Source: Candidatus Methanomarinus sp. HR1 | Lineage (GTDB): Archaea; Halobacteriota; Methanosarcinia; Methanosarcinales; Methanocomedenaceae | NCBI GenBank assembly: GCA_002926195.1 | Contig: MZXQ01000097.1 | Location: 1 to 32,821, forward strand | Direction of reading: 5' to 3' | Length of the DNA: 32,821 bases | Shown here: positions 1 to 32,821 of the stretch, piece after piece | Position numbering within the stretch: position 1 is the first letter of the stretch | Layout: each line of letters begins with the position of its first letter | Notes under the pieces: generated by a model | Databases searched by the model: none | The model's input: the letters and a program-made list of their open reading frames with translations, nothing else | Told to the model about the DNA's origin: nothing | Made by a program: the position numbers and the translations under genes

Positions 1-772
1 GTATAATGCCTGCATAAAGGATAGTTGAAGACCCACCTGATTTTGACTCACTGATCTCAATGCAAACCTGGTCAAATGAAGGACTTACCCAGTTATATTT
101 CTTCAGATTATTGGCCCCTTCAACAAGATCTGGTTCTATTTCCACTCCATCACCGTCAGTTATCGTGATCCCGGTATTTTCCGGTTGTATGGTATTAATG
201 ACTAACGCATACATACCTGTCATAGGTACATAATTATAATTCACAGTCGGAGGAACTGTTATTTTCTTAATAAAATCAATTGATCCCTCTTTTTCCATAT
301 CAGGATCTACTGGTACCATATACTCCAGATGATACATAGATGGCATACCCATACTGCTCTGGATTGAATCATCCCATCCGATAATATTATCATCGACCTG
401 GAATGATGTAATAGCAATACCCTGGCTATCCATTGCCATGGTATTTTTCGTTACTACCAGATTAAATGCATCATCCTGCAGCCATGTGTAAATAGGTCCT
501 GTATAATTTTGTGTACCAACATTCCTGAATATAATTGTCTCGCTTACTGTCAAATAACCTTCATTTTTCAGGTGATCGACTTCAATTAAATGCTGAACAA
601 TAATTATTTCCACTACATTTGATGATATGGATGTATTCCCCATCATACCAGTGCTATTACCGGTGCTATTATTAGATGCATAATGAGCAAATGCATAACC
701 TGATGGAAAAGAGCTTATCAATACTAAAATAAGTACTGTACTAAAGAATATTATTGATTTAATTGATGACAT
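1..772 (-). CDS. Exported protein of unknown function; N-terminal 257 codons, with the gene running off the left edge
   Basis: Absent from the ORF track because the window edge truncates it. I checked every minus-strand codon from the ATG (complement of 770-772) down to base 2 and found no stop. The N-terminus MSSIKSIIFFSTVLILVLISSFPSGYAFA looks like a signal peptide. Confidence 0.6.
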   Translation of the reverse strand, partial: MSSIKSIIFFSTVLILVLISSFPSGYAFAHYASNNSTGNSTGMMGNTSISSNVVEIIIVQHLIEVDHLKNEGYLTVSETIIFRNVGTQNYTGPIYTWLQDDAFNLVVTKNTMAMDSQGIAITSFQVDDNIIGWDDSIQSSMGMPSMYHLEYMVPVDPDMEKEGSIDFIKKITVPPTVNYNYVPMTGMYALVINTIQPENTGITITDGDGVEIEPDLVEGANNLKKYNWVSPSFDQVCIEISESKSGGSSTILYAGII

Positions 773-900
773 TGACCTGTATTTCTTTTTTTATAGTATA
801 TAACTTATGGGGTTATATTCGTGTAAACGCTCACTTCATTTAAGTTAACCAGGATTTATTGATGGACATTAGTTTCATGAATAATTATAAGGACAATCAT

Positions 901-909
901 TTTAATATA
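901..909 (+). promoter_or_regulatory. TATA-box-like element (tttaatata) upstream of the ahb gene; the spacing implies a leaderless or very short-leader mRNA
   Basis: AT-rich octamer about 20-27 nt upstream of the ATG at 928. No SD-like motif lies between them. Confidence 0.3.
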
Positions 910-927
910 ATAATACAACGATGACAT

Positions 928-1386
928 ATGGATAGCATTGACAGACAAATAATAAAACTCACCCAGGACGGTATTTCAATAGAATCCGAACCATTTAAAG
1001 AAATTGCCAGGCATTTGAACATATCAGAGAATGAGGTCATCCAGCGAATAAAGCATTTGCAGTATCAAGGAGTGATCAGGCGTTTCGGTGCATCCATAGG
1101 ACACAGAGTAATAGGAATTACTGCCAATGCTATGTGTACCTGGAATGTACCTGATGAACGAGTAGAAGATATTGGAGCTATCATGGCTGGATTTACTGAA
1201 GTGACCCACTGTTATGAAAGACCGAAAAATAAGGAGTGGCCCTTTAATCTCTATACTATGGTTCATGCCTATACCCATAGTGAATGCGAAAAAATTGCCG
1301 CCCAGATTTCCAGTGCTACTGGTATTACAGATTATAAAATACTGTTCAGTGAGAAGGAATTCAAGAAGACAGGTGTCAGAATTTGA
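928..1386 (+). CDS. Siroheme decarboxylase subunit (AhbA/AhbB, NirD/L/G/H family; Lrp/AsnC-like fold)
   Basis: 152 aa. It has an N-terminal HTH-like segment (DRQIIKLTQDGISIESEPFKEIARHLNISENEVIQRIKHL) and the C-terminal pattern FNLYTMVHA...ILFSEKEFKKTG typical of the family. It sits in a tetrapyrrole gene cluster. Confidence 0.8.
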   Translation: MDSIDRQIIKLTQDGISIESEPFKEIARHLNISENEVIQRIKHLQYQGVIRRFGASIGHRVIGITANAMCTWNVPDERVEDIGAIMAGFTEVTHCYERPKNKEWPFNLYTMVHAYTHSECEKIAAQISSATGITDYKILFSEKEFKKTGVRI

Positions 1387-2045
1387 AGAATGATTTACCC
1401 CAACTCCTGCCTCTTATGATAAATATGGAGCATAAGAAGGTGGTAATATTTGGCGGGGGACAGGTTGGAGAAAGAAAAGCCAGCCTGTTTGTTAAATATG
1501 CTCCTACAACTCTCATAAGCCGCAGTTTTACTTCAAGAATACATGATCTTGAGAAGCAGGGTCTTGAGTTGATCAGGGTCAATACGCTATCTGATAATGA
1601 AATACTGGATTATATTAATGGTGCCTTTATTGTAATTCCAGCAACAAGTGACAGGAAATTAAATAAAAAGATTGCTAATCTGGCTCATTCGAACAGGTGT
1701 CTGGTAAATTCAGTGGACGGACTGGATGATCTGGCAGTTCCGTCAATTATCAAGAGAGGTAATATCACTTTAGCTATCTCTACACAGGGAGCAAGTCCTG
1801 CCCTGTCCAAATTCATACGGCTGAAGATCGAAGAGACCATTCCGGATAATGCTGAGTTTGAAGATATGGTGCGGTTATTGAAAGAGATGAGGGAAATATT
1901 AAAAACTAAAGTGACTAACCAGAAGGATAGAGCCAGTATTTTATGGGACATCCTGGAAGATGAGGAAGTCTGGAAGGCATTGGGTGAGTCATATGAGGTG
2001 GCATTTGATGTTGCCAGAAAACATATGGAACAAAATCCTCGCTAA
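1383..2045 (+). CDS. sirC: Precorrin-2 dehydrogenase / sirohydrochlorin ferrochelatase-type protein (SirC / Met8 / CysG N-terminal family)
   Basis: LPLMINMEHKKVVIFGGGQVGERKA is the family N-terminus plus a Rossmann GxGxxG motif. The start is a TTG at 1383 overlapping the upstream TGA (tTTGA). Confidence 0.8.
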   Translation: MKNDLPQLLPLMINMEHKKVVIFGGGQVGERKASLFVKYAPTTLISRSFTSRIHDLEKQGLELIRVNTLSDNEILDYINGAFIVIPATSDRKLNKKIANLAHSNRCLVNSVDGLDDLAVPSIIKRGNITLAISTQGASPALSKFIRLKIEETIPDNAEFEDMVRLLKEMREILKTKVTNQKDRASILWDILEDEEVWKALGESYEVAFDVARKHMEQNPR

Positions 2046-2119
2046 GGCCCGGATTTTGTTCTGTGTTAAATTCACAAGTTTTATTATTATAAAAAATAAT
2101 CATCATCAATGGTTGTACC

Positions 2120-4069
2120 ATGAAAAAACTGCTACCACTTGTGATTATGATTATCATAATATCACTATTGATCACATTTTCCGGATGTATAAAAAAAGCT
2201 GATGACCAAATTCCAGTACCATCTGAGCCATTGAATATTAGCAATGTAACAACAAAATGGGATCTTTCATTTTTATTTAATAGCAGAGTAGAAGCAGATA
2301 AAGAAGTGATGAGACTGGTAAAAATAGAGTTCGAATTAGAAGACAAATATATTAACAATTATTTCCGCCCTCAGTTCCAAACCTTAAAAGGCGAGGTTTT
2401 AATGGAGTATTTAGAAGAAGAAGAATATTATTTAGAATCTTTTGAGGCCTTATGGCAATATGCATTTGCTCAACACAGTCTAAATGTTAATGACCCGTAT
2501 TTTAATAACCTTCTCTCGGATATGCAGGATTTAAGCACAAAACACGATGAAGCTACATCCTTTGTTGAAGTAAAGCTCACATCTATTTCAGAAGATGAAT
2601 GGGATCGGATATTTAGTGAAGAACCGGGACTGGAGAAATATAGACCCTACCTGGAATCCAATTATATAAGGTATAAAGATCATAGACCTCATAATGAAAA
2701 CCACAATGCATATCTTACCGAAATTATAAATCAACTGATGAAACTTGAAACAATTGCAACAACAGAAATTACTAATAACGTTACTAAGCCTGGAAATATA
2801 ACTCTTGATAATGGGGAAGAATATGCAATTAATTCACAATCCTTTTATTTTCTTCTTTATACTGATAATAATCGAAAAAACAGAGAGAAATGTTACAATA
2901 AAAGATTTGATCATTTGATCAATGAATCTGATAAAATGGCAGAACTCTACAATGAAAAATCAAAATTAGATGACAAACATGCAAGAGAATTGAATTACAC
3001 TGATGCCTTTGAAGCCAGCTTGTTTTGTTCCTATCTTGAAAAAGAACAAATTGATGATATGAATTCGGTTTTAAAAAAACGGAAAAATGTATTTGACGAA
3101 TATTTTGAGTTCAAAAGGAATAAACTCGGACTTGATCAATTAAGACCTTATGATATTTACCTACATTTATCAGAAGAACCGATCCAGTATTGCAATTACA
3201 CTGATGCACTGCTTGATATACAACAATCCTATTCTTCGATGGATCCTGAATTTAATCGAATTTTCATACAAACCGTAACCGGTAATTGTATAGATGTTTA
3301 TCCAAATCCTGAAAATGGGAAACAGTCGGGTGGTTATTGCTTTGGTCCCTGTAAGGAAGATACATTTCCACTAATTTTTTTGAACTATAACGGATTAATC
3401 TCAGATAAAAAATCAATTACCCGTAAAATGGGTTATGGATTTTATTTTTATTTGGTGTACAATAACGTTGACTATCTTTATTGTGACGGTACAACATATG
3501 AGATGGAGATTCCTTCTACCTTCAATGAAGAGTTATTTATTGATTATATCATTAACAATAAAAGTAATGAAACAGTAGTTTCTATGCTGTCCCAGCATAT
3601 CGAAGATTATTATAGCTATTTCACTACCCAACCTTTGATCACAGAATTTGAATACGAGGCACATAGATTATGTTCTAAGCAGGATAATATTAGCGGTGCT
3701 GATCTTAACTCATTGTGGACAAATCTGTCAAAGGAATATAGGAATGAAAAAATAAAATATTATGATGAGGATTCAGCAGAATGGATACTTTTTAAACATA
3801 TTTATTTTACATACAATTATCATACATATAATTACGCAATTTCAAAGGCGATAACCCTCTCTCTTTTTAAACAATATAAAGAGGACCCACAAAAATTCAA
3901 TGAGAATTATATAGAATATCTAAAAGCAGGTACAACGATCACTCCACAGGAAAAATTAAAGAAATATTTTAATATCAAAATAGATGAAAAACTATTTGAA
4001 GATGCAATGGACGTTGTAGAATCAAGAGTAAATACACTGATAGAACTTGAAAAAGAAACTGTCGAGTAA
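2120..4069 (+). CDS. Lipoprotein, M3B oligoendopeptidase-F (PepF) homologue with a degenerate zinc site (predicted pseudo-peptidase)
   Basis: Signal peptide plus lipobox-like ITFSGC. PepF-like landmarks are WDLSFLF near the N-terminus, IDVYPNPENGKQSGGYCFG and PLIFLNYNG. At the position of HEXXH the sequence reads RKMGY (3422-3436). The downstream EIPSTFNEEL segment is retained. Confidence 0.65.
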   Translation: MKKLLPLVIMIIIISLLITFSGCIKKADDQIPVPSEPLNISNVTTKWDLSFLFNSRVEADKEVMRLVKIEFELEDKYINNYFRPQFQTLKGEVLMEYLEEEEYYLESFEALWQYAFAQHSLNVNDPYFNNLLSDMQDLSTKHDEATSFVEVKLTSISEDEWDRIFSEEPGLEKYRPYLESNYIRYKDHRPHNENHNAYLTEIINQLMKLETIATTEITNNVTKPGNITLDNGEEYAINSQSFYFLLYTDNNRKNREKCYNKRFDHLINESDKMAELYNEKSKLDDKHARELNYTDAFEASLFCSYLEKEQIDDMNSVLKKRKNVFDEYFEFKRNKLGLDQLRPYDIYLHLSEEPIQYCNYTDALLDIQQSYSSMDPEFNRIFIQTVTGNCIDVYPNPENGKQSGGYCFGPCKEDTFPLIFLNYNGLISDKKSITRKMGYGFYFYLVYNNVDYLYCDGTTYEMEIPSTFNEELFIDYIINNKSNETVVSMLSQHIEDYYSYFTTQPLITEFEYEAHRLCSKQDNISGADLNSLWTNLSKEYRNEKIKYYDEDSAEWILFKHIYFTYNYHTYNYAISKAITLSLFKQYKEDPQKFNENYIEYLKAGTTITPQEKLKKYFNIKIDEKLFEDAMDVVESRVNTLIELEKETVE

Positions 4070-4113
4070 AACGTTAGTTTTATTTGGGTAGCAAGGCTAT
4101 AATAACACATCAT

Positions 4114-5379
4114 ATGACTGAAATTTCAAGTATGCTAATAACCCATGTAACAGCCAATGTTGAAGATATTGAAAAACTTCATGCATGGCACGGTGGTGTG
4201 GATAAAATTTTGCGTATGCTGCATGCAAACGAACAGGTATTGGAATGTGCTATGCTTATGACCTGCAACAGGGTTGAAGTTTATGTGGTCTCGCCCAAAG
4301 GCAGTAAAATGCTTTTAAAATTTGCAAAAAAGATGAATGTACCAGACCGAATCGTGGATTTCCTTGATCACGAAGAGTCCATCCGTCATTTAATACGAGT
4401 TGCTTCAGGCATGGAATCTATGATCGTAGGAGAGGACCAGATCCTGGGTCAGGTAAAAGACCTGTATAATATTGCAAAAAAGACGGGAAGCACTGGAAAG
4501 ATGCTGGATACGGCATTTAACAAGGCTATACATGTGGGTAAAAGGGTCAGGAATGAGACAGCCATTAATAAGGGATCGGTATCTATCGGCTCCGCAGCCG
4601 TAGAACTGGCAGAAGAAGTGATGGTTGATCTTAAAGGAAAGACCGTTATGATTATCGGGGCCGGAGAGATGGGAACCTTGGTAGCTAAAGCTCTGGCAAA
4701 CAAGAACATTAATGCCTTATATGTCGCCAACCGCACTTTTGAGCGGGCCGTGGAATTAGCAGATGAACTTAGTGGGACTGCGATAGCGTATGATATGATC
4801 TCTGACTACATAGGGGAATCTGATGTAGTGATCAGTGCAACTGCTGCACCACACCTGGTAATTACTAAAGATATAATAGAAAATAGTTTATCCGAACGTG
4901 ATCAGGATATTCTGCTTATCGACATTGCCAACCCGAGAGATATCGAAGAATCAGTAGTCCAAATACAGGCAGTCAAACTGTTTAATATTGACAGTCTAAA
5001 AAGCATCAGCGAAAAGAACTTAAGAAAACGCCGTGATGAAATACCCAGGGTGAAGAAGATAATTGAGGAGGAAATGGAACTTCTCAATAAACAATATAAA
5101 CGTCAAAAAGCTGATAAAGTTATTGCAGGTTTATATAATATAATAGAAGAAATACGCACCACCCAACGGGATGTTGCCATTAACAAATTGAGTGCCTACC
5201 ATAACCTGGGAGAAATTGAACGTGAAGTACTTAACGACCTTACTCATTCGGTAGCCAATAAGATACTGGCAGAACCTACCAAAAAACTGCGCAATGCAGC
5301 AGAACATGATAATGAGCTGTTTCTCAATACTGTGGCTGAATTGTTCGAGCTTAATGATAATAAAATTGATGAAAAATAA
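4114..5379 (+). CDS. hemA: Glutamyl-tRNA reductase
   Basis: ITHVTANVEDIEKL N-terminus, catalytic-Cys context LMTCNRVEVY, ESMIVGEDQILGQVK, and NADPH motif MIIGAGEMG. The track ORF starts at TTG 4084. ATG 4114 (or 4132) fits the family N-terminus better. Confidence 0.93.
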   Translation: MTEISSMLITHVTANVEDIEKLHAWHGGVDKILRMLHANEQVLECAMLMTCNRVEVYVVSPKGSKMLLKFAKKMNVPDRIVDFLDHEESIRHLIRVASGMESMIVGEDQILGQVKDLYNIAKKTGSTGKMLDTAFNKAIHVGKRVRNETAINKGSVSIGSAAVELAEEVMVDLKGKTVMIIGAGEMGTLVAKALANKNINALYVANRTFERAVELADELSGTAIAYDMISDYIGESDVVISATAAPHLVITKDIIENSLSERDQDILLIDIANPRDIEESVVQIQAVKLFNIDSLKSISEKNLRKRRDEIPRVKKIIEEEMELLNKQYKRQKADKVIAGLYNIIEEIRTTQRDVAINKLSAYHNLGEIEREVLNDLTHSVANKILAEPTKKLRNAAEHDNELFLNTVAELFELNDNKIDEK

Positions 5380-5397
5380 TATTTCAGGTAAATTATT

Positions 5398-6378
5398 ATG
5401 TTTCCAATCACCAGACTAAGAAGACTCAGGGCACAAAAAATACGCAAAATGGTAAGAGAAACAGATCTTTCGGTAAATGACCTGATTGCGCCATTATTTG
5501 TAGATGAGAATATTACTGAGACAATGCCAATATCATCTATGCCCGGGATACAGAGAGAAACTCCGAAAAGTATAGTGGACGAAGCAAAGGCATTGGTTGA
5601 TCTGGAAATTCCGGCTATTGTCCTGTTTGGAATACCAGCACAAAAAAACGAGATGGGTAGTCATGCATGGGGAGATGATGATGTTATACAGAACGCTGTA
5701 CGGGATATCAAAAACGAAGTAGGTAGTGATATGGTAATTATCACAGACCTGTGTCTGTGTGAATATACTACCCACGGTCACTGCGGTATGGTGGATTATA
5801 AGACCGGTGAGGTACTGAATGACCCGACCCTCCCATTACTGGCCCAAACTGCGTTGAGCCATGTTAACGCAGGTGCTGATATAGTAGCTCCGTCAGGAAT
5901 GATGGATGGAATGATTAAAGCTATCCGTGAAGCTCTTGATCAGAATAGTTTTTTTAATACACCAATAATGTCATATGCTGCTAAATATTCCTCATCTTTC
6001 TACGGCCCTTTCAGGGAAGCTGCTGATTCTGGCTATCAATTCGGGGACCGCTCTACTTACCAGATGGACCCTGCCAACAGCAATGAAGCTCTTCGTGAGG
6101 TTGAACAGGATGTCCTGGAAGGAGCTGATATTGTAATGGTAAAACCTGCTTTACCGTACCTGGATATAATTTACAGGGTCAAGCATGAGTTCGGGATGCC
6201 TACGGCTGCCTATAATGTGAGCGGTGAATACTCTATGATAAAAGGAGCTGTTGAGCAAGGATGGTTAAATGAAAGTGCTATCATGGAATCCCTTATCTCA
6301 ATTAAACGGGCGGGTGCTGATATGATACTTACTTATTTTGCTAAAGAGGTAGCCAGGGATCTTAATGACTCAACTTGA
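5398..6378 (+). CDS. hemB: Porphobilinogen synthase (delta-aminolevulinate dehydratase)
   Basis: RLRRLR N-terminus, a Cys-rich zinc site [23 protein letters not shown], and the active-site Lys context [12 protein letters not shown]. Confidence 0.95.
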
Positions 6379-7303
6379 ATCACCCATCCGGCATGCTGTT
6401 ATCACTCCGGATATTTCTGTAACTGAACTGATAGATCAAATGAGCGGATGTGCATTCGGAGCAGGCCGGCTGGCAGAAGCAGTTGATATATATACTGCCA
6501 TGCTTAATGAGCGCGAATGTACCAGGTTCTTTGGTCTGGCAGGTGCTATGGTGCCTGCAGGTATGCGTAATATTATCAGTCATCTCATCAGGGAAGGCCA
6601 CATCGATGTACTGGTGACCACCGGAGCCAATATGGTACATGATGTTATTGAGGCTCTTGGATTACATCATTACAAAGGCAGCGACCTTGTAGATGATATA
6701 GAGTTAAAACACAACCAGGTGAATCGTATATATGATGTATTCCTTCCTGAGGAGCATTTTACTGATCTGGAGGATTTCTTACAGAGTACCTATTCACAAT
6801 TAAGTGATCAGACAATTTCCATAAGGGAATTGCTTACACATATAGGAAGTCATCTGGAAGATAAGGATTCCATATTAAAAAGCGCTTATGATGCTAATAT
6901 CCCGATCTACTGCCCGGCGTTGCAGGACTCTATTATCGGATTGCAGGCCTTTTTATTCAAACAGAACGCAAAACTGGTTGTGGATGCCTTTGCAGATATG
7001 AAGGAGTTTATGGATATATGTTACAATGCCACACGTACCGGTGCATTAATGGTGGGTGGAGGTGTACCCAAGAATTATATCTTACAAAGTATGCTTATTA
7101 CTCCGAATGATTTTGATTATGCTATCCAGCTAACCACAGACAGACCTGATCCCGGAGGGCTGAGCGGTGCCACACTGGAAGAAGCACAATCATGGGGTAA
7201 GGTAGGTGAACGTGCCAGGTCTATGACCATATACGGTGATGCTACTATTACCCTGCCGCTGCTTGTGGCTGCTACTATAAGCAGAATAGGAGAAATGAGA
7301 TGA
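6365..7303 (+). CDS. dys: Deoxyhypusine synthase
   Basis: 312 aa with family motifs [33 protein letters not shown] and EEAQSWGK. It overlaps hemB by 14 nt. Confidence 0.9.
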
Positions 7304-7956
7304 AAAAAGATACCGGACTAATACTGGCACTGGATGTAACAGACAGGGACAGTGCTCTGTCTATTGTAGAGGATACAGTTTCCTGTCTTGATGCAGTGAA
7401 GGTAGGGTATCCGCTGATATTAAGTACCGGACTTTCAATTATTGATCAGCTCCGTGATATATCACATGTACCTGTTATTGCAGATCTCAAAGTGGCAGAC
7501 ATACCTAATACTAATCATTTGATCCTGCAGCAGGCATACCGTGCAGGGGCATCGGGAGTAATAGTACATGCCTTTACCGGACAGGATAGTCTTATGGCCT
7601 GTACTAAAGAGGCGCGAAAGTGGAAACGGGATGTATTTGCAGTAACACAGATGAGTCATCCCGGAGCTGAAGATTTTCTGGTAGATGCAGCAGAGGATAT
7701 GGCAAAAATGGCTGTTAACTGCCAGGCAACAGGAGTAGTAGCTCCGGCAACCAGGCCAAAGATGGTCAGAATGATACGGCAGATCATCGGTGATCTGATC
7801 ATCATCTCGCCAGGTGTAGGTGCCCAGGGTGGCAGTGCAGCAGATACCATACAGGCAGGTGCTGATTATGTGATCATAGGCAGGAGTATCTATCAATCGC
7901 ATGAACCTGGTGCTGCTGCAAAGCAGATAGTAGATGAGATATCATCAGCATTATAA
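7300..7956 (+). CDS. pyrF: Orotidine 5'-phosphate decarboxylase
   Basis: [26 protein letters not shown] (catalytic DxKxxD context) and [14 protein letters not shown] overlap with dys. Confidence 0.9.
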
Positions 7957-8126
7957 GAGTATTAATAATATGTGTCAATGATGATCCTATTAACTGAGCA
8001 ATAGATGAAGAGCCCTATGAGTACTGAGACACATATCTATTATCAACTTTGTTAAGGTCTGTGTTCTTTTAACCGGAGATACTGTACCACCAATTTTATA
8101 TACACCTCTTTAGAAAACATAATCCG

Positions 8127-9407
8127 ATGTCAGATGAAACAACCCGGGACCCATTAAAGGCCAGCTTTGATGTTAACATAGAAATGAAGATCAATGATTC
8201 TCATTTCATCTATATCCAGACTGCAGATGGGTCTAAGAAGACCCTGGACTATGACTATAAAAAATGTAACGGGTGCGGGATATGTATCTCAGTTTGTCCG
8301 GTAGGTGCCATTGAAGCAGGTCCATTGCTCGAGATAGCTACAGGCATGGATGCACCACCTGTTATCATTGACCAGACCAAATGTACATTCTGCGGCATGT
8401 GTGCATCTTTTTGTCCGGTAAAGGCCATAAAGATGGACATAGACGGTGAAGATATTCTAAAAAAAACTGAATACATTCAACTCGACTCTAATGTTGTGAT
8501 AAATGAAAAATGCCTCCCCTGTATGCTATGTGAAAAAGTATGCCCACAAGAGGCCATTGAATTAACACTTACCATTCCTAAAAAAGAAGAAATAGCACCA
8601 CTTAAAGAAAATCAGGATGGTGAGATCACAGTAGATATGAACAAATGTAATTTTTGTGGTATATGTGCTTATTTCTGTTTGGCATTCGTATTAGTAGAAA
8701 GAGATCCAACTGCGAATAATCCTGTACCTTTTGTCGATCTTCTTCTTGATCTTGATAAATGTGATTACTGCAAGATATGTGAAGACCTGTGCCCTGAAGA
8801 TGCTATTAAAGTCAAAGGCATCCTGCAGGTCCAGGTACCAGAGATCAACGGTACGCTGAATATAGATAATAATAAGTGCGTTAAGTGCGGATGGTGCAGG
8901 GAAGTATGTCCTTATGATGCAGTAGAAGTGATAAAACCATTTGAAGGAGATATTGAGCTTATAGAAAAGAGATTGGCAGAATGTGATCCGATAGGATGTC
9001 ACGGTTGTTTTAATGTATGTCCTGCCCATGCCTGGTTTATTCCAGGTGATAAAAAAATAGATGTGGCAAAAGATCTTTGTATCTACTGCGGAGCATGTGA
9101 AAAAGCCTGTCATGTATATGCCATAGAGGTCGGACGTACAGATGTGAAGCACACTCAAATAACGAATAAGCCATGGACTTCTCAATGGGAAGATGCTGTT
9201 ATTTCAATTAAGACAGAAAATCGTGTAAGACCTGATATCAACCGCAGGGTGGAAGTGGATACAACATGCATCCGACATCGTGAACTTAAAGAGATATCTT
9301 CCAGGGAAGATAATGATCATATGCCGGAAATTCGTTCACGGATAGATGAGCTGATTTTGGTGCTTGGTGATATTAAGAGCAGGTATAAAATGGAGCGTGG
9401 ATTTTGA
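8127..9407 (+). CDS. Polyferredoxin with about eight [4Fe-4S]-type cysteine motifs
   Basis: Motifs present: CNGCGICISVCP, CTFCGMCASFCP, CLPCMLCEKVCP, CNFCGICAYFC, CDYCKICEDLCP, CVKCGWCREVCP, CHGCFNVCP and CIYCGACEKAC. Confidence 0.85.
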   Translation: MSDETTRDPLKASFDVNIEMKINDSHFIYIQTADGSKKTLDYDYKKCNGCGICISVCPVGAIEAGPLLEIATGMDAPPVIIDQTKCTFCGMCASFCPVKAIKMDIDGEDILKKTEYIQLDSNVVINEKCLPCMLCEKVCPQEAIELTLTIPKKEEIAPLKENQDGEITVDMNKCNFCGICAYFCLAFVLVERDPTANNPVPFVDLLLDLDKCDYCKICEDLCPEDAIKVKGILQVQVPEINGTLNIDNNKCVKCGWCREVCPYDAVEVIKPFEGDIELIEKRLAECDPIGCHGCFNVCPAHAWFIPGDKKIDVAKDLCIYCGACEKACHVYAIEVGRTDVKHTQITNKPWTSQWEDAVISIKTENRVRPDINRRVEVDTTCIRHRELKEISSREDNDHMPEIRSRIDELILVLGDIKSRYKMERGF

Positions 9408-9433
9408 AGTCCATTTTGTACAATTTAATTGGC

Positions 9434-9440
9434 TTTTTTT
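9434..9440 (+). terminator. Oligo-T run (T7), a possible archaeal terminator after the polyferredoxin gene
   Basis: ggcttttttt lies 27 nt past the stop at 9407. Confidence 0.35.
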
Positions 9441-9475
9441 CACAATTATGCTATTTTCCCGCAATATTGGGAAAG

Positions 9476-9483
9476 TTTTATAT
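9476..9483 (+). promoter_or_regulatory. TATA-box-like element (ttttatat) upstream of the ABC ATPase gene
   Basis: Lies about 24-31 nt upstream of ATG 9507 and is preceded by the hairpin tttccc-gcaatatt-gggaaa. Confidence 0.3.
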
Positions 9484-9506
9484 GATTAATCATCACACTC
9501 CCATCC

Positions 9507-10277
9507 ATGAAACTCATACAAGAACTAACGATCATAGGCGGTATAGACAAATCGGGGATTAAAGAAGAGATTGAAAAGATCAGCATATCTCCCGGCGAGA
9601 TAATCGGGATTGTTGGACCTACCGGTTCAGGAAAAAGTACTCTTATTTGTGATATCGAACAGCTTGCACAGGCTGATACACCAACCGGACGTACAATATT
9701 AATAAACGGAGTTGTTCCCACACAGGAAATACGCACTGATCCCCGAAAAAAGTGCATAGCCCAATTGTCCCAGAATATGCATTTTCTTGCAGACATGACA
9801 GTAATTGAGTTTCTCAGTATGCATGCAAAGAGTAGAAATAAAAATTCAAATGCTGCAGAAAGAGTCATAGAACATGCAAATACTCTTACAGGAGAACCAA
9901 TTCATCCTGAGCACCAGCTTACTATATTAAGCGGCGGACAGTCCAGAGCACTTATGGCAGCAGATATTGCAGTAATAAGCGATTCACCTATTGTACTGAT
10001 CGATGAGATAGAAAATGCAGGTATAAAGAAACAGAAAGCTTTAAAGCTATTAGCATCCGAGGGCAAGATCGTTATGGTAGTAACACATGACCCGGTACTG
10101 GCACTGATGACAAAGCGCAGGATCGTTATGAAGACCGGTGGAATGAGACAGATAATCACCAAGACATCATCAGAGGAAGGGCTGTGGAATAAACTTGTTA
10201 AAATTGATGATTATATGATGTCACTTCGCGATACTATCAGACATGGCGGACTGGTAGAGGAAGTAAGTGCTGTATGA
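9507..10277 (+). CDS. Single-domain ABC-type ATPase with no adjacent permease or binding protein
   Basis: Walker [10 protein letters not shown], signature LSGGQ, Walker B IVLIDE, and H-loop region VTHD. No membrane-protein gene lies within the operon. Confidence 0.8.
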
Positions 10278-10972
10278 AACTAATTGTAATAGCAGGCACA
10301 CCCGGTTCAGGAAAAACATCGGTATTGATACATACCATCAAACTGCTTGAAAAAACCAGTGCTTCGCCCTGCGTTGTTAAGATAGACTGCCTATGGACTG
10401 ATGATGATAAAAGGTTTAACAAGCTTAACATACCTGTACGTATCGGTTTATCAAAAGATATGTGTCCTGATCATTTTGCAATTTATAATACTGACGATAT
10501 GCTTGAATGGGCCGCAAGAAACAACGCTGATATTCTGCTCAATGAGACCGCAGGTCTGTGTCTGCGGTGTGCACCCTATCCTGATGGGTGCCTGGCTGTA
10601 TGTGTGATTGATGTGACCACTGGTCCCAATACTCCTTTAAAAGTGGGGCCGCTTCTGACCACAGCAGATGTGGTAGTAACAACCAAAGGAGATATTGTAT
10701 CACAGGCTGAGCGGGAAGTATTCAGAGAGCGTGTCATTGAAGCGAATCCGCATGCCCGGATCATAGAAGCAAATGGTCTTAGCGGACAGGGTGCGGCAGA
10801 ACTTACCAAGATCATATTAAATATGCCTGCAACCGGAGATGATCTATCCTTAAGACATAACGCCCCTCTGGCAATATGTACATTATGCACAGGAGAGATG
10901 CATGTATCAAAACGGTATCATATGGGTGTGTTGCGGCATATTGACGGGTCAATGGGGTACAAAGGAGAATAA
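10274..10972 (+). CDS. G3E-family P-loop GTPase (HypB/UreG-like metallochaperone type), divergent
   Basis: Walker [29 protein letters not shown] aligns with the HypB DLLxIENVGNLVCPAxxxLG block. TKGD corresponds to the NKxD G4 motif. MCPDH (10463-10474) lies where UreG CPH and HypB CH metal ligands sit. ATGA overlap with the ABC gene. Confidence 0.7.
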
Positions 10973-11628
10973 TGAAAGACATAATTGATCTGCTTCCCGG
11001 GTTTAATTGTGGGGAATGCGGATTGCGGCAGTGCAGGGATTTTGCAGCAGCACTGGTTAATAATGAAACAGAACTTACTTGCTGTCCTCATCTGTATAAG
11101 GACAGATTTATCAGTAATATCAAATCAATAGAGAAGATTCTTTACGGATTGAAAAACAGTCAAAATGATACCCATAAAGAACCTGCCCGGATAAAAGGTA
11201 TTATTGACGGACTTGAAGCGGATTTTATTCTTGCTCCACTCTTAGATGAGACGTCATGCAGGGAATATTTGCATCCGTTCGATCATGAAACAAAACCTAA
11301 GGTAGATGAAGTTCTCAGGTATAGACCAATGGGATGTCCGATAACACATTTTGCCAGGGTACTGGATGTGGATAAAGGCATCATTACTGTACATATGGTC
11401 GGACCGCTTCATAGAATTGGAGATAAAGGTGCGCAATATCGGGATATCGGGTTATGTATGATCATCGGGTTTGATGGTATTGTCATTAAAGGCCGGGTGC
11501 CTGATGTTAGTGAAACGGTAAAGTTTCTTCCTGAACATTGTATGATGCAGAAAGTACATTCTGGTGTTGTGGTTCATTCGGAAGGTAAGCGTGTGAGGAT
11601 CGAGAGCATTGATCTGAAGGTATGGTAA
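10972..11628 (+). CDS. Fe-S-domain protein: RnfB/CFeSP-type N-terminal 4Fe-4S domain plus an uncharacterised C-terminal domain
   Basis: LPGFNCGECGLRQCRDFAAAL...CCPH matches the CxxCxxxxC...C putative Fe-S cluster domain found at the N-terminus of RnfB and corrinoid Fe-S proteins. TAATG overlap with the upstream GTPase gene. Confidence 0.65.
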   Translation: MKDIIDLLPGFNCGECGLRQCRDFAAALVNNETELTCCPHLYKDRFISNIKSIEKILYGLKNSQNDTHKEPARIKGIIDGLEADFILAPLLDETSCREYLHPFDHETKPKVDEVLRYRPMGCPITHFARVLDVDKGIITVHMVGPLHRIGDKGAQYRDIGLCMIIGFDGIVIKGRVPDVSETVKFLPEHCMMQKVHSGVVVHSEGKRVRIESIDLKVW

Positions 11629-11652
11629 GTGTAAGTGGTAGATGAATGATCA

Positions 11653-13032
11653 TTAACGAGCTGTTACCTCTAACTGCTTACCAATTATCCTGTCAAGCAT
11701 CCTGATAAACTCTGATCTTGCATTTCCTGGTATTGTGGCGCCAGCAGCAATATCATGCCCGCCCCCGATTCCTCCCATTGACCTGGCAGATTCATCCATT
11801 GCTGCAGCGAGATTCAGACCACGCCGTACCAGGTCATAATTACCCCTGCCAGATACTTTTACACCTTCCCGGGTATCAGCAAATGCGATAATAGGCAGAT
11901 TCCTGTATCCTATCGCTGTCATACTCATTCCTGCCACTATACCTACTATAGTGTCCTTAATCGCCGATCCGGCATCAAAATACTGAAGATTATCAAGTCT
12001 GGTCACCCCCATCTCCCTGACCAGGTTCATCCCTTCCACAAGGTTACGCCTGTGTTGCGCCAGAAGATGTATTGCATTTTCATATTCAGTCTCACGATCA
12101 CCCTGGCATACAGCCAGTCCGGTCTGCGCCTGATCATACCTGGCTGTAGCATTAAGTAGAGTAGAATATTCAGAAGCATCTCTGGTCTCAGTGCCTTCTT
12201 GCTCCTTGAGCAGAGTATATACTTCACCTACCAACCTCTGTATCTTATCAGTATGTAAACCATCGGATATGCAGAACCTGATCAAATTCGAGACAATTCT
12301 CTGTTTATTTGGTTGGTCCAGATCGATCCATCTTGCCCATTTCTCGCCCTGGGAATGCATACCACTTTTCTTAAGAAAATTGATACATGCATCTTCATTT
12401 CCTGTAAGACCACGCAAGTACGGGTCAGATGAATATTGTAGCATCTTATATACCGGTCTTGTCTGTTTTCCAAACAGCATAAGATCACGCTGGCAGTGTA
12501 TTATCCCTTTTTTTTTTCCAAGACCCACGATCTGGCGATTAACCCCTATAAGCTGACCCTGTTTTACATGCTGCAGATCCCCAACAGCACCCACCACAGC
12601 CAGATCTGCCAGATCATTATTATTACCCATAGCCCTTGCCAGTAAAAAAGTAGTGCCTGAACCACTGATCTCATAGGCACCATTGATGTTGAATATATGA
12701 GGATTCAGGTGATTTGCACAATCCCCTGAAGGAATATGATGATCGGATATCACTGCATTGATACCCTGACTATTGATTGTATCCAGCATTCCACTGCCAA
12801 GATCTGTAAAAACAGTAACTGAAGGGTTAAGATCTGCGATCCTGTTTATTATGGCATCATCAAGCTGTTTAACGAATTCAACTGAATATTCTTTACCTGC
12901 ACGTTCAAGGGCAGTACAGATGATCGCTGCTGAGGTCAGACCATCAGCATCAATATGGGATATCACATAGACATCCCGTTGATCCATTATGGTCTTCGCA
13001 CAATGATCGGCTCTTTTTTCAAATCGCTGCAT
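11653..13032 (-). CDS. DHH/DHHA1 phosphoesterase, archaeal RecJ-like (GAN/Cdc45-like) nuclease
   Basis: DHH motifs VISHIDADGLTS, VFTDLG, ISDHHIP and a C-terminal GGGH (GIGGGHDIAAG). Confidence 0.85.
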   Translation of the reverse strand: MQRFEKRADHCAKTIMDQRDVYVISHIDADGLTSAAIICTALERAGKEYSVEFVKQLDDAIINRIADLNPSVTVFTDLGSGMLDTINSQGINAVISDHHIPSGDCANHLNPHIFNINGAYEISGSGTTFLLARAMGNNNDLADLAVVGAVGDLQHVKQGQLIGVNRQIVGLGKKKGIIHCQRDLMLFGKQTRPVYKMLQYSSDPYLRGLTGNEDACINFLKKSGMHSQGEKWARWIDLDQPNKQRIVSNLIRFCISDGLHTDKIQRLVGEVYTLLKEQEGTETRDASEYSTLLNATARYDQAQTGLAVCQGDRETEYENAIHLLAQHRRNLVEGMNLVREMGVTRLDNLQYFDAGSAIKDTIVGIVAGMSMTAIGYRNLPIIAFADTREGVKVSGRGNYDLVRRGLNLAAAMDESARSMGGIGGGHDIAAGATIPGNARSEFIRMLDRIIGKQLEVTAR

Positions 13033-13050
13033 ATATTACCATATTAACAT

Positions 13051-14310
13051 TTATAATTCGCCAACAGAGGAAATATTCAGATCTACCGGTACTTTCGTGA
13101 TGTTTCCTATTTTTGCACCAATAATATCCTGTATTTCTTTTCCAGTAGCAATATCTACCAGTCGTTGGGTTACTACTCCATCAAATACAATACTTTTAAC
13201 CCTGTTGTCCACATCCTTCATTGAATTGGCCAGATCCCTTACTGTAACTTCTTTAATGACCTTTTTATTTTTATCTAAAAACCGCGCACTCAACGTGCCA
13301 TGAAGTTCATTCATATGAGTTTTAAATTCATTGGATATTGTAGGAGTTGCTTGTTCCGGCCTTCTGCGGGGGCGCTCTGCTAACCTGGGCTTGGCGACTG
13401 GAGCTTTTACTACTCTTTGCCTGATTTCCGGTCTCTCTTCTCTTTGCTTCGATTGAGGAATAGGTCTTGCTCTTCTACCGCCTATTTGATACCTATCCAT
13501 TGCCTGTTCTACTGGTATTTTCTGGCGAAGGGACTTTACAATCTCTTTTTGAACCAGTTCCTCAACTCCTTTGCCATCCGGAGCCCTTGCAATAAAATCA
13601 ATATCTGCAACCTGTAGTAATTCTTTAATAATCAGTTCACCACCACGGTCCCCATCAGTAAAAGCAGTAACTTTCTTCTTTTTACATAGATCTATGACAG
13701 TCTGAGGGGCATTGGTACCCCCAACTTCGATAGCGTTCTTGATCCCGTACTTTAGCATATTTAGTACATCTGCCCGTCCTTCTACTACAATAATGGCATC
13801 AGAAGTAGCAACATTAGGTCCGCAGGGAATATTATCCTTACCATAGAATGTCAATTCTTCAATTCTTGCAGCTTCCTTTACTTCATCAGTAATCTCCTGA
13901 CTTTCCGGCCAGCTGTCATCGAACATATCAGTAAGAATATATTTAGCCCTTTCAATTATTTGTTTTCTTTTGGAATGTCGGATATCTTCTATCTTAGCAA
14001 TCTCAATATTTGCCATACATGGTCCGATCCTGTCTATTGTCTCCAGTGAAGCAGCTAATATAGCTGTTTCTGTCTTATCGAGACTCGAAGGAATATCTAT
14101 ATTGCCAATCGATTTGCCTACACTGGATCTAATATTAACCTCTATTCTACCGATCCGTCCTGTTTTTTGAAGGTCACGAAGGTCAAGGTCATTACCTAAT
14201 AATCCTTCGGTTTGACCAAATATTGCACCAACTACATCAGGTCTTTCAACTATACCATCAGCTTTTATTTTTGTATGAATTATATATTTTGTAGTATCTG
14301 TATTTTGCAT
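13051..14310 (-). CDS. dnaG: Archaeal DnaG primase-like protein (Toprim domain; exosome-associated)
   Basis: N-terminus [32 protein letters not shown] is characteristic of archaeal DnaG. Toprim motifs are [10 protein letters not shown] and FTDGDRGGE. Confidence 0.92.
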
Positions 14311-14821
14311 ATGAATTACCTCTCTTAATAAAAAATAGTAAGGAAAATATCGGTTTACCTGAAATAAAAGAGTTCAAAATTATTGAACATTATATACAAA
14401 TTTTTTTGAATCATATGACCTCTGTAGCTATAATTGCTTATACATGGAAATATAATCCTTTTTCCAAATTGCTCAATAATAGCGTTCTTTTATGACATCT
14501 GATGATAAATATAAGATGTCTCTTAATTTAATTAAGCAATTCCTTATTTAATGTAAATATACCGTTATTTATTGTTTTTTTTAACCCTTTTCCTTTACTA
14601 CTCTATTGAATACCCCATTTATATAATAATGATTTTTATGATTGTTACATAAAGACTCTATATTTAAGGATATACTGAAGTATGATATTATTCCTACTAT
14701 TTTAATTATTAAATTTCACCTATTAATATTAATTACATTTGATTATAATGTTATAATTTTCAATACCATTATTGTTGAGACTATATATTAAGTTATGGTA
14801 TTTATAATAATACTATCATGT

Positions 14822-15139
14822 TCATTCATAACAAAATACTTTTAACAAATCAAGTACCTGTTTAACGTCCATACCCTTAATGAGCACTGTCTTCTTATGA
14901 CTGGTTTGCCCTGAAATAAGAGTGATATCAGATTCACTGACCATCAATATTTTAGATAACTCGTTAATCAATTGCTTATTAGCTTTCCCTTTTTGTGGCG
15001 GCTGTGTGAGTTTAACTGTGATACGTTTTCTCCATGGATTATATCCACTTATAATCTTAACATTCTTACTTTCGGGTATTACTTCCAGATCAATAATAAC
15101 ACCGTTAGACGATTTCTTCACAGCATCTGTTATAGTCAT
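14822..15139 (-). CDS. DUF167 / YggU-family (UPF0235) protein
   Basis: 105 aa. PESKNVKI...VKLTQPPQKGKANKQLINELSKIL...GQTSHKKTVLI matches the family pattern. Confidence 0.75.
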   Translation of the reverse strand: MTITDAVKKSSNGVIIDLEVIPESKNVKIISGYNPWRKRITVKLTQPPQKGKANKQLINELSKILMVSESDITLISGQTSHKKTVLIKGMDVKQVLDLLKVFCYE

Positions 15140-15169
15140 TCATTTCACGGTTAAAAAAAATATAAGAAA

Positions 15170-15254
15170 TGCGGGGGACGTGATTCGAACACGCGTACTC
15201 CTACGAGAATAGCCCCTCAAGCTATCGCCTTTGACCTGACTGGGCAACCCCCGC
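15170..15254 (-). tRNA. tRNA-Leu (anticodon GAG), class II with a long variable arm; no encoded CCA
   Basis: The reverse complement folds by hand. Acceptor GCGGGGG/CCCCCGC, 3-bp D stem, anticodon stem ATAGC/GCTAT with loop TTGAGGG, variable arm TCTCGTAGGAGTAC, T arm GCGTG-TTCGAAT-CACGT, discriminator A. Confidence 0.9.
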
Positions 15255-15270
15255 ATAGGGTCTATCAGAT

Positions 15271-16062
15271 TTATTCTATTTCTGTTAGGATCTCATTTAA
15301 TTGTTTTGCATTATTGATAATAGTATTTGCTCCTTCCAGTAGCAGGTTCCTGGCTGTATATGAACCGTCAGATTCCATACGGAATATAAACGAATTGGTC
15401 TTGCCCTGAACAATAATTGCATCAATATCACAGGCATTCGTACACAGATTGCATAGGTTACAATTTAAAGCATCAGTGACAGTAAGTATATCATTTTCCA
15501 TAATAAGTATACCCTTTGGACACTCACCTATACACTTTCCACATGAATCGCAGTTCTCCAGTATATTAATTTCTGGCAAATTCTTATAACCACATGCAAT
15601 TCCAGCCTGCCATTTGGGATGTTTACGGCCAGTACCCAGTTTAGCAAAAGCTTCCAATACTAGTTCTTCATCCTTTTTCAATTCCACTATAGGAATCCGC
15701 TCATCAGCCGGTAAGATTTTAGGATCTGATGATAATATATCACCTGAATATACTATTATAGGTCCTTTTGAACTTAATGTCATTGATACCTGACACTTAG
15801 TACAACCCTCACCGTTGCAGTCACATTCTTCGGGAAGCACATAGGACTCCAGGTCTGTTGTGAAAGGAATCAATCCAACTCGCAGAGCAATTTGTTCATC
15901 AAATAAAACAGAAGTATTACCGTATATATTGATATAATCTATCGCCATAGTAGGTACTTCGGCCAGCATGCTCCTACGAAGTCCATTAATTATTGCAGGT
16001 TCTATTTGATTTATTATGAATCTGGCTTTGTTATCAGATAGTTCGATGATATCTATATCCAT
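15271..16062 (-). CDS. rpoD: DNA-directed RNA polymerase subunit D (Rpo3) with a ferredoxin-like Fe-S domain
   Basis: NGLRRSMLAEVPTMAIDYINIYGNTSVLFDEQIALRVGLIP. Two CxxCxxCxxxC motifs (CDSCGKCIGECP, CNLCNLCTNAC). The track ORF begins at GTG 16074. ATG 16062, preceded by tgaggg, is the more likely start. Confidence 0.93.
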   Translation of the reverse strand: MDIDIIELSDNKARFIINQIEPAIINGLRRSMLAEVPTMAIDYINIYGNTSVLFDEQIALRVGLIPFTTDLESYVLPEECDCNGEGCTKCQVSMTLSSKGPIIVYSGDILSSDPKILPADERIPIVELKKDEELVLEAFAKLGTGRKHPKWQAGIACGYKNLPEINILENCDSCGKCIGECPKGILIMENDILTVTDALNCNLCNLCTNACDIDAIIVQGKTNSFIFRMESDGSYTARNLLLEGANTIINNAKQLNEILTEIE

Positions 16063-16074
16063 TCTTTCCCTCAC

Positions 16075-16464
16075 TTATACTCTTCTACCTCTACGTCCAC
16101 CTTTGGCTTGAGTACCGTCGTGTGGTGTGGGTGTTACATCTTCTATCCTGCCTATTCTGATACCTGCTCTGGCAAAGGCTCTTATGGCTGCTTGTGCACC
16201 CGGACCGGGACTTCTCTGTTTATTTCCACCGGGGGCACGTACTTTAACATGAATACCCATTATATCTTTATCCTTGAGTTTTTCTGCCAGTATATTTGCC
16301 ATTTGCATTGCCGTATAAGGAGAACTCTCATCACGAGCAGCTTTCACAACCATACCGCCGCTTATCTTGGCAATGGTCTCTGCTCCTGTTACATCTGTAA
16401 TAGTGATTATGGTATTATTAAAGGATGCATGTATATGTGCTACACCCCATTTTCCTTCTGTCAT
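16075..16464 (-). CDS. rps11: 30S ribosomal protein S11
   Basis: [18 protein letters not shown]...VKVRAPGG...[10 protein letters not shown]. Confidence 0.95.
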
Positions 16465-16483
16465 GGTCTACACTCCTTTGTTT

Positions 16484-17083
16484 TTATCTTCTTCTACCTT
16501 TTCTTCTTTTGTCTTGCTGTACTTCCTCTATTTGAATGATCTCATTCTTAACTATCTCAGCCAGACGTTGAGGATGTTCCTTTTTCTGCAATGGTGAATT
16601 AGTATAATATTCTATCCTTTGTTCATCATCTATTGATACAATGTAACTGGGTATAGTAATCTTTTTATTAGCTATTGAAATGTGACCATGCGTAATGAAC
16701 TGTCTTGCCTGTCTTATAGTACTGGCAAAACCCTGTCTATATACCTGTGTCTGAAGTCTTCGTTCAAGAAAATTCTTTGTATCAAGTGCCAGAATATCAT
16801 CAAGATTCCCTTCGGTGGACAGAATACTATACCGTTTAAGTCTGTTTAATATATCATCAGCTATTTGTCTGTCATGACCTGATAATTCTCCTTCAGTGAT
16901 CTCTGCCAATAACTTCATAGCAGAACGGCGGTATTTCCGAAGCATACTCTGGGCCTTCCAGACCTCACGTTTATTCCTGAGTCCATAGGTTTTTACATAA
17001 CCCACTTCTTCAGCCAACCTGAGCGCCTGCCAGGGATGCTTTGGTGTTTCATATGATTTGGTATTTTTACCCGGATATCCCAT
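16484..17083 (-). CDS. rps4: 30S ribosomal protein S4
   Basis: YETPKHPW N-terminus, S4 RNA-binding domain [11 protein letters not shown]...[10 protein letters not shown], conserved operon position. Confidence 0.95.
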
Positions 17084-17096
17084 TTTTCATCACCGC

Positions 17097-17567
17097 CTAA
17101 TTTACTTTTCTCTTAACACCGACAACAAGACCTCTTCTACCTGTAGATTTGGTTCTCTGTCCTCTAACTTTATGCCCTCGTTCATGTCTTATGCCTTTAT
17201 ATGAACGGGTCTTTTTCATGCTATTAAGATCTTCTCTTTTAATTAACAGTACATCAGTAGCAACAATATGTTTATCCTCGCCACTTAAATAGTCCTTACG
17301 CCTGTTAAGCATCCACACAGGTAAAATTGATTCAATATCATCTACTGTTTTATTCAGGGTTTCTATCTGCTCATCCTCAAGATAGCCCATGGTCGCTGCA
17401 GGGTCTACGCCTGATATATCAGAAATGATCCGTGCTGAGCGGCGGTTAATTCCTTTTATGCCTGTTAATGAGTACTGAACACTCTTTTTTCCTTCCAGGT
17501 CGGTATTAGCGACACGGACAATATGTTTAATCTCTTCTTGTTCGGTTTTTTCTTTTGGTTCTGCCAT
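17097..17567 (-). CDS. rps13: 30S ribosomal protein S13
   Basis: IVRVANTDLEGKKSVQYSLTGIKGIN...YKGIRHERGHKVRGQRTKSTGR. Confidence 0.95.
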   Translation of the reverse strand: MAEPKEKTEQEEIKHIVRVANTDLEGKKSVQYSLTGIKGINRRSARIISDISGVDPAATMGYLEDEQIETLNKTVDDIESILPVWMLNRRKDYLSGEDKHIVATDVLLIKREDLNSMKKTRSYKGIRHERGHKVRGQRTKSTGRRGLVVGVKRKVN

Positions 17568-17650
17568 TCAATGCATTCCTCCGATAGGAAGTTTTTCCTA
17601 TAGCCCCGGACTCTTTATCCGGCGCCGCCCTTCATATTGCGGGCGCGATA
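17568..17650 (-). promoter_or_regulatory. Structured, GC-enriched 5' leader of the S13-S4-S11-rpoD operon (three consecutive hairpins plus SD)
   Basis: Plus-strand coordinates. Hairpin ataggaa(17584-17590)/ttcctat(17595-17601). Hairpin ccgga(17606-17610)/tccgg(17618-17622). Hairpin cgccc(17626-17630)/gggcg(17641-17645), extendable with a bulge. SD ggagg lies just upstream of the ATG. Confidence 0.35.
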
Positions 17651-17801
17651 ATTGAAGATATAACCCTTAGATGTATTATTACTTAAAATAGCTTATGCAA
17701 GATCACAATATAGTTTGGACCTATAATACTTACAATCATGGTGTTTGACATCCAGTCCGAAATGTGGAGTATGCACATATGATCGCAGCTTTTAAGCCCC
17801 T

Positions 17802-17818
17802 AAAAAAAAGGAAAAAAA
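17802..17818 (-). terminator. Oligo-T terminator (T7-CC-T8 on the minus strand) after the ferredoxin gene
   Basis: Plus strand reads a8-gg-a7, 23-41 nt downstream of the ferredoxin stop (17841). Confidence 0.5.
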
Positions 17819-17840
17819 TATTTACTATTAATTAATGGTG

Positions 17841-18086
17841 TTATGCTGCAATTTCGATCGTTAATGAATTTACCGGACAGTTCTTAACACAGATGCCGCA
17901 GGCTTTGCACAGGTTGTAATCTATAACAGCCATTCCATTGGACACTGCAATGGCCCTTGCTTCCGTATCAACATCGAAGTCTATATCTTTTTGTTGCTTT
18001 AAATTACTGGGACACACTGATGCACAGTTGCCACAGCCAATACAACTCTCTTCTGAAAGTATCAGTTTCTTATCTTTCTTTGCCAT
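17841..18086 (-). CDS. 2x[4Fe-4S] ferredoxin (81 aa)
   Basis: CIGCGNCASVCP and CKACGICVKNCP. The track ORF extends to 18194, but the internal ATG at 18086 (MAKKDKK...) gives a normal ferredoxin length. Confidence 0.8.
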   Translation of the reverse strand: MAKKDKKLILSEESCIGCGNCASVCPSNLKQQKDIDFDVDTEARAIAVSNGMAVIDYNLCKACGICVKNCPVNSLTIEIAA

Positions 18087-18266
18087 ATTGAATTCCCTCA
18101 ATAATATTATTCTTTGGTATGTTCTATTATTTGCTATAATAAGAACGTTTCGAAATATACCGGAGGTCTTTAAATGATGAAATAGAAAAGTCATATGATA
18201 AATAGAAGAAGAACTTAAATATCAACATCAAATCCGATTTCCGGTTACAGGGAAATATATGCTAAT

Positions 18267-19253
18267 ATGACAAAAATTAAGAATATCAAGGAAAGAGAAC
18301 TAATTTCTTTAATCACTGGCATACTGGAAAAAAACCAGACTCACACCAGTGAAATTTTAAATAAATATATAGGCCCTGGAAAGGATGACTGTGCCGTTAT
18401 AGATATAGATAGCTCAAAACTTCTGGTTGCATCAACAGACATGCTTCACAGCACCACTGATTTTCCACCAGGTATGACACCGCAGCAAATGGGCTGGATG
18501 AGCGTTGCTGTGAATTTGAGCGATATTGCAGCTATGGGTGCCAGTCCAATAGGTATCATGATGGCTCTTGGACTGCCGCCTGATCTTGATCTGGATTTTG
18601 TAGAAGCTTTAGTCAGGGGCATGGATAAATGTGCCGGACACAGCGGTACGGTTATTATAGGTGGTGATATTGACAGACATGATGAGATAACTATTTCAGG
18701 GTCTGCACTCGGACTGGTAGATGCAGAGCATATAGTCTTAAGAAAAGGAGCACAAATAGGAGATATGGTATGTGTAACCGGTAAGCTTGGTACTGCAGGT
18801 GCCGCGCTGGATGCACTTATACATAATAGAAGTACTGATCGGTCTGTACTTGATAAATTCTATCAACCGGTTCCGAGGATACCGGAAGGTATATCTTTAG
18901 CGCAAACAGGATGTTTGACATCTATGATGGATATCAGCGACGGACTGGCATTATCTCTATATGATATTGCTGCAGTTAATAATATAGGATTTCATATACA
19001 GGCAAATAATATACCTATACATAATGAAGTTCGCAGCATGGCCTATAATGAAGATGAACTGTTTAAATGGAGTGTATACACAGGTGGTGATTTTGAACTA
19101 CTGTTCACTATTCGACCCGGGTGCCTGGAACAAGTTGAAAATAAAACAACAGTTCAATATACTGTGATCGGGGAAGTCACACAAAAAGGTATGACAATTG
19201 AACGACATGGTAATGTGATGGATATGAAACCTCATGGATTCACACAGTTCTAA
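18267..19253 (+). CDS. thiL: Thiamine-monophosphate kinase
   Basis: AIR-synthase-related fold motifs GKDDCAVIDI, ASTDMLH, VAVNLSDIAAMGA, GGDI and MMDISDGL. Confidence 0.85.
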   Translation: MTKIKNIKERELISLITGILEKNQTHTSEILNKYIGPGKDDCAVIDIDSSKLLVASTDMLHSTTDFPPGMTPQQMGWMSVAVNLSDIAAMGASPIGIMMALGLPPDLDLDFVEALVRGMDKCAGHSGTVIIGGDIDRHDEITISGSALGLVDAEHIVLRKGAQIGDMVCVTGKLGTAGAALDALIHNRSTDRSVLDKFYQPVPRIPEGISLAQTGCLTSMMDISDGLALSLYDIAAVNNIGFHIQANNIPIHNEVRSMAYNEDELFKWSVYTGGDFELLFTIRPGCLEQVENKTTVQYTVIGEVTQKGMTIERHGNVMDMKPHGFTQF

Positions 19254-19266
19254 GAGGATTGATAAT

Positions 19267-20319
19267 ATGATCAAGTGCCAGATATGTAATAACCCTGACT
19301 GCATCCGGACTGCCGAGGAAGTATTGGATACCATATACGACCTCTATACTGCCTGTGAAAACTGCGTGCCTGAACCTGAATGGAATACAACAGCTCCTTT
19401 TAAAACAATTACCGATATACAAACTCTAAGCAGTACTTTCTTATTATGCAACTCATGCGGCCGCCGTCCTTTAAATGCAGTGATGGCACATGCTCTGTCT
19501 ATTATGATCAGGCATGGTGAGCGGGATGAAAATGCCGGTCTTATCCGGACAGGAACACCGTTGATCTACAGAGGTTTCCCGATCATGTATCCACCACGTC
19601 TCGGACCCGACTCGCTTGTACTTATTGTAGATAATACCGGATTGCTTACGGCACAGGATATTGTAGGACAGGTGCCCGAAATAAAGGGCGTGATCCTGCG
19701 TACAGGTAGTCAGGCAAAAAGTGTAGGGATACTTGATTCTAACTCCAGGCCACATGAATATACCTTACTTGCTGGCTGCGATATGAGATGTGATGTTGTC
19801 CAAAGTGCTTTTGGGGAACTGGTGATATATAAAAATCAAAGTAAGATACACATAGAATTTGATAATGATCATAAGATGCAGATACTCGGATCGCTGGACG
19901 TAAAAGGTATACTTGCTGGCAAAGTAGTAGTGGATGGAATGTGTGGTCCCGGCACACTTGGTCTGATGAGCATGCTCTTTGGTGCAAGGAAAGTGATATT
20001 TAATGATGCATGGCGTCCTGCTATTGAGAATTTACTGCTGAACCTGGAAGTTAATAGTGCTATACTGGGTGTGGAGGTTGAACCGGTATTATCAATAACA
20101 GACCTTTCGCTTATTGGAGATAAACCAGTGCAAGTGGCTGTTGTTAAAAGAGATGGCCGGATCGCAGCAAAAGTATATTTTGGGGATTTACGGTATCTTC
20201 CGGATATTATAGACGGTTGTGATGTGTGCCTGATCGATGCATTTCCTGCGGTTGACCCTTCTGAATTTGTTAATATATGGGGTAAAAAAGATAAGGGTAG
20301 TCGTATAATAGTGGTTTGA
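19267..20319 (+). CDS. Cys-rich (zinc-ribbon-like) N-terminal domain fused to a Trm1-like SAM-dependent methyltransferase core; function unknown
   Basis: CQICNNPDC...CENC and CNSCG cysteine pairs. VVDGMCGPGTLGLM...VIFNDAWRPAIENLLLNLEVN and CLIDAFP resemble the Trm1 blocks (vLDalsatGiRG...lNDi...a...N...N; iDlDPFG). ATG 19267 is preceded by agagga. The track ORF starts at 19234, inside thiL. Confidence 0.45.
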   Translation: MIKCQICNNPDCIRTAEEVLDTIYDLYTACENCVPEPEWNTTAPFKTITDIQTLSSTFLLCNSCGRRPLNAVMAHALSIMIRHGERDENAGLIRTGTPLIYRGFPIMYPPRLGPDSLVLIVDNTGLLTAQDIVGQVPEIKGVILRTGSQAKSVGILDSNSRPHEYTLLAGCDMRCDVVQSAFGELVIYKNQSKIHIEFDNDHKMQILGSLDVKGILAGKVVVDGMCGPGTLGLMSMLFGARKVIFNDAWRPAIENLLLNLEVNSAILGVEVEPVLSITDLSLIGDKPVQVAVVKRDGRIAAKVYFGDLRYLPDIIDGCDVCLIDAFPAVDPSEFVNIWGKKDKGSRIIVV

Positions 20320-20463
20320 TCAATATTGATTGGATTTAACAGTCGGATCATCATTTAATTTAACGTCAACATTATTTCGAAAAATATAAAAACCGGGTGT
20401 GTTATATATTATTAAAAAAGGTATATACAGTTATATAAATTCATTTAAGAGAGTGTTGAAAAT

Positions 20464-21126
20464 ATGTTTGATGAAATAGAAAAGAAATGGGCATCTATGG
20501 GAGGTGCTGATGGGGTATTAGGCAAACCCTACGGTGAATCCAGAAAAACCATTGATGGTAATGGAAAATATCAGCGGTTCGATAACGGTTCGATCTACTG
20601 GAATCCAGATGTAGGAGCTTTTTATATTTACGGCGTGGTCGAAAGTAAGTATACGAAAATGGGATATGAGTCAAGTTATCTTGGATTCCCCACATCAGAT
20701 ACTATTGATCTTGGTGATAAACGCAGTTATAACAACTTCACCGGAGGAGTTATTTACTGTCATCCTCTTTTCCACTGCATTGCATTACGCGGTCCGATAC
20801 TGGATAAATGGAAACAAATGGGGGCCGAGAAGAGTGTAATGGGATATCCTGTCAGGGAAATTCAGGCTACAGAGGACGGCAAGGGTGAATGCCAGCACTT
20901 CCAGTTCGGAGATATCTACTCACATCCTGATCACGGAATCTTTGAGATGAGAGGCCGCCCAAGGATCGAGTGGTATAAATTAGGAGGACTGAATGGAAAA
21001 TTCGGCCCACCTGTTTCTGAAGTCACAGAGAGTGAGGATGGGAGTTACCAGAACTTTAAGCATGGGACAATCGTCTGGCATGGAAAACAACAGAAAGTTG
21101 ATATTCAGGAACACGGAACTGCATAA
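20464..21126 (+). CDS. LGFP-repeat protein (four tandem repeats of about 54 aa), no signal peptide
   Basis: Repeats start at IEKKWASMGG..LGKP, VESKYTKMGY..LGFP, ILDKWKQMGA..MGYP and PRIEWYKLGG..FGPP. Each is followed by a G-x-Q-x-F-x-x-G-x-I-Y/W core. Confidence 0.75.
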   Translation: MFDEIEKKWASMGGADGVLGKPYGESRKTIDGNGKYQRFDNGSIYWNPDVGAFYIYGVVESKYTKMGYESSYLGFPTSDTIDLGDKRSYNNFTGGVIYCHPLFHCIALRGPILDKWKQMGAEKSVMGYPVREIQATEDGKGECQHFQFGDIYSHPDHGIFEMRGRPRIEWYKLGGLNGKFGPPVSEVTESEDGSYQNFKHGTIVWHGKQQKVDIQEHGTA

Positions 21127-21257
21127 TTATTGCAACGATGTATTAAAGTCAATTTGACATTGATCAAATTGATTATAGAGATTAACGTTGATTTGCAGGA
21201 TTGTATAGGTCAGCGTTAATCTGCGTACATGTCCATAAGCCTGAATGGATATAATCA

Positions 21258-21473
21258 TCAATCCAGATATCCCAATGCCCTCAACCTCCCCTTAACTTTC
21301 TCCTCATCTTCCTCCGAAAACACCTCTTCAGGCTCTTCGTCTTCAACCTCTTTAATAACTTCCTCTAATACGAATGTTACATACTTATCCACGGATTCAA
21401 AACCCGTCTCTTCAAGCCTTGCTTCAATTTTACTTATCATCTGCTTTGGGATTTTTATTTCACCATATTCCAT
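21258..21473 (-). CDS. Small acidic ribbon-helix-helix (CopG-like) protein, paralogue of 25091-25303
   Basis: 71 aa. EIKIPKQMISKIEARLEETGFESVDKYVTFVLEEVI has the beta-strand plus two-helix RHH pattern. A poly-acidic linker follows, then the C-terminus RLRALGYLD. Confidence 0.6.
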   Translation of the reverse strand: MEYGEIKIPKQMISKIEARLEETGFESVDKYVTFVLEEVIKEVEDEEPEEVFSEEDEEKVKGRLRALGYLD

Positions 21474-21481
21474 ATTGTCAC

Positions 21482-22192
21482 CTATCTCATTTCTTTAATT
21501 ATCTTAGCAAAATCAGTAATTCCAGGATTACCCAGATCTTTGAAATCCGTACTCCAGAACCCATAATTAGAATGGTCTCCGAATATACCTATTTGCTCCA
21601 TTCCGTGATCAGACAGTACAATAAACTGATTCTTCATACTACCGGCAATCTCATCAAGATCCTTATAGATCATTTTCATCATAGTCCTGTTTCCAAAATT
21701 CAAATGTCCGATAACATCAGCCACACTGAAATAACCGAGTATAAAATCATGGTCTGCTTCTAAAACATCAATGAATTCCTCTTTTATTTTTCGATGATGT
21801 TCAAATGCAAGGTTGTTATAATCCACTCTAACCTGACCTTTTTCTTCTTCAGACTGTGCATCAAAGAATTCCTTAAGCAATTTACGCTCCTGATCATGCT
21901 GATCTGTAATATAACTAAATCCGGGCAGATCTATGATCTTCGGATTTTCGAATTGATCAAAGAAGGTATCCTTTATGTCCAATTTGGTATTCCACATATC
22001 TTTATCCCCTTTGGCCAGGATCTCTTTTTCCATATTTTTTCCTGTCATAAACGAACTCCAGAGCACCATAGTCCTTGGCTCTGAGAACTCGGAGATGTTC
22101 GTCTTTCCATAATATTTCTGCTTCAAATTATTACAATCGAACTTTTCAACCAGTGTATATTCCAGAGCATCAATAGCTAATACTGTGATCAT
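21482..22192 (-). CDS. Miniature alkaline-phosphatase-superfamily (nucleotide pyrophosphatase/phosphodiesterase-like) metalloenzyme
   Basis: 236 aa with the superfamily landmarks in order: VLAIDAL (N-terminal metal Asp), [15 protein letters not shown] (nucleophile region), VADVIGH (DxxxH) and LSDHGM (DHG). ATGA overlap with cysN. Confidence 0.55.
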
Positions 22193-23427
22193 TGTACCAG
22201 CTCCGTAATAATGCCACCGGCAAGAGTATCATCAGTTCTAAGTACAAACCGTCCCAGTTCTTCTATTGTATTAAAATTCTCAACAACAACAGGTTTATCA
22301 GTTTTAATAATTATATCTGCCACTTCCCGATTCTTGATCTCATCCGCATCTTCAGCGATCAAATCAAGAGTAGAAGAATTAATAACTCTGCTTATCTTTT
22401 CAATTTCACATGCTACATCCTGTGTAGCGCACCTGAACCATAAGGTATCGCCTTTATTATAAGGAGTATTATCCATCCAGAATATATTAGCTCTAATATG
22501 GTTAGTTAATACCGGGACATCTCTATCATGCACAATTACATCACCTCTGTCAATGAACAATTTATCCTCAGTAATAATACCTGTACTTTTTCCTGCTTCA
22601 GCTTCTGTTACATTTTTTAGGAACTCTTCTACGGATTTTACCGTTGTTTCTTCACCTGATGGCAGTATCTTTATCTTATCTCCTTTTCTTATGATCCCGC
22701 TTTCAACCCTTCCTGCTATAATGCGCTTATCAAAATTATAGACATCCTGAACCACAAAACGTAAAGGTTTATCCTTTGCACTTTCTTTTACTCTAAATGA
22801 ATCCAGAGCTTGCAGGAAGTCCGGACCCTGATACCAATCCATATTTTCATTTTTTCCGGCAATAAGATCTCCTTCTTTCGCAGAAATAGGTACTATATAG
22901 GACGGTTTAATGTTTATCCCTGATAAAAAATCAAGAAGTTCTTTTTTTACAGTTTCAAACTTTCCCCTCTCATAACCCACCATATCCATTTTATTAATAA
23001 CTACAATCACCTGGTCCAGCCCCAGCATTCCAAGAATGTAAGCATGTCTCTTTGTCTGTTCCTTTACCCCCTCATCGACATCCACTATAAGCACAGCAGC
23101 TTCTGCCTGGGATGCACCACTGATCATATTCTTAATAAATTCTACATGTCCCGGAGCATCTATGATCACATAATTCCTTTTTGTAGTGTTAAAAAAAATC
23201 TGAGCAGTGTCAATAGTAATACCTTGATCCCGTTCTTCTTCTAGATGATCCATAACATAACCGAATTCTATATCCTTACCAAGGCTTTTGCATATCTGTT
23301 CGATCTCTTCGATCTTACCTTTGGGAAGTGAATCCGTATCATATAGCAATCTTCCGATCAAAGTACTCTTTCCATGGTCAATATGACCGACAATTACAAA
23401 TTTTAAATTTTCTTTATCCATATTCAA
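22189..23427 (-). CDS. cysN: Sulfate adenylyltransferase subunit 1 (GTPase, EF-Tu/EF-1alpha-like), without an APS-kinase domain
   Basis: [47 protein letters not shown] and NKMD, followed by two beta-barrel domains. 412 aa. Confidence 0.85.
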
Positions 23428-23431
23428 ATCC

Positions 23432-24253
23432 TCAATATATTATCAATTTAGTCAGTATCATCATACCGAGAAATGTTGTTACTCCCCCGATCATTAAGGT
23501 AAATTTTTTGGCCGGCATTATCTTCACAGTATATACTGATAGTGGTACTGAGACCAGGGAACCTATTACCAGATACGGAACAAGTATCCAGTCAACCTGT
23601 TTGGCAAAATAAAAATAAGCTAAAACGCCTACCAGACACGTCACTCCTTCTGCCAGGGCAGTTATACCTATTGAACTTTTACTATTAACTCCTGATAGTA
23701 TCTGGCCTGATACTATCAACGGACCGTATCCTCCACCGGATATGCCTTTGTTAAATGATGCAAGAGCACCAATACCAATTATTCTTTTCCATGAAAATTT
23801 AACCTGAGTCTTATGTTTTATCAAAACAAGAATTCCCATAGACATTACAAGAAGTCCGATATATAGTTCAAGATAGAACACAGGTAATCTCAATGCAATC
23901 AACACAGCAATAATTACTCCTGCTATACTGCAAATTACCAGCACCAGTGCTATTTTAGAATCAGTTGATCTCGGGATGTATCCAAGTTTTCCCAATCTTT
24001 TTACGATCTCATGTTCATGATCGTTCTTAAAATCAAATGAGACATTACCTGCTCCATGATGCAGTACGGCTGCAATCATTCCTGCAATGAACTGTGCCAG
24101 TAGAATTGCAGGTACTACCTGAAGTGGTGAGAAGCCCATTAATAGCAGTATAGGAGTAAGTGAAGTACCGTATCCCATACCAAGTGTCGCATCAATATAT
24201 TCTATTCCTATTGATATCAACAAGACACTGATAAGTAAAAATTCAACAGCCAT
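23432..24253 (-). CDS. TauE/SafE (TSUP) family anion permease
   Basis: Multi-pass hydrophobic protein with Gly-rich helix starts ([27 protein letters not shown]) typical of the family. The track ORF starts at TTG 24286 and would overlap cysD by 14 nt. ATG 24253 is the alternative start. Confidence 0.7.
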
Positions 24254-24272
24254 TTGTATCTTAAATGAAGAT

Positions 24273-25076
24273 TTACATATACCCAAGAGCCCGCAATTTC
24301 TGCATTACATATGCACTTTCCTTATCCTGTGCACGCCCGGACCGTTCGGATATTTTAGTGGTCATTAATTCTTCCACGATCTTATCAACAGTATCGGCAT
24401 CCGAATCAACCGGCTCACAACAGGTTTCACATCCTATGCTGCGGTATCGTTTACCATTGTTTGCAAAATATAGATCTACTACAGGGATATTTTCCCTCTG
24501 GATATATTTCCAGATATCCTGTTCGGTCCAGTGCAGCAGTGGATGAACTCTTATATGCTGCTCACCTTGCTGCTGGTTCTTGAACTGATCCCACAATTCA
24601 GGAGGCTGGTCTTTATAATCCCACTTGAACTGTTTATCTCTTGGCGAAAAGACACGTTCCTTTGCTCTAATACCATGCTCATCCCTGCGGATACCTAAAA
24701 GTAATGCTTTGAACCCGTATTTATCAATAGTCTGTTTGAGAGCTTCTGTTTTTAATTGCCCGCAGCATGCTAATTTATCACTGGCATCAGGTCCCATACC
24801 TTCATTAAGGGATTGCCCATTCTTACCTATTATAAGTTCCATATCCCATTTATCAGCCCATTCGCTTCTAAAATCATAAATCTCCTGGAACTTATAGCTT
24901 GTATCTATATGCAGTGCAGGAAATGGGACTTTACCATAAAAGGCTTTTCTGGTAAGCCACATAAGAGTAGTAGAATCCTTTCCTATACTCCATAATATAG
25001 CAATGTTTTTAAACTGTTTATAAGCTTCACGGATTATATAGATACTCTGGCTTTCTAATTGATCCAAATGCTTCAT
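24273..25076 (-). CDS. cysD: Sulfate adenylyltransferase subunit 2 (PAPS-reductase-fold ATP pyrophosphatase)
   Basis: LESQSIYIIRE, SIGKDSTT (PP-loop SGGKDS-type), FPALHIDT, GIRRDEHGIRAKERVFSPRD, PLLHWTEQDIWKYI and TTKISERSGR closely parallel bacterial CysD. Confidence 0.9.
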   Translation of the reverse strand: MKHLDQLESQSIYIIREAYKQFKNIAILWSIGKDSTTLMWLTRKAFYGKVPFPALHIDTSYKFQEIYDFRSEWADKWDMELIIGKNGQSLNEGMGPDASDKLACCGQLKTEALKQTIDKYGFKALLLGIRRDEHGIRAKERVFSPRDKQFKWDYKDQPPELWDQFKNQQQGEQHIRVHPLLHWTEQDIWKYIQRENIPVVDLYFANNGKRYRSIGCETCCEPVDSDADTVDKIVEELMTTKISERSGRAQDKESAYVMQKLRALGYM

Positions 25077-25090
25077 TAAATATTTCTCCC

Positions 25091-25303
25091 CTATAAATAT
25101 CCAAGTCTTTTAAGTCTTTGTTTTATTATTTGAACTTCTTGTTCAGTAAGATTGTCTTCTTCAGTTATCTTGCCTGTGGATGCAAGTGTTCGCATAGTAA
25201 ACACTATAAATTCCGTGGTGCTGGAGAAACCTGTACCTTCTATCATTTGTTGAAGTGTTTCATATAGCTCCCTGGGAATTTTAATGGTAACTTTATCTTT
25301 CAT
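25091..25303 (-). CDS. Small ribbon-helix-helix (CopG-like) protein, paralogue of 21258-21473; first gene of the cysD operon
   Basis: 70 aa. TIKIPRELYETLQQMIEGTGFSSTTEFIVFTMRTL aligns with the other small protein (IKIP, TGF-S, hydrophobic helix). C-terminus RLKRLGYL. Confidence 0.6.
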   Translation of the reverse strand: MKDKVTIKIPRELYETLQQMIEGTGFSSTTEFIVFTMRTLASTGKITEEDNLTEQEVQIIKQRLKRLGYL

Positions 25304-25596
25304 AAGACTCTAATTGTAGTACGATTTGAGTGTGGTTAAATGTTTCGGTGAATACGAAGTCTTCTATAAGTCTGGCTAAATTTAATTTGACTAATATTTC
25401 CATACTTGCATTCTTTAGAAAATAATCATCCATACAAACCAGAGGTTTTTCATGAAATTTTATAATCGAGAAGAAGAATTGTTTTCTTGGGTAGTATAAA
25501 ATTTTTTTTACAAGGGTTTAATGTATCTGAGGTCAATAAGATCATAGATAATCATGCTACATTACACAGGATTTATTACGGGATTGAGTTGATACT

Positions 25597-28098
25597 GTGA
25601 CAGAAAAGAATTTACCAGACCAAAATGAACACACCATAGTCGAAAAGATCATCCCTATCAATATAGAAGATGAAATGAAGACATCCTATATCAATTATGC
25701 CATGAGCGTGATCGTTGGCAGGGCACTGCCTGATGTGCGTGACGGTCTAAAACCAGTTCACAGACGCATTCTATTTGGTATGAAGGAACAGGGCATGACC
25801 CATGACAAACCCTATAAGAAATCTGCCAGGATAGTAGGAGATGTCATGGGTAAATACCACCCGCACGGTGATGCTGCGATCTATGATACAATGGTACGGA
25901 TGGCACAGGATTTCAGTATGCGTTATCCACTTGCAGATGGTCAGGGCAATTTCGGATCCATTGACGGTGATGCTGCTGCAGCCATGCGTTATACCGAGAT
26001 ACGGTTGTGGAATTTAGCACAGGAGATCCTGGACGATCTTGATAAAGATACTGTTGATTTCATACCTAACTATGACGGAAGTCTCAAAGAACCTGTTATT
26101 CTACCCTCGAAAGTTCCCAATCTGCTCATCAATGGTAGTACAGGTATTGCAGTAGGTATGTCGACAAATATGCCCCCGCACAACTTGCGTGAGATCGTAG
26201 ATGCTGTGATAATGACCATAGATAATCCGGAAGTTACTACCCAGGAATTGATGAGTGTAGTACACGGACCCGATTTTCCGACCGGTGCCTACATTTACGG
26301 GAGAAGTGGGATACACCGCGCATATGAAACCGGGCGCGGTATTATTAAGATCCGTGCCAAAACAACTGTTGAGCAGCACAAAAATAAAGAAAGCATCATT
26401 ATCAATGAGATGCCCTACCAGGTAAATAAAGCTAAACTTATCGAGAACATAGCCAATTTAGTAAAAGAAAAAAAGATCTCGGGTATAACAGACCTAAGAG
26501 ACGAGTCTGACAGAAATGGTATAAGAGCTGTGATAGAACTCAGCCGGGGTACTAATGCAGATGTTGTACTGAACCAGTTATTCAGGCATACCCAGATGGA
26601 ATCCAGTTTTGGGATCATAAATCTGGCATTGGTTGATGGTCAACCTATGATACTGGGCTTGAAAGATATCATCAGGCATTTCATAGACCACCGCGTGGAA
26701 GTAGTAACACGCCGCAGTATATTTGAGATGGAAAAAGCCAAAAAACGCGCACATATCTTAGAAGGTCTTCAGATAGCTCTGGACCATATTGACCAGGTCA
26801 TTGCTTTGATACGCCAAAGCCAGACAACAGATGAGGCAAAAACCAGACTAATAGCAGAACTTGATCTGTCGCAGGAGCAGGCAAAGGCAATTCTGGATAT
26901 GAGACTTCAGAGGCTTACCGGTCTGGAGCGGGAGAAGATCGATAACGAGCACAAAGAATTAATGGAGACGATCAGGTGGCTGCAGGAAGTCCTGGGTGAT
27001 AAGAATAAGATTCTTAGTATTATCAAACAGGAGATCATAGATATCAAGGATAGATATGGCGATGATAGACGAACCCAGATCATTGATGGTGATACCGAGA
27101 TGGAAGATGAGGATCTGATACCTGTTGAAGATGTGGTTGTCACAATTTCCAATAGTGGATACATCAAACGTCTGCCTGTTCATACATATAAACAGCAGCG
27201 CAGGGGAGGCAGGGGTGTAATAGGCATGGATACTAAGGAAACAGATTTTGTAGTTGATCTGTTTGTAGCGTCCACACATGACTATATACTGTTCTTCACT
27301 GATAAGGGACGGGTATACTGGCTTAAAGTCTATGAGATCCCGGATGCTTCAAGGCAAAGCCGTGGCAAAGCAATTATTAATTTGATCGAAGTGGATAATG
27401 ATGAGAATATAACTGCCCAGATACCTGTAAAGGCTTTTAAGGATGATCAGTACCTGATCATGGCGACCGATTGTGGTGTAGTAAAAAAGACCGTTTTGTC
27501 AGCTTTCAGCAACCCGAGACGAAGCGGGATCATAGCTATAACCCTTGATGAAGGAGATGAACTCAAGATCGTTAAATTAACAGATGGGCATAAAGATATC
27601 ATCATCGGAAGCAGGCATGGTAAAGCTATTCGGTTCAGTGAGGCAGATGTACGTGCTACGGGAAGAGGTGCTCGTGGAGTTAGAGGCATCCGGCTTATTG
27701 GCGATGATTGTGTAGTAGGAATGGATATTGTACGGGATGATGCAACTCTGTTAACTATAACTGAGAATGGGTTTGGAAAACGGACGCAATTCGGGGAATA
27801 CAGGAAGATGAACAGGGGAGGTCAGGGTGTAATTACCATAATATCCAGTATACGAAATGGTATGGTCGTTGATGTGAAGGCTATCAATGAAACAGACGAG
27901 TTGATGGTGACCACTTCGGGAGGGATCATTATTCGTGTACCTGTATCTGATATAAGGATTCAGGGACGTAATACCCAGGGTGTGAAGATCATGAATGTGA
28001 AAAATAAGGATAAGGTAATGGCTGTTGCGCGTGTAGTTGTGGATAATGACAAGATAAGTAATGAGAACGAAATCCTCCCTTCGATCGGATTTTCTTGA
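25597..28098 (+). CDS. gyrA: DNA gyrase subunit A
   Basis: [35 protein letters not shown], the active-site Tyr context [10 protein letters not shown], and a C-terminal beta-pinwheel with a GyrA-box-like QRRGGRG. GTG start. Confidence 0.97.
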
Positions 28099-28232
28099 AT
28101 GGATACACCACAATTGTTATCTGAAAAGGTTTTTATTATATTATCGTAATTATTAAGCTGCACACACGATCAATGATTTGAATCTTATTATATTACAGTA
28201 TCAGATCACTGGGATATTAATTGGAGGTAGTA

Positions 28233-29513
28233 ATGTTCACAATACAAAATCATCTGGAAAAACGTAATGGTCATCTCATCATAGCTGGAGTGGATACTAC
28301 CAATCTTACACAAGAGTTTGGTACACCATTATATGTAACCAACGAACAGCGTATAAGGGATAATTTTAACACATATCAAAAGGCTTTTTCACATGCAGAT
28401 CTATATTATGCAGCAAAAGCCAATTATAACCTGACTATCATGCGTATCCTTGCACAGGAAGGTGCGGGAGCTGATGTGTTCAGTGATGGTGAACTCTATA
28501 TGGCACTGTTAGCAGGTATTCCAGGGGACAGGATACTATTCAACGGTAACTCTAAAACAGACCGTGAACTGGCAATGGCTGTAGAGACAGGGGTAAGAAT
28601 ATCAGTGGACTCACTTGATGAGTTGCATGCATTAAGCCGGATAGCATCATCAGGGCAAAAAACTGTTGATATTGCCTTTCGGGTTAACCCTGATGTATCA
28701 CCGAAAACCCATCCCAAGATCAGTACAGGATTGAAAACATCCAAATTCGGTATACCACATCAAGATGTAGTAGCAGCTTACAAGGAAGCTGTAGAACTAC
28801 CAGGTATAAACCCGATTGGAATGCACTGTCATATAGGCAGTCAGATACTTGATACATCCCCATTCAGTGAAGCTATTAATCGTATGATGGACCTGGTTGA
28901 ACAGGTTACCAGGTTAGGTGTGGAACTGGAATTTTTGGATCTGGGTTCAGGACTGGGTATACCTTATAAAAAAGGTGAGATGGTACCTACTCCACAGGAT
29001 CTGGCTGATATCGTACTACCCATTTTCAATAAACGTTCACAGGCTATTGGAATTAAACTAAAACTAATCATAGAACCCGGCCGTTATATTGTAGGAGATA
29101 CTACAATTTTGCTTACAACAGTAAATACTGTTAAGACCGCAATCAAGAAGTTCGTAGGTGTGGATGCAGGGTTTAATCTACTTATCAGGCCTGCCATGTA
29201 TGATAGTTATCATCATGTTGTAGTGGCTAATAAGGTAGATGCCAAAGTATCTGGTATCTATACAGTTGTAGGTCCCATATGCGAAACAGGTGATATCCTT
29301 GCATCTGACAGGGAACTGCCTGTTGTAGTTAAAGATGATATTATTGCTATTCTTGATGTTGGAGCCTATGGTTTTAGCATGAGCAGCCAGTATAATGGAC
29401 GCCCACGATGCACTGAATTATTGGTTAATAATGGTCAGGTAGATGTAATAAGAAAGGGTGAGGACTTTGATGACCTGATGATGAACCAGATTGTTCCGTC
29501 CCGGTTCCTTTAA
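28233..29513 (+). CDS. lysA: Diaminopimelate decarboxylase
   Basis: YYAAKANYN (PLP Lys), HCHIGSQ, EPGRY and GAYG motifs. ggagg at 28223-28227 precedes ATG 28233. The track ORF starts at TTG 28221. Confidence 0.92.
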   Translation: MFTIQNHLEKRNGHLIIAGVDTTNLTQEFGTPLYVTNEQRIRDNFNTYQKAFSHADLYYAAKANYNLTIMRILAQEGAGADVFSDGELYMALLAGIPGDRILFNGNSKTDRELAMAVETGVRISVDSLDELHALSRIASSGQKTVDIAFRVNPDVSPKTHPKISTGLKTSKFGIPHQDVVAAYKEAVELPGINPIGMHCHIGSQILDTSPFSEAINRMMDLVEQVTRLGVELEFLDLGSGLGIPYKKGEMVPTPQDLADIVLPIFNKRSQAIGIKLKLIIEPGRYIVGDTTILLTTVNTVKTAIKKFVGVDAGFNLLIRPAMYDSYHHVVVANKVDAKVSGIYTVVGPICETGDILASDRELPVVVKDDIIAILDVGAYGFSMSSQYNGRPRCTELLVNNGQVDVIRKGEDFDDLMMNQIVPSRFL

Positions 29514-29554
29514 TATGTTATATTTTTATGAATTAAAAAAGTAGTTGAGCTATA

Positions 29555-29728
29555 ATGGTAATTAAAGTGAATAGATATAAATGCGGGTATTGCGGTGCAT
29601 GTGTAAGTGTATGCCCTACGGGCGCTATTGAACTTATTGAGACATGGATTGTAGTTGATGATACTTGTAATAATTGTGGTATATGTTCCAGGATATGTCC
29701 GGTTGGAGCGCTGGAGGTCTCAACTTGA
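29555..29728 (+). CDS. Small 2x[4Fe-4S] ferredoxin (57 aa), probable electron donor to the downstream geranylgeranyl reductase
   Basis: Not in the ORF track (under 60 aa). Hand translation: [57 protein letters not shown]. It carries two CxxCxxCxxxCP motifs. Confidence 0.8.
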
Positions 29729-30957
29729 AAGACCGCTATGATATAATAGTAGTAGGAGCAGGTCCTGCCGGATCTGTCACTGCTAAAACTGTTGCAAGTA
29801 AAGGTCTTGATGTATTGTTGATCGAAAAACGACAGCAAATAGGTGATCCTGTCCGTTGTGCGGAAGGAGTTAATAAAAAATATATAGCTAATTTTTTACA
29901 GCCGGACCCTGCATGGATATCTGCTGAGGTTAAGGGTTCAAGGATATATGCCCCTAACGGGAAAATGGTAGAGATGGGGGAAGAGCTCTCTGGCGTTGAA
30001 GTCGGATATGTACTTGAGCGTAAGATCTTTGATCGGGCACTGGCCATGGAAGCGGCCCGTGCAGGAGCCCAGGTAATGGTAAAGACCAGAGCTACCGGAC
30101 TTCTGATAAATAATGGTTATGTGACTGGTGTAAAAGTACAATATATGGGAAAGAACTATGATATTCAATGTGATATTGTAATCGGTGCTGATGGAATAGA
30201 ATCCAAAATAGGACGGTGGGCAGGTATTGATACTACTATTAAACCAGGGGGTTTGTGTTCATGTATGCAGTATTTGATTACAGATATAGATGTGGATCCT
30301 GATTTCTGTGAGTTCTATCTTGGAACGCATATTGCACCATCCGGATATCTTTGGGTATTTCCAAAAGGTAAGAACAAGGCCAATGTAGGGATAGGGATTT
30401 CCGGATTTCTTCCAAAAAACAAAAGAGTTATTGACCTGTTAGATGATTTTGTTAAAAAGAAATATCCGAAAGGAAAGATCATTGAAATAATATATGGCGG
30501 TGTTCCTGCTTGTGGAACAATAGAACGCACTGTATCGAATGGTCTTATTCTGGTCGGAGACGCTGCCCGTCAATCTGACCCGCTATCTGGCGGAGGAATA
30601 TTTAATTCTATCTGGGCAGGTGAAATTGCAGGTAAAGTAGCAGTTAAAGCTATTAAACGCCGGGACGTTTCTGCAGAATTCTTGCAGGAATATGAAAGGA
30701 AATGGCGTGCTGAAATAGGAAAAAATATTGATACCAGTCTTATTGTAAAGAATCGTTTTTTATCATTGAATGATGATGATATGAACACTCTTGCTGATTC
30801 ACTTGAAAATATGGATCTTAAGACTACTAATCTTTTAGGATTGGTGTGGGCACTTTTTAAATCTAATAAGAAACTATTATGGGACTTGAGGAGTATATTT
30901 AAAGACATCAAAGATATCAACGATGTTGATTTCGATGATATTAATAGCATAAATTGA
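29725..30957 (+). CDS. Geranylgeranyl reductase family flavoprotein (digeranylgeranylglycerophospholipid reductase-like)
   Basis: [16 protein letters not shown] motif right at the N-terminus, RCAEG, and [17 protein letters not shown]. In-frame TTG 29725 is preceded by ggaggt (29713-29718) and overlaps the ferredoxin stop (cTTGA). The track's ATG 29674 would overlap the ferredoxin gene by 55 nt. Confidence 0.88.
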
Positions 30958-30988
30958 ATATTTACTTTACCAGAGTGGAGGCAAATAT

Positions 30989-32128
30989 ATGAGTAATGGA
31001 AAATTTGAACCGAAACCCGGATCTTTATTGTTTGATAGCTTAAAAGATAAAAAAGGGATAATTCTTGCTGCTAATCCCAGGATTGCTTTAGTAACACGAG
31101 GGATATTCAAAGCAGCAAAGGAGGTTGATGCTGCATTGATCCTGGAACTTGCCAGATCGGAATGCGACTTATCAGGTGGATATACCGGACTCAATCCTGC
31201 GGATTTTAGTGCCAGGAGCAAGCAGGCGGCGCAGGAAGTGGGATTCGATATATGGGCATTACATGCAGATCATATTGGAATTAAGAAAGGTACAAAAGAG
31301 GATATAGAAGGGACTAAAGAACTGGTAAGCGGCCAGATAGATGCTGGTTTTACGTCTTTTGCGATTGATGCATCCCATTTATTCAATTTCCAGGGAGGTA
31401 ATCTGCGTGAAGAACTCTCTGATAATATTGATGCTACTACACAAGTGGCAAGGCATATACATGAGAAGATGGGGGGCAAGGAATATGGTCTTGAAGTGGA
31501 AGTAGGTGAAATAGGTAGAGAAGATGAGCAAGGTCGCGTATTAACACAACCTGATGAGGCAGTGACTTTTATCAAGGCACTCAATGAGAACGGTGTCAAT
31601 CCACAGGTACTGGCGATCGCTAATGGAAGTGTTCATGGAAATACCTATGATGCCCAGGGCAATCTGGTCGAGCAGGTATCTATTGATATACCACAGACTA
31701 TTGCAGTAGCAAAAGCATTAGAGGATAATAATCTTGGTGTAAGGATCGCCCAGCACGGAATAACAGGTACGCCCAGAGATCTGATACACAACCATTTCCC
31801 GCATGGTGATATCGTTAAAGGGAATGTAGCAACTTTCTACCAGAATATGGTATGGGATATTTTCAAGGTATACGAGCCTGAACTGTATAATGATATATGG
31901 AACTGGACCCTGGATACATATAGAGATTCTGCCCAGGGCAAGGCAGACAATGAGATATTTGGAAAGTACTGCAAGTTTGCTATAAAACAGTTCTTTGATA
32001 GAATATATTCAGTACATGATGATACAATAAAGATAATCGATACGCTGGCATATGCTGAAACATTGATATTTTTAAAAGCGTTTAAAGCTGAAGGTACGGC
32101 TCAGATAGTTAGAAATGCAATGGGGTAA
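30989..32128 (+). CDS. Class II (metal-dependent) fructose/tagatose-bisphosphate aldolase family protein
   Basis: Landmarks in family order: LHADH, SFAIDASH, EVEVGEIGREDE, IANGSVHG and IAQHGITGTP. ggagg precedes the ATG. Confidence 0.65.
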   Translation: MSNGKFEPKPGSLLFDSLKDKKGIILAANPRIALVTRGIFKAAKEVDAALILELARSECDLSGGYTGLNPADFSARSKQAAQEVGFDIWALHADHIGIKKGTKEDIEGTKELVSGQIDAGFTSFAIDASHLFNFQGGNLREELSDNIDATTQVARHIHEKMGGKEYGLEVEVGEIGREDEQGRVLTQPDEAVTFIKALNENGVNPQVLAIANGSVHGNTYDAQGNLVEQVSIDIPQTIAVAKALEDNNLGVRIAQHGITGTPRDLIHNHFPHGDIVKGNVATFYQNMVWDIFKVYEPELYNDIWNWTLDTYRDSAQGKADNEIFGKYCKFAIKQFFDRIYSVHDDTIKIIDTLAYAETLIFLKAFKAEGTAQIVRNAMG

Positions 32129-32344
32129 AAAGTGTGGGCCTATAATTGGTTCACTTTTTATCTTCGGCTCTTCCGAGAGCCTCAGTTAAGAAAATCCGAC
32201 CGAACAGGCGGTCTCCCAAAAGTCCAAAAAATAAAAATTTTGACCTTAGTTTTTGATTTAAAGGCTTAATTTTCCTCCTTTTACATAGGAATTTTAGTTT
32301 TGAGACGGCCTGCAGTATATTTAATGAAATATTGCCTCTTGAAA

Positions 32345-32517
32345 AATCTGTGTAAATCCGTGTTAATCTGTGTCTAAAAAAAACACATTCTAACAAGGAG
32401 GTGTATATTGCTTATGATTATTATCCAAGATTACATATTTTATAGAAAAAAAAGTAATCTTGATAGAGTCAAAAAATAATTATTTCAGACACAGATTAAC
32501 ACGGATTTACACAGATT
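32345..32517. repeat. Perfect 31-bp inverted repeat (arms 32345-32375 and 32487-32517) around a 111-bp spacer; each arm is three tandem decamers AATCYGTGTN
   Basis: The left arm is aatctgtgta|aatccgtgtt|aatctgtgtc|t. The right arm agacacagattaacacggatttacacagatt is its exact reverse complement. Confidence 0.9.
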
Positions 32518-32821
32518 AAAATTCCTTAATTGATTGCAAATGTAAAATAATATAATTTTTGAAGTGGATACGAAATATTCTGCAATATTTCTTAGATTGA
32601 GAATTGAGGTGTATTTACAGAGAGCTATAAAAATAATCACATTGGAAATAATTAATTCATTCATAAATATTTATCAAATGTTGGGGGTTTTGGGACAGCC
32701 TGCTAACATCAAACTTCACTGTATTTTTTATATGTCCATGTATCCTTTCACACTCTCGTCTGAGAATGTACGATTCCGGGAAGGTTTTATCCTCCAAATT
32801 CTTATTTCTAATATACATGCC

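Follow-up and report, generated by a model that had tools for sequence, protein, structure and literature searches.

Six minus-strand genes of Candidatus Methanomarinus sp. HR1 are read here, with slightly better than even confidence, as an autoregulated archaeal sulfate-activation cassette supplying cell-envelope glycan sulfation, and not assimilatory reduction to sulfide. They lie at positions 21258-25303 (minus strand) of the window, i.e., the whole stretch of 32,821 nt that was analysed, and an ORF check of the window recovered all six, tightly packed, at the coordinates of the original prediction. The invariant core of the cassette consists of CysD, CysN, a mini alkaline-phosphatase-fold enzyme (mini-AP) and at least one ribbon-helix-helix (RHH) protein, whereas the TauE permease fills an optional, interchangeable slot. 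From upstream to downstream, the features are:

25334..25346, minus strand: predicted BRE/TATA-like promoter element; window GAAACATTTAACC, family consensus GAAAC(T)TTTATATA
25306..25332, minus strand: candidate palindromic operator of 27 bp, ACACTCnAATnGTA-TACnATTnGAGTGT, between the TATA element and the first-gene ATG
25091..25303, minus strand: RHHb, ribbon-helix-helix protein, 70 aa; Pfam RHH_1 23.3 bits (cut-off 20.5); ends ...QRLKRLGYL
24273..25076, minus strand: CysD, short anaerobe-type, 267 aa; NCBIfam PRK05253 360 bits; PP-loop SIGKDS; tail ...MQKLRALGYM
23432..24253, minus strand: TauE/SafE (TSUP) putative anion permease, 273 aa from ATG; Pfam TauE 92 bits
22189..23427, minus strand: CysN, EF-1alpha-like GTPase without APS-kinase domain; TIGR02034 349.8 bits (cut-off 336.1)
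21482..22192, minus strand: mini-AP, alkaline-phosphatase superfamily with NPP-like core, 236 aa; start overlaps the cysN stop (ATGA)
21258..21473, minus strand: RHHa, RHH paralogue, 71 aa; acidic linker, tail ...EEDEEKVKGRLRALGYLD

Organization of the locus

Every junction agrees with the claim that all six genes overlap or lie at most 19 nt apart: gaps of 14, 4 and 8 nt separate RHHb from cysD, the permease from cysN and the AP-like gene from RHHa, respectively, cysN and the AP-like gene share an ATGA overlap, and cysD and the permease overlap by 14 nt (TTG start) or are separated by 19 nt (ATG start). For the permease, the ATG start (24253) is better than the alternative TTG at 24286, which gives 284 aa, because homologues align from residue 11-12 and independent gene calls yield 273 aa. 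The family assignments of CysD, CysN, TauE, RHH and the AP-like protein agree with the profile scores, the PF01663 match of the latter being weak (21.9 against a cut-off of 23). At least 15 independent contigs in ENA, JGI and NCBI assemblies carry the exact CysD protein together with the same six genes and a gyrA neighbour. Hence, the locus is not an assembly artefact. In the window, it is surrounded by gyrA, the gene of an LGFP-repeat protein and housekeeping genes, and glycan genes do not adjoin it.

A search of the window with an annotated CysC as query detected no APS kinase, and PAPS reductase or sulfite reductase domains occurred in none of the 26 window ORFs scanned, a set to which four ORFs reaching 110 aa or more do not belong (10972-11628, 16075-16464, 17097-17567 and 17841-18194). 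CysN is indeed devoid of a fused kinase domain, as had been described, and the window, as scanned, contains neither cysC nor reduction genes. The earlier picture of a self-contained, co-transcribed module, combining a putative anion permease, predicted GTP-coupled APS synthesis, an AP-fold enzyme and a pair of paralogous RHH proteins, is supported.

CysD, CysN and the variable slot

CysD matches PDB 1zun_A with an E-value of 1.6e-67 and falls below two equivalog cut-offs, yet stands far above the threshold of the CysD subfamily model. Its identity to bacterial CysD proteins is at most 50%, and it is about 35 aa shorter than these. Assimilatory APS reductase (CysH-type; PDB 7lhr, 2goy) has the PAPS-reductase fold in common with CysD, and the CC and S-I-G-C-x-x-C stretches of the window CysD align exactly on its CC...CxxC motifs, Cys104, Cys105, Cys216 and Cys219 taking the positions of the [4Fe-4S] ligands in the alignment to 7lhr. 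In 54/54 CysD sequences, neither the four cysteines nor the GYM end vary, while the signature is missing in the proteins of E. coli, Sphingobium, Streptomyces and P. syringae and in S. meliloti NodP. CysD probably carries a [4Fe-4S] cluster. Since SIGKDS and the CysD-type C-terminus are intact and the C-terminal catalytic Cys motif of reductases is absent, the protein is best taken for a sulfurylase that bears a cluster site of the reductase type, and not for a reductase. Among bacterial proteins, the closest CysD of this Fe-S type (Ilyobacter) belongs to a cysC/AprA-like/ferredoxin reduction operon.

CysN comprises 412 aa from its TTG start, or 410 aa from the ATG at 23421, and shows recognisable G1, G3 and G4 motifs. 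Its scores against EF-1alpha models are just as high, the top PDB match being an aEF1A chain (3wy9_A, 278.9 bits, against 277.1 bits for CysN 1zun_B). The permease between cysD and cysN, considered a distinctive trait in the original prediction, is present but does not define the system. Indeed, the slot has three states, being occupied by TauE in 19 loci, by the 70-aa membrane protein DUF2061 in 14 loci, and otherwise empty. In 4 loci, the cassette also encloses HIT proteins, a group of nucleotide-linked hydrolases or transferases.

The mini alkaline-phosphatase-fold enzyme

The mini-AP gene occupies the position of CysC in bacteria. Its product has 547 homologues at 57-80% identity and retains all catalytic residues, D8, T41, D159, H163, D195, H196 and H207 being invariant in 65/65 sequences and forming a complete Thr/bimetal NPP-like site. 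No PDB sequence match was found; the AF2 model (pLDDT 83.8) gave NPP/ENPP proteins as best structural matches, which are weak (E 3e-3, TM 0.35-0.49). These closest folds are those of AMP-binding nucleotide pyrophosphatases. In glycan clusters that have no CysN, sister AP proteins are paired with small PP-loop/PAPS-reductase-fold proteins. Thr as nucleophile is typical for phosphoryl, not sulfuryl, transfer, and a role of mini-AP in PPi hydrolysis or PAP/AMP processing matches the data about as well as sulfuryl transfer.

RHH proteins, promoter and shared C-terminal tail

RHHb has orthologues at 51-89% identity across loci. RHHa has no Pfam match but is homologous along its entire length to the RHHb family (hhalign 99.6%, E 5e-24), in keeping with the proposed paralogy of the two proteins; one source names a member of its cluster an Arc/MetJ-type RHH regulator, and in many loci it follows the AP gene on the downstream side. 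The position and sequence of the TATA-like element are kept in 12 aligned upstream regions (Methanoperedens, Methanosarcinales, Methanothrix). The palindrome, likewise kept in 12 loci, is matched on either strand and occurs nowhere else in the window (0.09 chance matches expected). Both elements abut the first ATG, from which the first-gene mRNA would be near-leaderless, and the palindrome may be bound by the RHH proteins.

An acidic linker followed by L-x-x-LGY[LMIF] forms a tail common only to CysD, RHH, APS-reductase-like paralogues and sister AP-fold enzymes. LGY[LIMF] ends were found in 130/4701 six-frame segments (79 RHH, 48 CysD and 3 APS-reductase-like paralogues), and the tail is also carried by 6/27 sister AP proteins. 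In one locus (L078), CysD retains the tail even though the interval from TauE to AP holds no cysN. The C-terminal tail of the ribosomal P-stalk protein aP1 binds aEF1A and other translational GTPases; the cassette tail may be likened to it, in pattern only, by its acidic flexible linker, its short hydrophobic/aromatic C-terminal helix and its possible EF-1alpha-family GTPase partner. The Fe-S signature of CysD, the tail shared by CysD and RHH, and the conserved promoter and operator had been missed in the original prediction.

Distribution and genomic neighbourhood

The core RHH-CysD-CysN-miniAP(-RHH) was found in about 60 species-level reference genomes at 55-85% identity, so that the gene order, whose possible uniqueness to this contig had been raised, recurs in other genomes. 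Its hosts include Halobacteriota (Methanosarcinales, Methanoperedens), Thermoplasmatota (Thermoplasmata), Hadarchaeota, Altiarchaeota and many small-genome DPANN, among them a Woesearchaeota with a 0.92-Mb chromosome; none of the 62 loci is a CysDN cassette from Halobacteria. Given this spread across archaea down to very small DPANN genomes, the module is not specific to methanogen/ANME sulfur physiology, first taken as the setting. The recurring order is RHH-CysD-(TauE/DUF2061/HIT)-CysN-AP-(RHH), a divergent lineage having CysD-AP-CysN-DUF2061, and an intein and a free homing-endonuclease gene were noted among the loci.

Glycan-type genes account for 42/88 immediate neighbours of the cassette and 131/361 flank genes overall (raw counts), and they occur in 40/49 loci having at least four flanking genes. 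By Pfam, the flank families comprise Wzx-type flippase, UDP-glucose dehydrogenase, NAD epimerase/dehydratase, GT1/GT2/GT4, DegT, ABC-2 exporter and NTP transferase. Further neighbours are Thr-type sulfatase-fold or NPP-fold proteins, the "sulfatases" carrying Thr instead of the C/S-x-P-x-R motif. Canonical flanking cysC-cysH-sir genes, the other possibility that had been raised, are absent here and in 58/61 related loci: an APS-reductase-like paralogue adjoins the cassette in only three loci, sulfite reductase was found in none of the 61 and APS kinase in no locus. No family of classical sulfotransferases, CysQ or APS kinases recurs in the 139 other flank proteins. Of the end products left open in the original prediction (assimilation, a sulfated metabolite or sensing), this context clearly favours a sulfated metabolite, specifically envelope glycans. 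As the window copy is not beside glycan genes, the glycan link in Methanomarinus is drawn entirely from orthology.

Proposed role and comparison with known systems

According to the proposed scheme, sulfate would enter or be handled at the membrane via the TauE/TSUP permease, or DUF2061 in other lineages. CysD would convert ATP and sulfate to APS, driven by GTP hydrolysis by CysN, as strong homology suggests. The translationally coupled mini-AP would then act on the adenylyl-sulfate nucleotide; our best guess is a sulfuryl transfer that depends on APS and has a conserved acceptor, for which PAPS would not be needed, while PPi hydrolysis pulling the equilibrium is the less likely option. Variable AP/sulfatase-fold and glycan enzymes, beside the cassette in other genomes, may place the product on uronic-acid-containing surface glycans, a step suggested by genomic context and by the Halobacterium Agl30/Agl31 precedent. 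Both RHH proteins would repress the operon at the palindrome overlapping the transcription start. Their tail, the same peptide as the CysD end, may dock onto a shared partner, most likely CysN, which would make transcription dependent on the enzyme complex and its state; the partner could instead be mini-AP or other tails. We know of no cassette host in which a sulfated glycan is documented.

The cassette resembles bacterial CysDN/CysDNC and rhizobial NodPQ-NodH in its heterodimeric GTP-coupled ATP sulfurylase, and its CysD retains the bacterial C-terminus basic-x-G-Y-[FM]. NodPQ and mycobacterial CysDNC are dedicated copies that serve sulfation of secreted or surface glycoconjugates and not cysteine synthesis, as is proposed here for the cassette. 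Besides, DUF2061 accompanies, as in the 14 archaeal loci, the Nod-factor sulfation module of Mesorhizobium (nodBC-nodIJ-sulfotransferase-DUF2061-cysD-cysN/kinase). Unlike these systems, the cassette has neither an APS-kinase domain or gene nor a NodH-type PAPS sulfotransferase, mini-AP filling the kinase position, and RHH regulators with the CysD tail are unique to it. Agl30 and Agl31 of Halobacterium salinarum are genetically proven N-glycan sulfotransferases of alkaline-phosphatase/sulfatase fold (Zaretsky et al., 2025; PMC11980604), a study whose scope does not extend to their sulfate donor. These AP-superfamily enzymes belong to archaeal glycan clusters and take part in uronic-acid sulfation, and the cassette neighbours comprise UDP-glucose dehydrogenase, epimerases and Thr-type sulfatase-fold or NPP-fold proteins; Agl30 and Agl31 are sulfatase-like and larger than the 236-aa mini-AP, and the likeness is one of fold class. 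In Methanothermococcus thermolithotrophicus, archaeal sulfate activation is also clustered with non-canonical nucleotide-handling enzymes, a DHH-family PAP phosphatase replacing CysQ, but its homo-oligomeric Sat, APS kinase, AprAB-like PAPS reductase and Fsr (Jespersen et al., 2023; PMC10322725) have no counterpart in the cassette, where CysDN and an AP-fold enzyme are used.

Alternative functions

A first step of assimilatory sulfate reduction is the best-placed alternative, although we consider it unlikely. APS/PAPS reductases, together with sulfite reductases (alSir, Fsr), whose genes lie outside the cassette, would turn cassette APS into sulfide, mini-AP being accessory, e.g., a pyrophosphatase or a PAP/AMP phosphatase. 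This is the published interpretation for ANME CysDN and agrees with the strong CysD and CysN homology. For ANME and Methanoperedens, Yu et al. (2018) reported CysDN alongside homologues of APS/PAPS reductase and two sulfite reductases, and they also reported CysN peptides in seep metaproteomes (PMC6286981), and as these reductase homologues are encoded elsewhere, cassette APS could also feed assimilation there. The three loci with an adjacent tail-bearing APS-reductase-like paralogue and the Ilyobacter operon point the same way. Against it stand the scarcity of nearby reductases, the absence of sulfite reductase and APS kinase from all loci and the dominance of glycan genes. The cassette is moreover common in DPANN and other small genomes, which generally lack amino-acid biosynthesis, and in the sulfidic habitats of its hosts the cost of ATP and GTP per sulfate would be hard to justify.

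Supply of sulfite for sulfonates, either coenzyme M in methanogens/ANME or UDP-sulfoquinovose for glycans, appears improbable. A small APS-reductase-like partner would release sulfite from APS, followed by an SDR-type synthase or ComA/cysteate synthase. To our knowledge, the sulfite source for coenzyme M is an open question, which speaks for this route, as do the tail-sharing small Fe-S PAPS-reductase-fold paralogues adjoining the cassette or sister AP genes, one sometimes directly followed by an NAD-epimerase/dehydratase-family gene (L071). Coenzyme M was also raised as a possible sink by Yu et al. (PMC6286981). However, most loci have no reductase-like partner, and the recurrent SDR of about 315 aa beside UDP-glucose dehydrogenase resembles, by N-terminal sequence and Pfam, UDP-glucuronate epimerase and not an SQD1-type enzyme. 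Coenzyme M is not known to be synthesized by DPANN, Thermoplasmata or Hadarchaeota.

Finally, adenylation of another oxyanion or substrate (selenate, molybdate/tungstate, phosphonate), or a mobile translation-linked, defence or toxin-antitoxin-like module with RHH proteins as antitoxin-like regulators, is very improbable: the equidistance of CysN between EF-1alpha and CysN profiles, the equivalog scores of CysD, the frequency of RHH proteins in toxin-antitoxin systems, and the very high cross-phylum conservation with intein and homing endonuclease, compatible with frequent horizontal exchange, are outweighed by the wide margin in the CysD subfamily model, the coherence of TauE, DUF2061 (NodPQ-linked in Mesorhizobium), HIT and APS-reductase-like partners with adenylyl-sulfate chemistry, the absence of a toxin-like gene, and a PADLOC search returning no defence family except weak BrxP-domain similarity.

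Sulfate activation for envelope glycan sulfation would thus be the function of a module that is very strongly conserved in archaea yet unstudied. If true, these archaea would possess a dedicated sulfate activation that bypasses PAPS and decorates surface sugars instead of feeding cysteine.

Structure and setting of the operon

All six ORFs of the minus-strand operon put forward in the original prediction were recovered, together with the gaps and overlaps between them.

Genes of the operon in order of transcription, with profile support
25091-25303, minus strand: RHHb, small ribbon-helix-helix protein (ORF listing; RHH_1, 23.3 bits, cut-off 20.5)
24273-25076, minus strand: CysD (ORF listing; PRK05253 subfamily model, 359.9 bits, cut-off 195)
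23432-24286 (TTG start) or 23432-24253 (ATG start), minus strand: TauE-family permease (PF01925, 92 bits, cut-off 32.6)
22189-23427, minus strand: CysN (TIGR02034, 349.8 bits, cut-off 336.1)
21482-22192, minus strand: mini-AP, alkaline-phosphatase-like protein of 236 aa (PF01663, 21.9 bits, below the cut-off of 23)
21258-21473, minus strand: RHHa (no profile match; homologous to RHHb)

From RHHb to RHHa, the successive junctions are a 14-nt gap, a 14-nt overlap or 19-nt gap, a 4-nt gap, an ATGA overlap and an 8-nt gap. The exact CysD protein and the same six genes are recorded on at least 15 contigs (ENA, JGI and NCBI assemblies), hence the operon is real and not an artefact. Under two stricter equivalog models, CysD scored 275 bits against 396.6 (TIGR02039) and 285 bits against 413 (PRK12563). 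The EF-1alpha model PRK12317 gave 368.8 bits with CysN, short of its cut-off of 502 and above the TIGR02034 score, and the matches of CysN to PDB were similar for aEF1A (278.9 bits) and CysN (277.1 bits). The assignment is supported by the pairing of this gene with cysD in about 60 loci. RHHa and RHHb are homologous over their full length according to family alignments (hhalign 99.6%, E 5e-24).

The operon is surrounded by archaeal housekeeping genes (Rpo3, S4/S11/S13, DnaG, GAN-type DHH, deoxyhypusine synthase, GyrA, GGR, haem/sirohaem), and Rfam and tRNA scans returned no RNA element at the locus. A defence or toxin-antitoxin function was rejected, since PADLOC found no relevant family for any of the six proteins: its only matches were weak similarities, one between CysD and a BrxP domain (39 bits), the other between CysN and LeoA (24 bits).

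Other features of the window were recorded on the way. A 220-aa protein with four LGFP repeats (155 bits) is encoded on the plus strand at 20464-21126, convergent with the end of the cassette, and its gene is missing from one of four near-identical contigs (L087). In actinobacteria, such repeats are associated with the cell envelope, so the protein may belong to the cell surface. Between a DnaG-like primase gene and tRNA-Leu(GAG) (15169-15255) lie about 860 bp without any ORF of at least 110 aa (14311-15168), overlapping the bin with the GC minimum of the window (28.5%, 14001-15000). Finally, a 649-aa ORF on the plus strand (2120-4069) has no Pfam match and is flanked by hemA/hemB and sirohaem-related genes, the latter encoding an AhbA/B-like regulator-fold protein and a precorrin-2 dehydrogenase-like protein.

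Recurrence of the cassette among archaea

The gene order recurs outside this contig. The AP-like protein has 547 homologues (57-80% identity), and scanning one genome per species yielded 62 loci onto which the six window proteins were mapped. The order RHH-CysD-(TauE)-CysN-AP-(RHH) was found in essentially all of them, with identities to the window of 60-85% for CysD, 54-81% for CysN and 49-80% for the AP protein. Carriers include Methanoperedens, Methanosarcinales, Methanothrix, Methanofastidiosum, Methanomicrobiales, Thermoplasmata and Methanomassiliicoccales, as well as Hadarchaeota, Altiarchaeota and Woese-, Nano-, Aenigm-, Micr-, Undin- and Diapherotrites-archaea, one of them being a 0.92-Mb Woesearchaeota chromosome. 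A few loci come from MAGs binned as bacterial, probably in error. At 50% clustering, the mini-AP family comprises a handful of representatives among 1.84 billion proteins.

Between cysD and cysN, 19 loci have TauE and 14 have DUF2061, a membrane protein of 70 aa; elsewhere the slot is occasionally taken by a HIT protein or is empty. The permease originally regarded as an atypical insertion is thus a lineage variant, and the invariant core consists of CysD, CysN, mini-AP and at least one RHH protein. In a divergent metagenome lineage of four loci (L072, L073, L074 and L080; for instance L080:7201-10140), the order is CysD-AP-CysN-DUF2061 with a divergently transcribed RHH gene upstream, and identity to the window falls to 40-45% for AP and 36-39% for CysN. 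The triad thus outlasts a change in gene order. In another locus, L078 (1-7557), cysD-TauE-AP genes occur with cysN absent between TauE and AP, followed downstream by three epimerase/dehydratase genes, an NTP transferase and UDP-glucose dehydrogenase; this may be a CysN-less variant, though the contig begins inside cysD.

In the Euryarchaeota MAG SM23-78 (L037:3484-5598, plus strand), cysD of the cassette forms one ORF of 705 aa, interrupted at the PP-loop by an intein (Intein_splicing 76 bits, LAGLIDADG_3 55 bits), and in a related locus (L036:3119-4057, plus strand) a free LAGLIDADG gene lies between cysD and DUF2061. We know of no report of an intein in any sulfate-activation enzyme. Its presence fits the extreme conservation and likely horizontal exchange of cysD.

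Genomic context and role of the cassette

All flanking ORFs were clustered and the clusters annotated, with Pfam applied to 139 other flank proteins. Glycan-type genes were present in 40 of the 49 loci having at least four flanking genes; they accounted for 42 of the 88 genes directly adjoining the cassette and, over all flanks together, for 131 of 361 genes, both being raw counts. The recurrent neighbours were NAD-dependent epimerase/dehydratase (21 loci), Wzx-type polysaccharide flippase (20), UDP-glucose dehydrogenase (13) and sugar-nucleotidyl transferase (10), along with GT2 and GT1/GT4 proteins, DegT aminotransferase, ABC-2 exporter, methyltransferases and polysaccharide deacetylases. 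Besides, an NPP-fold protein of about 500 aa was found near the cassette in 10 loci, and a PF00884 “sulfatase”-fold neighbour in nine loci has Thr where the nucleophile is expected, in place of C/S-x-P-x-R. The recurrent SDR neighbour is unlikely to be a UDP-sulfoquinovose synthase, given its size (about 315 aa) and its position beside UDP-glucose dehydrogenase.

The partners expected of other pathways were sought in the same loci. A tblastn search with the annotated Ilyobacter CysC gave no match in the window or the 62 loci, and no extra (APS-kinase) domain was found in the 412-aa CysN, in agreement with the original claim that cysC and an APS-kinase fusion are lacking. The claimed lack of downstream reduction genes also held, APS/PAPS reductase and sulfite reductase being absent among the window ORFs scanned. 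A small PAPS_reduct paralogue occurs in only 3 of 61 loci (L009, L035, L059), and the flank clusters of the compared loci include no sulfite reductase cluster. Among the 139 flank proteins, no classical sulfotransferase, CysQ or APS-kinase family was recurrent, and a NodH-like query gave one match only, at chance level. In every bacterial cysD locus inspected, cysC was adjacent or fused. The absence of APS kinase, the lack of a recurrent sulfotransferase or CysQ family and the rarity of reductases point in the same direction as the glycan neighbours.

A known counterpart is found on a Mesorhizobium huakuii symbiosis plasmid (L068, NZ_CP050299.1 413722-425910), where DUF2061 lies between a NodH-type sulfotransferase and cysD/nodP within the nod cluster, in the order nodBC-nodIJ-sulfotransferase-DUF2061-cysD-cysN/kinase. 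In this module, a CysDN paralogue of bacteria is devoted to the sulfation of a glycan. Archaeal cassettes and the nod cluster have DUF2061 in common, which suggests that in both domains this family goes with the activation of sulfate for sulfation; no functional study of DUF2061 was found in the literature. On the archaeal side, the N-glycan sulfotransferases Agl30 and Agl31 of Halobacterium salinarum, established by deletion and heterologous expression, have the alkaline-phosphatase/sulfatase fold and act on iduronic and glucuronic acid, the sulfate donor not being discussed (Zaretsky et al., 2025; PMC11980604). From the flanking genes, the DUF2061/Nod module and Agl30/Agl31, the supply of activated sulfate for envelope-glycan sulfation is the best-supported role of the cassette.

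The published reading of CysDN in ANME is assimilation (Yu et al., 2018; PMC6286981), and the genes of DPANN archaea have been listed simply as sulfate adenylyltransferase (PMC8091004). Assimilation fits the overall distribution and context less well than glycan sulfation. In the organism of the window, whose copy lies among housekeeping genes, the APS may still serve assimilation, alone or beside glycan sulfation. The original interpretation, a self-contained APS-forming module whose product could serve assimilation, a sulfated metabolite or sensing, finds partial support, and the comparison of loci narrows it to a module most likely activating sulfate for sulfation.

A putative iron-sulfur CysD

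The S-x-G-K-D-S motif of the PP-loop reads SIGKDS in the window CysD, G32 and K33 being kept in 53 of 54 sequences, and four cysteines (C104, C105, C216 and C219) are invariant in all 54 cassette CysDs. In a phmmer alignment, the segments “laCCgqlK” and “SIGCetC” of the window protein fall on “eCCrlrK” and “SIGCapC” of the APS reductase 7lhr. Such CC...CxxC motifs reportedly bind the [4Fe-4S] cluster of APS reductase, a finding attributed to Carroll et al. in 2005. The catalytic Cys at the C-terminus is absent from CysD, which, with its intact PP-loop, is therefore read as a sulfurylase with a reductase-type cluster site. Judging from these motifs, the cassette CysD is probably a [4Fe-4S] variant of the ATP sulfurylase subunit; no description of an Fe-S CysD was found in the literature.

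The solved CysD 1zun has neither the CC nor the CxxC motif, and the CysDs of E. coli, Sphingobium and Streptomyces as well as S. meliloti NodP are devoid of the four cysteines and possess an insert of about 25 aa that is missing from the cassette CysD. The CysD of the strict anaerobe Ilyobacter polytropus, encoded in a cysC/AprA-like operon, is of the short CC...CxxC type (49.8% identity). Hence, this type is an anaerobe-type subclass and is not unique to the cassette. The Ilyobacter locus, on plasmid pILYOP02 (L063, NC_014634.1 30461-43339), has the order DASS transporter-cysC-AprA-like adenylyl-sulfate reductase alpha-ferredoxin-cysD (Fe-S type)-601-aa GTPase, a pairing of CysDN and an Apr-like reductase that is reminiscent of the atypical PAPS reductase of M. 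thermolithotrophicus.

The mini alkaline-phosphatase-like enzyme

Seven residues of mini-AP (D8, T41, D159, H163, D195, H196 and H207) are invariant in all 65 sequences of the family alignment and form what is predicted to be a complete NPP-type, two-metal set with a Thr nucleophile. Many homologues have precomputed PF01663 matches, the window protein itself falling below the cut-off. The AlphaFold model is confident (pLDDT 83.8) and its best PDB matches by Foldseek are NPP/ENPP enzymes, though weak (E 3e-3, TM 0.35-0.49); these are nucleotide pyrophosphatases, many of them solved with AMP. The family profile gave no meaningful match to PDB sequences, therefore the similarity is at fold level only. 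The protein shows no signal peptide-like N-terminus.

The mini-AP gene overlaps the stop codon of cysN and occupies the place of CysC, which is fused to CysN in many bacteria. No fusion of mini-AP to CysN, CysD or a kinase was seen among the best 150 matches of a representative search over 1.84 billion proteins, the longest protein being 382 aa. Larger relatives of a sister clade (280-320 aa), carrying in databases only the name “alkaline phosphatase family protein”, are found inside glycan clusters; a metagenome scan with a narrow sister-clade alignment gave 13 loci. In several loci (L071:417-2971, L081 and L082:6603-7719), they adjoin small PAPS-reductase-fold proteins of about 195-220 aa without CysN, in which the PP-loop is intact or near-intact and the CC...CxxC motif is present. 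Such pairs could carry out the same chemistry in a minimal form that needs no GTPase. This neighborhood indicates that the constant partner of the AP clade is an adenylyl-sulfate-handling enzyme, and we place the predicted activity of mini-AP on the product side of the sulfurylase reaction. An association of CysDN with an AP-fold enzyme was not found in the literature.

As to the reaction itself, our committed guess, a tentative one, is APS-dependent sulfuryl transfer to a conserved acceptor. Two other proposals on the product side are each unlikely: hydrolysis of PPi, acting as a thermodynamic pull, and, taken together, phosphoryl transfer to APS or processing of PAP/AMP. The remaining probability falls to APS hydrolysis or a regulatory role.

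Candidate operator and shared C-terminal tail

Alignment of the regions upstream of the first gene in 12 loci revealed a common BRE/TATA-like element, GAAAC(T)TTTATATA, directly followed by the palindrome ACACTCnAATnGTA-TACnATTnGAGTGT and then TT-ATG. In the window, the palindrome (25306-25332) is matched on either strand and occurs nowhere else, against 0.09 occurrences expected by chance. It covers the expected transcription start of a near-leaderless mRNA, which is the classical place of archaeal repressors. RHH proteins bind such operator sites, and we infer autoregulation by RHHa, RHHb or both at this candidate site. A scan for sigma-70 promoters and intrinsic terminators, with a model not intended for archaea, gave counts at shuffle level.

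The regulators share their C-terminus with CysD, the ends being ...MQKLRALGYM in CysD, ...GRLRALGYLD in RHHa and ...QRLKRLGYL in RHHb. Among 4701 six-frame segments of at least 50 aa from the window and the 62 loci, 130 end in LGY[LIMF], and all of these are CysD (48), RHH (79) or APS-reductase-like paralogues (3). An acidic linker with a ...L-x-x-LGY[LIFM] end is also found in 6 of 27 sister-clade AP proteins, and the small CysD-like protein of L071 bears the same tail type in a ...LGYW variant. The tail is missing from the cassette mini-AP, CysN, TauE, DUF2061 and HIT proteins. Bacterial CysDs end in basic-x-G-Y-[FM] and, to our knowledge, have CysN as their only known partner. Besides, EF-1alpha relatives of CysN bind the ribosomal-stalk tail, which consists of an acidic linker and a hydrophobic end, and in PDB the window CysN matches best to the aEF1A chain of 3wy9. 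The simplest reading, with about even odds, is that the tail docks its bearers onto one common partner, CysN being the likeliest. However, the CysD of L078 keeps its tail (...RRLRAMGYM) without cysN in the cassette, which calls for caution; docking on mini-AP or tail-to-tail association are the alternatives. Were CysN the partner, an RHH protein competing with CysD for it would, speculatively, couple transcription to the assembly state of the enzyme.

A possible PAPS-independent route and its implications

The system reads as a variant form of the CysDN/NodPQ-type sulfate activation module, most likely serving sulfation. Undescribed features of the archaeal cassette are a mini AP-fold enzyme that stands in the position of APS kinase, the probable Fe-S CysD, the putative tail-bearing RHH autoregulators and a pan-archaeal spread including DPANN. 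A complete scheme, rather doubtful as a whole, would be a PAPS-independent archaeal sulfation in which Fe-S CysD and CysN produce APS, mini-AP uses it as direct sulfuryl donor and CysN is a tail-binding assembly hub. In this scheme, mini-AP, and not an APS kinase with a classical sulfotransferase, would pass the sulfuryl group to a nucleotide-sugar, a lipid-linked acceptor or an AP-fold sulfotransferase. By way of a portable C-terminal tail, which would mimic the ribosomal P-stalk tail recognized by EF-1alpha relatives of CysN, the CysN hub would bring in CysD and the RHH repressors along with APS-reductase-like and AP-fold enzymes.

If the sulfation reading is right, the “sulfate assimilation genes” commonly listed for ANME, Methanoperedens and DPANN metagenomes would be envelope-sulfation genes, and inferences on sulfur cycling by their hosts would change. 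The missing donor-synthesis side of the AP-fold archaeal glycan sulfotransferases would have been found, possibly with a route without PAPS. It would also define an enzyme family of 236 aa that is open to testing and ranks with the most conserved proteins of anaerobic archaea still lacking a characterised function, and add an unreported, probable Fe-S class of CysD. Finally, a short docking tail common to enzymes and their own transcriptional regulators would couple the state of the enzyme complex directly to its expression.
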